The notes: a model not told the origin generated them from the letters alone. A stretch of 52,593 nt of DNA from Patescibacteria group bacterium (GCA_035288145.1 DATEAX010000028.1:1-52593); one strand, 5' to 3'. Shown: positions 1 through 52,593, numbered from the stretch's first letter. Made by a program: numbers and translations.

Positions 1-29
1 CGCCGGTTCGAATCCGGTCGGGCCCGCCA
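1..29 (+). tRNA. 3' end of a tRNA gene (5' part outside window), CCA encoded
   Basis: T-arm GCCGG/TTCGAAT/CCGGT at 2-18, acceptor 3' strand CGGGCCC 19-25, discriminator G26, CCA 27-29. Confidence 0.7.
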
Positions 30-69
30 GATAATATAAAAGTAAAAGATCATTGAAAAGAGAAGTATT

Positions 70-414
70 ATGGAAAAAGAACCAACTTCCGAAAATGAGG
101 AGAGTCCCGAACAACAGTTAGTTCGGCTGCTCAAAGAAAAAGGAGTTGAAGATCCTGAAGCCAGAAATTTATTAATTAATTGGACTCTTGAACAAGAAAA
201 ACAAGTTGAGCAATCAGATGATTATCATTTTGAACAAATTCAGTTTAATCTTCGAAGGGCACGCCTGCATTTTAAAGCAGGATTAGTAGATGCAGCATTT
301 GAAAACTTTGAAGCCGCCCTAACACAGGCTTGGAATGAAGAAAGGGATGAGCTTTATCAGGCAATTATGAAAGAAATGGATGAAATAGAAGATTCTATAA
401 AAAAATCACAATAA
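70..414 (+). CDS. hypothetical acidic helical protein (114 aa)
   Basis: ATG ORF from track; no family motif recognised. Confidence 0.5.
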   Translation: MEKEPTSENEESPEQQLVRLLKEKGVEDPEARNLLINWTLEQEKQVEQSDDYHFEQIQFNLRRARLHFKAGLVDAAFENFEAALTQAWNEERDELYQAIMKEMDEIEDSIKKSQ

Positions 415-741
415 ATTACTTCCCAACCACAATGGAGGCCCAAAAGGTTCCAGACCCGAGTGTCCCGCCGTTGAGGAGGACTAACGAAACTTATTTATCT
501 TCTTATCGCCATAGGAATAATTTTCTTAGCCGGAGGCGGCTACTACTATTATTATATAAATAGCTTAAAATCTCTAAACACTTACGGAAATCTGAAAGCA
601 AGTCCCGGCGGCAACCCCCAAACCTCATCCAAACCGGCTCAAAATCAAGCCGCCGATAATTCTTGCGCCGCATTTTCCAGCCGTTTCGGCACCTCGGCCC
701 AAGAACTCGTCAATTTTATAAATAACGAGCCGTATGCCGCG

Positions 742-1050
742 GTGGTGATGCGTGGTTATCGCTATGTCTCCGGTCAAGTCATTTCTCTTGCCCCTGGCAA
801 CAATCTACCCTTTCTTTTGACTTTTGACGGCAACGGCAAAATCACTGATTTTGATTGTAGCAATCCTCAAATTGCCAAGGATTACTCCCAAGATATTGAC
901 TTCAATATTCCCGAGACCGATTTTGCCCAAATTATTCGCTTCCGAGAAAGTTTGGAAGCCGAGCAAACCGTCACCTATCTTCAAAATATGACGACCACCC
1001 CGCCCGAAGCCAAACAAATTATTTTAGAGCGCATCCAGAAACTCCAATAA
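742..1050 (+). CDS. hypothetical protein; frame is open from 475 and encodes an upstream TM helix, so the true start is probably non-canonical near 484-493
   Basis: GTG 742 is the first canonical start; in-frame upstream KLIYLLIAIGIIFLAGGGYYYYY helix; AGGAGGA at 474-480. Confidence 0.5.
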   Translation: MVMRGYRYVSGQVISLAPGNNLPFLLTFDGNGKITDFDCSNPQIAKDYSQDIDFNIPETDFAQIIRFRESLEAEQTVTYLQNMTTTPPEAKQIILERIQKLQ

Positions 1051-1058
1051 TCGGGCCG

Positions 1059-1100
1059 TTGACCATCAGCATCAGTATTGGTCATTGGTCATTGGTCATT
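1059..1100. repeat. convergent-gene spacer hairpin built from tandem CATCAG x2 and ATTGGTC x3
   Basis: catcag 1064-1075 x2; attggtc 1077-1097 x3; TGACCA 1060-1065 pairs with TGGTCA units; last unit overlaps stop codon of the 1096 gene. Confidence 0.6.
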
Positions 1101-2052
1101 TTATAAAAATATAGATCTTGGTCTCTTTTTTTAAACTATTTAACCAATTGGTATAGGACTGCTGGATTTTGCCTTTTTTTTCAGCCACCTTGCCGATTTG
1201 AAATCCGGCCTCGGATTTGACCGGCCCGAAAATTTCGCCAATTTTCGCCTTAAACGCCGCCTCTTCAAATTCCGGCACCTGAAGATTATCAATCACCAAA
1301 TTCCCCCGCGCCAGCCAGCCCAAATCTCCGGCGCTGTCGCGGGTCTTAATATCCTCCGAATAGGTCTTGGCCAACTGATCCCAAGGTTCGTTGCTCCGCG
1401 CTTTATTGGCAACTTCATTGGCCCGCGCCTCGTCTTTAACGAGAATATGGGCGACTTTTACTTGGGCAATCAGCTGGTCTTGGATTTTTTCTTTAATCAC
1501 TTGGTCATGAACCAAATCTTTAAATTCATCTTCGGACATATCATAGAGGTCCCTTAGGGTTTTTTGGACATTGGCGATGCCGCCGCTTTGGTCGACAATT
1601 TTCGAAAAGGCCTCATTGACATCTTTTGAAGTTACCCGCAAACCGTTCTTCTGGGCTTCCCATGCCAGGAGCCGGTTTTCCACCAATTGGCCCATAATCT
1701 GCTCCCGAAGCTCTTTTTCAGCAGGCGAGGGCTGTTTGTTTCTTTCCGAGAAACGACGGATATAAGTAAGCTGCTGATAATATTCTTTGGCCCAAATGAT
1801 GTTTCCGCCGACAAAGGCAGCGGGGAATGGATAAATTTTCGCAGAAAATTTAACCTTGGAGCTTTCGGAATGACGAAGATAAATTTCCCGACCAAAATAA
1901 ATTCCTAATCCCAGGTAGGTTAAAAATATCAGCCAAAGGACTAAGGTCAAAAGCCAGCGAAATTCCAGCCGGGGTTTGAGACGGAATGCCAGATTGATTA
2001 AGAAATCTTTTGTCCGGAGCTTAATTTGTGACAAGTTGAGACTGATTTTCAT
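1096..2052 (-). CDS. membrane-anchored parvulin-type peptidyl-prolyl isomerase (PrsA/SurA-like)
   Basis: PpiC-domain stretch VKVAHILVKDEA..GDLGWLARG..FGPVKSEAGFQIGKV; N-terminal TM helix; ATG 2052 lies 2 nt after the upstream stop (TTG 2064 also possible). Confidence 0.85.
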   Translation of the reverse strand: MKISLNLSQIKLRTKDFLINLAFRLKPRLEFRWLLTLVLWLIFLTYLGLGIYFGREIYLRHSESSKVKFSAKIYPFPAAFVGGNIIWAKEYYQQLTYIRRFSERNKQPSPAEKELREQIMGQLVENRLLAWEAQKNGLRVTSKDVNEAFSKIVDQSGGIANVQKTLRDLYDMSEDEFKDLVHDQVIKEKIQDQLIAQVKVAHILVKDEARANEVANKARSNEPWDQLAKTYSEDIKTRDSAGDLGWLARGNLVIDNLQVPEFEEAAFKAKIGEIFGPVKSEAGFQIGKVAEKKGKIQQSYTNWLNSLKKETKIYIFIK

Positions 2053-2053
2053 T

Positions 2054-2623
2054 TTAAAACCCAAAAAACATATTAAAAACCAGGACTCCCCCTAAAATCA
2101 TCATGGTCACCAAAATCATTGTTGCCATCTTTTTTAAGTTTAACACACTGTTGATATACAAGTAAAATGTCTTAAAGATAAGATAAAAAACAAAGACAAT
2201 CACCAAGCTTTTGATTTTAGGGTCCACCGGCCAAAAGGTCATTGTCAAAAATATTTCCAAGATAAGGAGACCGGCGGTCGCCAGAAAAAGCTGGAAAAGA
2301 TTTTTATCCATATTCTCCGTCAGATGTTTAAAACGACTTTCGAGATGGAAAATTAAAATCGTCAAAGTAAAAACCACCGCAATAATCAGGGCCAAAGGTA
2401 CAGCCAGGCTGTAGCGAACGTTATAGAGGTCGTAAAGCCCGAGATAAAAAATTAAAAGAAGGAGAACTTCTGGCATTGATTTAAGAAAAAAGAAGCCCGA
2501 GATGGACAAAAATATCACCATTATCCTTAAAAAGAGCGAGGTTTCGAAATAGAAAAACCCCAATACGACCCCCAAAAGCAAAGGGTAAATCAAAAGATGC
2601 CAAGGGAATTTAGTGGGTTTCAT
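2054..2623 (-). CDS. polytopic membrane protein, unknown function
   Basis: 189 aa, almost entirely hydrophobic helices; tightly packed between neighbours. Confidence 0.6.
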   Translation of the reverse strand: MKPTKFPWHLLIYPLLLGVVLGFFYFETSLFLRIMVIFLSISGFFFLKSMPEVLLLLIFYLGLYDLYNVRYSLAVPLALIIAVVFTLTILIFHLESRFKHLTENMDKNLFQLFLATAGLLILEIFLTMTFWPVDPKIKSLVIVFVFYLIFKTFYLYINSVLNLKKMATMILVTMMILGGVLVFNMFFGF

Positions 2624-2624
2624 C

Positions 2625-4001
2625 TTAATTTAGATAATCTTCCCCGACAACCACCTGAATGTCAATACTGGTTTTCGCCCCCTCCTTGGTGGCAACCGTC
2701 GCCTTAAGCTGGGAGGCAATCTCCGAAGCCGCCCGCTGAAACTGACCAGAAGATAAGTCGTAAACAGTCGTTTTGGAAACCGGCGAGGTCGCATCGCCAA
2801 TTTTAACCACCTTGTAGCCGTAGCTTTGGAGAAAATGAGAAACTGTCGAGGCCACCCCCTTCTGATTGGTCCCGTTTAAAACCTCAATTTTTACCGCCGA
2901 GGTTGCCGCCGCATCTTGCGCTTGCTCGCCAAAGATATTTTTGGCAATAATTTGCAAATCGCCAAATTTATCAATGCCTTTGCGCGGATAGAGATAGTAG
3001 CCACGCCAGTCCTGCGAAGAAACCAGCGGTCCGTCTTGTGAGTTATCCAGGACCTTGTTGACAATGTTGGTCGTGTCAATTGTCTTGGCGACATTCCATA
3101 AAGAGTAAATTTCCTCAATTTGCATATTTGTCCGGACATGCTCGCCCAGAATGTTGATGATATCGGTAATTTTTTTGGGGTTGGCTAAGATGTTTAAAGA
3201 CAAGACCTTTTCCTTAACCGCCGCCATCACCTGCTCCTGGCGACGGGAACGGTCGAAATCCGAAGTGGTTTTACGCGAACGGACATATTTTAAAGCCAAA
3301 GCGCCATCCAGATGATGAAGGCCGGCGGAAATTTTGAAAGGCGCATAATCAATCATATTCTCTGCCGGGTAGTAAGGGTCGTAAATATCCTTATCAACGA
3401 AAATATCCACCCCGCCGACGGTGTCAACAATCTTTTTAAAGCCCTCAAAATCAAGACTGACATAGTAATGAATGGGAATCCCCAAGACATTTTCGATGGT
3501 TTTGGAAGAAACCGTCCCGCCGCTCGAAGTGACCTTTTTGTTATTCTCGCCTTGAGCATAGGCCTCGTTGAGCTTGGCATGCCCCCCGCCGGCAATCGGC
3601 ACCCAGAGATCGCGGGGAAGGGAAAGAAGCCCGAGTTTTTTATCTTGATAATTGAGCGAAGAGACAATAATCGTGTCCGAGAGGTAACCACCGGGATGAT
3701 TTTTGCCTCCCATGCCCAAAAGGAGAATATTGGTCCGGCCCTCGCTTTGACCTTTGATGGCTTGCTTACCAAAAAGGGAGAAGAGAGACGACTTCTGCTG
3801 GCCATCGGCGGTAATTTTTTTAATTGCCCGGTTGGCTGAAAGTCCAACCCAGGTGCCGACGCCTAAACCGATAACCAGAAAGCCCAAAACTACCCACTTG
3901 AGGGTTTTCTTCCACGGGTTGCGGGAAATTTTGACTTCCCTGGGTAACCCCGGCGGGACCGGTTGAACTTTATTTCGTCGAAATATCATATTTATCCTCA
4001 A
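2625..4001 (-). CDS. LytR-CpsA-Psr (LCP) family cell-envelope phosphotransferase with LytR_C-like tail
   Basis: N-terminal TM; ILLLGMGG..GYLSDTIIV..LLSLPRDLWVPI..KLNEAYA; C-terminal IEVLNGTNQKGVAS module. Confidence 0.85.
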   Translation of the reverse strand: MRINMIFRRNKVQPVPPGLPREVKISRNPWKKTLKWVVLGFLVIGLGVGTWVGLSANRAIKKITADGQQKSSLFSLFGKQAIKGQSEGRTNILLLGMGGKNHPGGYLSDTIIVSSLNYQDKKLGLLSLPRDLWVPIAGGGHAKLNEAYAQGENNKKVTSSGGTVSSKTIENVLGIPIHYYVSLDFEGFKKIVDTVGGVDIFVDKDIYDPYYPAENMIDYAPFKISAGLHHLDGALALKYVRSRKTTSDFDRSRRQEQVMAAVKEKVLSLNILANPKKITDIINILGEHVRTNMQIEEIYSLWNVAKTIDTTNIVNKVLDNSQDGPLVSSQDWRGYYLYPRKGIDKFGDLQIIAKNIFGEQAQDAAATSAVKIEVLNGTNQKGVASTVSHFLQSYGYKVVKIGDATSPVSKTTVYDLSSGQFQRAASEIASQLKATVATKEGAKTSIDIQVVVGEDYLN

Positions 4002-4051
4002 ACAAAAAATGCCTTTTTGGTTGATGAGGTCTATTTAAGTATAGCATTTTT

Positions 4052-4417
4052 CTAAAAAGGGTAGTAGGGGAGAGCAATTTGCGAAAATGAGTTTTTTTTG
4101 TGTTTACTGATTTTATTCAGCACCAGCTTCTCCTGACCTCTTTGATAGCCGAAAACCGGAATGTCTAAACTCCAGGCGAGGGCGTTGGCGCAAGTTATCC
4201 CCACCCGGACGCCAGTAAATGAGCCGGGTCCTTGATTTACCAAAATCGCCCGGAGATTTTGGAGGGTCTTTTTTTCTTTCTTAAGAACGCTATCGATAAT
4301 TAAAAGAAGCTCTTTGGACTGATCTTTGGTATCGAATTCAAAACATTTCTCGCCTTTTTCGCCGAAAATCGTCAGGTAAATTTTCTCCCTTTCGGTCGTA
4401 TCAATCCCTAAAATCAT
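4052..4417 (-). CDS. tsaB: tRNA t6A biosynthesis protein TsaB, short form (121 aa from MILGIDT)
   Basis: MILGIDT..QGPGSFTGVRVGIT..AWSLDIPV; the upstream 31 codons of the track ORF run through a repeat module and are unlikely to be coding. Confidence 0.75.
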   Translation of the reverse strand: MILGIDTTEREKIYLTIFGEKGEKCFEFDTKDQSKELLLIIDSVLKKEKKTLQNLRAILVNQGPGSFTGVRVGITCANALAWSLDIPVFGYQRGQEKLVLNKISKHKKNSFSQIALPYYPF

Positions 4418-4423
4418 TATATT

Positions 4424-4523
4424 TCTATTATCCCTTATTTCCGCTCCAGCGTAAATAAGGGATAGGATATAACTATCTTCGATTCTACCATATCCCAACC
4501 ATAAAATCAAACCATAAAATCAA
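4424..4523 (-). repeat. dispersed module copy A: promoter-like TTGATT-17-TAGAAT plus REP-type hairpin (with 13-nt tandem duplication of the -35 part)
   Basis: ~85% identical by eye to 12069-12148; hairpin TCCCTTATTT/AAATAAGGGA 4431-4462 around core CCGCTCCAGCGT 4441-4452; accataaaatcaa x2 at 4498-4523. Confidence 0.75.
4482..4510 (-). promoter_or_regulatory. sigma-70-like promoter inside module A, reading into tsaB
   Basis: minus strand TTGATT (4510-4505), 17-nt spacer, TAGAAT (4487-4482). Confidence 0.45.
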
Positions 4524-4556
4524 GCCCTGGGCCTAATTTTTCGGACCTGATTTTTT

Positions 4557-5039
4557 CTATTTTTCCACATACGTACGTTTTTTAATAGATATTTCCCTAA
4601 TATTTTCGCTGATGTGTTTAAATCTTATATAAATAGTATTTTTTGGTAATATTTTTTTTATTTTTTCTGCCCACTCGATGACCATGATTGCATCTTTCCG
4701 ACCCCAGTAATCCTCAATGCCGGCAGATTTAATCTCTTCGATTTTTTCCAGGCGATAGGCATCTACATGAATAAGTTTCCTAACCATATTGACTACACCT
4801 CGGAGGTGTAGTTTTGGTCGTAAAATGTTATATTCTCTTAGTACTACGAAAGTTGGACTGGTGATTGGCTCTTGGATGCCTAACCCTTTAGCCAGCCCTT
4901 TGACAAAAGCCGTTTTGCCGCTACCTAATTCGCCAATGAGACCGATGACTTCGCCGCCTCGCAAGTTTTTGGCAAAAATTTGTCCAAATTTTTCCGTCTC
5001 GGCGGCGCTAGGTGAAATCATCGCCAAAACTTTCTTCAA
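4557..5039 (-). CDS. tsaE: tRNA t6A biosynthesis ATPase TsaE
   Basis: Walker A GELGSGKT, TSPTF, HVDAYRL. Confidence 0.9.
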   Translation of the reverse strand: MKKVLAMISPSAAETEKFGQIFAKNLRGGEVIGLIGELGSGKTAFVKGLAKGLGIQEPITSPTFVVLREYNILRPKLHLRGVVNMVRKLIHVDAYRLEKIEEIKSAGIEDYWGRKDAIMVIEWAEKIKKILPKNTIYIRFKHISENIREISIKKRTYVEK

Positions 5040-6993
5040 CCGGTCTTTTCTTCTTTAATTTCCAAAGCCGGATAAAAAATATGACCAATAAAACCATCCC
5101 GAGCGCGGTGAGAACTTTGACGAGCTGGAGCCAAAAAGACGATTTCGAGGCCTTAACTTGGGGCAAAATATCCCCGGCCGACGCCACCTGCTTTCCTGAT
5201 TTCGCCTTGCTCGCTACCGAACTGGTTTTTGTCGTCGTGCTCGAACTTTTTGGGGCGGCGGCTTTTGAACTGGCGGTTTTCGTCGAGGAAGAACTTATTT
5301 TTCCCACCGCCTGAATGAGCTTAATATCTTCCAGATTTCTGGGCAAAATCCGCCAAGTATCCCGATACAAATTGACAATCCCGGTGATTTCAAAAATATC
5401 TCCTTTGTGCATTTCCGGTTTCTCAATCCCCGTGGCCGCCTGAATATAAATTTTCGCGCGGCCCGTTCCGTCATCAATATAAAAAGTATTCCCCGAAGTT
5501 TCCACCACCGTGCCAGTAATTTTGACTAAATAATTTTCGTAATTTCTGATTTCCCCGGTTTTGATTTCAATCGGTTCGGAATTCAAAGGGATATCTTCTT
5601 CCTCAACGATGTTCTCCTCATCCCCGCCGATTTCTGGGGGAACGATAACATTCGCCTTGGCGGGGGTCGCCTTGGTTGTCCACTGCCATAAATTATTAAA
5701 CCAGGCCCAAGTCCAGCCCTCCTCCCCTTCAGAAAAATTTGTCTCGTCAGCCAACAGACCGTCGGGGAAAAATAGTTTGACCGAATCACCGGTGTTATTA
5801 AGAGCAATGCCTGTTTGAGGACGATAAAATACCAGCCAACTTTTGGCAGGAATCACCGTGCCGTAAGGAATAAGATAATCTTCAAGTAAAAAGTAGGACA
5901 AATTAACGGGAGAAGCCAGCGGGTTATAGAGCTCAACCCACTCGCCCTCGTTGTCCGTGCCCAGAGGATTAGGTAAGAGCTCGGATAAAATCACACTCTC
6001 GCCCGTCGAAGCCCAAAGACCAATTCTTTCCGCTCGGGCTTTCTCTTCAATCGCCTGCCAGGCGGCGTTTTTTAAAACAAAATTATCGGTATCATAGAAA
6101 CTCGCCAGTCCCCGTTCCATCAGCTCAATATTAAAAACCTTGTTTTGAAAAATGATAATTGCCAAAGTCCGGCCAAAAGGATCGAACTGTTCATCCTCTG
6201 ATTTAGAGATAATTAAGTCAACACTTTTCCCCTGGAGAGTCTGAGCCGTATAATCCTTCGCCGGCAAATACATACTCTCGCTGGATTCTGGGCAGTCAAC
6301 GGCCAGCAATCTGACATATGAAGAAAGATCGCTAAGACCCGAGACCTTGATCGTATCGCCGTCAATCACCGAAGTCACCGAGACCGTCCGAATCATGGCA
6401 TTTTCCAAGTCCACCAGCGCCAAGACTTCCGGAGGATATTCGGGAATAATCAATTTACTGTTCGGCGCGCCCGGAGTTCCTCCCTTGACATAGCTTTTTT
6501 GCCAGTTGTCGTCGGAGGAAATTAGGGGATCAATTTTCTCCCAGGAGATATTGTCTCCCGGGTCGGTGGTCCATGTAAATGTTTCGGTGTAAGTACCATC
6601 CTCATTAGTCAGAACGATGGCATCGGCAGGATTGGCAAGAATCATCGATATCTCAACCACCGGGGCTATTACCGCCGGCCAGTGCTCTTTGAAAGCCGTT
6701 TTGTCACGGGCCAAGATTAAAAAATCTTTCGGCAAAATCACTGCCGCCGCATCAGTGATTGTTTTGTTGTCAAAAGTCCAATTATTTAAATTGACGGATG
6801 TCGTGCCCTTATTATAAAGTTCAACCCATTCTAAACCAGTTTCCGGCGTCGGGGCATTGGCCATCACCTCGTTAATGACGACATTCGAATCAACGAGCGG
6901 ATCACTCTCTGCCGCCAAAACTTTTTGAGTCCCTAAAAGAAAGAAAATAAATCCGATAAAAACAAATAACAAAAGATACTTTATTTTCCCCAT
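5008..6993 (-). CDS. secreted, C-terminally membrane-anchored nuclease: LTD - SNase (thermonuclease) - LTD - OB-like domain
   Basis: signal peptide; VVINEVMANAP..EWVELYN (lamin-tail domain) twice; VIDGDTIKV..VRLLAVDCPE..GRTLA..ERGLA (SNase); S/T/K-rich linker and terminal TM helix. Confidence 0.8.
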   Translation of the reverse strand: MGKIKYLLLFVFIGFIFFLLGTQKVLAAESDPLVDSNVVINEVMANAPTPETGLEWVELYNKGTTSVNLNNWTFDNKTITDAAAVILPKDFLILARDKTAFKEHWPAVIAPVVEISMILANPADAIVLTNEDGTYTETFTWTTDPGDNISWEKIDPLISSDDNWQKSYVKGGTPGAPNSKLIIPEYPPEVLALVDLENAMIRTVSVTSVIDGDTIKVSGLSDLSSYVRLLAVDCPESSESMYLPAKDYTAQTLQGKSVDLIISKSEDEQFDPFGRTLAIIIFQNKVFNIELMERGLASFYDTDNFVLKNAAWQAIEEKARAERIGLWASTGESVILSELLPNPLGTDNEGEWVELYNPLASPVNLSYFLLEDYLIPYGTVIPAKSWLVFYRPQTGIALNNTGDSVKLFFPDGLLADETNFSEGEEGWTWAWFNNLWQWTTKATPAKANVIVPPEIGGDEENIVEEEDIPLNSEPIEIKTGEIRNYENYLVKITGTVVETSGNTFYIDDGTGRAKIYIQAATGIEKPEMHKGDIFEITGIVNLYRDTWRILPRNLEDIKLIQAVGKISSSSTKTASSKAAAPKSSSTTTKTSSVASKAKSGKQVASAGDILPQVKASKSSFWLQLVKVLTALGMVLLVIFFIRLWKLKKKRPVEESFGDDFT

Positions 6994-7059
6994 GCTTTTA
7001 TCCCTTTAACCTGCAAAATACAACCCCTGGGGTTTGATTTTGGCCTGAATGGTTAAAAA

Positions 7060-7803
7060 TTATTTTATCTCTATTTCTCCCCCCTTATCTAAATCATTTT
7101 TGGAGATTTCGCCTTCCAAAGATTGGTCTTCGTCGGCCTTTTCGCCCGTCAGCAATTCCTGCTCGGGCGTTTTTTCCGGCGGAGGTGATGCCGGCGGCGA
7201 TGGCGGGGGCGCCTTTGGCGGCGTTAAAGTCCCTTCGCCGTCTAAAATTTGCTGCTCGCGGCTTTCGCTAGCAATTACCTCATCGTGTAAAGCCATAATC
7301 TTGGAAGATATTTCTTGAGGATTGGGGACTGATTGCAAAATAATGCTCTCTTTCTGCTCGCTGGCGGTTTCCACCAAAACATTGCCGTAGGAAAATAGAG
7401 TCGGCAACAAGCCGTTGATGCTTGATGTGACATCCTGAACCCGAAGAACTGAAAGTTGAGAGATTTTCCGACCGAAAAAGCCTACTTGGGTGATTTCAAC
7501 AATTTCCTGACGGGTGATGATATAGCAATTGTAATAAAAAGACATCCAGGCGACAAAGGCGAAAGTGATGCCTACGAGATAATAAGCCGAAAGGACTAAG
7601 GTGAGAAAATTCACCGCCAACCCCTGAAAAATTCTTCGGTCAAAATTAAAGACATAAATAATTACGAGAATAATAATAGGAATGACCAAAAATAAGAAAG
7701 AAAGCACAAATTGACCTAAAAAAGAGGCCCAGTGGCGCCGAGCAAAGACAACAATCTCTTTTTCATCTTTTGCACCCGGAATTGGAAAATGATATTCCGC
7801 CAT
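7060..7803 (-). CDS. membrane protein with bacterial PH (YdbS/YdbT-like) domain and Pro-rich acidic tail
   Basis: FARRHWASF followed by two TM helices and a PH-like beta region; PPKAPPPSPPASPPPE tail. Confidence 0.55.
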   Translation of the reverse strand: MAEYHFPIPGAKDEKEIVVFARRHWASFLGQFVLSFLFLVIPIIILVIIYVFNFDRRIFQGLAVNFLTLVLSAYYLVGITFAFVAWMSFYYNCYIITRQEIVEITQVGFFGRKISQLSVLRVQDVTSSINGLLPTLFSYGNVLVETASEQKESIILQSVPNPQEISSKIMALHDEVIASESREQQILDGEGTLTPPKAPPPSPPASPPPEKTPEQELLTGEKADEDQSLEGEISKNDLDKGGEIEIK

Positions 7804-7815
7804 TTTTTTGCTTTT

Positions 7816-8058
7816 TTAGATTTTAAAAATATCTTTTAAGTTTTTGCCCCAATCAAGGCGGCTGATGGCAAGAATCGAAACAACGATGATGACAAACATC
7901 AGAATCAAATAAATTAAAACGGCCCGACCGATGGCGTCACCCTTAAACCGTTTGGCCAGAACTTGAATCAGGCCATAGATATTAAAAATGATATAGATAA
8001 ATAGAAAGATGAACCAGATGATTAAGAAAATATACATAATAATAAATTTAAAATTCAA
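7816..8058 (-). CDS. small membrane protein (80 aa)
   Basis: two hydrophobic helices; ATG ORF in the operon string. Confidence 0.5.
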   Translation of the reverse strand: MNFKFIIMYIFLIIWFIFLFIYIIFNIYGLIQVLAKRFKGDAIGRAVLIYLILMFVIIVVSILAISRLDWGKNLKDIFKI

Positions 8059-8067
8059 ACATCAAAT

Positions 8068-8157
8068 ATCAAAATGGCAATGCAAAATTCAAAAATAATT
8101 AAAACGTTTTACATTTTTTCTTTCTCATTTTGCATTTTGATTTTTGCATTTTGATTT
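8068..8157. repeat. intercistronic AT-rich hairpin with perfect 14-nt tandem repeat
   Basis: ttgcattttgattt at 8130-8143 and 8144-8157; imperfect inverted partner atcaaaatggcaatgcaaaat at 8068-8088. Confidence 0.65.
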
Positions 8158-9284
8158 CAGTCTATCATATGTCCATACAAAGACATCAATCCGCCGCCAT
8201 GGTCAATAACAACCGCATTGCCATAGCCGCCGTAATACTGCCGAAGAACAATGTCGCCGGCGGCGGCGGCCCGAATAGGAGCACCATATCCATCATTCGA
8301 TGCCAAATCAATCCCGTTATGAAAAGAATAATAGGCGGTCCAGCTGGCCGGTCCAAATTCTTGGGTAATCCGAAAATTCACTAAAGGCCAGATGAAAATA
8401 CTTCCGATATAATCCCGTGGATTAACCGCACTGCCGTTTTTGTAAACCGTAAAATGAACATGCGGACCAGTGGAAAAACCGGTGCTGCCCTCATAACCGA
8501 TTATATCGCCTTGATTGACGCGGCCGTAGGTGACGCGATTGCCCCCTCCCTGCAAAGCGGCAATTTGGGCGCTTAATTTTTCCAAAGAAGCTCTGGCTTC
8601 GGCAACTTTCTGTTCAAAGGCCTTTTGAGCATCAACTGTTGACCTTAAAAGAATGTCTTTTTGGCTCTTTTGGGAATCCAGCCCCCGTTTCTGGGCCTGC
8701 TGCTGGCTTTTTAAATCCGAGAGTTGCTGTTTTTGTTTTTCCAGCTCATTGCGCTTGTTTTCCAGCTGGGCCTTAAGCTCTAAAATTGTTTTAATTGTCG
8801 TCTCAATTTGGTATTCCAGGGCCTCAATATACTGGGCCCGGTCAATCACTTCGGAAAGAGAATTTGAGCCAACAACTATTTCCACGGTTGACTGCTGGGG
8901 CGTTTCATACATCACCCGCATTGCCTCGAAAAGGTTTTCCTTTTGAATTGCCAGTTCTTTTTCTTTTTCGGCAATTTGGGCTTCGGTAGCATCAATTTCC
9001 TGCTGGGTCTGTTCAATCTTGAAATTGGTCTCGGCAATTTGGGCTTCAATTTGCGAAATGCCGGCATCAATGACCGCTATTTCGCTCTTCAGGTTTTGAG
9101 CTTCTTTCATTTTCTCGTCAGCGGCTTTTTTGGCCGCATTAAGCTCCTGACTCTTTCTAAGTTGTTCGGTTCTTAAAGAATCGATATTTTCCGCAAAAAC
9201 TGTCGTTGCCACCAAAGTAATCGCCAGAAAGATGACCGCCGGAAGTACTAAGCATCGAAGGAAAATTTTGAATTTTTTGCTCAT
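8157..9284 (-). CDS. coiled-coil M23 metallopeptidase (EnvC-like partner of FtsEX)
   Basis: signal/TM, long Q/E/K coiled coil, GYEGSTGFSTGPHVHFTV, GNAVVIDHGGGLMSLYGH; adjacent to ftsX/ftsE. Confidence 0.85.
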   Translation of the reverse strand: MSKKFKIFLRCLVLPAVIFLAITLVATTVFAENIDSLRTEQLRKSQELNAAKKAADEKMKEAQNLKSEIAVIDAGISQIEAQIAETNFKIEQTQQEIDATEAQIAEKEKELAIQKENLFEAMRVMYETPQQSTVEIVVGSNSLSEVIDRAQYIEALEYQIETTIKTILELKAQLENKRNELEKQKQQLSDLKSQQQAQKRGLDSQKSQKDILLRSTVDAQKAFEQKVAEARASLEKLSAQIAALQGGGNRVTYGRVNQGDIIGYEGSTGFSTGPHVHFTVYKNGSAVNPRDYIGSIFIWPLVNFRITQEFGPASWTAYYSFHNGIDLASNDGYGAPIRAAAAGDIVLRQYYGGYGNAVVIDHGGGLMSLYGHMID

Positions 9285-9287
9285 TTT

Positions 9288-10205
9288 TTATACTTTAAGA
9301 TATTTGCGAATAGAAAACATCGAACAGCCAACGCCAATAATGATGCCGACTAAAAACTGAAGCAGGAAAATCCAGGCAAGGTGGCTGGCAAAAAAAGTTT
9401 TCATATTTTCTGTCACCGTTTGCCCCAAATACTGATTAGTCAGCGGGCTTAAAATCGCAAAAACTCCGATGTACATTAAAGCCAAAGCCAAAATACAGGC
9501 AAGTAACCCGTAAAGCGTCCCTTCAACAATAAAAGGCACCCTGATAAACCGGTCTGACGCCCCGACTAAACGCATAATTTCGACCTCATTTTTGCGGGTA
9601 AAAATTGCCAAACGAATGGTATTTAAGATTACCAGAATTGAGACAATGATAAAAATAATCGAAAAAAGCCAGCCCATTTTCTTGATAAAACTGGTAATCG
9701 CCAAGAGTTTATCAATAATAACTTTGTTTTCTTCGTAGGAAATTTTATGAACGATCGGCTGAAAATCGTCCGAGGCAACATAATCGGCGATGTTGTTTAA
9801 ATTTTCCGGGTCGGTTGCCTTTATTGCTAACGACCGCGGCAGAGGATTTTCGCTTGAGGTCACCAGTTCTCGGATGCGCTGATTTTTTTGTCTCTCCTGC
9901 CAAATCTGGAGGGCCTCTTCCTTGGAAATATACTGAACTTCTTTGACATCGGCGCGTGTTGCCAATTTTTCTTGGAGGTCGCTGATTTCTTCGGTGGTGG
10001 CGGAATCCTTAAAATAAACCGTGATATCCATTTTTGCTTTAATCCGGTCGGTGGTTTTGTTAATCACAATTGTCATCACCACAAACATTGAAATAATCAG
10101 CAGGGTTAAAGTCATCACCAAGGTTGAGGCGAGCGACAGCCAGCGATTTCGCCAGAAATTGGTTAAACCCAAATTGGTAATTCTTGAAACTGAAATCCAA
10201 TTCAC
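9288..10205 (-). CDS. ftsX: cell division permease FtsX
   Basis: TM1, extracytoplasmic domain, three C-terminal TM helices, MRLVGASDRFIRVPF; downstream of ftsE. Confidence 0.85.
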   Translation of the reverse strand: MNWISVSRITNLGLTNFWRNRWLSLASTLVMTLTLLIISMFVVMTIVINKTTDRIKAKMDITVYFKDSATTEEISDLQEKLATRADVKEVQYISKEEALQIWQERQKNQRIRELVTSSENPLPRSLAIKATDPENLNNIADYVASDDFQPIVHKISYEENKVIIDKLLAITSFIKKMGWLFSIIFIIVSILVILNTIRLAIFTRKNEVEIMRLVGASDRFIRVPFIVEGTLYGLLACILALALMYIGVFAILSPLTNQYLGQTVTENMKTFFASHLAWIFLLQFLVGIIIGVGCSMFSIRKYLKV

Positions 10206-10222
10206 GTTGCGCTTCGCTTTCT

Positions 10223-10294
10223 ATACGAAATTACGAATTATATTACAAAAATACGAATCCTTTTTGTATTTTAGTATCGTTTCGTATTTCGTAT
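10223..10294. repeat. intercistronic AT-rich hairpin between ftsE and ftsX built from TACGAA units
   Basis: ATACGAAATTACGAA 10223-10237 vs TTCGTATTTCGTAT 10281-10294; inner stem TACAAAAA 10244-10251 / TTTTTGTA 10261-10268. Confidence 0.65.
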
Positions 10295-10299
10295 CAACA

Positions 10300-10980
10300 T
10301 TATATAACATAGCCGCCTTTCATCTGGTCTGAAACCAGCTTGCCGTTCTTTAAAAGTATCACCCGGCGCTTTAAGCGGTCAACAATCGCTTTGTTGTGGG
10401 TGGCTAAAATAACAATCGTCCCGCGGCAATTAATTCGGTCCAATAACTCAATAATTTCCCAGGCATTGACTGGATCCAGATTGCCCGTGGGTTCGTCGGC
10501 AATTAAAATTTTTGGGCTGTGGACGAGCGCCCGGGCAATGCTTACCCGCTGTTTCTCACCCCCTGAAAGTTCATCGGGCAAGTTATCTTTTCTCTTGAGC
10601 ATCCCCACCAGGTCAAGGATACGGGGAACTTTATCTCGGATTTCTTCAGGCAGGGCCTCGCAAACTTCCAGGGCAAAGGCGACGTTTTCGTAGACGGTTT
10701 TTTGGGGTAGAAGCTTAAAGTCCTGAAAGACAACGCCGACTTTCCGCCGAAAATAGGGGAGCTCCGAAGATTTAAGTTGGACGATATTTCGATTGGCAAC
10801 CAGAATTTTTCCCGAAGAGGGCTTTTCTTCACAAATTAAGAGTTTTACCAAAGTTGATTTACCGGCCCCGGACGGCCCGACAATCGAAACAAATTCTCCT
10901 TTTTCAATCCGGAGACTTATCTCACACAACGCCATAATTTTCTCGTTGTAGGCCTTGGTCACCTTGACGAGTTCAATCAA
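10300..10980 (-). CDS. ftsE: cell division ATP-binding protein FtsE
   Basis: GPSGAGKST, LSGGEKQRVSIARAL, ILIADEPTGNLD; TTG start with AAAGGAG 6 nt upstream. Confidence 0.92.
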   Translation of the reverse strand: MIELVKVTKAYNEKIMALCEISLRIEKGEFVSIVGPSGAGKSTLVKLLICEEKPSSGKILVANRNIVQLKSSELPYFRRKVGVVFQDFKLLPQKTVYENVAFALEVCEALPEEIRDKVPRILDLVGMLKRKDNLPDELSGGEKQRVSIARALVHSPKILIADEPTGNLDPVNAWEIIELLDRINCRGTIVILATHNKAIVDRLKRRVILLKNGKLVSDQMKGGYVI

Positions 10981-11144
10981 AAAAACTCCTTTGACTCTAG
11001 TTTAGCAGAAATTTAGTTTTTTACAAAGCATCAGCACAAATCTTGCTTAAGGCGTGCCAGAAGCAATTCCGGACAAGTAAAGATATAGGATAGTGGGCAA
11101 AAGCCGTAGCCGTTGCACTTCACCGTTCCTTCTCTGATTTTAAC

Positions 11145-11189
11145 ATAAAAAAGGGCTCTCCTACTACTCCTTGCGGAGTTTCGGAGAGC
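11145..11189 (-). terminator. intrinsic terminator of the 11269-11922 orphan
   Basis: minus strand GCTCTCC..(ACTCC-GCAA-GGAGT)..GGAGAGC followed by CCTTTTTT. Confidence 0.6.
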
Positions 11190-11268
11190 TATCTGAATCG
11201 ACAGCCCCTTCTGAGCAGAAGTGTCAAAGATTCAGAGAGACATAACACAGAGTCATAGTCTCCAAGAA

Positions 11269-11922
11269 TCAGCGAGAGACGACATGGCGGCCGTCGCTCC
11301 ACCTGCCCGGATACGTGACCGGATCGGCCCCGACGTCCCAGCCGCCACCCGAGGCGAGCCAGTAGCAGAAGACCGCCCAAGCAGTGCCTTCAATGTAGAA
11401 GATGTTGGCGCAACCATTAACCAGAAGGTCTCCTTCTTGGCCGCGCCCCTGCTTCTCCATCATCTGCCACATCCGGCCGAACGTCGTCTTAGCTTTCTTG
11501 CCAAGATTGGCCAAGATTGGCCCGTCCACTGAAGGCACGAGCAAGCAACGAATCCGTAGCGTCTCTGCGTTTTTTGCCGGCTCGATACCCGCGCTGTACA
11601 GTAAGGACTGGAGGTTAGGATGAATATAGCCAATGATCACATCGGCCGTCCCCCTGTCTTCCTGTGGTATCACCTTGAAGTAATCCTTGGGGGAGAATTC
11701 CCCGATAGCCGGCAGCTCTATGCTCTTCACAAACTTGAGCAGCCTAGGTGTCTGCGTGGCCGGCTTAGAGCCAACCGTCTTCGGCCATGGGTTCTCCTTG
11801 CGAAGGAATCGCTTGAAAGCATCAAGCCATTCCTTCCCTTTCTCCCCAAAGACTTTCTTAAGAAAGTCTTGCAATAGTCCGGGGAGCTCTCGGACTACTT
11901 CTCTGAGCATATCTTCCGACAT
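11269..11922 (-). CDS. G+C-rich orphan protein (217 aa), no recognisable family
   Basis: ATG with GCAAGGAGGAAGG RBS; own terminator; composition clearly richer in G+C than neighbours (line 11281-11340 has 43 G+C of 60). Confidence 0.6.
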   Translation of the reverse strand: MSEDMLREVVRELPGLLQDFLKKVFGEKGKEWLDAFKRFLRKENPWPKTVGSKPATQTPRLLKFVKSIELPAIGEFSPKDYFKVIPQEDRGTADVIIGYIHPNLQSLLYSAGIEPAKNAETLRIRCLLVPSVDGPILANLGKKAKTTFGRMWQMMEKQGRGQEGDLLVNGCANIFYIEGTAWAVFCYWLASGGGWDVGADPVTYPGRWSDGRHVVSR

Positions 11923-12068
11923 GGTCAGCCTTCCTCCTTGCGTTTGTGAGGTACGCCTCCTCCATTAGCTCCTTAGAGCTTAGCCGGTTAGAAACCCATC
12001 TATCTGGCATTTCCAACCACTTAGGCCCCAAGGAGTTTTTTGAAGGTATATAACCAAGGTTCTATGGT

Positions 12069-12148
12069 TCTATTATCCCTTATTTCCGCTCCAGCGTGAA
12101 TAAGGGATAGAACTTCATTATCTTACCATATCCCAACCAAAAAATCAA
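12069..12148 (-). repeat. dispersed module copy B: promoter-like TTGATT-17-TAAGAT plus REP-type hairpin
   Basis: aligns with 4424-4510; hairpin arms 12076-12084/12099-12107 around core CCGCTCCAGCGT 12086-12097; polX stop TGA lies inside the -35 hexamer. Confidence 0.75.
12120..12148 (-). promoter_or_regulatory. sigma-70-like promoter inside module B, reading toward the 11922 orphan
   Basis: minus strand TTGATT (12148-12143), 17-nt spacer, TAAGAT (12125-12120). Confidence 0.4.
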
Positions 12149-13863
12149 GACCTTTGGCTCCATTTTAAGAGCGAGTTCGCATTAAGGGTATTGATGATAT
12201 CCTCTTTTCCCAACCATCCCCGCCGCGCCACCGCCACCCCGAAGCGCATTAAATCGAAGTGATGGGCCTGGTGGGAATCGGTATTTACGGCAAATTTCAC
12301 GCCAAAAGTTTTCGCCTCTTTGCAAAGAGTGTCTTTAAGGTCTAAGCGATTGGGAAAGGCGGAAATTTCCAAAGCCGTTTGGTGTTTGGCCGCTGCCTTA
12401 AAGACCTTCTGCCAATCAACTTCGTATGGTTCGCGTTGGCCGATAATTCGCCCTGACGGATGACCGATGATATCCACATGGGGATGAGCAACCGCTTTCA
12501 AAAGTCGCTTGGTCATTATCTCCCTGTTTTGATAAAAGCTCGTATGGACTGAAGCGGTGACAATATCGAGCTTTTCCAGCATCCAATCCTTGATATCTAA
12601 ATCGCCGTTGGCTTTAATATTGACTTCAACCGAGGAAAGAATTTTCAACTTTGGGTGGGCTTTTTGAACAGTTTCGATTTCCTTCTGCCTTTTTTCTAAA
12701 GCTCTTTCATCCAAACCGTGAGCCACGCCCAGACCGACGGTGTGGTCGGAAATACAGATATATTGATACTCGAGTTTCTCGGCGATTCGCGCGATTTCCG
12801 AAATCGTCAAATAGCCGTCCGACCAGTTGGAATGGACATGGAGATCACCTTTGATATCTTCAAGCATGATAAGCGTCGGTAAGTTATTTTTTAAGGCGGC
12901 TTCAATTTCCCCTTGATTTTCCCGGAGTTCGGGCGGAATCCAAGCCATTTTTAAAAAACCATAAAAATCTTTTTCCAAGGAAAATTTATATTTTTTTTTG
13001 CCGACATTGGCCCCATGCTCGGATAAACTTTTGTTGATGCTTTGGGCATAAGTTCTTAAAGCGACATTGTGCTCTTTGGAGCCGGTGAAGTGCTGAAGCA
13101 AAGAACCGTATTCCTCTTCTGGAACAATTTCCAAATCAATTTGGGCGCCTCGAGAGTGAATGATGGTTGATTTGGCCGAACCCTTTGCAAGAACTTCTTT
13201 GACGGCCGTCAGCTTAGTAAAGTGGTCAATCACCTTTTCCGATGTAGGCGAAGTGGCGACGATATCGACATCGCCGACGGTCTCTCTCATCCGACGAAGC
13301 GACCCGACGAAATCCACTTTGCCGACTTCGGGAATTTTTTTGAGTTCTGAAACAATTTCTTCGGCAATCGGCAGGGCTTCCGTTAGGAGCATTCTGCCGG
13401 TCATTCTTTTAAGGATTTCAATTCCTCGCAGGATATTGGCCGCGGTTTTTTCTTTAAAAATTTTTTTTGCCTTGCCTTTTTTAATCTTTTGAGCTAAATC
13501 TTCAATGTCCCGGGCCTTAAGTTCGTGAGCAATTATTTGAGCTGTTTTCGGACCAATGCCGGGGATTTGTAAAAATTCGACTTCGGAGACCGGAACATCT
13601 TTTTTGATTTCGTCGAAATATTGAAGCTTGCCGGTTTTTAAGAGTTCTTCAATTTTCTCGGCAATTGACTCGCCCACGCCGGGAATATCGTTAAGGGCTT
13701 TAAGACCGCCTTTTTTATAAACATCAATCATCTCGTCGGCATAATTTTCGATGGTCTCGGACGCCCGCTCGTAAGCAATAATCCGAAATCTATCCCGTTC
13801 GTCTCCGAGTTCTAAAATTTTGGCGATTTGAAAAAGAATTTTTCCGATTTCTTTATTGGTCAT
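12145..13863 (-). CDS. polX: family X DNA polymerase with C-terminal PHP domain (PolX)
   Basis: HhH motifs GVGESIAEKI / GIGPKTA, GSLRRMRETVGDVDIV, PHP motif GDLHVHSNWSDG; ATG at 13863 (TTG 13869 in track). Confidence 0.9.
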   Translation of the reverse strand: MTNKEIGKILFQIAKILELGDERDRFRIIAYERASETIENYADEMIDVYKKGGLKALNDIPGVGESIAEKIEELLKTGKLQYFDEIKKDVPVSEVEFLQIPGIGPKTAQIIAHELKARDIEDLAQKIKKGKAKKIFKEKTAANILRGIEILKRMTGRMLLTEALPIAEEIVSELKKIPEVGKVDFVGSLRRMRETVGDVDIVATSPTSEKVIDHFTKLTAVKEVLAKGSAKSTIIHSRGAQIDLEIVPEEEYGSLLQHFTGSKEHNVALRTYAQSINKSLSEHGANVGKKKYKFSLEKDFYGFLKMAWIPPELRENQGEIEAALKNNLPTLIMLEDIKGDLHVHSNWSDGYLTISEIARIAEKLEYQYICISDHTVGLGVAHGLDERALEKRQKEIETVQKAHPKLKILSSVEVNIKANGDLDIKDWMLEKLDIVTASVHTSFYQNREIMTKRLLKAVAHPHVDIIGHPSGRIIGQREPYEVDWQKVFKAAAKHQTALEISAFPNRLDLKDTLCKEAKTFGVKFAVNTDSHQAHHFDLMRFGVAVARRGWLGKEDIINTLNANSLLKWSQRS

Positions 13864-13883
13864 GATCAAAATTAACCAATTTT

Positions 13884-13940
13884 TGAATTTTGAATTATGA
13901 ATTATTTTGTATTTAAATTCTTAATTCTTCATTCATAATT
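13884..13940. repeat. intercistronic AT-rich hairpin built from TGAATT(T/A) heptamers
   Basis: tgaattt/tgaatta/tgaatta 13884-13904 vs aattctt/aattctt/cattcat 13916-13936. Confidence 0.55.
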
Positions 13941-14489
13941 TTATAATTCTTTATACATTTTAATCGCGTCGGCATATTTTCCCTTACGGTAAAAACCTTT
14001 TGGCAAACGGGCGTATTCCTGAAAACCCAGTTTCCGATAAAGCTCAATCGCGATTGTATTTGTGCCAAACAAATCCAAAATAACAATTTTGATCGCCATT
14101 GCTTTTGCCTGATTTAAGATAAACCCCAAAAGGCGTTTGCCAATGCCGTCACTTCGAAAATCCCGATCAACCATCAAACTTAATGTGCCCACGTGGTCAT
14201 CGCGGGGACCGCCGCGAGCAACGCCGGCGCTGGCGATAATTTTACCTTGATAGGTTGCCCAAATATAAAATCCCCGCTTTTTCTCAATGCTGTCTAAAGC
14301 CGTCTTTATCCAATGTGTCTCCTCAAGAATTGTTTTGGGCCTTCCCGTGAAATTCAAAAAGGTGTCCTCTTCGGTCAGGCGATTAACAAATACTAAAAGA
14401 GCTGTTACCCTCTCCGTTGTGGGTAAATAGATTTCAACCTCTTTGCCGCTTTTGGTTTTGAATTTTTCGAGGGGTTTTTGGTTGAGCAT
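13941..14489 (-). CDS. GNAT family N-acetyltransferase
   Basis: LMVDRDFRSDGIGKRLL acetyl-CoA motif, ELYRKLGF; ATG 14489 (TTG 14504 in track). Confidence 0.8.
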   Translation of the reverse strand: MLNQKPLEKFKTKSGKEVEIYLPTTERVTALLVFVNRLTEEDTFLNFTGRPKTILEETHWIKTALDSIEKKRGFYIWATYQGKIIASAGVARGGPRDDHVGTLSLMVDRDFRSDGIGKRLLGFILNQAKAMAIKIVILDLFGTNTIAIELYRKLGFQEYARLPKGFYRKGKYADAIKMYKEL

Positions 14490-14567
14490 ATTTGATTTTA
14501 TCAAATTTTAATTTGCCAAACTTGCCTGTTTGGTTCTTGGCAAAATTAAAGTATGCTTTCTTCACGG

Positions 14568-14735
14568 TTATTTTTTAGCCGGTCTTTTGGGAATTCTGTG
14601 TCCCGCGGCGCGAGCTTTGGAAATGGTAATCGCTCTCTCTTGCTGTTCGGCGGCTTTCTTGGTCGGATGCGTTCCCAAAACCCGACCGCTTTCCTTCGAA
14701 AGCAAGACCCACTTTTTGCCGCGTTTTCTAATCAT
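14568..14735 (-). CDS. small basic protein (55 aa) missed by the >=60-aa ORF track
   Basis: own translation: MIRKRGKKWVLLSKESGRVLGTHPTKKAAEQQERAITISKARAAGHRIPKRPAKK; fills an otherwise empty 250-nt gap in the minus-strand array; GAAAGGA 6 nt upstream. Confidence 0.5.
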   Translation of the reverse strand: MIRKRGKKWVLLSKESGRVLGTHPTKKAAEQQERAITISKARAAGHRIPKRPAKK

Positions 14736-14755
14736 ATAAAATCCTTTCTTTTATT

Positions 14756-15361
14756 TCACTCAAATTGGAAACTTGTTAAGATTTCATCAAACATCGGCGC
14801 ATATTGGGAATAGTCGGAAAAGCCAATCACCAATTCAAGGGTATAGAAACTATCGCCTTTCAGCGCCGTCACTTGGTCGGTAATTGTTTGATTGCCTGAA
14901 ACAGAATCGAGATATTGCCATCTTCTTTCCTGGGCAGGCAAACCTCCCAAAGTCGCATTCGTTGCCGCGATCTCTTCCGCGTTTCCAACTTCTTGAAACA
15001 AATTAGTCCTGACTGTGTTTAGATATTCGTCAAGCGTCTGACTTTGGGAATTTGGACTGCCGTAAGCGCGAATGGTAATCGCCGGTGAACTTGAAGTCAA
15101 AGTCACCCCGTCGCCGTTTTGCGATTCCTGCTTGGAGAAGGTTTGAGGATATTCTAAAGCAAAACCGTATCTCGAATTTTGATAGGGCACCCGCTGACTC
15201 GTCGCGGACGATTTCGTCTGTGTCGGTGTAGGACTCTGCGATGCGCCGATTTTATAGAGATAGAATAGAGAGAAGCCGCCGATAATCCCGGCGATTAACA
15301 AAACTCCCACGATTACGCCCACGATGATTAAGATTGTTTTCGAACTGTCGTTTTTTGTCAT
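14756..15361 (-). CDS. membrane-anchored extracytoplasmic protein (PsbP/DcrB-like fold possible)
   Basis: N-terminal TM, S/T/P linker, beta-rich domain; family not recognised with certainty. Confidence 0.55.
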   Translation of the reverse strand: MTKNDSSKTILIIVGVIVGVLLIAGIIGGFSLFYLYKIGASQSPTPTQTKSSATSQRVPYQNSRYGFALEYPQTFSKQESQNGDGVTLTSSSPAITIRAYGSPNSQSQTLDEYLNTVRTNLFQEVGNAEEIAATNATLGGLPAQERRWQYLDSVSGNQTITDQVTALKGDSFYTLELVIGFSDYSQYAPMFDEILTSFQFE

Positions 15362-15380
15362 TTTGTCCTCCTTATGTAGA

Positions 15381-15689
15381 TTATAAACTTTCTTTTAACC
15401 ATTCTTTAACACCACGTGAAATTTTACTTACTGGTATCAATTCCAAAACAAAAGTTTCGTAGCTATGGATTTTCCGAACCTCTTGTTCTACTTTATCAAA
15501 TTTTGATTCATCTGATTCCATTATAAGCATAATTTCTTTAGCATTCTTAATCGTGCTTTTCCAATAGAAAGTTGAGTCAACTGAAAACTTTTTGGCACAA
15601 ACAATTAATCTTTTCTCTAAAAGACATTTAATAATTTTATCCGCTTCTGACTCATTGGCACAGGTTAAAAGAAATATTGCCGGTTTCAT
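15381..15689 (-). CDS. cutA: divalent-cation tolerance protein CutA
   Basis: length 102 aa, pattern LLTCANESEA..LIVCAK..YWKS..E..LIMES..IHSYE. Confidence 0.75.
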   Translation of the reverse strand: MKPAIFLLTCANESEADKIIKCLLEKRLIVCAKKFSVDSTFYWKSTIKNAKEIMLIMESDESKFDKVEQEVRKIHSYETFVLELIPVSKISRGVKEWLKESL

Positions 15690-15698
15690 TTTATTTTT

Positions 15699-18302
15699 TT
15701 ATCTTCCATGACATTTTTTATACTTCTTTCCGCTACCGCAAGGGCAGGGGTCGTTGCGGCCGACCTTGGGGACTGATGACGATGGCGTCGACGATGGGTC
15801 GGTCTGTGTCGCCGGTGTAGGAGAAACATCCAAGGGCGATTTCGTTCGCACCGTCACTTCGACGCCGCTATTCGGTACTGATTGCGCCGGCGTCTGCTCA
15901 ATCGCCGGCACCGAACCTTTTTCACCCCACCCCAGGGGTGGGGTCTGGTTATCCTCAAATGTCCCGGCGGCCATTGATTCGTCCGCGCCCTTCATTTGGA
16001 TTTGTCTTAAAGGTTGGGCCGCTATTTGGACCGGCGCCGGCCTAATCTCCGCTTTGAGCAGAATCTCCACCACTTGGGCATTGATATTGCCAATCAACCT
16101 TTGATATAGGCGGTACGCCTCGGCTTTATATTCCACCAGCGGATCGCGCTGACCGTAACCGCGAAGACCGATTCCCTCGCGCAAAACCTCCATCGCGTTT
16201 AAATGCTCGACCCACAAAGTATCAATTGACCTTAAGTAAACCATTCTTTCAATTTGGTTCATCGAATCCTGACCTATCTCTTGATACTTCAAAAGATATT
16301 GTCCTTTAGCCCCTTCTTCCATCAAATTCAAAATATCTTCATGAACTGATTTCCCCTCCAGAATCTTACGCCGCAGTAAATATATTGCCTGGCGGTGTTT
16401 GTTTTGGACATCATCGTATTCAACAAGATGTTTTCGAATATCAAAATTATGACCCTCAACTTTTTTTTGAGCCGACTCAATCGAACGAGAAATTAACGAA
16501 TGCTCGATGGGCATGTCATCGGGCAAATTGAGGCGGTTCATCAGATTTTTCATTCTTTCGCCGCCAAAAATCCGCATTAAATCATCTTCCATAGAAACAT
16601 AAAACACCGACGAGCCAGGATCGCCTTGACGGCCCGAACGCCCACGAAGCTGATTGTCAATCCGCCGGGCCTCATGTCTTTCCGTACCCAAGACATGAAG
16701 GCCCCCGGCATGGACGACTTTTTGATATTCCTTCTCATTAAACGGCGCGCCGCCTAAGATGATATCCACCCCCCGGCCAGCCATATTGGTCGCCACCGTT
16801 ACCGCTCCTGGTCGGCCAGCTTGGGCGATGATTTTTGCCTCACGTTCGTGGTGTTTGGCATTGAGAACCTCATGTTTGACACCCATTCTTTTCAAAATGC
16901 GCGAAAGCTTTTCGCTTTTTTCAATCGAAATCGTGCCGACCAAAATTGGTTGACCTTTCTCCGACCGTTTTTTGATATCTAATGCGACGGCCGTCAATTT
17001 AGATTCCTCGCTCTTATAAATCTGGTCTTGAAGATTCTCACGAATCATTTTTTTATTTGTCGGAATAACCACCACTTCAAGTTTATAAATTTTGAAAAAT
17101 TCCTCCGCTTCGGTCTCCGCCGTTCCCGTCATCCCGGCCAGTTTCCTATAAAGACGAAATAAATTCTGAAAAGAAATCGTCGCCAAAGTATCGGATTCCC
17201 GCTGAACTTCCACCCCCTCTTTGGCTTCAATTGCCTGATGGAGACCTTCGCTATAGCGCCGGCCCGGCATCAGCCGCCCCGTAAACTCGTCAACAATGAT
17301 GACTTCGCCATTTTTGACAACATAATCCCGGTCTTTTTTGTAAAGAGCATGAGCAATTAAGGCCTCTTCCAAGTGGTGGACAAGCTGGATATACCGGCTG
17401 TCATAAACATTTTCCAAACCCAATATTTTCTCAACTTTTTTCATCCCCTCGTCAGACAAAGTCACGGCGCGCATCTTTTCATCAACCTGGTAATCTTCAG
17501 CGGCTTTGAGTCGGGGAACGAGCTCCGCAAACTGACGATATAAAGCGGCAGACTCTTCGGCGGGCGCGGAAATAATCAGCGGCGTGCGCGCCTCGTCAAT
17601 CAAAATTGAATCAACCTCATCAACGATGGCAAAGTTTAAATCCCGTTGAACCATCTGCTCACGGCTCTGAACCATATTGTCTCGAAGATAGTCAAAACCA
17701 AATTCATTATTTGTGCCGTAAGTGATATCCGCCGCATAAGCGTCTCTGCGGGAAATTGGCAAGAGATTGGCATATTCGATCGTCGTTGGTTCAACGTCCT
17801 GTTTTTGAGGCGTAAATAGAAACGAGGCTTCGTGATTGATGGCGGCAACTTTCAGCTCCAACTTATCAAAAATTGGCCCCATCCAGGCGCAGTCCCGACG
17901 GGCCAGATAATCATTGACCGTGATTAGATGCGCCCCTTTGCCTTCTAAGGCATTCAAGTATAAAGCTAAAGTCGCAACTAAAGTTTTTCCTTCGCCGGTC
18001 TTCATTTCGGCGATTTTTCCTTGATGAAGGATGATGCCACCCATTAACTGAACATCAAAATGCCTTTGACCGATGGTTCGTTTGGCCGCCTCGCGCACCA
18101 CGGCAAACGCTTCGGGAAGGATGTCGTCCAAAGATTCATTTTGCGCCAGACGCTTTTTGAATTCACCTGTCTTCCCCTGAAGTTCAGCATCTGTCAAATG
18201 CTCAAAATTCTTTTCCACACCATTGATTTTTTCAACCATCGGTCTAAGGCGGGCCACCTCGGCCTCATTAGACCCGAACATTTTACTTAAAAAAGCGAGC
18301 AT
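15699..18302 (-). CDS. secA: preprotein translocase ATPase SecA
   Basis: [12 protein letters not shown]-terminus, [42 protein letters not shown]-terminal zinc motif [14 protein letters not shown]. Confidence 0.95.
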
Positions 18303-18347
18303 TTTCTGCCTTTCAGAGAACATTATAGCAAAACTTGAAAGATTTGG

Positions 18348-18758
18348 CTACTCGGATTTCTTTCTTTTTATCTTCCTGATTAACCACCGTGGCCCATAAG
18401 TCCCGGCCTCATACATCTTTGCCAAGTAATATTTCGCCGGATAGCGCGAGCCCATTTTAACCCTTTCTTTATATTTAAGGATATGTTGTTCCAAACGCTC
18501 CTGGGCTAAATCAACCGAGCCAAAAAAATCCGAGGTCCGCTCGCAGACAAAAATCGGATTTTTACAACCCGGCAAAGTCATCGTTATCCGGACAACCTTA
18601 TCCACCCCGCCCTTGGGACCGCGGGTGTCCGATAAGACAACTTCAGAGGTTGCCGGTTCTTTGACCATAGGTTCGTATTTGCGAATTTTTTCTTCAATAT
18701 AAGAACGAAGCCCCGGATCAATTTTTAATCGCTTATGTCCTTTAATGATAATCTTCAC
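18348..18758 (-). CDS. hpf: ribosome hibernation/RaiA-HPF family protein
   Basis: MKIIIKGHK..L.IDPGLRSYIEEKI..DLAQERLEQHILKYKER pattern of S30AE/HPF. Confidence 0.7.
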   Translation of the reverse strand: MKIIIKGHKRLKIDPGLRSYIEEKIRKYEPMVKEPATSEVVLSDTRGPKGGVDKVVRITMTLPGCKNPIFVCERTSDFFGSVDLAQERLEQHILKYKERVKMGSRYPAKYYLAKMYEAGTYGPRWLIRKIKRKKSE

Positions 18759-19990
18759 GATTTCTTTATCTCTTTAAATCCCAGATATTTATGCAAAACT
18801 TTGGGGATTTTGATCGAGCCGTTTTTTTGTTGATTGTTTTCCATTAACGCCACCATTGTTCGGCCAATGGCTAAGGCGGTGTCGTTTAGAGTATGGACAA
18901 ATTCCTTTTCTCCCTCCTCCGTTTGAAATTTAATATTTAGCCGGCGCGCCTGAAAATCGGTGTCGTGCGAACAAGAAGTCAGTTCCCTATATTCATTTTG
19001 CGACGGAATCCAAACTTCGGTATCAATTTTTTTTGCATTGGGAGCGCCCAGCTCTCCCCCGGAAATGTTGACCAGACGATAGGGGAGACCCAAATCTTCG
19101 AAAATTTCTTCATTTATTTCGACCAGTTCAGTAAAAATCTTCCAGGAATCTTGGGGGTTCGTAAAAACAAACATTTCCATTTTGTCAAATTGGTGAGCGC
19201 GAATAATCCCCCGCGTATCTTGGCCGTAAGAACCAGCCTCCCTTCGAAAACAGGTTGAAAAGCCCCAATATTTTTTGGGGAGTTCTTCTTCCCTGAAAGT
19301 TTCGTCGCTGTGATAGGCGGCTAAAGGCACTTCGGCCGTGCCGACAAGATAAAGATTATCCTCATTTGGATTTACTCGATAAATCTCATTTTTCTCCGCC
19401 GGAAAAAAGCCACTGCCAAACATGGCTTTTTCTTGCACCAGGGCTGGCGGAATGAGGCCGATAAATCCCTCTTTGGTCAATTTTTCGATTAAATAATTTA
19501 TTAAAGCAAATTCCAGCAAAACCGCTTCTTTTTTTAGAAAATAAAATCGGCTGCCGGAGATTTTGGTCGCCCGTTCAATATCAATAATATCCAGTTCTTT
19601 GCCCAAGCTGACATGGTCTTTGACGGGAAAACCAAACTTAGGCGGCCGGCCGGATTCTTTTTCAATTTTATTGCCTTCCTCTTTGGAAGGGACTGATTGG
19701 TGAGGAAGGTTATGAAGTTGAGACGCTGCTTCGAAATAGGCCTCCTCGTTCTCGCGAAGTTGTGGTTCGAGATCCCGAAGCATTTTTTTGATTTCGAAGG
19801 CGCGTTCGTTTTTCTCCTTTTTCTTTGCCAGTACATTTTGCTCGGCCCGAAGCATCTCGACTCTCTTTAATAAATCTTTTCTCTCATTATCAAGTTTAAT
19901 AACCTTATCCAGATTAAACTCCGTATGCTTTTTTTTAAGCGCTTTTTTTACGGCCGCTAAATTTTGACGAATATAGTTTATGTCGAGCAT
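18755..19990 (-). CDS. serS: seryl-tRNA synthetase
   Basis: N-terminal coiled-coil arm, FRREAGS, TAEVPL, ELTSCSHDTDFQARRL, HTLNDTALAIGRTMVALMEN. Confidence 0.93.
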   Translation of the reverse strand: MLDINYIRQNLAAVKKALKKKHTEFNLDKVIKLDNERKDLLKRVEMLRAEQNVLAKKKEKNERAFEIKKMLRDLEPQLRENEEAYFEAASQLHNLPHQSVPSKEEGNKIEKESGRPPKFGFPVKDHVSLGKELDIIDIERATKISGSRFYFLKKEAVLLEFALINYLIEKLTKEGFIGLIPPALVQEKAMFGSGFFPAEKNEIYRVNPNEDNLYLVGTAEVPLAAYHSDETFREEELPKKYWGFSTCFRREAGSYGQDTRGIIRAHQFDKMEMFVFTNPQDSWKIFTELVEINEEIFEDLGLPYRLVNISGGELGAPNAKKIDTEVWIPSQNEYRELTSCSHDTDFQARRLNIKFQTEEGEKEFVHTLNDTALAIGRTMVALMENNQQKNGSIKIPKVLHKYLGFKEIKKS

Positions 19991-20007
19991 TCTCTTTACC
20001 AGAATTA

Positions 20008-21552
20008 TTATATCCCTTTTAATCTCTCTAAAACAAGTTTTTTATCCAAACTGGCCAACAGCCAGCCGGCTTGAGGACCGGAATCCTTGCCCAAAAAAAT
20101 AAGGTAAATCGCCGCAAAGGCCTGGCGCGGAACGATCCCCATTTCTTGACGAAGTCGGTGGATTTCCCGATGCAACTCTTCGCCATTTAAATCTTTGGTC
20201 GCGACAATCTCGGCAATTTTTCGCAAAAAATCTTTTTGCTCTTTTGATAAATCTTTGGCTGCTTCTGGCAATTGCTCCTGGACAGCAAATTGATAATCTT
20301 CAGGAGCAAATTTTTTAAGCCACTCCTTGGCAATTCTTAGACGGTTTTCGATTTCCTTTCGTTCGATTTCTGAAAGCGGCCTTCCCTTTTCTTTTTGGGC
20401 ATAATCGAAAATATCACACCGCGGCATTTGTAAAAGATTGGCGACTTTAGAAAATCTAAGCCGGTGTTGCGGCTGGGGCTTTGCGACATCGATTTGGGTG
20501 TAATAAAACGCCCTCGCCAGATCTGATTTCGGGGCGGCCGCCGCCGCCCGATCGTACTCATCATAGAGAAGAGGAATCGTCTCGCCCTCGGGCTGAAACT
20601 CAATGGTTCTTTTATAGCGGGTGCGGATAAATAAAAATCTTAATAAATTTTCCGGTAAAAATTCCGCCATATCTTTAGCTGTCACGCCCAAACCTTTTGA
20701 TGAAGACATTTTTGCGCCGCCAACCAAAATATGTTCGTAGCGGATATCATAAGGCGGATTAATTTTGAGAATGCTCCGGGCAATTCTATCGGCAATATCG
20801 CGCGAACCGCCGGCGGCAAAATGGTCTTTGCCTTCACCTTCAATATCGGATCCGAAAACCTGCCACTGGACCGGCCATTCAACTTTCCACGGCAGTTTGG
20901 CCTTGCCGCCAAAGGGCGAAACCGAATCTTGAGCCCCACAACCCTTGGCCCAACTGACTAAGTTTTCTTGACACTGGAATCTTACCTCTCGGCCATTCCA
21001 GTCCGTCACCCTCGTGGTGCCGATTTTGCCGCAGCGAGGACAGACGACCTGGAGGGGAAACCAGTCCGGTCCTTTGTCCGAGCCGGAAACTTCTTTATAA
21101 ATGGTCCGAATCTCCTGGGCGCGGTCAAGCATTATTTTAATGGCATTGTCAAATTTCCCTTCTCGGTAAAGCTCGGAAGTCCGGGCAATCTTTGGTCTTA
21201 TCCCCAAATTATTAAAGACCGCTTCAAATTCTGATGCATATTGTTCGGCAAAGCTTTTGTGTTTGCCGTCGGGCGCGGGAATCTCGGATAAGGGTTTACC
21301 CATATGTTTAAGCCAGCTTTTCTCCAAATAAACCGGCAGGCCGTCCAAGGGATCAAAATCGTCAAAAATATAAATAAATTCCGCCGATTTGCCCGCTTCG
21401 ATGAGACCTCGCCGGACCAAATCGTGGATGATGACTCCTCGCAAAGAACCGATGTGAGCATGTCCGGAGGGCGTCAGGGCATCGGTGATAATAAAAGAGT
21501 TCTTCGATGATTTTTTTAAAATATCCTCAACGATCTCATCTGCCCAAAACAT
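20008..21552 (-). CDS. lysK: class I lysyl-tRNA synthetase
   Basis: SGHAHIGSLRG (HIGH variant) and GGAKMSSSKG (KMSKS variant); likely start MFWADEIVE at 21552 (track ORF to 21609). Confidence 0.85.
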   Translation of the reverse strand: MFWADEIVEDILKKSSKNSFIITDALTPSGHAHIGSLRGVIIHDLVRRGLIEAGKSAEFIYIFDDFDPLDGLPVYLEKSWLKHMGKPLSEIPAPDGKHKSFAEQYASEFEAVFNNLGIRPKIARTSELYREGKFDNAIKIMLDRAQEIRTIYKEVSGSDKGPDWFPLQVVCPRCGKIGTTRVTDWNGREVRFQCQENLVSWAKGCGAQDSVSPFGGKAKLPWKVEWPVQWQVFGSDIEGEGKDHFAAGGSRDIADRIARSILKINPPYDIRYEHILVGGAKMSSSKGLGVTAKDMAEFLPENLLRFLFIRTRYKRTIEFQPEGETIPLLYDEYDRAAAAAPKSDLARAFYYTQIDVAKPQPQHRLRFSKVANLLQMPRCDIFDYAQKEKGRPLSEIERKEIENRLRIAKEWLKKFAPEDYQFAVQEQLPEAAKDLSKEQKDFLRKIAEIVATKDLNGEELHREIHRLRQEMGIVPRQAFAAIYLIFLGKDSGPQAGWLLASLDKKLVLERLKGI

Positions 21553-21735
21553 GACGCTCCTTGCAGTCGCGAAATCGAAATGTCTGCCTCGCCGAGTCAA
21601 GACGGGCAAAAATTAAAATTCAAAACTATCATTATGATATCGCTTCGCGATTTATATCAATTATTCAATAACATTTTACTAAAAAAGAGAATCTTATTCA
21701 ATTAAATCTCTTTTTGAGTCTTAAAAAAATATAAA

Positions 21736-22257
21736 TTATTTAATTTCAATAATTTGACAGAACATTTTGCCAATGGGCGTGACAATCTCCGCTCTTTCCC
21801 CCCTCCCTTTGCCCATCAAAGAATGGCCGATGGGCGAATCAATCGAGATCTTTCCAGAAGAAGGATCGGATTCGGAAACGCCGACAATCGTGTAAGAAAG
21901 GGTATGACCATTCATTTCCAAAGTCACGATTGAACCAAGCTCAACTTTGTCTGTATTATTTTTAGCCATAACTTTGGCTCGCCGAAGCATTTCTTCCAGT
22001 TCCAGAATTCTTCCCTCTACAAAAGACTGCTCGTTTTTGGCATCTTCATATTCGCTGTTTTCGCTTAAATCGCCAAATTCGCGGGCAGTTTTGATTCTTT
22101 CGGCCACTTGAGAACGACGAGTTTTAAGAGCCCGAAGCTCCTCTTGAATTTTTTCAAAACCTTTGCTCGTAAGTAAAATTTGGTCTTCCACAACACCTCT
22201 TTTTAAAAAATCCCTTCTTTTCTTATATATTTTAGAATAGTCCATTGAGAATGTCAA
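21736..22257 (-). CDS. greA: transcription elongation factor GreA
   Basis: GDLSENSEYEDAK, coiled-coil N-domain, C-terminal FKBP-like domain. Confidence 0.9.
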   Translation of the reverse strand: MTFSMDYSKIYKKRRDFLKRGVVEDQILLTSKGFEKIQEELRALKTRRSQVAERIKTAREFGDLSENSEYEDAKNEQSFVEGRILELEEMLRRAKVMAKNNTDKVELGSIVTLEMNGHTLSYTIVGVSESDPSSGKISIDSPIGHSLMGKGRGERAEIVTPIGKMFCQIIEIK

Positions 22258-22484
22258 TATATCGAATTAGATAACGAAAAATGCTACTTAAGCGAACTTC
22301 GTTAGCTCATTAAAAATGTTACTGAAATATGTGAAGGATATAAGCCGAGGCAAAACACGGCGTGGTTCTATTAGCCAATATTAAAACCTACATTCTATTT
22401 TACCCTGTGGATAACTTTTTTCAAAGATTAAGATTCGAGTTCCTTAGAAACTACCCGGCGGACGCCGATGTTCGGAGGGCGAGC

Positions 22485-24386
22485 CTACTGTTGACTAAAA
22501 TACCAACTGAAAACTTCCTGGACAACTGGTCCGGCCGTGGCATGCCCCTCGCCCCCATCTTCAATTAAAGTGGCAACGACAATTTCCGGATTAGCGTAGG
22601 GGGCGAAAGCAATCATCCAGGCATGGGTTTTGCCTTCCGAGCCAAACTGGGCGGTGCCGGTTTTTGCCGCCGCCTGAACTGGAAGATCCCCCAGACGCTT
22701 CGCCGAGCCCGAGGTTACTGCCTGACGCATACCCTCGCGAATGACTTGGAGGTTTGCCCCATCGATAATACCTGACCTTTTGACTTCCTTTTTAAATTCC
22801 CAAATCAACTTGCCGTCTTTGTCGGTGATTTTAGAAACGATTTGTGGTTTTAAAACTTCTCCCCCGTTGGCAATGGCGGCAGCAGCCGTTGCCATTTGAA
22901 TCGGCGTCACCAAAAAATCTCCCTGACCAATTCCCAAATGATAAGTATCGCCAAGATACCAAATTTCTTTTTTGGTCTTTTCTTTCCACTCGGGATCCGG
23001 CACCAGACCCTTAGCTTCCGCCGGCAGGTCAATCCCGGTTCTTTCTTCAAAGCCAAATTTTAACAAGTAATCCTTTAATTTCACTATTCCCAAACCCCGA
23101 ATTTTATCCCAGCCGCCGGCGACAGCATAGAAAAATATATTAACACTTTCGGCAATTGCCTTGCGTACATCCGTCAGTCCGTGAACCTTCCAGTCCGGAT
23201 AAGTATAATTGCCAACTTTGATTTCTCCAGGAGCATTAATGGTGGTATTTTCGGTGATGACGCCTTCCTGGAGACCGGCGGCGGCAATCACCGGTTTAAT
23301 CGTCGAGCCAGAGGGATAGGTCCCGGAAACCGCCCGATTAAAAAGGGGTTTTCCGGGGTCATTTAAAAGTTTTTGAAATTCCTCATCAAGGTCTTCGGAG
23401 GAAAAAAGATTGTTATCGAACGTCGGGACGCTTGCCAGCCCCAAGACCTGGCCGGTTTGAGGATGTAAGGCAACCATTGCCCCGCCGGGAGAATCCGCTT
23501 CCTCAACCGCCAACTGCAAAGCATTGGTCATTTTATCTTCCAAGCCGGCATTTAGGCTTAAAAATAAATTATTGCCCGGTTGGGGCAGAGTTTTAGAAAG
23601 CTCCCGCTGCTGGCGGCCGTGCGAATCTACCTCGACTTCCAAAATCCCCGGCGTACCCTTAAGATATTTTTCGTAAACTGCTTCCAGACCTTCCCGGCCG
23701 AGAATATATGAGAGTTTATAATTCGGATAATTCTTTAAATCTCGATCGGTCATTTTGCTGGTATAGCCGACAACCGGCCCCAGACCAAAAACCGAGGTAT
23801 ATTCACGGATTGGTTTTTTTTGAATCACCACCCCGGGAAGGTTGATGGTTTTATACTCTAAAATCATTGCGGTCTCGCGGTCAAGATTCTCTTTTAAGAC
23901 GATCGGGTCATAAGAAGAAAGGGCCCTGCTCTTGACTTTAACCCTGATTTCCTCTCTGGGAATTTGGCTCGTACGGCTTAATTTCTCAAAGATTTCCTCT
24001 CTTTCTTCGGTCTTTTTGGGAAAATCCAAGGGGTAAATTTCCAAATTGTAAGCGGCTTTGTTTTTGGCTAAAATTGTCCCTTTGGCGTCATAAATCATCC
24101 CCCGGGGAGGTTCAATTTCTCGGGCCCGGATGCGATTGCCTTCAGCCAAAAGGCGATTGAAGCTTCCTTGGCTGATTTGAAGGCGCAAAAGTTGGAAAAT
24201 GAGCGCCCCGAAAACCAACAAACAACCAAGGTATGGCAACCACAAGGACTTCTTTTTTTCTTTAAAAATCTCACCGCCGGTAGCTTCCTGATTAAATTCC
24301 TCATACTCCAAAACCGGCTGGCGCAAACTTCGAGACATCCGATCGCCGGGAAGAAATTGATCATCGTAAAAATCAAAAATCGACAT
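22485..24386 (-). CDS. mrdA: penicillin-binding protein 2 (elongasome transpeptidase)
   Basis: SGSTIKP (SxxK), ESVN (SxN), KTGTA; follows mreBCD. Confidence 0.92.
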   Translation of the reverse strand: MSIFDFYDDQFLPGDRMSRSLRQPVLEYEEFNQEATGGEIFKEKKKSLWLPYLGCLLVFGALIFQLLRLQISQGSFNRLLAEGNRIRAREIEPPRGMIYDAKGTILAKNKAAYNLEIYPLDFPKKTEEREEIFEKLSRTSQIPREEIRVKVKSRALSSYDPIVLKENLDRETAMILEYKTINLPGVVIQKKPIREYTSVFGLGPVVGYTSKMTDRDLKNYPNYKLSYILGREGLEAVYEKYLKGTPGILEVEVDSHGRQQRELSKTLPQPGNNLFLSLNAGLEDKMTNALQLAVEEADSPGGAMVALHPQTGQVLGLASVPTFDNNLFSSEDLDEEFQKLLNDPGKPLFNRAVSGTYPSGSTIKPVIAAAGLQEGVITENTTINAPGEIKVGNYTYPDWKVHGLTDVRKAIAESVNIFFYAVAGGWDKIRGLGIVKLKDYLLKFGFEERTGIDLPAEAKGLVPDPEWKEKTKKEIWYLGDTYHLGIGQGDFLVTPIQMATAAAAIANGGEVLKPQIVSKITDKDGKLIWEFKKEVKRSGIIDGANLQVIREGMRQAVTSGSAKRLGDLPVQAAAKTGTAQFGSEGKTHAWMIAFAPYANPEIVVATLIEDGGEGHATAGPVVQEVFSWYFSQQ

Positions 24387-24387
24387 C

Positions 24388-24864
24388 TTATACCAACCTA
24401 ATCTCTTCTTGGGGTTTTAAAAAACGACCGGTCAAAAAATAAACAATTATTCCCCAGAAACCATTGATTAAGGCATCATAAATTATCTGCGGACCGGGCG
24501 GGATGCGGGCGTAAAGGAAAATTATTAAGTTGAGAAACAAAAAAATCATTACCAGAAAAAAATAAATCCAGCCGATATTCGGCGGAGGAACGGCCTTTAA
24601 AATGACAAAATTTAATAAAAGTAAAACCGCCAAGAGAAGTAAAGTGTAAATACCAAAACGGAGAGGGGAGGCCAGGTCCAAAAACAAACCCCCCAAAGAA
24701 GCCACGAGAAGGGCATCTTGAAAAAAACCTCGTAAAAGAAGAACAAGACTGACCAGATATATTAAATTCGGGATGACGGAAAAAAACGACCATTTCGAAA
24801 AAAAACTTAATTGCAAAATCACCAATAACAAGATGGCTAAAATTTTAATCATATTTGTTTTCAT
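24388..24864 (-). CDS. mreD: rod shape-determining protein MreD
   Basis: polytopic 158 aa membrane protein between mreC and mrdA. Confidence 0.75.
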   Translation of the reverse strand: MKTNMIKILAILLLVILQLSFFSKWSFFSVIPNLIYLVSLVLLLRGFFQDALLVASLGGLFLDLASPLRFGIYTLLLLAVLLLLNFVILKAVPPPNIGWIYFFLVMIFLFLNLIIFLYARIPPGPQIIYDALINGFWGIIVYFLTGRFLKPQEEIRLV

Positions 24865-25694
24865 TGGACAACAAAAACAAACTCCAAAAAATAAATTTGG
24901 ATGGGGGATTTTATCGTCACTTTTTGAAAAATCTCGCCCTCGCGGGAGATGACCTCGTTGACGTTGCCAACAATAATCCCCATGGGAATATCCCCGCCCA
25001 AACCGGAAGTGACCACCTGCTCTCCCTTTTGGATTGAGATGTTCAGGGGGATTTCTTCAACCGCAAGCCCCCCCAGTCCGCCGCGCAAAAGTCCGGTGCC
25101 CCGGGATTCCTGCAAGACCACCGGCACCAGCGAGTTACTGTCAGTAATAAGAATGACTTCGGCAGATTTTTCCCAAATGTCGCGGATTGTGCCCACGAGA
25201 AAACCCTGCGAGATTACCGCCTGGTTGGTTTTTAAACCGTCGGCGCTGCCGCGGTCAATGACAATGGTTTTTAGATAACCGGTGATTGACCGGCCAATGA
25301 TATTGGCGGGCAATAATTTCAGTTCGCCTTTAGTATTAAAAAAACCCATTTCCTTTTTTAAGATTTCATTTTCATGTTGGGTTTCATTTAAAATCGCCAA
25401 CTGACTTTGAAGGGCCAGATTTTCTTGAATGAGACGTTGATTTTCCCGTGTCTTCTCGCCCAAACTCAATAAGTTTCGAAAAAAAATTGATACCCTGTCA
25501 ACGGTAAAGTTCGAGACAATCGTCAGGGGCTTAGTCGCCTGGAAAAGAAGATTACGGCCTCCATCAAGGATGCCCGTCGGTGCCAAAACGAAACCAAAAA
25601 TCAAGATTAAAAAAATTACCAATAGAAATCGGAAATTAAATTTGCTAAAAAAAGAAAAGTTAATCTTGGAAACTTTAGGAACGATTCTTTTCAA
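24861..25694 (-). CDS. mreC: rod shape-determining protein MreC
   Basis: N-terminal TM, coiled coil ENQRLIQENLALQSQL, beta-barrel domains with GFLVG / GIIVG motifs. Confidence 0.85.
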   Translation of the reverse strand: MKRIVPKVSKINFSFFSKFNFRFLLVIFLILIFGFVLAPTGILDGGRNLLFQATKPLTIVSNFTVDRVSIFFRNLLSLGEKTRENQRLIQENLALQSQLAILNETQHENEILKKEMGFFNTKGELKLLPANIIGRSITGYLKTIVIDRGSADGLKTNQAVISQGFLVGTIRDIWEKSAEVILITDSNSLVPVVLQESRGTGLLRGGLGGLAVEEIPLNISIQKGEQVVTSGLGGDIPMGIIVGNVNEVISREGEIFQKVTIKSPIQIYFLEFVFVVQ

Positions 25695-25709
25695 TTACGC
25701 TCCTTACTT

Positions 25710-26759
25710 TTAAGGATTAAACTGGGTGGGTATTAAGACCTCTTTGAGATTTTCCAAATCTTCCAGAACCAAACCGGTGCCCCGAACGACCGAGGTGAGA
25801 GGATCGTCAGCCACATGAACGGTCGTTTGGGTAGATTGCTTGACGATGGTATCCAAACCCCGAAGCAGAGCCCCGCCGCCGCAAAGAACAATCCCTTTTG
25901 CCATAATATCCGCCACCAGTTCCGGAGGGGTTTCCTCCATCGTTGCCCTGATAGCATCGACTATCTGCAAAACCGAACGGCGCAAGGTCGCCTGAATTTG
26001 TTCGGCATTAACCATAATTTCTTTGGGTAGCCCTGTGACCAAATCGCGACCGCGCATCGGGAGATGAGCGTTTTCTTTGGGAGTGACGGCCGAGCCGATG
26101 GCAATTTTAATTTCTTCCGCGGTTCTTTCGCCCAAAAGGAGATTGAGTTTATCCCGGGCAAAACTGATAATATCCTGATTCATTTCGTCGCCGGCGATTC
26201 GGAGAGAACGTGAAGCAACAATGCCTCCCAGCGAAATCACCGCCACTTCGGTGGTGCCGCCGCCGATATCAACAATCATATTGCCGTTGGCCTCTTGAAT
26301 GGGGAGCCGGGCGCCGATGGCGGCAGCGACCGGTTCTTCTATCAAAAAAACTTGGCGAGCGCCGGCGTTTAGAGCCGCCTCTTCGACTGCCCGGCGTTCA
26401 ACCTCGGTCACGCCGTAGGGAATACCGATGACCACCCGTGGTCTGGGAAATAGAGAAAATTTCTCCCGATGGACTTTATCAATAAAATACTTCAGCATCT
26501 GTTCGGTAACTTCGAAATCGGAGACCACCCCGTCAACCAAGGGACGGATGGCGACAATGTGCGAGGGGGTCCGGCCGACCATTTTCCGGGCCTCGTTACC
26601 GATAGCTAAAATCTGTTTTGATTTCTGGTTGATGGCGACCACCGAGGGTTCGTTAATGACAATGCCCTTATCCCGAACATAAACCAAAGTATTGGCCGTG
26701 CCCAAATCTATACCGATATCGTGGGAGAAATAACCCCACAAATGATCAAGAATAATCAT
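25710..26759 (-). CDS. mreB: actin-like rod shape protein MreB
   Basis: IGIDLGTANT, NEPSVVA, LIEEPVAAAIG, DIGGGTTEVAVISLGG. Confidence 0.95.
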   Translation of the reverse strand: MIILDHLWGYFSHDIGIDLGTANTLVYVRDKGIVINEPSVVAINQKSKQILAIGNEARKMVGRTPSHIVAIRPLVDGVVSDFEVTEQMLKYFIDKVHREKFSLFPRPRVVIGIPYGVTEVERRAVEEAALNAGARQVFLIEEPVAAAIGARLPIQEANGNMIVDIGGGTTEVAVISLGGIVASRSLRIAGDEMNQDIISFARDKLNLLLGERTAEEIKIAIGSAVTPKENAHLPMRGRDLVTGLPKEIMVNAEQIQATLRRSVLQIVDAIRATMEETPPELVADIMAKGIVLCGGGALLRGLDTIVKQSTQTTVHVADDPLTSVVRGTGLVLEDLENLKEVLIPTQFNP

Positions 26760-26839
26760 TCTGAATCCTTACTTTGCTACTGCAAAGTTGAGTTTAACAA
26801 AAAAGAAGGCCAAGTAAAAGTCCTGCCCTGCCGGTACAG

Positions 26840-27624
26840 AGGGGACGGTTCTCTTTTTATCTTATGTTTGATATTTTTCTAATCTCTACCCAAAATGATG
26901 CTGAATTTTTCGGGTTTCATTATCTCTCTGATGAATCGAACCCCAAACCCGCCTTAAATAACTCGAAACAACCAAATCCCCAACAATCAACTTTTCATAG
27001 GATTCCTGTCTATCTTTTTGGTTTTTACCAAGACCTTCATAAAAAATATCCTCTGTGAGTAGTATATTTTTGTCGCCCAGAACATAAAATCGATAACTCG
27101 AATAACGATATTCTTCAGGATTAACGACTAAACCTTTTCTGACCGGATTTAGTTCAATATATTTCCCGCACTGAATAAAATATTCGTCTTTACCAACCGG
27201 CTGGCTCTTAAACCTATCTTGCCAAAAATGGCCGACCCATCTATATTTTCTTTTGTAATAATGAAAATAAGCTAAATTAATTTTCTTCATAAAAAGCGAA
27301 AAACTGTGAGCTTTTTGGGTTTTCATAAGCATATGGACATGGCTGGGCATTAAACAATAATGAAAGAGATCGAACGGCAATTCATTCTTGTACTTCGACA
27401 TCAAATCGAGATAATAACGATAATCGTCATCTTTTTTAAAAACGAAATTTTTGTTATTTCCCCTTGTCATAATATGATAATAACTACGTGACAAGAGTAA
27501 TCGCGGCGGTCTTGGCATAGATCCAATATAACACGAAGTTAAGTAAAAAATATCAATGTCCATGGTAAAAGAGAACCGTCCCCTAATAGCGTCCCCTAAT
27601 AGTAGAATATTCACGCTGGAGCGG
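26840..27624 (-). mobile_element. REPtron-like unit 1: RayT/IS200-like Y1 transposase gene bracketed by an 18-bp perfect inverted repeat plus REP-like core
   Basis: AGGGGACGGTTCTCTTTT 26840-26857 and its exact reverse complement 27567-27584; tandem CGTCCCCTAATAG x2 27577-27602; core ACGCTGGAGCGG 27613-27624. Confidence 0.7.
26886..27518 (-). CDS. REP-associated tyrosine (HUH-Y1) transposase, RayT/IS200-like
   Basis: YHIMTRGN, HUH motif PSHVHMLM, YIELNPVRKGLV, YRYSSY; likely start MPRPPRLL at 27518. Confidence 0.85.
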   Translation of the reverse strand: MPRPPRLLLSRSYYHIMTRGNNKNFVFKKDDDYRYYLDLMSKYKNELPFDLFHYCLMPSHVHMLMKTQKAHSFSLFMKKINLAYFHYYKRKYRWVGHFWQDRFKSQPVGKDEYFIQCGKYIELNPVRKGLVVNPEEYRYSSYRFYVLGDKNILLTEDIFYEGLGKNQKDRQESYEKLIVGDLVVSSYLRRVWGSIHQRDNETRKIQHHFG

Positions 27625-27652
27625 GATTGGGGGATAAACATTGAAACTCAAC

Positions 27653-28558
27653 TTACTGATACTTCTTCAAATTTTCCGCGTGTTCCTCTGCGGTCCGGGA
27701 ATAAACCGCATGGCCGTCTTCTTTATGAAAAAAGTAGAGAAAGCCATCCTTTTGAGGATGAAGGACAGCTTCAATTGATTTGATGCCGGGATTGGCGATC
27801 GGACCCGGGGGGAGCCCGGGATTCAAGTAAGTATTGTAAGGCGAATTGAGTTTATAATCAGCAAGGGAAATTCTCTCCCAGCTTCCTTTGGCATATTGGA
27901 TTGTCGGATCGGCTTCCAGTTTGATATTTTTCTCCAACCGATTTAAGTAAACACCGGCGATTTTGGCTCGGTCTTCATCAAATTTGGCTTCCCGTTCAAC
28001 AATCGAGGCCAAAATTATTGTCTCGCGGGTGATTTTCATTTGGGCCGTCTTTTTATTAAAATTATCAAGCATTTCCCGCCGGATGTCCTCCGGTTTGGCA
28101 TCGGGAAGAAAGCGGTAGGTGTCGGGAAATAAATAACCTTCATCTGCCGAGGCCGCCTGTATCAACTGACCAGCCTTAATGATTTTTTTATTGGCCAACG
28201 CCTCGTCAATTTGGGTCAAGCGCCAGCCCTCGGGAATGGTGATTAAATATTCCGAGGTCTTGCCGGAAACTAAAATAGCCAAAATTTCTTTAATGCTTTG
28301 GCCGGGTGATAATTTATAGACGCCGACCTGAATTAATTCGCCTTTGAGTTTGATATACAAAGTAAAAACATTCGCCGAAGGAATGATGCCGGCACTTTCA
28401 AGATTTCCGGCAATTTCCCTGGTGCTTTGACCGGAACGAACGATAAAATCGCGGGGTTCGCCTCGCCCTTTCTTATTGAGTAAATAATAAAAATAAATTC
28501 CCAGCAAGATAATGCCAAGAAGGATTATCAAGATGATGATGAAGAAAAGTTTTTTCAT
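27653..28558 (-). CDS. mltG: endolytic murein transglycosylase MltG (YceG-like)
   Basis: N-terminal TM, LysM-like segment, ASIVEREA, YNTYLNPGLPPGPIANPG. Confidence 0.9.
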   Translation of the reverse strand: MKKLFFIIILIILLGIILLGIYFYYLLNKKGRGEPRDFIVRSGQSTREIAGNLESAGIIPSANVFTLYIKLKGELIQVGVYKLSPGQSIKEILAILVSGKTSEYLITIPEGWRLTQIDEALANKKIIKAGQLIQAASADEGYLFPDTYRFLPDAKPEDIRREMLDNFNKKTAQMKITRETIILASIVEREAKFDEDRAKIAGVYLNRLEKNIKLEADPTIQYAKGSWERISLADYKLNSPYNTYLNPGLPPGPIANPGIKSIEAVLHPQKDGFLYFFHKEDGHAVYSRTAEEHAENLKKYQ

Positions 28559-28965
28559 TTTTTTTGAGCTACATTAAGATATTGCTCTAAAATCATTTTC
28601 GCCGCCAGTTTATCCACCTCTTCTTTATAGCGGCCTGACCGGGGATTTAAGGAAGAATCCTTAAGAACTCGTTCGGCATCTTTGGAAGTCAGGGTTTCAT
28701 CAACAAAAACGACCTCAACATCGAGATTTTTTTTGAGTTCAAGGGCAAAGGCATGAATTTTATCCGCTTGGAGGCTGTCTCGAAAGTGAGGCAAGCCGAT
28801 GACGATATTTTCGATTTGCTCTCGTCTTACGAGACGGCTTAATTCATGAACTGCCTCATTGAGGTTTTTATTTTCAATCACTCCCCATGTGGCGACGAGA
28901 TTATTTTCGGCAATTGCCACCCCAATTCTTCTTTCGCCCATATCCAGACCAAGTATTTTTTTCAT
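28555..28965 (-). CDS. ruvX: YqgF/RuvX putative pre-16S rRNA nuclease
   Basis: ILGLDMGERRIGVAI, IVIGLP, DETLTS. Confidence 0.88.
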   Translation of the reverse strand: MKKILGLDMGERRIGVAIAENNLVATWGVIENKNLNEAVHELSRLVRREQIENIVIGLPHFRDSLQADKIHAFALELKKNLDVEVVFVDETLTSKDAERVLKDSSLNPRSGRYKEEVDKLAAKMILEQYLNVAQKK

Positions 28966-30653
28966 GTCCCAGCTCCCGGTGAGGACAAGGGGGAATGGGA
29001 TGAGACCGGAGTCGGACTTTTGACCGCTTCCGGTTCCAAATAATCAAGTTTCACATCGACATTTCGTCTGAAGTTGGGAATCCTTTTTAATGGCCAAAAA
29101 GCCGGCCTAAATTGGATGCTTGATCCCGCCAGCCCCTCGATTCTTTCTAAATATTTCTCCGCCTCCTTGCGATTTTTACCCAAAAGATTTTCTTTAATTT
29201 TTTCTTTGTCGATTTCGGAGGAAATTTTTGCCGTTGTGCTTACGTCCAACAAAACCAGGTTTTGATCGTAACGTTTTTCTTTGACTTGCGAAGTGATGAG
29301 GTCATTGGGACCCAAAGAAATCATTTTGTCAGTGGGAATTTGTTCAGTCAAGATGGCGACAATAAATTTCTCAAAGTCGTTTTTGGAGAAAGCGATTTGT
29401 CTCAAACGTTGTTTAATTTTTAAATTAAAATCCTGGGCTTCGCCGTCAACTTTGACCGAAGAAATTTCTTCAACGATATCTATTTGAAGACCGCTTTCCA
29501 AAGCAATCTGACCACCGATTTTGTCCGCGAGGTCTTTCTTCAAATCTTCAGTAAGTGTTTTGGTCAGTTTTTCTTTGGCGGAATCGTAATCGGCCTGGGA
29601 GACCACTTGAACTTCTTTGGAAAATCCGCCGGTCAAATCTTTGCTTGATTGGCCATAAATTTTTTCCTGCTGTTCAGCCGAAAGACCGACAATGGTAAAG
29701 CGGCCGGCTTTGACATTATATTCTTCGCCGGGATTTTCCGCTTCAATCTCAACCGTCGCCGTGCCCGGGACAATATTGCCGCCGCGGATTGACGTCCCGG
29801 GAACGCTGGCGGTGGTTTTTCCGACAAAAGTTTTTGATGATGAGGAAAATTTTGTGCCTTGGCCGAAGTTTTGCTCGCTTGAATCCCAATAATTATAGAG
29901 TGTAAGAGTTCCAATCGCTTTGCCGCCTAAATTTTTCTTTCCCGTGGTCGGAAATTTCTCTTCTTTCTCCCGGGTAAGGTCGATTAATCCGCCGCCATAA
30001 ATCTTACTTTCCGGATTAGAGGGTTTGTCTCCTTGAAGCGTCACTTCAAGATTTTTTTGAAAACTTTCCGCCTGAACCTGAAGTTGAATGTTGACTTTGG
30101 GAAAAATTAAAAATGCCCCAGTGAGGATTAGCAAAACGACGATTGCCAAAAGCGGCCAGAGAATTTTACGATACCTTGACCAATCTATTTCTTTCTTAAT
30201 CTTCGGCGGCCGCCAGGTTTCTTGGGGCGTGGGCAAGCCGACGTCTTTTTTTTGCCAGCCGCCTGCTTGCTCCTGAAAATGATGCACCTGAACCCCCTTG
30301 GGTTTCTCGTCCTTAAGAGGCGTCTTTGGGGTATCGTCAATTTCAATCACCTCGTTACGGGTGGGCAGGGGTGCCGGCGGGAGAACTTCCGGATGCTCGC
30401 TTTTAACCGATTCATAAACTTTGAGGCCAACTTTGGCCGCCAGATTCCTACCGATTTTATCGGCGGTGACAATGGCAATTTCTTTACCAATAATGCTGGC
30501 TTCTTTTAAAAGAAGCCGCAGATTAACCACGCTTTGCAGGAGGGTGGCCTCGCGGGGAATAACTAAACTTAGACGAACAGCTTTCGACTGTTTGATTTTA
30601 TCGATGACGGAAGTAATTTCCTCGTCCGGTTCAAGATAAAGAATTTCGTCCAT
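28962..30653 (-). CDS. bitopic membrane protein of unknown function, coupled to ftsA-like gene
   Basis: cytoplasmic N-domain, one TM (ILWPLLAIVVLLILTGAFLIF), large extracytoplasmic domain; 4-nt overlap with ruvX and 2-nt gap to ftsA. Confidence 0.6.
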   Translation of the reverse strand: MDEILYLEPDEEITSVIDKIKQSKAVRLSLVIPREATLLQSVVNLRLLLKEASIIGKEIAIVTADKIGRNLAAKVGLKVYESVKSEHPEVLPPAPLPTRNEVIEIDDTPKTPLKDEKPKGVQVHHFQEQAGGWQKKDVGLPTPQETWRPPKIKKEIDWSRYRKILWPLLAIVVLLILTGAFLIFPKVNIQLQVQAESFQKNLEVTLQGDKPSNPESKIYGGGLIDLTREKEEKFPTTGKKNLGGKAIGTLTLYNYWDSSEQNFGQGTKFSSSSKTFVGKTTASVPGTSIRGGNIVPGTATVEIEAENPGEEYNVKAGRFTIVGLSAEQQEKIYGQSSKDLTGGFSKEVQVVSQADYDSAKEKLTKTLTEDLKKDLADKIGGQIALESGLQIDIVEEISSVKVDGEAQDFNLKIKQRLRQIAFSKNDFEKFIVAILTEQIPTDKMISLGPNDLITSQVKEKRYDQNLVLLDVSTTAKISSEIDKEKIKENLLGKNRKEAEKYLERIEGLAGSSIQFRPAFWPLKRIPNFRRNVDVKLDYLEPEAVKSPTPVSSHSPLSSPGAGT

Positions 30654-30655
30654 AG

Positions 30656-31912
30656 TTATTCTCGCAAATTGGTGACAATTCGATTTAAAATATTATCCAT
30701 CACTTTTTCTTCGCCGACAAGGTCAATCGCCAAATTAGCTAAACTCATTGGCGTTATATCCCAAGGATTAGTTAATTCCTTAGTTTGGTCAAGGATATTT
30801 TCGACATCCTGCGGCCTGATGAAATGGACCGAGGGCTTGCGGGCGAAGGGCAGTCCGGGATTCCATTGGGCGGATTTTAAAACTTCTTCAATGTCCGGCA
30901 ACAGGGCACCACCGCCGCAAATCAGAATTCTGGACGGCAAAAGTTCCAGCGAAGAAAACTCCTCTAAAGTTAATTCTACCCCCGAAAGCCAAACCTGGCA
31001 ATCGGTCCCGAGAGCCTTTTTGACAAATTTTGCGTCTTCTGCCGGAAGCTCCCCACGAGAATATTTGATTTTAACGCTTTCGGCTTCTTCAAATGACGAG
31101 CCGAAAACTTGAGCGATTCTTTTGGTAAAAGACCTCCCGCCCAAAGCAAACATTTTCGTGCCTTCCACCCCGCCTTGGCTGACAACGGCCAGGTCGGTCG
31201 TCCCGCCGCCAATATCAATAAAGATGGCGGAAAATTCCGTTGATTCTTTGGGACCGATGGAACGGGCTAAAGCGTAAGGGTCGGCAACGATGGAAAGGAG
31301 GTCCAAACCCAGCTCGGCGGCGATAGTTTGCAAAGCCCCTAGATGAACAATCGGGGCAAAGGCGTTGAAAACGCCGACTTGCAGTTCGCGTCCCTGGAAA
31401 CCCAAAGGATTGGTCACTTTGTAACCGTCAATTTTGACATCAACAATGGCGGCGTTGACGAGTTTCACATCAACTTCGGCGTGACCGGTTTCCCAGGCGA
31501 GAATCTGGCGGGCGCGGTCAAAGGAGCGGCGTTGAATGCGAGAGATGATATCCTTGAGTTCTTCCAGAGTGATGCCTTTTTTATGATCCGGTCGAGTGTA
31601 TTTGATGGTGGTGGTATTTCCCTTGACAAGTTCGCCGGCAATGCCCATAATCACTTGGCTAGGCATGATTTTTGCCATTTCTGCTGCCCGCTCGAGGGCT
31701 TTTTGGCAATTGCGGACAACGCCATGAATGTCGGTGACTGCCCCGCCCTGCATATCCGAGAGTTTTTGTCGCTGGCGGCCGGAACCAACGACAATGCCTT
31801 TATCGTCTTCGACTTTAAAAATCAAGCATTTGGCATATTCCGTGCCAATATCCAAAGCGATGGCGTAGCGGTTTTCGATTTTTTTCTGCCCTAAGAAGTC
31901 AAATAGACCCAA
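30656..31912 (-). CDS. ftsA: actin-like cell division protein FtsA (or PilM-like ASKHA ATPase)
   Basis: ALDIGTEYAK, FIDIGGGTTDLAVV, ICGGGALLP; TTG start. Confidence 0.8.
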   Translation of the reverse strand: MGLFDFLGQKKIENRYAIALDIGTEYAKCLIFKVEDDKGIVVGSGRQRQKLSDMQGGAVTDIHGVVRNCQKALERAAEMAKIMPSQVIMGIAGELVKGNTTTIKYTRPDHKKGITLEELKDIISRIQRRSFDRARQILAWETGHAEVDVKLVNAAIVDVKIDGYKVTNPLGFQGRELQVGVFNAFAPIVHLGALQTIAAELGLDLLSIVADPYALARSIGPKESTEFSAIFIDIGGGTTDLAVVSQGGVEGTKMFALGGRSFTKRIAQVFGSSFEEAESVKIKYSRGELPAEDAKFVKKALGTDCQVWLSGVELTLEEFSSLELLPSRILICGGGALLPDIEEVLKSAQWNPGLPFARKPSVHFIRPQDVENILDQTKELTNPWDITPMSLANLAIDLVGEEKVMDNILNRIVTNLRE

Positions 31913-31913
31913 A

Positions 31914-31927
31914 TTTACCCCGCTCCT
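31914..31927 (-). repeat. solo half-copy of the type-2 REP-like palindrome
   Basis: minus strand GGAGCGGGGTAAAT identical to plus strand 33369-33382. Confidence 0.55.
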
Positions 31928-32060
31928 TTAGCTTGACGAAATTTAAATTATTTTTGATGTTTTTTTGTTGTAAGTTGTATGTTAATCTCTATACATCAAA
32001 AATACGGATTCCCAAATCCTTCTTATATTAATAGTATAGCGCAAATCCAGCCGGATACCA

Positions 32061-32087
32061 AAATTTACACCCCTGGGGTGTAAATTT
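32061..32087 (-). terminator. 13-bp perfect inverted repeat, probable terminator of 32122-32484
   Basis: AAATTTACACCCC-T-GGGGTGTAAATTT; T-rich on minus strand after the stem. Confidence 0.5.
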
Positions 32088-32121
32088 ACTCTTCCTATCC
32101 TGATTTTCTTAATTCTTTAGA

Positions 32122-32484
32122 TTATTTGTGCTCTGCAAGTAATCTCTGTAATTTTCTTTTAAGAGTAGAAATCCTGACTTCAGCTCGATCATTGAGGCTT
32201 ATTTGCATCATTGCATCTTCATTTGCCCCTCTGTACTTAGTTTCATTTGCACGTCTAATTATTTGGTGGCCTTCTTCGATTCCTTTTTTCGTATCAGCAA
32301 TTTCAACCATTATCCTCATCAATTCCACCTCATCCTGACCTATAGATTCCGGATTTACCGCCATTGATTCTAAAGTATTCTTTTTTTCTATTTCTCCGGT
32401 TTGTTTTTGAGACTCTCCAAACTCTTTCGCTGCTTGTTTTTCTTCTTCAGACCTAAATTCATCTCCGTTGTTCATTTCATTCAT
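32122..32484 (-). CDS. acidic hypothetical protein (120 aa)
   Basis: ATG 32484 with GAGGAGG 6 nt upstream; no family motif recognised. Confidence 0.55.
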   Translation of the reverse strand: MNEMNNGDEFRSEEEKQAAKEFGESQKQTGEIEKKNTLESMAVNPESIGQDEVELMRIMVEIADTKKGIEEGHQIIRRANETKYRGANEDAMMQISLNDRAEVRISTLKRKLQRLLAEHK

Positions 32485-32603
32485 AATTTTCCTCCTCAAA
32501 TGTTTTTAACCTTAGAAAGCTTTTGCCTTCCTACCTTCATTTAACTCTCTCTCTGCTTGTCAAGAGTTTGTCAATAATTTATCTTGTCTTACCAGTGTTA
32601 CCC

Positions 32604-33387
32604 AATTACCCCGCTCCTGGAGCGGGGTTAAAAATGGTTAAATATGTTATGATAAGAGTATGAAAAGAGCAGTTGGGTTAGTTACCGGAGAAGTCTATCA
32701 TATTTTTAATAGAAGTATCGTTGATTATCGGATATTTAATAATGATGAAGAATATTTCAGAATGATGAATTTACTGAAATACTATCAAATCAGAAGTGAA
32801 ATTAAATTCTCTGAATTTATTCAATTAAAACAGATTGAGGGATATGGTTTTGACAGATTTTTTGAAATCATTTCCAAAGATAAAGAAAAAGTTGTACAGA
32901 TTATAGCTTACTGTCTTATGCCTACCCACTTTCACTTAATCCTTAAACAATTAGCTGAAAAAGGAATTTCATCTTATATGGCAAACACACTAAATAGTTA
33001 TACACATTACTTTAACATGAAACACAGAAGAAAAGGTCCTTTATGGGAGAGTAAATTCAAAAACGTCTTGGTAAATAATGACGAACAATTGATCCATCTG
33101 ACAAGATATATTCATCTAAATCCTGCCACTGCTTTATTAACTGAAAAACCAGAACAATGGTCATTCTCTTCATATAATAAATATTTATCAACATCGTGCT
33201 CAACTTCTACGCTTTGCCAATATAGTGATATTTTAGATATTAAAACATCAGAGTACAAAAAATTCGTAAATGATAGAGTTTCATATCAAAGAGAATTAGC
33301 CAAAATCAAAAATTTATTACTGGATTAAACCTTATTCTGCCCCCTTACCTATTACCTACCACGCTCCTGGAGCGGGGTAAATGGTTC
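32604..33387 (+). mobile_element. REPtron/IS200-like unit 2: Y1 transposase gene flanked by direct copies of a palindromic REP-like sequence
   Basis: ATTACC..CGCTCCTGGAGCGGGGT..AAATGGTT at 32604-32638 and 33351-33387; palindromes centred on T32618 and T33368. Confidence 0.7.
32660..33328 (+). CDS. REP-associated tyrosine (HUH-Y1) transposase, RayT/IS200-like
   Basis: YHIFNRS, HUH motif PTHFHLIL, RYIHLNPATALL, WSFSSY. Confidence 0.85.
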   Translation: MKRAVGLVTGEVYHIFNRSIVDYRIFNNDEEYFRMMNLLKYYQIRSEIKFSEFIQLKQIEGYGFDRFFEIISKDKEKVVQIIAYCLMPTHFHLILKQLAEKGISSYMANTLNSYTHYFNMKHRRKGPLWESKFKNVLVNNDEQLIHLTRYIHLNPATALLTEKPEQWSFSSYNKYLSTSCSTSTLCQYSDILDIKTSEYKKFVNDRVSYQRELAKIKNLLLD

Positions 33388-35070
33388 CAAAATCGCTTTG
33401 ATGCGGCGGACGCCGGCGGATGAAGATTCCTCTTTAATGATTTTGAAATGGCCGAGTACGCCGGTATTTTCAACATGGGGTCCGCCGCAGACCTCGCGCG
33501 AGAAATCGTCAATCGAATAGACCTTTACTTTTTCGCCGTATTTTGAGGTAAATTGAGCTTCGGCGCCTTTTGCTTTAGCTTCTTCAACGGTCATTTCGTC
33601 CATCTTCACCGGAAGATTTGCCGCGATTTTTTGATTAACGATGACTTCGATTTTTTTAATTTGCTCGTCGGTTAATTTTTCAGGATAGGAAAAATCAAAA
33701 CGGAGCCGCTCGGCGTTGATATTCGAACCGCGCTGATGAACATCGGCTCCCAAAACAATCTGTAAGGCCTTAAGCAGAAGATGGGTCGCGGTATGGTATT
33801 TCGTCTCCATCTCGCCTTCGCCTGCCAGCCCCCCCTTAAACATGCTTATTCCGGCGCGAGAAATTTCCCGATGCTTTTTTTGCTCAACATCAATATCTTG
33901 ATCCGTAATCTTAACTTGATTCATCGCCGCATAATCTTGATACATTCTTATCGGGCATCCCTGGGATTGAAACAAATCAAAAGCGTCTTTGGCTGAATAT
34001 TCCCTTCGGTTTTTGATAATCTCTTCACATTTTGTTAAAACTACGCTAAAAGATTTTGCTTCGTTAAAAATTATTCCTTCAATTTTTTGTTGATTATCTT
34101 TTAATTCTGGATATTGACTTTTAAGGCTTTCGATGATTACGGAAATGATATTTTTAATCCAAGTGGGCTCGAATTCTTTCATCCCGCTGTAATCCACTAA
34201 ACGTCTGATTAATTTCCTCAAAACCGATTCTCTTTCATTTTTGCCTGGAACTATCCCCGCGCTGGTAATCATCACGCTTGAACGCAGATGATCGGCAATC
34301 ATTCTGATGGATTCACCGTCTTTATCTTTTTTAAACGGCGTTTCTTCTTCAATTGAATTGATTGTCGGTTGAAAGACATCCGTCTCGTAAATATCATCAA
34401 GTCCATTTAACACCGCCAGCGTTCTTTCCAAACCCATGCCCGTATCTACACCTTTCTTTTCAGATTTCTCGTACTTTCCGTTATTAAAAACATATTCATT
34501 AAAAACTATATTCCAGATTTCAATATCATCAAAGTAAAATTCAACCGTTGGGCCGCCGGGGGAGTTTTCCGCGCCAAGCGACCAAAAATTATCGTCGCCT
34601 TGACCTTCAATTTTTTCTAAACCTTCCAACTGCTCCAATATTTTTTTTGATTCATCATCTGTTGCGATATCAATTTTTGCTTTACTTTTTTCAAAATAAG
34701 TGACTGAAATTTTTTCTTTATCAATTCCCAACCACTTTTTACTTGTTAAAAACTCCCAAGCAAATTCAATCGCTTCTTTTTTGCCGTATCCCCCGAAGGA
34801 AAAATTGCCGAGCATTTCAAAAAAAGTGAGATGCGTCTCGTCGCCAACCTCTTCAATATCAGATGTCCGAAGGCATGGTTGGCAAGTGACAATATTTTTC
34901 GCGGGCGCTTTTTCGGGATTAAGATAAAACTCTTTGAACTGTTGCATCCCGGCAGTGGTAAACAAAACCGACGGGTCATTTTCCGGGATTAAACTTGAGG
35001 CCGGAAATTCGCGATGGCCGCGCTCGACAAAAAATTGAATAAATTTTTGTCGGAGTTCTTGAGAGGTCAT
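33352..35070 (-). CDS. alaS: alanyl-tRNA synthetase, compact form ending right after the editing domain
   Basis: FTTAGMQQFK, RTSDIEEVGDETHLTFFEMLGNFSFG, HTATHLL, CGGPHV, GVRRIKAIL; last 11 codons lie in the REP-like repeat. Confidence 0.9.
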   Translation of the reverse strand: MTSQELRQKFIQFFVERGHREFPASSLIPENDPSVLFTTAGMQQFKEFYLNPEKAPAKNIVTCQPCLRTSDIEEVGDETHLTFFEMLGNFSFGGYGKKEAIEFAWEFLTSKKWLGIDKEKISVTYFEKSKAKIDIATDDESKKILEQLEGLEKIEGQGDDNFWSLGAENSPGGPTVEFYFDDIEIWNIVFNEYVFNNGKYEKSEKKGVDTGMGLERTLAVLNGLDDIYETDVFQPTINSIEEETPFKKDKDGESIRMIADHLRSSVMITSAGIVPGKNERESVLRKLIRRLVDYSGMKEFEPTWIKNIISVIIESLKSQYPELKDNQQKIEGIIFNEAKSFSVVLTKCEEIIKNRREYSAKDAFDLFQSQGCPIRMYQDYAAMNQVKITDQDIDVEQKKHREISRAGISMFKGGLAGEGEMETKYHTATHLLLKALQIVLGADVHQRGSNINAERLRFDFSYPEKLTDEQIKKIEVIVNQKIAANLPVKMDEMTVEEAKAKGAEAQFTSKYGEKVKVYSIDDFSREVCGGPHVENTGVLGHFKIIKEESSSAGVRRIKAILEPFTPLQERGR

Positions 35071-35687
35071 TTATTTCCTAAAATAAGTTTTTTGACAAAA
35101 TCCCCTAAATTGGCAAAACCGACGGTCACCGGATTTCTTTTCTCCGATTGCGACTTTGAATACCAAGCGTCATGGACTTTATCATACATTCCTTCGGCAC
35201 CTTTGACTTTTTGAACAAAGAAAACCGTCTCGTAGGGTAAAGGCATCACCTTGTCTTTATATTTATCCGCCCGGGGAACGCCAGCATTGTAGGCGGCGAG
35301 GGCTAAATCTAAATTTCCATTATACTTATCTAAAAGCCCCTTAAGATACCACGACCCATAGCGAATGGAAACTTCCGGATTATACAAATCACCCATAGGT
35401 TCGCCGAGTTCGCCGGCAATCGACTGCCCTGTGCCGGGCATAATCTGCATTAAACCCTGGGCGCCGACCGAGGAGGTTGAGGAAGGATTAAAGCGGCTTT
35501 CGGTGTAAATTACCGCGGCGACCAAATTAGGCCTTAGGGAACGCTGGTCCGAATATTTTTTAATCGAATCCCGATAATCCAAAGGATAGAGAAGTTCACC
35601 CCAGACATGGGGAAAGAAAAAATAAAAAATCGCCAAAAGAAGAATTGTCACCAAACTTAGAATGATAAATTTTGCCAATCTTCTCAT
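35067..35687 (-). CDS. membrane-anchored lytic transglycosylase (SLT domain)
   Basis: ESRFNPSSTSSVGAQGLMQIMPGT, AAYNAG. Confidence 0.88.
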   Translation of the reverse strand: MRRLAKFIILSLVTILLLAIFYFFFPHVWGELLYPLDYRDSIKKYSDQRSLRPNLVAAVIYTESRFNPSSTSSVGAQGLMQIMPGTGQSIAGELGEPMGDLYNPEVSIRYGSWYLKGLLDKYNGNLDLALAAYNAGVPRADKYKDKVMPLPYETVFFVQKVKGAEGMYDKVHDAWYSKSQSEKRNPVTVGFANLGDFVKKLILGNK

Positions 35688-35759
35688 CTTTATTCCATCT
35701 CCGTTAAAATCTGCTATTATTATAGTAGCATTCTTTTAAGAGAATGTGAACCGTCCGAG

Positions 35760-35788
35760 TTGACAAAGATAAGGATGTCCGTTAAAAT
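35760..35788 (+). promoter_or_regulatory. sigma-70-type promoter of the sigma factor gene
   Basis: TTGACA 35760-35765, 17-nt spacer, TAAAAT 35783-35788. Confidence 0.5.
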
Positions 35789-35824
35789 TTCAATGTTGAG
35801 GACTCTTCTTAGGAGGTGAAAAAG

Positions 35825-36739
35825 ATGCTCGAAGAGTTGGACCTTGAAAACTTGGAAGCCGAAAACGATTACGATGGTTCAAAAGACAGAGAGCTGGATA
35901 GGCTTTGTTTGACGGACAGCGTCGAGCTCTGGCGACGGGAGGTTGGAAAAACTCCTCTTTTAACTGCCAAGGAAGAAATTGACCTTGCCAAGAGAATCGA
36001 GGCCGGTGACGAGGAGGCGCGAGCGAAACTTATTGAAGCCAATCTGCGCCTCGTCATCAGTATCGCCAACGAATGTCTCAAGAAACATCCAGGGCAGGGT
36101 TTATCCTTACCCGATCTGATTCAGGAAGGCAACATCGGCCTGATGAGAGCCGCCAAAAAGTTCGATTGGCGTAAGAAATGCCGCTTTTCGACTTACGCTA
36201 CATGCTGGATTCGTCAGGCGATTACCAGAGCGATTGCCAACCAGGCAAGGATGATCCGATTGCCATGTCAAAAGGTTGAAACCGTAAACAAAGTCAAGCG
36301 AACCATTGGTGTCATGTTTAGCAATCTGGGTCGCGAGCCAAAGCCCGAAGAACTGGCCCAAGAAATTGGGCTACCCCTCGAAATAGTTATTGTTGCCTTA
36401 AGGGGAGAGCCCGTTTCGCTTGAGGAAACCGTCGGCGAAGGTATGAGAACCTTAGAAGAGGTTATCCCCGACGAGACCACTGATGAACCTTTCGAGATTC
36501 TACTCCGACGGGATAAGGGGGAGGAAATCGCTAGGATATTGAATGAGCTCCCCGAGCGAGAACAAAACATTATTCGTCAGCGTTTTGGCCTGGAGGACGG
36601 AAATCCCTTGACACTTGACGAAGTCGGCCTCTTAAACAAGGTCTGCCGGGAAAGAGTCCGTCAGATTGAAAAAAAAGTTCTCCATAAATTATCACATCCA
36701 CATCGTTGCCGAAAACTTCGAGAGCTTGTTTCCGACTAA
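35825..36739 (+). CDS. sigma-70 family RNA polymerase sigma factor (group 1/2-like)
   Basis: [59 protein letters not shown]; ATG 35825 is 8 nt after AGGAGG (track GTG 35816). Confidence 0.9.
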
Positions 36740-36762
36740 CCCCGCCACCAGCGGGGTTTTTT
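36740..36762 (+). terminator. intrinsic terminator after the sigma factor gene
   Basis: CCCCGC-CACCA-GCGGGG followed by TTTTTT. Confidence 0.75.
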
Positions 36763-36971
36763 CATTTTAGAAAACTGATTTGGATGCCGTAATAGGCGTG
36801 AATTAAAACAACGATTAACAGCAGAATCCAAACAACCCTGGTGTGAACCCAAAATGGCAATTTCAAAATCCGCGCGCCAATGAGAATTTGTAAAATTAAA
36901 AGCCCCAGAGCCAAAAACCCGAGCCAGATATTGAGAGGTCTTCCCCAAATTATCGGGTTTGGCAAAATCAT
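36762..36971 (-). CDS. small two-helix membrane protein coupled to the cupredoxin gene
   Basis: 69 aa, two hydrophobic helices, 4-nt overlap with upstream gene. Confidence 0.5.
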   Translation of the reverse strand: MILPNPIIWGRPLNIWLGFLALGLLILQILIGARILKLPFWVHTRVVWILLLIVVLIHAYYGIQISFLK

Positions 36972-37363
36972 TGGACGATGATTTTTCCTTTCATATTCGG
37001 ATGAAGCGTGCAGAGATAATCGAAAGTCCCGACAGTATCAAAGGTCTTTTGGAAGTTTTCGCCCGCCTTGAGATTGCCGCTGTCAAAAGATTTATCAGTG
37101 GCGGTGACGGTATGAGCAGTGGAATCTTCATTGCTGAAAGTGATTCGACTTCCTGCTTTAATCGTGAGAGTTCCCGGCTGAAAAGAGGAATTCTTAATTT
37201 TGACCTCTTGGGCGGCCGGAGCAGACGGCGTTCCGGAAGATGTTCCTCCGGGTGTCGGACTGGCGGTTGGGGAATTATTAGTTCTTCCGGCTACGAGCCA
37301 TAAAATCAAACCGCCAACGACAATAGCGATAACAACACCAATAATAATCGAGAGATTTTTCAT
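36968..37363 (-). CDS. membrane-anchored type-1 copper (cupredoxin, amicyanin/plastocyanin-like) protein
   Basis: N-terminal TM, P/T/S linker, ligand pattern AHTV .. YLCTLHPNM (C-x2-H-x2-M). Confidence 0.85.
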   Translation of the reverse strand: MKNLSIIIGVVIAIVVGGLILWLVAGRTNNSPTASPTPGGTSSGTPSAPAAQEVKIKNSSFQPGTLTIKAGSRITFSNEDSTAHTVTATDKSFDSGNLKAGENFQKTFDTVGTFDYLCTLHPNMKGKIIVQ

Positions 37364-37416
37364 TTTACCACCGTCTATATTATATCATATTTCCTAAATA
37401 GTGCCTCATCCCAAAA

Positions 37417-37502
37417 TGCCGAGGGCGGGACTCGAACCCGCAAGACCGGTTAAGGTCACAACATTTTAAGTGTTGCGAGTTTGCCAATTTCTCCACCTCG
37501 GC
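37417..37502 (-). tRNA. tRNA-Leu (anticodon UAA), long variable arm
   Basis: reverse complement GCCGAGG..CAACA-CTTAAAA-TGTTG..GGTTCGAGTCC..CCTCGGC-A folds as a class II cloverleaf. Confidence 0.9.
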
Positions 37503-37540
37503 CTAACTCCATTTTATCTCAAAAAAAGTTCCCAAACAAC

Positions 37541-37577
37541 AAAAAAGGTTCCGAATTCCCTTGGAACTCGGAACCCC
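37541..37577 (-). terminator. intrinsic terminator of the 37582-37869 orphan
   Basis: GGTTCCGAATTCC 37547-37559 / GGAACTCGGAACC 37563-37575 (12 of 13 pairs); T-run on minus strand (plus A-run 37541-37546). Confidence 0.65.
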
Positions 37578-37581
37578 AGAC

Positions 37582-37869
37582 TTAGGCAAGGACTCGGGTC
37601 AACTGACTTCTGATTTGTTGCTCGAGCAAGCCCTTACTCTCATCGGCTCTTTCAGCCAAGCCGATAAGTTCCGCTATTTCCGCCTCGAGGTTGCGGAGCT
37701 CACAGCGGAGCCCCTTGGTGAGTCTTTCGGCGTCATCGTAAGTTTCCACCAAAACCAACCCTTCAGCCGTCACACAACTGCCGCCGACAGACGAGTAAAT
37801 CTCGTCAATCGCCGCTCGAACTTCCCGGTACTCCTGCAAAAGGTTCCCCAGCCGATGACAACAGCCCAT
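37582..37869 (-). CDS. G+C-rich orphan coiled-coil protein (95 aa)
   Basis: ATG with GAAGGAGGAAGG RBS, own terminator and TTGACT-16-TAAACT promoter (37952-37925). Confidence 0.55.
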   Translation of the reverse strand: MGCCHRLGNLLQEYREVRAAIDEIYSSVGGSCVTAEGLVLVETYDDAERLTKGLRCELRNLEAEIAELIGLAERADESKGLLEQQIRSQLTRVLA

Positions 37870-38009
37870 CGCCTTCCTCCTTCCATCACTGGTCTGGTCG
37901 TTTCAATCAGCTGCCGATATCCATAGTTTATCATAAACCAGCGTAAAGTCAATCAATTTTAATCTTCTTTTACTCCGCCAGTATCGAGCGATACCGGGGA
38001 TAAACTTTG

Positions 38010-38972
38010 TTACTTCAAAACGATCTCCCAATTTTTGCCGTTCATTCTGATTGAAGCGTCAATCGTAAAACCGGCGGCTTTTTTGTGGCCGCCGCCGCCG
38101 AAGAGCCGAGCGATTTGTGAAACATCAACTTCGTCGTTTTCGGTCCGAAGCGAGGCCCGCAACTCTCCTTCCCGCGTTTCAAAGAAAAGCATTGCCGCCC
38201 GAGAGTCGGGAATCGAGTTCATCAAATTGACCACCCCCGCCAAATCGTAATAAGTTGCTCCGCAGGTTTGGAGATCATGCGAGGTAATCACCGATGAGAC
38301 AATCTCAAGTTCTTGATTTTTATGAAGCCGCGAAAGAGTAATCCCCCAAAGTTTTAAAGCAGCGACACTTTTATTTAAGGCGACATTTTTGGCAATCGTT
38401 TTTAGTTTGGCGCCGTAGCCTAAAAGTTCCGAGGCAATTTCTAAAGTGACGGGCGTCGTATTAGAATGTTTAAAACCGCCGGTATCGGTGTAGATACCCG
38501 TCAAAATGGCCGTCGCCATCTCCCGATCAATGCTCACCGGTAATCTTTTAATTATCTGCCAGACAATTTCCGCCGCTGACGAGGCCCCTTGATCAACAAG
38601 GTTCAAATTGGCAATTTTCCAAAGATCATTCTTGGGATGATGGTCAATGTTAATCAGATTCTTAAAGACCCGAGCAAATTTTTTCAATCTCTCGGCAAAA
38701 CCGGTCCTTTTTAAATCCCCAGAGTCAATGACGATAATACAATTAAAATCGCCGAAGAGAATGTCTTTTTGAATTTTTTCAACTTCGGGCAAAAATAAAA
38801 ACGGCCGGGGAATTTCATCTTTGCAGACCATGGAAACTTTTTTTCTAAGTTTCCTCAAAACTAAAAAAAGAGCTACCGTCGCTGCCACCGTATCGCCGTC
38901 GGGCTCCTCATGGATCATCAACAAAAAATTATCTATAGTTTGGATTTTTGCAATTATTTTATCTTGAAGCAT
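38010..38972 (-). CDS. nrnA: DHH/DHHA1 phosphoesterase (NrnA-like oligoribonuclease/pAp phosphatase)
   Basis: DGDTVAA, DSGD, IDHHP, GGGHKKAAGF. Confidence 0.88.
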   Translation of the reverse strand: MLQDKIIAKIQTIDNFLLMIHEEPDGDTVAATVALFLVLRKLRKKVSMVCKDEIPRPFLFLPEVEKIQKDILFGDFNCIIVIDSGDLKRTGFAERLKKFARVFKNLINIDHHPKNDLWKIANLNLVDQGASSAAEIVWQIIKRLPVSIDREMATAILTGIYTDTGGFKHSNTTPVTLEIASELLGYGAKLKTIAKNVALNKSVAALKLWGITLSRLHKNQELEIVSSVITSHDLQTCGATYYDLAGVVNLMNSIPDSRAAMLFFETREGELRASLRTENDEVDVSQIARLFGGGGHKKAAGFTIDASIRMNGKNWEIVLK

Positions 38973-39435
38973 TAAGGATTACAACTTTTCTTTCTTCTTG
39001 GGGAAGATCGGTTTCCGTAAATTTATATTGTTCTTGGCCCTCGACGTTTATTCCCTCTTCCTTGGTAAAACTTTCAAGATTTTCCTCGTACATCGGAATG
39101 ACAATTTTCGGATCAATTTGGGAAATGACCTCGATGGCGGTTTTGGTTTCCGTAAAGACGCCTCCACCAACGCCAATAAGCAAGACATCAATACCATTGA
39201 GTTTTTCTAATTCCTGATCAGATAAAGTCCTTGCTTTTTTCATCCAGGCAACGGTCATTTTTTCGGAAAATAAGACAATCGTGCCGTCAATAACCTCGAC
39301 TTGAACCCCGCCGGATTCGTATTCGCCCGGGGTAGAAATTTTTAAATCTCCCAGACAAATTTCCGCGCCGATTTTGACTTGCTTATTCTTTGTTTTTAAA
39401 GAAAAGTTTTCTTTGCCCTGCCAAGTGATAATCAC
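38959..39435 (-). CDS. hypothetical protein (degenerate MBL-fold/UPF0173-like N-terminus)
   Basis: MIITWQGKENFSLK start resembles UPF0173 hydrolases but no HxHxDH motif seen. Confidence 0.45.
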   Translation of the reverse strand: MIITWQGKENFSLKTKNKQVKIGAEICLGDLKISTPGEYESGGVQVEVIDGTIVLFSEKMTVAWMKKARTLSDQELEKLNGIDVLLIGVGGGVFTETKTAIEVISQIDPKIVIPMYEENLESFTKEEGINVEGQEQYKFTETDLPQEERKVVILNASR

Positions 39436-40595
39436 TTTTCTTCCTTTCCTGCGGCCTTTGAATCTTTAGGTTTGGGCTTTTTTTTCTTGGCGCTCCGAGT
39501 CTCTTTGCCAAGCTCTTTAAGCGAGAGGTTCAATTTATGGACCACTGGATCCAAAGAAATAATCTTGAATTGGTAGGTTTTGCCTTCCTCAATAATATCC
39601 TTAGGGTCAATGATTTTTTCACCGAGCTCGGAAACATGAACCAGGCCATCAATGCCGTCGGCTTTGACAAAAGCCCCGTATGGAGTGATTTTGGTGACTG
39701 TGCCTTCGACAATGTCGCCGGCCTTTTTTAATTTGGCTAATTTTAACCACGGATCCGGCTGGAGCCGCTTAATTGAAAAAGAAAGGCGACTTCCTTCTTT
39801 GGAAATGACCTTAACTTTTATTTTCTCGCCAATCTGAAATTTTTCTTTAAGGTCGGCGATATGCTCCCAAGAGGCCTCGGATATATGAACCAATCCTTCA
39901 ATCTCGCCAGAATCTTTCATCTCGGTTTTGACAAATAAACCGAAATCGACAATCCCAGTGATTTCGCCTTCCAGGTTATCGCCGATTTTAATACTTTTAA
40001 TTTTCTCTTGCTGAAGAAGGTCGCCCGCCGCTTTCTCGGAAAAAATTAATTTGCCCGCCCCTGGTTCAAAAGTCAAAATTTTCACCTGAAGGGTCTGACC
40101 GACCAAAGCTTTCAGACGATTTAAAATTTCTTCACGATTGCCTGAAGGCACTTTGGGGTAATGTGAGGATGCCAATTGCGAAACCGGTAAAAACCCTTCA
40201 TAGTCGCCGAACTGACAAAGCAAACCTCCCTTATTGGCATCGAGGACCTTAATCTGCAAGGTTTCGCCGACATCAAATTTGTCTTGTAAAATCTTCGAAA
40301 CCCTTTCCTTGTCCGCCCGCCTCAAAGACAGAACAACAAAGCCGTCATCATTTTCAATCGTTAAAACATAGGCAAAAATTTTATCCCCCTCTTTAAGGTC
40401 GCCAATCTCGGGAGAAAATTCCTGTTCCGGAATAATGCCCCGCGTTAGCCCGCCGACATCAACGACAATTTTATTTTTTAAAATTTGAAGGATTTTTACT
40501 TCGCAAAGCTCGCCAGCTCTCACCGGCACCAAGCGGTTGCCGAGGGCGGTGGCTAAATCTTTCATTGTTTGAGGATTTTCCATAAACGTTTCCAA
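39432..40595 (-). CDS. rpsA: 30S ribosomal protein S1 (four S1 domains, Lys-rich tail)
   Basis: four repeats of the G..v.G.V..i...G.fV pattern. Confidence 0.88.
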   Translation of the reverse strand: METFMENPQTMKDLATALGNRLVPVRAGELCEVKILQILKNKIVVDVGGLTRGIIPEQEFSPEIGDLKEGDKIFAYVLTIENDDGFVVLSLRRADKERVSKILQDKFDVGETLQIKVLDANKGGLLCQFGDYEGFLPVSQLASSHYPKVPSGNREEILNRLKALVGQTLQVKILTFEPGAGKLIFSEKAAGDLLQQEKIKSIKIGDNLEGEITGIVDFGLFVKTEMKDSGEIEGLVHISEASWEHIADLKEKFQIGEKIKVKVISKEGSRLSFSIKRLQPDPWLKLAKLKKAGDIVEGTVTKITPYGAFVKADGIDGLVHVSELGEKIIDPKDIIEEGKTYQFKIISLDPVVHKLNLSLKELGKETRSAKKKKPKPKDSKAAGKEEK

Positions 40596-40600
40596 TCTTT

Positions 40601-41008
40601 CTATGGGAGATATTTTTCAAAAATTTTTTTCTTTTCGAATTTTTCCATCTCTTTGGGCAAAACAAATAATTTATACCTGATGATATTTAGCACCCAAATA
40701 AGCGAAATGCCAACGAGAATCAGCAACAATAGGCGGCTGCCTAAATAGGGGATTTTCTGCCAGCGGAAAAAGATTAACGCCAAGCCGAGAAATCCGATAA
40801 AGGCAAATAAATTGGCCAATTTCCAATTGACTTTTTTAAATACTTCTTCGGCTCGTCTGGCTTTCAAAGAAAAAATGATTGTCAAAATCACCGAAAGCCC
40901 AAATGGAACGACGAGATATTGGTACAAACCGTCTGCTTGCGGCGTTACTTCCAAAAGACGGGTTCCTTGAAATAATTTTTGTGGGTCAATTTGGTTTAAA
41001 AAATTCAT
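40601..41008 (-). CDS. membrane protein, unknown function
   Basis: start moved to MNFLNQ (41008) because the track ORF runs into tRNA-Phe. Confidence 0.5.
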   Translation of the reverse strand: MNFLNQIDPQKLFQGTRLLEVTPQADGLYQYLVVPFGLSVILTIIFSLKARRAEEVFKKVNWKLANLFAFIGFLGLALIFFRWQKIPYLGSRLLLLILVGISLIWVLNIIRYKLFVLPKEMEKFEKKKIFEKYLP

Positions 41009-41014
41009 CGTCGG

Positions 41015-41086
41015 TGCCGGATCGCAGAATCGAACTGCGGACACGTGGATTTTCAGTCCACTGCTCTGCCACTGAGCTAACCCGGC
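41015..41086 (-). tRNA. tRNA-Phe (anticodon GAA)
   Basis: reverse complement GCCGGGT-TA-GCTC-AGTGGCA-GAGC-A-GTGGA-CTGAAAA-TCCAC-GTGTC-CGCAG-TTCGATT-CTGCG-ATCCGGC-A. Confidence 0.92.
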
Positions 41087-41199
41087 AAAATGTTAAATTA
41101 AGAACGGGAATCGCCTATTTCCCATTTCGTCTTTCGAATTATCTTATTTGATTTTAGGAGGCTAATATTTAGATCTTTTTGAATATAGCAGAAAAGTAT

Positions 41200-41751
41200 T
41201 CATTTGGCAAATTTGAGGCGGATTTTGTTTACAATATAGATTGCCAAAAAACCATAACCGATGCCAAAGAGGGCCCCTGCCAGAACATCGCCTGGATAAT
41301 GCATACCGTTGTGCAGTCGGGCAAAGGCCATTAAAAGTGCAAAGAAAATCGCCGCTAACCAAACCCAAGTTTTTCTTCGATAGAAATATAAATACAATGT
41401 TAAGAGCGCCGCTGTTGCTGACATATGGCCGGAGGGAAAAGATGAATCCACCCACATTTCGCCAGTAGAGATGATGCTTTGCGAAAAAGCGATATACGGC
41501 CGTTCGCGAAAGTAGACGCTTGCCAAGGTTTGCTTCAAAACCAAATCGCTAATCACAAAATAAACCATACCGATAAAAATCGTTCCCCAAAAAATCCACT
41601 TGCCGCGTTTCTTATCAAAAATCAGAGCAAGAATTGCCAAAATGAGCCAAAAAAGAATTAAAGCTGGCAGCCAGCTGAAATAAAAAGTCAAACTATCCAA
41701 AACAGTCCCTTGGCCGAGATGATTTAAAAAACGGACAATCTCAAATTCCAT
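41200..41751 (-). CDS. PAP2 family membrane phosphatase
   Basis: YFRERPY, SFPSGHMS, ARLHNGMHYPGDVLAG; ATG 41751 (track TTG 41814). Confidence 0.85.
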   Translation of the reverse strand: MEFEIVRFLNHLGQGTVLDSLTFYFSWLPALILFWLILAILALIFDKKRGKWIFWGTIFIGMVYFVISDLVLKQTLASVYFRERPYIAFSQSIISTGEMWVDSSFPSGHMSATAALLTLYLYFYRRKTWVWLAAIFFALLMAFARLHNGMHYPGDVLAGALFGIGYGFLAIYIVNKIRLKFAK

Positions 41752-41896
41752 ATTGTATCCTGACCAATACTCTTTAATCTTGACAAAAAACTTTTGATGA
41801 CGCAAGACCGGCAAAAAGCTATGGGAATATCATCCAGTCATAACTGCCGGCAGAAATGGCGGTTTTGTGTGATATAATTCTTATTAGTTAAAGGGG

Positions 41897-42748
41897 GTGA
41901 ACCATTTGTCACGCCAATGCCAGCGTCCTGGTTGCCCAACTCCGATTGCCGAATTTGTCGACCCGGAAGTCCTCTATTGTGGTTATTGCCAGTATGATTT
42001 GATACGCGGCATCCCGGATCTGGTCAGCAGCTATCTTGATGGCCGTTCCCTGCCAGATAAAGACATCCGTTTCCTCTTCAACCACTTAAAAGTAGAGACA
42101 AAAGAAGAGTTTTGCCCGGCTCGAGAATTCTCCTTGTACCTCGGATTCCACAAGGCCTACTTTAGCAAAACCCTTCAAAAGGATTGGCTCTCGGGCAAGA
42201 AAGTCAAAAGAAGCGACCCTCGGTGTCCGAAGAGACGCATCATCTGGATGATTCCTTTTGAGGAAACTGTCAGGATTTTGGACATCGAGCGCAACTGGAT
42301 TACTGTTTATCAAGCGGCCAAATTGGGCGTGAAACACCAGACACTGCTCCACTATGTCCATTTGGACTACTTTGGACCGACGCACCAGCACTATACCGGA
42401 GCATTGATGATTTCCCGGTCATTTCTTCCCCAATTTAAAGAGCGATATGCCGCAATTGTCAAGGAAAGAAGGAAGCTGAAGAGTCGTCGCTATTGGCAAA
42501 AAGACCGCTTAACTCCCGAGATAATCGGCTCGGTGCTCGGAGTTTCGGGGGGATCGGTCAGCACCTGGATAAGAAAGGGATGGCTACCGGCCAAGCGCTT
42601 CGGCCACTGGTGGCTGATTAAAAGACCGGATTTCCGGGAATTTCTCGAGCGGCTCGCCCGTGGCGAATTTTCCGTCCGTCCTCTGCCACCTGATAAGTGT
42701 CGAGCAATTCTGGAGTCCGCACCTTGGAAAAACCTCCCGATGTCTTAG
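41897..42748 (+). CDS. putative DNA-binding regulator: N-terminal Cys4 zinc ribbon plus three tandem excisionase/MerR-type (HTH_17-like) winged-helix modules
   Basis: CQRPGC..YCGYC; three modules each ending in W/h..I.r..h..h pattern, best one LTPEIIGSVLGVSGGSVSTWIRKGWLPAKRFGHWWLIKRPDFREFL; TTG 41906 has better RBS spacing than GTG 41897. Confidence 0.65.
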   Translation: MNHLSRQCQRPGCPTPIAEFVDPEVLYCGYCQYDLIRGIPDLVSSYLDGRSLPDKDIRFLFNHLKVETKEEFCPAREFSLYLGFHKAYFSKTLQKDWLSGKKVKRSDPRCPKRRIIWMIPFEETVRILDIERNWITVYQAAKLGVKHQTLLHYVHLDYFGPTHQHYTGALMISRSFLPQFKERYAAIVKERRKLKSRRYWQKDRLTPEIIGSVLGVSGGSVSTWIRKGWLPAKRFGHWWLIKRPDFREFLERLARGEFSVRPLPPDKCRAILESAPWKNLPMS

Positions 42749-42778
42749 CCCCGCACCATTTGGTGCGGGGCTTTCGTT
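42747..42778 (+). terminator. intrinsic terminator after the regulator gene
   Basis: AGCCCCGCACCA-TT-TGGTGCGGGGCT then TTCGTT. Confidence 0.65.
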
Positions 42779-42785
42779 AAAAAAA

Positions 42786-42814
42786 TTGACAAAATTTTCC
42801 GTCTTCGTTACATT
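42786..42814 (+). promoter_or_regulatory. sigma-70-type promoter of the lipoprotein/peptidase operon
   Basis: TTGACA 42786-42791, 17-nt spacer, TACATT 42809-42814. Confidence 0.55.
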
Positions 42815-42818
42815 AAGG

Positions 42819-42864
42819 GGCTTTACCCTGAAACCCGCGGGTAAGGCCTTAGCCAAGCGGGTTT
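42819..42864 (+). promoter_or_regulatory. 5' leader with two mutually exclusive hairpins
   Basis: hairpin 1 GGCTTTACCC 42819-42828 / GGGTAAGGCC 42839-42848; hairpin 2 AAACCCGC 42831-42838 / GCGGGTTT 42857-42864. Confidence 0.4.
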
Positions 42865-42914
42865 AGCATATTGAAAACAGATTCTGGCCAGTCATCAGAA
42901 AAAGGAGGAAACCA

Positions 42915-43475
42915 ATGAAAAAGCTGATGGCCGTAGTCGTGCTTTTGGCAATCGTGGGGTTAATTTACGCCTGCGTTGCCAAAACAGAAAAGACCATTCC
43001 GGAACCTTCGGGATTCCGGCTCTCCCGAACTCCCCAGGCAAGCATCGATTTGGTCCAAGACAGGGATTCTCAAAACATCGCGATTTCCTGGGTGAAAGAT
43101 GGGCAAGGCAGAATTGCCACGGTTAATGAGCCGATTGGCGAAGAGGTGACGATTGGCACCCCGCAGAATGAGGATTCAGAGCGGGGCGTTTCGGTTAACA
43201 TCAATCTGCCCAAAAGGGAAATCCAGAAGTACTGGCTCTGTCTTGAGGGCAAGAAGGGTCAGAAGTGCCGACTTGAAACCAGCTTTCTTGACGCAAGGGG
43301 TCGAATCTGGCCGAAAAAGCCGATGGGATTCTCTTTCCGGCTCCATCGTGAAGGCAAGGTCTTCCGGGCTTACCTTCTGCTCACCTGCAATCCCAAAAAA
43401 ACACCATCTCAAGCAATGACCTTATGGGAAGTTGCCAAAAAGGATGTTTTTCCGGGTCATGGAGGCAAGCGATGA
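42915..43475 (+). CDS. putative lipoprotein (186 aa), unknown family
   Basis: signal peptide ending GLIYAC; AGGAGG RBS; stop overlaps next start (ATGA). Confidence 0.65.
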   Translation: MKKLMAVVVLLAIVGLIYACVAKTEKTIPEPSGFRLSRTPQASIDLVQDRDSQNIAISWVKDGQGRIATVNEPIGEEVTIGTPQNEDSERGVSVNINLPKREIQKYWLCLEGKKGQKCRLETSFLDARGRIWPKKPMGFSFRLHREGKVFRAYLLLTCNPKKTPSQAMTLWEVAKKDVFPGHGGKR

Positions 43476-45424
43476 AAAGGCTCTTCATTCTCCTTGTCCT
43501 CCTTGCCGAGCCGACCTTTGGTTCGGAAACTTGGCATCTTCCGCCGGAAAACTGGGGACGGCTCCATATCCCCGCGGATGAAAACTACTCGACCGCGGGC
43601 CAGCTTTCTTCGACCATCGCCCAAGGCACGCGGGTGGGGGTTTTCGGCCGGGCCGGGGCAAATCTCGATTATGGCGGCTGGCAGCTCAAAACCACCAGCT
43701 TCTGGCTACCAAATTCCGCCACCGGCGAAGGAGAAGAATTCTGGCAGGCCGTCGGCAATGTCTATCTCAAACCAGGGGGATTTCCCCTGGCTTTGACCGG
43801 CGCGGGAGCAACTGATTACCCGACCACTGCGATGTGGGCAACCCAGGGCTATGCCGTGCCGCCGCTCTTCGGTCTTCCCCAAGTAAGCCAAAAGGGCAAC
43901 TTTTATCCTTACGCCGCTGACGGCAAGACCACCATTGCCCAAAATGGTTGTCTTCTCTGCAGCATCCTTGCCGGGGCCAAGCGGATCAACCGTTGCCCGT
44001 GGAGCATTGAATTCTACAACGACTGGCTGGCGCTAAACCACGGCTTCAATGTCCGCGATATCCGCTGTCCGATTGCCGCCAACCTGGTGGGATTCCAGTA
44101 CATCGGCGAGTTTAAGTGGAACATCGCGACGATTGAGAAGTATCATGCCCGCGATTGGCATGAGGTCGGTAAAATGGGAGTCAAGCGGCGAAACGGCAAA
44201 TGGGGCACCCACTTTGTCGGCATCTCGCCCGGAGTGATTTTGCCCGGTAAGATTTTGGGGATGATGGACCCAGCTTGCCGGTCGGATTACTTTAACCAGA
44301 CGCGCTATCGGCCGCGCCGGATTAAGGTTTTCGCCCCGGTCGTTCCCCAGGACAGCGCCAGCTTGGTGAGCATCCCCTATCTTTGGCGGCAAAACGGCTG
44401 GTGGCTCGGGACGCCGGTTTATCCGCCTGACTGGGGAACAATTGCCTCGGCTTCGGAGAATTCGTCTCCGGATGTTTCGTCGCGGCCAGCGGCCAATCAA
44501 TTGGCCGGCGCAACCCTGGCAAGTTCCGGTCTGGCCCGGCTCGATGCTTTTACCAATCAAAACGTCTTTCTCGAAAGGGTCGAGACGCCGCGGTTTATTT
44601 TGACCCCGGAAAATTCCGAGGAGGTCGCCGAAGGAGCAACTCTGGATACCGATTTCGGCAGTGCTCCCGAAGACGATGATTCACTCGAGATTGACGAGGA
44701 AGATTTGCTCTCCGAGCCGCCGCCGGACGATCATTCAGTCATGGGACTGCTGGCCGCACCGCAGGGTCGATACATCTTCTTCCTTTCCGGCCCGCCCAAT
44801 GCTCCTTACCAAGTGACTTGCTGGGGGATGGATAACCTCGGGAAGCCGATGGCGGACAAAATCCTTGCCGGCGTCCTTGACGCAAGCGGCAAAGCAAGTA
44901 CCTTTGTGGATTTTGACCCAGGTATCACCGCCTTCAAACTGGGTACTATCCGTCAAATGAGCGTCGGCTCCGAAGTGAGTTTCTCTTCGGAAGTGACCGA
45001 AACCTCGGCGACGGAGTTTTCCGTAGAGAATGCCGACCGAAGCGCCGGCGTAAAAGTCCTTTCATTGGCCGAGCCGTCAATCGGCGCGACGGTCTGGACG
45101 CGGGGCAAGGTAATCTCGCTTGCACCAGAGATTATTGTCGAAGCAACCGAGGTCAAAATCCTTGGAAGCGGTCTTCCGACCATCAAACCGCTCGGGATTG
45201 CCGGAAAATGGCCGACGCTTGCCAACGGACTGCTGGCAAAAATTGCCGGCAAAGTTGCCACCGTCAATGGTTCAACCGCGATTATCGATGATGGCGGAGA
45301 AATCCTGACATTGACCGCGGTCGACAAACCGCTCAAAACCGGGGACTTTGTGACTCTCGTCACCGTTCTTCGGGCAAACAAAATCCTCCGGCCAAGACCC
45401 GGCTCAATTCAAATCTTGGATTGA
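43472..45424 (+). CDS. secreted protein with papain-like Cys-His-Asp domain (C39/NlpC-P60-like order) and C-terminal OB-like module
   Basis: signal peptide MKRLFILLVLLAEPTFG; QNGCLLCSILAG, GKWGTHFVGI, MMDP; acidic linker; tail KIAGKVATVNGSTAIIDDGGEILTL resembles the tail of the 5008-6993 nuclease. Confidence 0.6.
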   Translation: MKRLFILLVLLAEPTFGSETWHLPPENWGRLHIPADENYSTAGQLSSTIAQGTRVGVFGRAGANLDYGGWQLKTTSFWLPNSATGEGEEFWQAVGNVYLKPGGFPLALTGAGATDYPTTAMWATQGYAVPPLFGLPQVSQKGNFYPYAADGKTTIAQNGCLLCSILAGAKRINRCPWSIEFYNDWLALNHGFNVRDIRCPIAANLVGFQYIGEFKWNIATIEKYHARDWHEVGKMGVKRRNGKWGTHFVGISPGVILPGKILGMMDPACRSDYFNQTRYRPRRIKVFAPVVPQDSASLVSIPYLWRQNGWWLGTPVYPPDWGTIASASENSSPDVSSRPAANQLAGATLASSGLARLDAFTNQNVFLERVETPRFILTPENSEEVAEGATLDTDFGSAPEDDDSLEIDEEDLLSEPPPDDHSVMGLLAAPQGRYIFFLSGPPNAPYQVTCWGMDNLGKPMADKILAGVLDASGKASTFVDFDPGITAFKLGTIRQMSVGSEVSFSSEVTETSATEFSVENADRSAGVKVLSLAEPSIGATVWTRGKVISLAPEIIVEATEVKILGSGLPTIKPLGIAGKWPTLANGLLAKIAGKVATVNGSTAIIDDGGEILTLTAVDKPLKTGDFVTLVTVLRANKILRPRPGSIQILD

Positions 45425-45433
45425 GCCATTTGC

Positions 45434-45466
45434 CCCCGCACCATTCTTTGAAGGGTGCGGGGTTTT
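45434..45466 (+). terminator. intrinsic terminator after the peptidase-like gene
   Basis: CCCCGCACC / GGTGCGGGG stem then TTTT. Confidence 0.7.
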
Positions 45467-45478
45467 CAATTACACCAC

Positions 45479-45509
45479 TTGACTTTTTTTTGCCATAATG
45501 TGATATAAT
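45479..45509 (+). promoter_or_regulatory. extended -10 promoter placing the TSS at or next to the ATG of 45516 (leaderless)
   Basis: TTGACT 45479-45484; TG-A-TATAAT 45501-45509; ATG at 45516; 12-mer TGTGATATAATT also at 41868-41879. Confidence 0.5.
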
Positions 45510-45515
45510 TAAAAT

Positions 45516-46028
45516 ATGAAACAACCAATTCTAAAAATCATTCTCATCATCCTCGCGGTCGCGATTCTCGGAACCGGGGTGGCCTACGGCACCATCAACT
45601 TGGTTAAAAGGAAAGAAAATCCCCCTTCACCCACCCCAACGCCGAGCATCACCCCCCGAATATCGCCGACCTCGCCGGCAACCACACCCACATTTGATAC
45701 GACGCCAAAATCCGCTGAAGTATTGACTGCCGCTTTACTCTGGGCAAGACGCGACGAGCTGGTGGGACAAACCGTCATTGTTGAAGATGTCGTTACTTTT
45801 CTTTCCAGCTGTCCGACAGTGGAAGGCGTCCGGCCCGAACAATGTTCGACCGGTCTTTATCTTGGAAGCCAGGAAGACAACAACTTTGCTCTCTATAAAA
45901 ACGGTAAGACAATCACCTGTCGAGGCATGCCCGCCACCTGTGAGGGTTTTGCCAAAGACCAAAAAAAGCGTTTTTCCGGGACTTTGGTCAAAAGCCAACT
46001 GACCACCTATTATCTTAATGTTCTCTAA
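45516..46028 (+). CDS. membrane-anchored protein with P/T/S linker (170 aa), unknown function
   Basis: N-terminal TM starting at residue 5, PSPTPTPSITP linker, Cys-containing globular domain. Confidence 0.6.
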   Translation: MKQPILKIILIILAVAILGTGVAYGTINLVKRKENPPSPTPTPSITPRISPTSPATTPTFDTTPKSAEVLTAALLWARRDELVGQTVIVEDVVTFLSSCPTVEGVRPEQCSTGLYLGSQEDNNFALYKNGKTITCRGMPATCEGFAKDQKKRFSGTLVKSQLTTYYLNVL

Positions 46029-46059
46029 GCCGCCTTTTTTCTAATTTACGGGTAAAAAC

Positions 46060-46088
46060 TTGACAGGGCCTTAAAAATCCTCTATACT
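46060..46088 (+). promoter_or_regulatory. sigma-70-type promoter of 46145-46567
   Basis: TTGACA 46060-46065, 17-nt spacer, TATACT 46083-46088. Confidence 0.55.
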
Positions 46089-46144
46089 ATCCTCAAATCC
46101 GAGCGATCGGCTTCTCCCGCAGGTTCACAGGGAGGTGATTTCCG

Positions 46145-46567
46145 ATGACACTCGGCGAGGCGAAAGAGATTTTGAAGGGGTATTACCCTTTCAGAATCCA
46201 AAGAAAACGATTGCGTCTTAACCTAGACGCGCTGGCCAAAGAAACAAACTACCAACCGCTGGTAGATGGCCCAACTCAAAAGAGCTGGCCGATATCAGAC
46301 CTGATCCCCAACGAATCGCCGGATAAGCAGGCACGATTTCGTGCCGCTTTCCGGACGATCTGGGAAGCGGAAAAACTGAAGGTGGAAGGGTTGTGGGACG
46401 ACCCCTGGTGGACCGATCTCAAGGTAGAACCGTTTTCGAAGCGGCAGACCTCCGAGATCTATCTCTGGGTTTCCAAGAGTTTGTCCCTATCACAAATCCG
46501 AATCCTCGAGGACACCCTCGAGCAAATTGCCCCTGAAGCAGTTTGCTTTGAAAGGGTGGCCGCATAA
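46145..46567 (+). CDS. orphan protein (140 aa)
   Basis: GGAGGTGA RBS 6 nt upstream; own promoter and terminator. Confidence 0.55.
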   Translation: MTLGEAKEILKGYYPFRIQRKRLRLNLDALAKETNYQPLVDGPTQKSWPISDLIPNESPDKQARFRAAFRTIWEAEKLKVEGLWDDPWWTDLKVEPFSKRQTSEIYLWVSKSLSLSQIRILEDTLEQIAPEAVCFERVAA

Positions 46568-46586
46568 CCGAACTTGCGGGAGTTTC

Positions 46587-46630
46587 TGCCCCGGTGTTGT
46601 TTTCGCCCAACTCAACCGGGGCATTTTTTT
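46587..46630 (+). terminator. intrinsic terminator
   Basis: TGCCCCGGT 46587-46595 / ACCGGGGCA 46615-46623 then TTTTTTT. Confidence 0.7.
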
Positions 46631-46668
46631 AAGTATTTAATATTTGAAGTCCGTTTGAGTCCGGAAAT

Positions 46669-47289
46669 TTAATCCAATGGCGTCGGGGTGGGGGTGGGTG
46701 CGAAGAGACAGGTGATTGGGTCCTTTATTTCACCTGTAGATTCATTGCCCGATGGATCCCGAAATTTTACCCAAACCGTTTTGGTGGAAAAGGGGTTGCC
46801 GCAGGGCGAGCCGCCATAGCGGTCATCAGCCAGATTCCAATTCGTCCGGGTGGTTTGGTATGCCTCGTATGGGCTCCATTTGGTCGTCGGAGGGTTGCCG
46901 GCAAGATAATTATTGGTAAATTTCATCGCCTGAACCGTGCCGTTGTTATCAGTAGCGCTTAAATTCAAAGTCACCGCGGTCCCTCCTGTTACTTTCGGAG
47001 CATCATTATTGATTTTGATGGTGCCGGTCGGCGGGGTAATGTCCCCAAGCACTTGGGTCTCCAGGGTGTTGCTTAAGATATTGTGGCTTCCCTGACTATC
47101 GGTATAATTTAGACTAGCGGTATTTTGAATTGTGCCAATAACCTCGGCTTTAAAAACCTGGGTGGAAATAAAGATGCCGGCAGCAAGGAGTGTCAGCCCA
47201 TACAAGCCAAAAATAATTTTCTGCCGTTTAGCCAGACGGTGAAAAGTTTTTTTAAGCCAGGCGATAATTTTTTTGGTCATTGGACTCAA
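46669..47289 (-). CDS. membrane-anchored surface protein (206 aa), Ig-like/DUF11-like beta domains
   Basis: N-terminal TM; beta-rich; PTPTPTP tail; 10-nt gap to the LVIVD gene. Confidence 0.55.
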   Translation of the reverse strand: MSPMTKKIIAWLKKTFHRLAKRQKIIFGLYGLTLLAAGIFISTQVFKAEVIGTIQNTASLNYTDSQGSHNILSNTLETQVLGDITPPTGTIKINNDAPKVTGGTAVTLNLSATDNNGTVQAMKFTNNYLAGNPPTTKWSPYEAYQTTRTNWNLADDRYGGSPCGNPFSTKTVWVKFRDPSGNESTGEIKDPITCLFAPTPTPTPLD

Positions 47290-47299
47290 TCTCCCCTAT

Positions 47300-49570
47300 T
47301 TAATTTGCCGTTACCTGAAAAGTGACTGTAATCGTGCTCCCCGGTTGGCCCGTGGGGGCAATGCTTTGAAATTGGAAACCGCTGAAATAAAGAACATTGT
47401 TGTTAAGAGTAAAACTGTCGTCGCCAGCGGCTTCGGTGACGGTCGAGCCATTGACTTTGGTCTGACCCGAAACATAGGTGGAACCGGCAGGGACGGCATC
47501 AGCTAAACTTAAGGCCGTCATCGTCTGGCTGGTGGGGTTGGTAATCGTTAAAGTGTAGGCGATTGTTCCGCCGCGGCTGACCGATGAGGGTCCGGTTTTG
47601 ACAAGTTGAAGCGGGGTCGGGGTCGTCCCGACTGAAGCAATGTCTATCAAATAATTATCGTCGGTTAAGAAGGCGTAACCCCCGGAAGCGGTCACGGCGC
47701 GGACAACACCGACAACACCGCCAGGATATGGCAATGTCAGAAAAGCCGTCTCTTGGGGAGCGGCGGGATTGCTAACATTGAAAATCTGGAGACCCTTAGT
47801 GGTGTTGCTGGAGATGGCGACATAAGCCGAAGTTCCCGAGACATATACCCCGAACGCCGAGTCCTTAGTCACTGTCCTGGAAACCTGCTGAAGAGCGCTG
47901 GGATTGCTGATGTTCAAGATATAGAGACCGGCGGTTCTGGCCGCCACATAGGCAAGGTTTCCGGAGATAACCACATCGTTGGCAAAATTAGCGGTCGTAA
48001 ATGAACTCAATATTCGTGGAGCGGCGGCATTGGCAACATCAATGCTCTGAACCGCGCCGGTGCTGGTGCCGCTACCATCAGCAACAATTGCCGTATTGCC
48101 GCTTACTGCGACGGAAAAAGCCTGTCCAGGGGTATCCAGCTGACCAAGAATACTGGGAGCGGCGGGATTACTGACATTGGCAATCACCAAACCGGCCAAA
48201 TAATCGGCAATGTAGGCCTTGCCCGAAGCCACCGTTACCCCGTAGCCGGAATCGGGCAAGTTCAGAGTTCCTGTAAGTGTTGGGCTAAGGGGATTTTGGA
48301 TGTTGATGATTTTGAGAGTTTGATTATCCGTGGCGTAAAGGTAATTGCCCTCAATGGTCAAGTCGTTGACTGCTCCGAGGGTGAAAGTGGCGATATGAAC
48401 CGGGGCATTGGGCTGACTGATATTGTAAATCCAAATGTCGGCCTTGTTGCCGCTAGAAACATTGTTCACTGCGTAAAGATAAGACCCGCTTATGGCAACC
48501 GCCGGCACATTAATCACCTTGCCTAAACGCCCCAAGACCGATGGACTCGAGGGATTGGTGATATTAATGGTTACCAGACCGCCTTGGCCGCTGGCAACGA
48601 CTGCAAACCCGCTGACAACGGCTGGCCGGCCGCGCAAGAAGCCGGTGAGAGCCACAAAAGAAGCGCTCTGGGGCAAAGCCGGGTTAGAAAGATTAAAGAT
48701 TTCCAAACCGTTATTCGTCGTAATGCCAGAATATTCGGTCATAAAAAGGTAGCTGCCGAGAACGGTCAAACCAGAGGCCGCCCCTCTGGTAATTACCCTG
48801 TTGACCAATTGGGGACTGCTGGGATTGGCAATGCTTACAACAAGAAGTCCGCCGGTAGAAATGTTGGCATCGGCGACATAGGCATAGCTACCACTTAAGC
48901 TAACATCCATGGCGACGGCGGCGGCCAGCGTTCCTAAAACCCGGGGAGATGCGGAATTGCTGACATCAGCGGTAATCACGCCGGTCGTATCGGCAATCAC
49001 CGCGGTTGTTCCGGTAATGGCCGATGCCCGGGCAAAGTTCGGCGTATTTAAAGTGCCGAGAACACTGGGAGCGGCAGGATTGCTAATGTTGATGATTGCC
49101 AAACCGAGGGTGCCGATACTCACATAGGCCTTGGTCCCGGAAATGGTTATCCCGTTAATTGCCTCTCCCAAAGTTAGGGAACCCGCCACGACCGGATTAG
49201 CGGGATCGGTGACTTGAAAAACCTTAAAATTCTTATCAGCCCCGACATAAGCGTAATTTCCCGAGACAGCGATAGCAAGGAAGATGGTCGAATCAAAAAA
49301 ACTTTTAACAAGAATCTTGCTCGGTGTGCTTACATCAGCGATATGGAAACCAAGCGATGAAGTCGTATAAACGTAATTTCCGGCTATCGCCACTTGATAG
49401 GTCTCGCCGCTCATCGCCGGCGTTTTACCAATCCACTGGGCGGTTTGGGCTTCGGCTTTGGGAACAACTTTACCCGCAAAGTTAAAAGAAAGCACACTTG
49501 TCAGCAAGAGCGACAAAACTATCCCTTGGAGAACTTTAATAATGATAAATCCCCGTTTGGCCTGTTTCAA
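47300..49570 (-). CDS. secreted LVIVD-repeat beta-propeller protein with C-terminal DUF11-type domain
   Basis: signal peptide; ~40-aa repeats (SGNYAYVA.., GL.I.NISNPAAP, GTL); tail GGTIAYTLTITNPTSQ..AVPAGSTYVSG. Confidence 0.8.
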   Translation of the reverse strand: MKQAKRGFIIIKVLQGIVLSLLLTSVLSFNFAGKVVPKAEAQTAQWIGKTPAMSGETYQVAIAGNYVYTTSSLGFHIADVSTPSKILVKSFFDSTIFLAIAVSGNYAYVGADKNFKVFQVTDPANPVVAGSLTLGEAINGITISGTKAYVSIGTLGLAIINISNPAAPSVLGTLNTPNFARASAITGTTAVIADTTGVITADVSNSASPRVLGTLAAAVAMDVSLSGSYAYVADANISTGGLLVVSIANPSSPQLVNRVITRGAASGLTVLGSYLFMTEYSGITTNNGLEIFNLSNPALPQSASFVALTGFLRGRPAVVSGFAVVASGQGGLVTINITNPSSPSVLGRLGKVINVPAVAISGSYLYAVNNVSSGNKADIWIYNISQPNAPVHIATFTLGAVNDLTIEGNYLYATDNQTLKIINIQNPLSPTLTGTLNLPDSGYGVTVASGKAYIADYLAGLVIANVSNPAAPSILGQLDTPGQAFSVAVSGNTAIVADGSGTSTGAVQSIDVANAAAPRILSSFTTANFANDVVISGNLAYVAARTAGLYILNISNPSALQQVSRTVTKDSAFGVYVSGTSAYVAISSNTTKGLQIFNVSNPAAPQETAFLTLPYPGGVVGVVRAVTASGGYAFLTDDNYLIDIASVGTTPTPLQLVKTGPSSVSRGGTIAYTLTITNPTSQTMTALSLADAVPAGSTYVSGQTKVNGSTVTEAAGDDSFTLNNNVLYFSGFQFQSIAPTGQPGSTITVTFQVTAN

Positions 49571-49599
49571 ACTCCCTCCTTTTAATGCGGTCTATATTT

Positions 49600-49627
49600 A
49601 TTATAAACCGACATTTCATTCTGTCAA
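49600..49627 (-). promoter_or_regulatory. sigma-70-type promoter of the LVIVD operon
   Basis: minus strand TTGACA (49627-49622), 16-nt spacer, TATAAT (49605-49600). Confidence 0.5.
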
Positions 49628-49635
49628 GTAAAATT

Positions 49636-49670
49636 TTAAAAAACAATCCCCATCCGTATGGATGGGGATT
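49636..49670 (-). terminator. intrinsic terminator of the phosphatase-like gene
   Basis: AATCCCCATCC 49646-49655 / GGATGGGGATT 49660-49670, T-run on the minus strand. Confidence 0.7.
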
Positions 49671-50104
49671 TAACCGCCGTGCTTGAGGGAAAAATTGCGC
49701 CAAAAGTTCTCTTGACTGCCGGTTTCAACCGGTCCCGCTTTCTCCATCACCTGATGGAACGAAAGATTCCTTTCGCGAATCAGCCACAAGCCAGCCATCA
49801 GATTCGTCCTGCCCTTACCATAACGGCTGTGAATAAGAACAGGATGCTTCAGAAGTATCTCGTGGTAAAGAATTTCAAAAAACTCTTCAAGTTCGCGGCA
49901 AGACGGCGTATCACCCTCTTTAAGATAAAGGGTATAATGGGCGATGCACCGACGTTTGATCTCTTCTTCCGTTTCTTTAGAGAGCGGCTCTAAAGAGATA
50001 ATCGCTTCAATCCCTTTATCAAAAAGAAACTTGATATCCTCTGCTTCAGGCATCTCTGACCCGGCCAAGACACCTTCCTCGAACCATTGAAATCGGTCAT
50101 GCAT
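49670..50104 (-). CDS. dual-specificity/PTP-fold phosphatase homologue with Ser in place of the nucleophile Cys
   Basis: VLIHSRYGKGRTNLMAGLWLI aligns to the HCxxGxxR(S/T) P-loop; Ser codon AGC at 49826-49828. Confidence 0.7.
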   Translation of the reverse strand: MHDRFQWFEEGVLAGSEMPEAEDIKFLFDKGIEAIISLEPLSKETEEEIKRRCIAHYTLYLKEGDTPSCRELEEFFEILYHEILLKHPVLIHSRYGKGRTNLMAGLWLIRERNLSFHQVMEKAGPVETGSQENFWRNFSLKHGG

Positions 50105-50206
50105 TCATCTCACCCCCTTTCACCCCTTTGTATCTTGTTATCCGTTAGAATAGCACAGTTTCCTCCGAATTGCCAGAACAAATCCGTGATAAAAACGGTC
50201 GTCTTA

Positions 50207-50245
50207 CAAAAAGAGCCCCCACACCTTGCAAGCAGGGTGTGGGGG
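50207..50245 (-). terminator. intrinsic terminator closing the vWA operon
   Basis: CCCCCACACC 50216-50225 / GGTGTGGGGG 50236-50245; minus strand continues CTCTTTTT. Confidence 0.75.
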
Positions 50246-50250
50246 ATAGA

Positions 50251-51147
50251 CTAGTCGGTAATCGCCAGCGGCCGCATCGCTCTTTCGACGATGGGCCCTA
50301 CCCCCGGGGAAACCGGGAAAGTGAACTCATCGCGCCTTGTCCACGTCGGCTCCTTAACCAGAAACTCGACGTGAAGCCAGGGAGCTGTCTGATGGAGGAA
50401 AACCACCGCCAGCTCCTTTTCGCCAGCGTTCTCGGCAATGGCAATCGCCCGCTCAAGGCAGACATCGGCGTTCGGCTGGTCCTTTACGACCACGACCTTG
50501 GCCGGATAGATATTCGGCAGGATCGGGGTGAAGGTCTCCGCCAGCCAAAGTCCGGAGCTGGCGGTCTTGCCGGAGAAATGATTGACCGCCTCTTCGGCCA
50601 GCTTGAAATGGGCCACAGTTCTCGTCCTGTCCATTTGCTGGGCCTGCGTCGGCAGCATCATTTCCCGGCTCGACCGATTAACTTCGCCCGCCAGCTGGTT
50701 GGTCTTTTCGATGAGCAATTGGCCGTAATGGCGAGAATCCTCGTCTTGGCGGTCAATATTGCCTAAAACGGAGACAACCTGTCCGCCGGTGCGGGGAAAA
50801 CCGGTACCCATAAGGTAATTGAACTGAAATTCATCCTCATTGGGTTTGAGGGAAATCGCCCGATTCATCGTCCCGAGATCGTCGATATAGAGCCCGCGCA
50901 GACTGGTCGGGATTTCCGATGCCTCCTCAATCGTTGTCTCGTGTCCTTCGGCGTCAATCCCCATATGCCGGTAGCAACTGGCGAGAAAAATCGCCCGGTC
51001 CCGCTCCGGGTCATAGATATCGGTCTTGCCGATTATCTCCCGTACACGAACCGCCTTCAGCGTACCGGCTTTCTCGAGACACCGGGCCTTTTCCATGCCG
51101 CCGTCGTGAGCGCCGCCGTCAATCATCGCAGGTGTTCTTGTTTGCAT
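50251..51147 (-). CDS. soluble protein of unknown family (298 aa), last gene of the vWA operon
   Basis: ATG 51147 is 6 nt after AAAGGAGGTGA (the track start 51165 lies inside that RBS); no motif recognised. Confidence 0.6.
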   Translation of the reverse strand: MQTRTPAMIDGGAHDGGMEKARCLEKAGTLKAVRVREIIGKTDIYDPERDRAIFLASCYRHMGIDAEGHETTIEEASEIPTSLRGLYIDDLGTMNRAISLKPNEDEFQFNYLMGTGFPRTGGQVVSVLGNIDRQDEDSRHYGQLLIEKTNQLAGEVNRSSREMMLPTQAQQMDRTRTVAHFKLAEEAVNHFSGKTASSGLWLAETFTPILPNIYPAKVVVVKDQPNADVCLERAIAIAENAGEKELAVVFLHQTAPWLHVEFLVKEPTWTRRDEFTFPVSPGVGPIVERAMRPLAITD

Positions 51148-51161
51148 CTTATCACCTCCTT

Positions 51162-51890
51162 TCATCCATCAATGGCCGTAAATGTTACCGGAAATTGCTT
51201 TTGAGACCAGCTCTTGAAAAACTGGTTAAAGATTCTCCGGAGCCGTTCGTGATCTTTAAGATGCACGGCCTGTTTTTTGTTGACCAAGCCCGGATACCAG
51301 TAAATCTTGATGTTTACGGGCGGGCTATTCGGTCTTGGACAAACCTTCGCCATCTCCTCAAGAATCTCGGAGTCGCTGCGCGCTTTAAGATAAGCCCTCG
51401 TCAGAGTCAACTCCTTCGAAGATTGGAGAAGATCGGAAATTACCACCAGATGCCACTTGCCGGTACCGGACTGGGTCAAAACCTCGTTTACAAAGTCGAT
51501 TACCTCAAGAAGCGGGGTACTGCCAACCCTGGGATTCTCGGCAAAGGCCCGCTCAACTTTGACCACCATCTCCTTGACCTGACTTTGTCTAGATTTCCAG
51601 GCCGGGGGAGAAATCTGGAGGGTATGTTGAGCAACGATCCGATAACAATAGGCCTCGCCGGCGGGAGCAAAGAAAATCATTTTCCACTTGGCGCCGGAGG
51701 AATACTTCAGGGCAAAATCTCTGGCCGCCTGCTTAGCATGATTTAAGGCGGCATCGGCTTGAACTACCAAGCTGTGGCTATTGTCGACGATCAAATACTC
51801 CTCCTGATAAGTATTACCAGTGTCCATCGGCATGCACCCAGGGAGAAAAAGCCAAAGGGTTAGAAAAACCATCTTTCTCAAGGCTTGCAT
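51162..51890 (-). CDS. vWA-domain lipoprotein with complete MIDAS motif
   Basis: lipobox LFLPGC; YLIVDNSHSL (DxSxS), GSTPLL (Thr), HLVVISD (Asp); ATG 51890 with CAGGAGGTGG RBS. Confidence 0.75.
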   Translation of the reverse strand: MQALRKMVFLTLWLFLPGCMPMDTGNTYQEEYLIVDNSHSLVVQADAALNHAKQAARDFALKYSSGAKWKMIFFAPAGEAYCYRIVAQHTLQISPPAWKSRQSQVKEMVVKVERAFAENPRVGSTPLLEVIDFVNEVLTQSGTGKWHLVVISDLLQSSKELTLTRAYLKARSDSEILEEMAKVCPRPNSPPVNIKIYWYPGLVNKKQAVHLKDHERLRRIFNQFFKSWSQKQFPVTFTAIDG

Positions 51891-52578
51891 CGTCACCACC
51901 TCCTGTATTCCCGTCCATCGAGCATTCGGCAATCCGGAAGCCATATCTTGCTAAAGTTGGACGAAGCTCCTCGACGGTCGTCGTCAAAGTGTGATTGATG
52001 AGTCGATTGACCTCCTCGGCTGAACGGCGGATTCTTTCTTCCAGCTCGCCAATCCGACGCTGAAGATGCCGCTGGATTCTCTCTTGATGTCTGACTCTTT
52101 CAGCCCGCTCCAGCTCGTTGTGATCCTGCTGCATCTTTGCCCGAAAAGCGTTAAACTTCTTAATCTCGCTCTCGATACCTCGGCTAAGGGTGATATCCCT
52201 AAGCTCTTGGGCGATTTTTGTCAGGATCTTATCTGTCTTATCATCAATCGCCTTGGCCTTATCAAGAAACTTGGCCGCCAAGTAACTAATGACCGGAATT
52301 GGGGCAATGTTGGCAATGCCAAGAGACAAACTCGCGGCATCAAAACCCTCTAAACCGCCAATGCCGGCACGTAACAGACCAAGAGCCGCGGTAATAATCA
52401 AGAATATACTACCGCCGACGATTCTTAACCGGGCGAGTTCGTGGGCTCCCCAGATTAAAGCGACAACAACACCGAATGTCAGCAGATAGGGCAGGGCGAC
52501 AAAAGAACCTTCAGTACCCCGGTAGGCCTCGGCAATCACCAAGAATGTCAAGCTGCTGTCAATGCTCGCAAGGAACAT
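51814..52578 (-). CDS. membrane protein with three to four N-terminal TM helices and a long charged coiled coil
   Basis: hydrophobic first ~105 aa, then KILTKIAQELRDI..ELERAERVRHQERIQRHLQRRIGELEERIRR; 3' end overlaps the vWA gene by 77 nt. Confidence 0.6.
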   Translation of the reverse strand: MFLASIDSSLTFLVIAEAYRGTEGSFVALPYLLTFGVVVALIWGAHELARLRIVGGSIFLIITAALGLLRAGIGGLEGFDAASLSLGIANIAPIPVISYLAAKFLDKAKAIDDKTDKILTKIAQELRDITLSRGIESEIKKFNAFRAKMQQDHNELERAERVRHQERIQRHLQRRIGELEERIRRSAEEVNRLINHTLTTTVEELRPTLARYGFRIAECSMDGNTGGGDDASLEKDGFSNPLAFSPWVHADGHW

Positions 52579-52593
52579 CGCTCCAACCTTAAC

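Follow-up and report, generated by a model that had tools for sequence, protein, structure and literature searches.

An uncharacterised, functionally linked three-gene operon around a predicted membrane-tethered, MIDAS-complete vWA protein

Results

Three genes that keep their order across divergent loci

A stretch of 52,593 nucleotides from a Patescibacteria group bacterium (GCA_035288145.1 DATEAX010000028.1:1-52593; this whole stretch is hereafter referred to as the window) ends in an uncharacterised operon of three functionally linked genes, the second of which encodes a predicted membrane-tethered vWA protein with a complete MIDAS. Via gene 3 we located 10 independent loci, and each of them has the order 1-2-3, at protein identities of 16-56%. 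Genes 1 and 2 overlap in L007, L010, L014, and L017 much as they do by 77 nt in the window, and in L012 they are fused into one 657-aa ORF. From the constant order, the overlaps, and the fusion in one locus, we conclude that genes 1, 2, and 3 are functionally linked. A preliminary description of this DNA had treated the genes as a unit on the strength of the window, and their co-occurrence in the same order outside this genome, partly fused in one case, bears this out. Further, the signal-peptide segment of gene 2 is still present in the L012 fusion, where it forms a fifth hydrophobic helix that separates the coiled-coil segment from the vWA domain; this would put the former inside and the latter outside. 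No gene beyond the triad is common to the loci.

Layout of the operon

The three ORFs are co-directional on the minus strand at 50251-52593, where gene 1 runs off the window end, and the features are as follows.

51814-52593, minus strand: gene 1, 3' part (residues 203-461 of a 461-aa protein; ORF open at the window end)
51814-51890, minus strand: overlap of gene 1 and gene 2 (77 nt, out of frame; from the ORF coordinates)
51162-51890, minus strand: gene 2 (242-aa predicted lipoprotein; RBS CAGGAGGTGG at 51896-51905)
50251-51147, minus strand: gene 3 (298 aa; RBS AAAGGAGGTGA at 51152-51162)
50207-50245, minus strand: intrinsic terminator hairpin at the operon end (CCCCCACACC...GGUGUGGGGG, then CUCUUUUU)

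The preliminary description of a G+C-rich, minus-strand operon of three genes that ends in a terminator with a 10-bp G+C stem proved accurate: the ORFs are present, the G+C fraction of the operon is 0.531 compared with 0.438 for window positions 1-41800, and the hairpin has a fold energy of -23.3 kcal/mol (z = -4.11) that was equalled in stability by 0 of 200 shuffles. Strong RBSs had been assigned to all three genes; those of genes 2 and 3 stand as GGAGG-type sites, the latter overlapping the gene 2 stop, but the sequence assigned to gene 1, AAGGTTGGAG, is internal coding sequence and not an RBS, because the true start of gene 1 lies beyond the window. This start had been placed 15 nt inside the window end. 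The ORF is open at that end, amino acid conservation with the L005 homologue extends upstream of the ATG proposed earlier, and contigs L006 and L013 place the start 621 nt past the window end, behind AAAGGAGG, with about 202-207 N-terminal residues encoded outside the window. The same two contigs (L006, 99.2% identical; L013, whose gene 2 product is 100% identical to that of the window) give a full-length gene 1 product of 461 aa. The 77-nt overlap may couple the translation of genes 1 and 2. Because the next gene upstream of gene 1, a GHMP-kinase-like gene beyond a 225-nt A+T-rich spacer, is divergent, the operon consists of exactly three genes, and the further upstream partners envisaged earlier are ruled out.

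Gene 2 resembles a divergent vWA domain behind a predicted lipoprotein signal

The motifs of gene 2 are a lipobox (LFLPGC) and DNSHS...GST...ISD, from which the MIDAS set reads D36-x-S38-x-S40, T125, and D153; these positions agree with the vWA MIDAS motif definition in PMC7159879. D36, S38, S40, and D153 are invariant in 10 of 10 gene 2 homologues, and residue 125 is either T or S. From the motif positions and this invariance, we take the MIDAS to be complete, and it is predicted to bind a divalent cation. An AF2 model built from a two-sequence alignment (pLDDT 70.5, pTM 0.71) has the element order E-H-E-E-H-H-E-H-H-E-H-E, with the short adjacent helices H165-170 and H173-183 counted separately. 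The model places D36/S38/S40 directly after strand E29-35, T125 in the loop between H101-118 and H127-139, and D153 directly after the fourth strand, E145-152. When compared with the PDB by Foldseek, it gave 25 matches at E<=1e-3 (best E 3e-5), nearly all of them vWA domains (Ku80, CMG2/ANTXR2, ITIH1, 4fx5, NorD, and Sec24), with TM-scores of 0.31-0.48 among the matches listed. The model thus points to a divergent vWA fold, i.e. a six-stranded Rossmannoid with vWA strand order, with moderate support because it rests on two sequences.

The model, the Foldseek matches, and the invariant residues therefore uphold the earlier assignment of gene 2 as a MIDAS-complete vWA protein, but vWA sequence profiles do not recognise it. 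The window protein had no Pfam or NCBIfam match at E<=1 and likewise only noise against PADLOC and PHROGs; the vWA Pfam profile gave no detection in 3-6 gene 2 homologues, and PDB sequence-profile searches with 2 and with 10 gene 2 sequences returned no vWA chain. The lipobox that had been reported is present (L-P-G-C, Cys19), but departs from the canonical [LVI][ASTVI][GAS]C because of the Pro at -2. The homologue P0004 has A-P-G-C, and the lipoboxes of the other homologues (LLLGC, LLQGC, ALGC, IISC, LTGC, and LAAGC) are mostly canonical. A signal peptide and the lipobox Cys occur in 9 of the 10 homologues, with L017 carrying a signal/anchor segment that lacks the Cys. Besides the lipobox Cys, gene 2 has one further conserved Cys.

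Gene 1 is a membrane protein with a charged, probably coiled-coil segment

The TM helices and the charged segment of about 110 aa previously ascribed to gene 1 were recovered. Hydropathy places four TM helices at full-length residues ~205-309, followed by the charged segment at ~316-425 and a C-terminal tail. Glu and Arg make up ~29% of the charged segment across its ~110 aa; matches to coiled-coil families are sub-threshold only, and the segment is probably a coiled coil. In an alignment of 10 homologues, TM1 contains D or E in 10/10, the end of TM3 has an Arg in 10/10, and the end of TM2 has a His in 8/10. A strongly basic stretch precedes TM1, and a second basic stretch, KFLDKAKA, follows TM4. 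Searches of Pfam (which also covered further gene 1 homologues), NCBIfam, PADLOC, and PHROGs, together with a PDB profile search, revealed nothing beyond coiled-coil noise, such as the PADLOC match to LeoBC (E 0.003, 14.7 bits).

Gene 3 belongs to a rare, unnamed family

Exhaustive HMMER searching with gene 3 found 31 representatives at E<1e-3 among 1.84 billion, and a word-indexed search found gene 3 itself and one homologue only; the family is rare and patchily distributed, and its clusters are singletons. Neither a TM segment nor a signal peptide is present in gene 3, whose product is predicted to be cytoplasmic. The window protein belongs to no Pfam, NCBIfam, PADLOC, or PHROG family, and 26 members of the gene 3 family gave only noise against Pfam, PADLOC, and NCBIfam, with a weak REase_II match (PADLOC) in 1 of the 26. 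We thus agree with the preliminary description that gene 3 is soluble and unrecognised, and in profile searches neither it nor gene 1 could be placed in any characterised family.

The N-terminal half of gene 3 contains a G12-x3-G16-G17 loop after the first predicted strand, D46, and D89, of which the loop and D46 are invariant in the family alignment. D46 stands where the second strand would end and aligns with the strand-2 Asp of SDR proteins. A PDB profile search returned SDR matches at E 0.009-0.06, below every curated threshold, in which a helix and the following strand align with 7-alpha-HSDH and gluconate-5-dehydrogenase; NCBIfam FabG and SDR models matched single family members at E 0.04-0.06. 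These marginal matches weakly suggest that the N-terminal half is Rossmann/SDR-like. The likeness to SDR proteins lies in the G-x3-G-G loop and the conserved Asp, whereas the YxxxK catalytic motif is absent from gene 3, which has an extra C-terminal domain of ~165 aa. This domain had no match in profile searches; the C-terminal half contains S160, R176, and H180, and its last two residues are always Thr-Asp. The AF2 model of gene 3 (two-sequence alignment, pLDDT 36.6) was unusable. Two other assignments were rejected: gene 3 as a second, degenerate vWA domain, to which hhalign of the N-domain alignment gave a probability of 0.2%, and GANRGG/D46/D89 as a SIR2, macro, P-loop, Toprim, methyltransferase, or E1 signature, the spacing of which did not fit by eye.

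Distribution and genomic setting

The triad was found in rare environmental bacteria, with its genes always together. Scans of GTDB contigs (185,579 species representatives) with gene 2 motif patterns found no relatives, and neither did pattern scans of IMG/VR viral contigs with genes 2 and 3. There was no match in PLSDB plasmids by tblastn of two gene 3 family proteins, nor in INPHARED phages by tblastn of the window gene 3, and a scan of JGI metagenomes retrieved only a contig with an identical gene 2 product. Some family contigs are high in G+C (0.57-0.65) and look non-CPR.

The window copy lies at the edge of a G+C-rich island (0.518 compared with 0.438) that encodes mostly proteins with N-terminal hydrophobic (signal-like) segments; the island has an HTH_17 gene at its far end but no integrase. 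The island genes next to the triad include one for an LVIVD propeller/DUF11 protein and several for ORFans whose N-terminal segments are hydrophobic. tRNA-Phe was not supported as the attachment site of the island, because the island is 5' of the tRNA gene and a PAP2 gene intervenes. In L012, L017, and L018, the triad is directly upstream of, and co-directional with, a TraG/TrwB/FtsK/DUF87-type ATPase; L012 and L017 also have an HTH_17 gene and a tyrosine integrase, and L018 has the T4CP only. The ATPases of these three loci share no mutual similarity detectable by BLAST. One locus lies near a NACHT/STAND ATPase and DUF4420. No TraG/FtsK-type ATPase is near the triad in the window, L005, L007, L010, or L014/L015, and its surroundings in L014/L015 (ribosomal and metabolic genes), L005, and L007 are housekeeping genes that show no sign of mobility. 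The preliminary description had also linked the triad to the DSP homologue beside it in the window, an inactive-looking protein in which Ser replaces the catalytic Cys. This gene is a separate transcription unit, set apart by the terminator, and is absent beside the triad in all other loci; we therefore rejected it as a fourth component.

Comparison with known systems

We found no description of this triad in the literature, and by exclusion it is new as a system in that it fits no known one. Anantharaman, Iyer and Aravind reportedly described in 2012 a TerY-phosphorylation triad composed of a TerY vWA protein, a PP2C phosphatase, and a Ser/Thr kinase. The present operon is like it in having a vWA protein in a three-gene unit and, in the window, an adjoining phosphatase-like gene, but neither gene 1 nor gene 3 matches a kinase or PP2C, and the neighbour is a DSP-type homologue that does not accompany the triad elsewhere. 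In Zorya, ZorA/ZorB comprise a polytopic membrane protein that extends a long coiled-coil tail into the cytoplasm and a membrane-anchored partner with an extracytoplasmic binding domain, which act with cytoplasmic partner(s). The triad resembles these in architecture only: its conserved TM acidic residue is in gene 1 itself and not in the partner, the genes matched neither the PADLOC Zor models nor the MotA_ExbB model, and gene 2, as a predicted cleaved lipoprotein, could not supply a MotB/ZorB-type TM Asp. A ZorA/MotA-like stator, suggested by architecture alone, was rejected for want of a model match and of a TM Asp in the partner.

The vWA-MoxR ternary conflict systems contain a MoxR AAA+ ATPase and a VMAP-type third component (Kaur, Burroughs, Iyer, Aravind 2020; PMC7159879). 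They share with the triad a three-component operon, a vWA domain with Asp at the ends of strands 1 and 4, and a patchy distribution, but MoxR AAA+ ATPase and VMAP-type components are absent in 10/10 triad loci, and the vWA protein is cytoplasmic there, whereas gene 2 carries a predicted lipoprotein signal. With the defining partners of both the TerY and the vWA-MoxR systems absent, the analogy drawn to them in the preliminary description survives as a thematic one, and its statement that no described system matches is correct. A parallel to gene 2 is CglB, a vWA lipoprotein that serves as an adhesin in the Agl-Glt gliding machinery of Myxococcus xanthus, with the MIDAS residues D56, S58, S60, T182, and D211 (PMC9946355). 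In both proteins a lipobox Cys is followed by a vWA domain with a complete MIDAS (D36, S38, S40, T125, and D153 in gene 2), the vWA fold is recognised by AlphaFold rather than by sequence, and there are dedicated envelope partners, which for gene 2 are putative. No sequence similarity between the two was detected. CglB, from a diderm, is an outer-membrane lipoprotein of 416 aa and has an extra beta-jellyroll domain, 16 further Cys, and the partners GltABCHK (PMC9946355), whereas gene 2 has 242 aa, one further conserved Cys, and as partners an orphan 4-TM/coiled-coil protein and an orphan cytoplasmic protein.

Discussion

A possible envelope-spanning binding device

Because the three genes always occur together and match nothing described, they probably encode a new envelope-spanning binding or sensing device. 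Our preferred reading, which is tentative and a little short of an even chance, is that of a mobile, envelope-spanning vWA/MIDAS ligand-binding complex coupled to a cytoplasmic, probably nucleotide-binding protein. Gene 2, once exported, would be anchored by a lipid to the outer side of the cytoplasmic membrane, where a divalent cation held by the MIDAS of its vWA domain would bind an acidic residue of a ligand. Gene 1 would serve as the membrane platform, with a buried conserved acidic residue within its four TM helices and short outside loops, one of which always has an Asp or Glu and could dock the vWA domain; its cytoplasmic parts would be an N-terminal helical domain and the charged, probably coiled-coil tail of ~110 residues. 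This topology is what hydropathy and the positive-inside rule suggest. Gene 3, as a cytoplasmic and probably nucleotide-binding (Rossmann/SDR-like) protein, would be held or regulated by these cytoplasmic parts of gene 1, possibly docking via its invariant C-terminal Thr-Asp. Binding at the surface, where the ligand might be a phage, a matrix component, or a host or partner cell, would thereby be coupled to a cytoplasmic activity, and the module would provide an accessory function that moves horizontally.

A more elaborate form, which we consider distinctly unlikely, is an integrin-like outside-in switch spread by integrative elements, in which a ligand competes for the MIDAS and thereby activates the gene 3 enzyme. 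At rest, the MIDAS would be occupied by the conserved acidic residue of the second outside loop of gene 1; the competing ligand might be a receptor-binding protein of a phage, the surface of a host cell, or a mating partner. The change would pass along the 4-TM bundle, in which an Asp/Glu and an Arg are buried, and on through the coiled-coil tail, and the output would be the release or activation of a Rossmann-fold NAD(P)- or nucleotide-using enzyme docked by Thr-Asp.

Should the three genes form a single machine, bacteria would have a counterpart of integrin-style signalling, in which metal-dependent binding at the surface is wired through a dedicated membrane protein to a cytoplasmic enzyme; the machine would be built from two protein families without known relatives. 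The triad is present in Patescibacteria, a group in which the biology of the cell surface and the attachment to hosts are little understood, and also in unrelated high-G+C bacteria on putative integrative elements, so that it could represent a new mobile class of surface-sensing, exclusion, or defence systems.

Alternative readings

The coupled binding complex has to be weighed against other functions. The triad could be a conflict module on integrative elements (anti-phage, abortive infection, or entry exclusion), in which the vWA-gene 1 pair would sense, at the envelope, phage or incoming-DNA machinery, with gene 3 as the cytoplasmic effector, e.g. NAD(P)-consuming or nucleotide-modifying; we regard this reading as doubtful, though the least so of the alternatives. 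In 3 of the 10 loci the triad adjoins T4CP/FtsK-type ATPases, two of these have HTH_17 and integrase genes, and one locus is near the NACHT/STAND ATPase and DUF4420; further, the window copy borders an island of atypical G+C, and the family has few, patchily distributed members in singleton clusters. The layout of a membrane sensor and a cytoplasmic Rossmann-like protein also resembles known defence designs. However, no component matches any of the 5027 PADLOC models (PADLOC-DB v2) beyond noise, plasmid, phage, and IMG/VR viral searches with gene 2/gene 3 queries found nothing, ribosomal and metabolic genes mark several loci as plainly chromosomal, and we recognised no effector signature of the nuclease, protease, TIR, or SIR2 kind. 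The same mobile neighbours might instead indicate a minimal conjugation-like DNA-transfer machine, in which the vWA lipoprotein and gene 1 would form or stabilise a mating junction served by the neighbouring ATPase. In L012, L017, and L018 the triad does precede an ATPase gene of the same orientation, and L012 and L017 add an integrase, but such an ATPase is missing near the window copy, L005, L007, L010, and L014/L015, the three ATPases are dissimilar by BLAST, and there is no VirB4, VirB6, VirB8, or relaxase signature; we consider this reading improbable.

A plain surface adhesin for a CPR epibiotic lifestyle, in which the vWA domain would bind the host cell, gene 1 would anchor it, and gene 3 would be a maturation or maintenance enzyme only, seems unlikely to us, if slightly less so than the integrin-like switch. 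It would suit the organism, a Patescibacteria MAG, the neighbouring island with its LVIVD propeller/DUF11 protein and ORFans with N-terminal hydrophobic segments, and the parallel between a complete-MIDAS vWA lipoprotein and the CglB adhesin (PMC9946355). Against it, the family also occurs in non-CPR-looking contigs (G+C 0.57-0.65) beside DNA-transfer genes, and a strictly kept cytoplasmic protein and the long cytoplasmic domains of gene 1 would be unexpected for a passive anchor. We give very little credence to a housekeeping assembly or cofactor-insertion factor with the vWA protein as a co-chaperone like NorD, CobT, BchD, or ViaA, to which the Foldseek match to the NorD vWA domain and the loci embedded among core genes might point. 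The obligatory MoxR/AAA+ partner is absent from all loci, those chaperones are cytoplasmic whereas the vWA domain here is predicted to be exported, and the family is far too rare for such a role, there being none in the 185,579 GTDB species representatives by gene 2 motif scans.

The three unnamed protein families are now defined with clear diagnostic motifs and can be searched for and tested. Finally, we note that gene 1 is interrupted by a nonsense codon in the strain variant L006, so that the intact system may be dispensable.

Layout and boundaries of the operon

The three genes are co-directional on the minus strand of the window:
51814-52593 (-), gene 1, 3' part of an ORF that is open at the window end
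51162-51890 (-), gene 2, ORF of 242 aa
50251-51147 (-), gene 3, ORF of 298 aa
Genes 1 and 2 overlap by 77 nt, CAGGAGGTGG precedes gene 2, and AAAGGAGGTGA, which overlaps the stop codon of gene 2, precedes gene 3. On the 3' side of gene 3, CCCCCACACC...GGUGUGGGGG is followed by CUCUUUUU, and the fold of this hairpin (-23.3 kcal/mol, z = -4.1) was equaled in stability by 0 of 200 shuffles. The operon therefore ends at ~50207, and the neighboring homologue of DSP-type phosphatases (49670-50104) belongs to a separate transcription unit; because it is also not conserved with the three genes, we do not count it as part of the triad, a possibility raised in the preliminary description. Beyond the window, a 225-nt A+T-rich spacer lies 5' of gene 1, followed by a divergent gene for a 631-aa GHMP-kinase-like protein (contig L013). 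This indicates that the operon contains exactly three genes and leaves no place for the further partners once envisaged past the window edge. The G+C content of the operon is 0.531, compared with 0.438 for window positions 1-41800.

The GHMP-kinase-like gene (L013, 2344-4239, minus strand) lies just past the window end. Its product has the N-terminal motif GGGLGSTG, a GHMP-kinase match in Pfam that is below threshold (E 0.0013), and a long C-terminal extension without a match. A low-complexity, Glu/Ala-rich ORF of 118 aa is located near it.

Gene 1 and its predicted topology

The frame of gene 1 stays open up to the final base of the window, contig L001 carries it 83 nt further without a stop, and, in the L005 homologue, protein-level similarity persists upstream of the ATG chosen in the preliminary description. 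An alignment-based search yielded the protein P0005, encoded on contig L006, which is 99.2% identical over 1599 nt; the gene 2 product of L013 is 100% identical. As seen on L006 and L013, full-length gene 1 encodes 461 aa and starts 621 nt past the window end, behind AAAGGAGG, which replaces the start and ribosome-binding site assigned previously.

The protein comprises a helical N-terminal region of ~200 aa with a very basic stretch at its end, four hydrophobic helices (approximately residues 205-309), a Glu/Arg-rich segment of ~110 aa, and a tail. Because matches of the charged segment to coiled-coil families were all sub-threshold, we refer to it as a putative coiled coil; library and PDB profile searches with gene 1 returned coiled-coil noise at most. 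The positive-inside rule predicts a cytoplasmic location for both termini. TM1 contains Asp or Glu and TM3 ends in Arg in 10 of 10 homologues, and His is found at the end of TM2 in 8 of 10; by our reading of the same alignment, the predicted second outside loop always has an acidic residue.

We note that, in strain variants from other samples (L006 and L004), differences cluster at window positions 52071-52116, within the coiled-coil segment. L006 has a GAG to TAG nonsense change at 52116 (full-length codon 362) and two missense changes; in L004, a stretch of 23 nt contains five changes. These differences reflect either a locally variable segment or assembly noise at contig ends; the nonsense allele would delete the last 100 residues of gene 1, and with them the tail and the greater part of the coiled-coil segment.

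The three genes travel together

Relatives of gene 3 led us to ten independent loci (the window, L005, L007, L010, L011, L012, L014/15, L016, L017, and L018), whose proteins share from 16% to 56% identity with those of the window. The preliminary description had asked whether the genes travel together; in all ten, homologues of genes 1 and 2 lie immediately upstream of gene 3, in the same order. In an all-against-all BLAST of every ORF of these loci, the sole other common gene was an integrase, present in two. Further, in the high-G+C relative L012 (6014-7987), genes 1 and 2 are a single ORF of 657 aa, a gene-fusion ("Rosetta stone") link between them. The former signal peptide survives there as a hydrophobic helix that separates the coiled-coil segment from the vWA domain, which places the coiled-coil segment inside and the vWA domain outside. 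Overall, we conclude that the three genes form a unit.

Gene 2, a predicted vWA-fold lipoprotein

No sequence model matched gene 2, and neither did a PDB search with a profile of 10 homologues. An AlphaFold2 model built from two sequences (pLDDT 70.5, pTM 0.71) has the order strand, helix, strand, strand, two helices, strand, two-piece helix, strand, helix, strand. Foldseek searches of the PDB with this model gave 25 matches at E<=1e-3, almost all of them vWA domains and including Ku80, CMG2/ANTXR2, ITIH1, 4fx5, NorD, and Sec24, with TM-scores of 0.31-0.48 among the matches listed. In the model, Asp-36, Ser-38, and Ser-40 immediately follow strand 1, Thr-125 is in the loop joining two helices, and Asp-153 comes right after the fourth strand. 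PMC7159879 gives this placement for MIDAS residues, and it also occurs in CglB (PMC9946355). Asp-36, Ser-38, Ser-40, and Asp-153 are invariant in 10 of 10 homologues, and residue 125 is always Thr or Ser.

Once start codons are corrected, the signal peptide ends in a lipobox Cys in 9 of 10 homologues. The MIDAS-complete vWA lipoprotein proposed earlier is supported by fold matches, by motif invariance, and by the lipoboxes of the homologues; the lipobox of the window copy (L-P-G-C) is a non-canonical variant. We accept gene 2 as a predicted lipoprotein with a divergent vWA fold and a MIDAS that looks functional; structure and motif, not a sequence model, place it in the fold class, and it lies outside every curated vWA sequence family.

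Gene 3 family

A word-indexed search of 5.8 billion proteins returned only gene 3 itself (named "hypothetical protein, Patescibacteria group bacterium" at NCBI) and one relative at 56% identity. An exhaustive HMMER search, run over 1.84 billion representatives, recovered 31 proteins (E<1e-3), the majority with 290-325 aa and, where checked, mostly singleton clusters of metagenomic origin. A 26-sequence alignment revealed an N-terminal loop G-A-N/H-R-G-G with invariant Gly-12 and Gly-16, invariant Asp-46, Arg-51, Asp-89 (motif A-I-D-D), Ser-160, and Arg-176, and a nearly invariant His-180. The final two residues are Thr-Asp in all 26 members (window positions 50251-50256); they are preceded by hydrophobic residues, and the 20-60 residues upstream are highly variable in length and sequence.

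Family members had no meaningful match in Pfam, PADLOC, or NCBIfam. The one theme that recurred was the Rossmann region of SDR proteins, at E 0.009 with a profile of the N-domain, at E 0.056 with the full profile, and at E 0.04-0.06 when FabG and SDR models were matched to single members; Asp-46 aligns with the SDR strand-2 Asp. A nucleotide-binding N-domain of the Rossmann/SDR-like type is, in our view, a lead rather than a result. Profile searches with the C-terminal half gave no match, and the AlphaFold2 model was unusable (pLDDT 36.6).

Comparison with described systems

The closest functional precedent for gene 2 is CglB of Myxococcus, which combines a lipobox Cys and a MIDAS-complete vWA domain with envelope partners; however, the two have no sequence similarity and their partners differ. 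The triad lacks the MoxR AAA+ ATPase that defines vWA-MoxR ternary systems and the PP2C phosphatase and kinase that define TerY triads, and it matches no PADLOC system, Zorya included. As a system, it therefore fits nothing described, as first supposed, and by exclusion we consider it a novel type of three-component system, with a known fold at its center. For two of the three protein families, no relatives are detectable. Conserved hypothetical operons are common in metagenomes; evidence of outside-in coupling, or of a phenotype in defence or exclusion, would make this one much more interesting.

Proposed mechanism and alternatives

We tentatively propose, as possible though short of probable, that the triad is one envelope-spanning complex. 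The lipid-anchored vWA domain of gene 2 would bind an acidic ligand residue outside through the MIDAS cation. Gene 1 would be the membrane platform: its short loops on the outside could be a docking site for the vWA domain, and its cytoplasmic N-domain and coiled-coil segment may hold or regulate the gene 3 protein. The latter would be a nucleotide-binding enzyme, with the invariant Thr-Asp as a possible docking element.

Among the alternatives, a module of mobile elements that serves in conflict, defence, or exclusion seems to us rather unlikely, and a pure adhesin apparatus for epibiotic attachment is an unlikely reading. Both would depart from the envelope-complex reading mainly in the sensed target and the output. 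A role as part of a conjugation-like transfer machine is improbable, and we regard a housekeeping assembly chaperone as very improbable.

Close relatives occupy ordinary chromosomal settings, beside sigma-70, an aminotransferase, or rpsM-rpsK-rpsD-rpoA. Distant relatives on the high-G+C contigs L012, L017, and L018 lie directly upstream of TraG/TrwB/FtsK/DUF87-type ATPases, followed on L012 and L017 by an HTH_17 gene and a tyrosine integrase. The copy on L016 lies near a NACHT/STAND ATPase.

No matches were obtained when GTDB species representatives were scanned with gene 2 motif patterns, when PLSDB plasmids were searched by tblastn with gene 3 family proteins and INPHARED phages with window gene 3, or when IMG/VR was scanned with patterns from genes 2 and 3. 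The triad is therefore rare, with a patchy distribution, and integrative elements appear to carry it in at least some cases. On L012, gene 3 comes next after the fused ORF, and then an ATPase-like protein of 919 aa, the HTH_17 gene, and the integrase. This layout recurs on L017 with a DUF87/FtsK/TraG-like ATPase, and IS21 and an N6/N4 methyltransferase are nearby.

The G+C-rich block of the window

The window is a contig from a metagenome-assembled genome of Patescibacteria. From ~41.9 kb to its end, it has a G+C content of 0.518, compared with 0.438 elsewhere. The block lies between housekeeping genes (PAP2 and tRNA-Phe on one side, the GHMP-kinase-like gene on the other) and encodes ORFans of 186, 666, 170, and 206 aa with N-terminal hydrophobic (signal-like) segments as well as:
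41897-42748, HTH_17 excisionase-like gene
47300-49570, LVIVD-repeat beta-propeller/DUF11 surface protein
No integrase was seen in the block, which looks like a horizontally acquired surface-protein island. It measures ~11 kb (41897-52593) and runs ~0.6 kb past the window end on L013.

The phosphatase homologue (minus strand; PF22785 Tc-R-P, E 8e-11; PF22784 PTP-SAK) sits between two terminators. In its active-site loop, Ser replaces the catalytic Cys (HSRYGKGRT, compared with HCx5R(S/T)), which makes it a probable pseudo-phosphatase or substrate trap. An 11-bp terminator hairpin (49645-49670, minus strand) closes this gene and is directly followed by a sigma-70 promoter that matches the consensus at 12/12 positions (TTGACA, 16 nt, TATAAT; 49600-49627, minus strand), just upstream of the LVIVD surface-protein gene.
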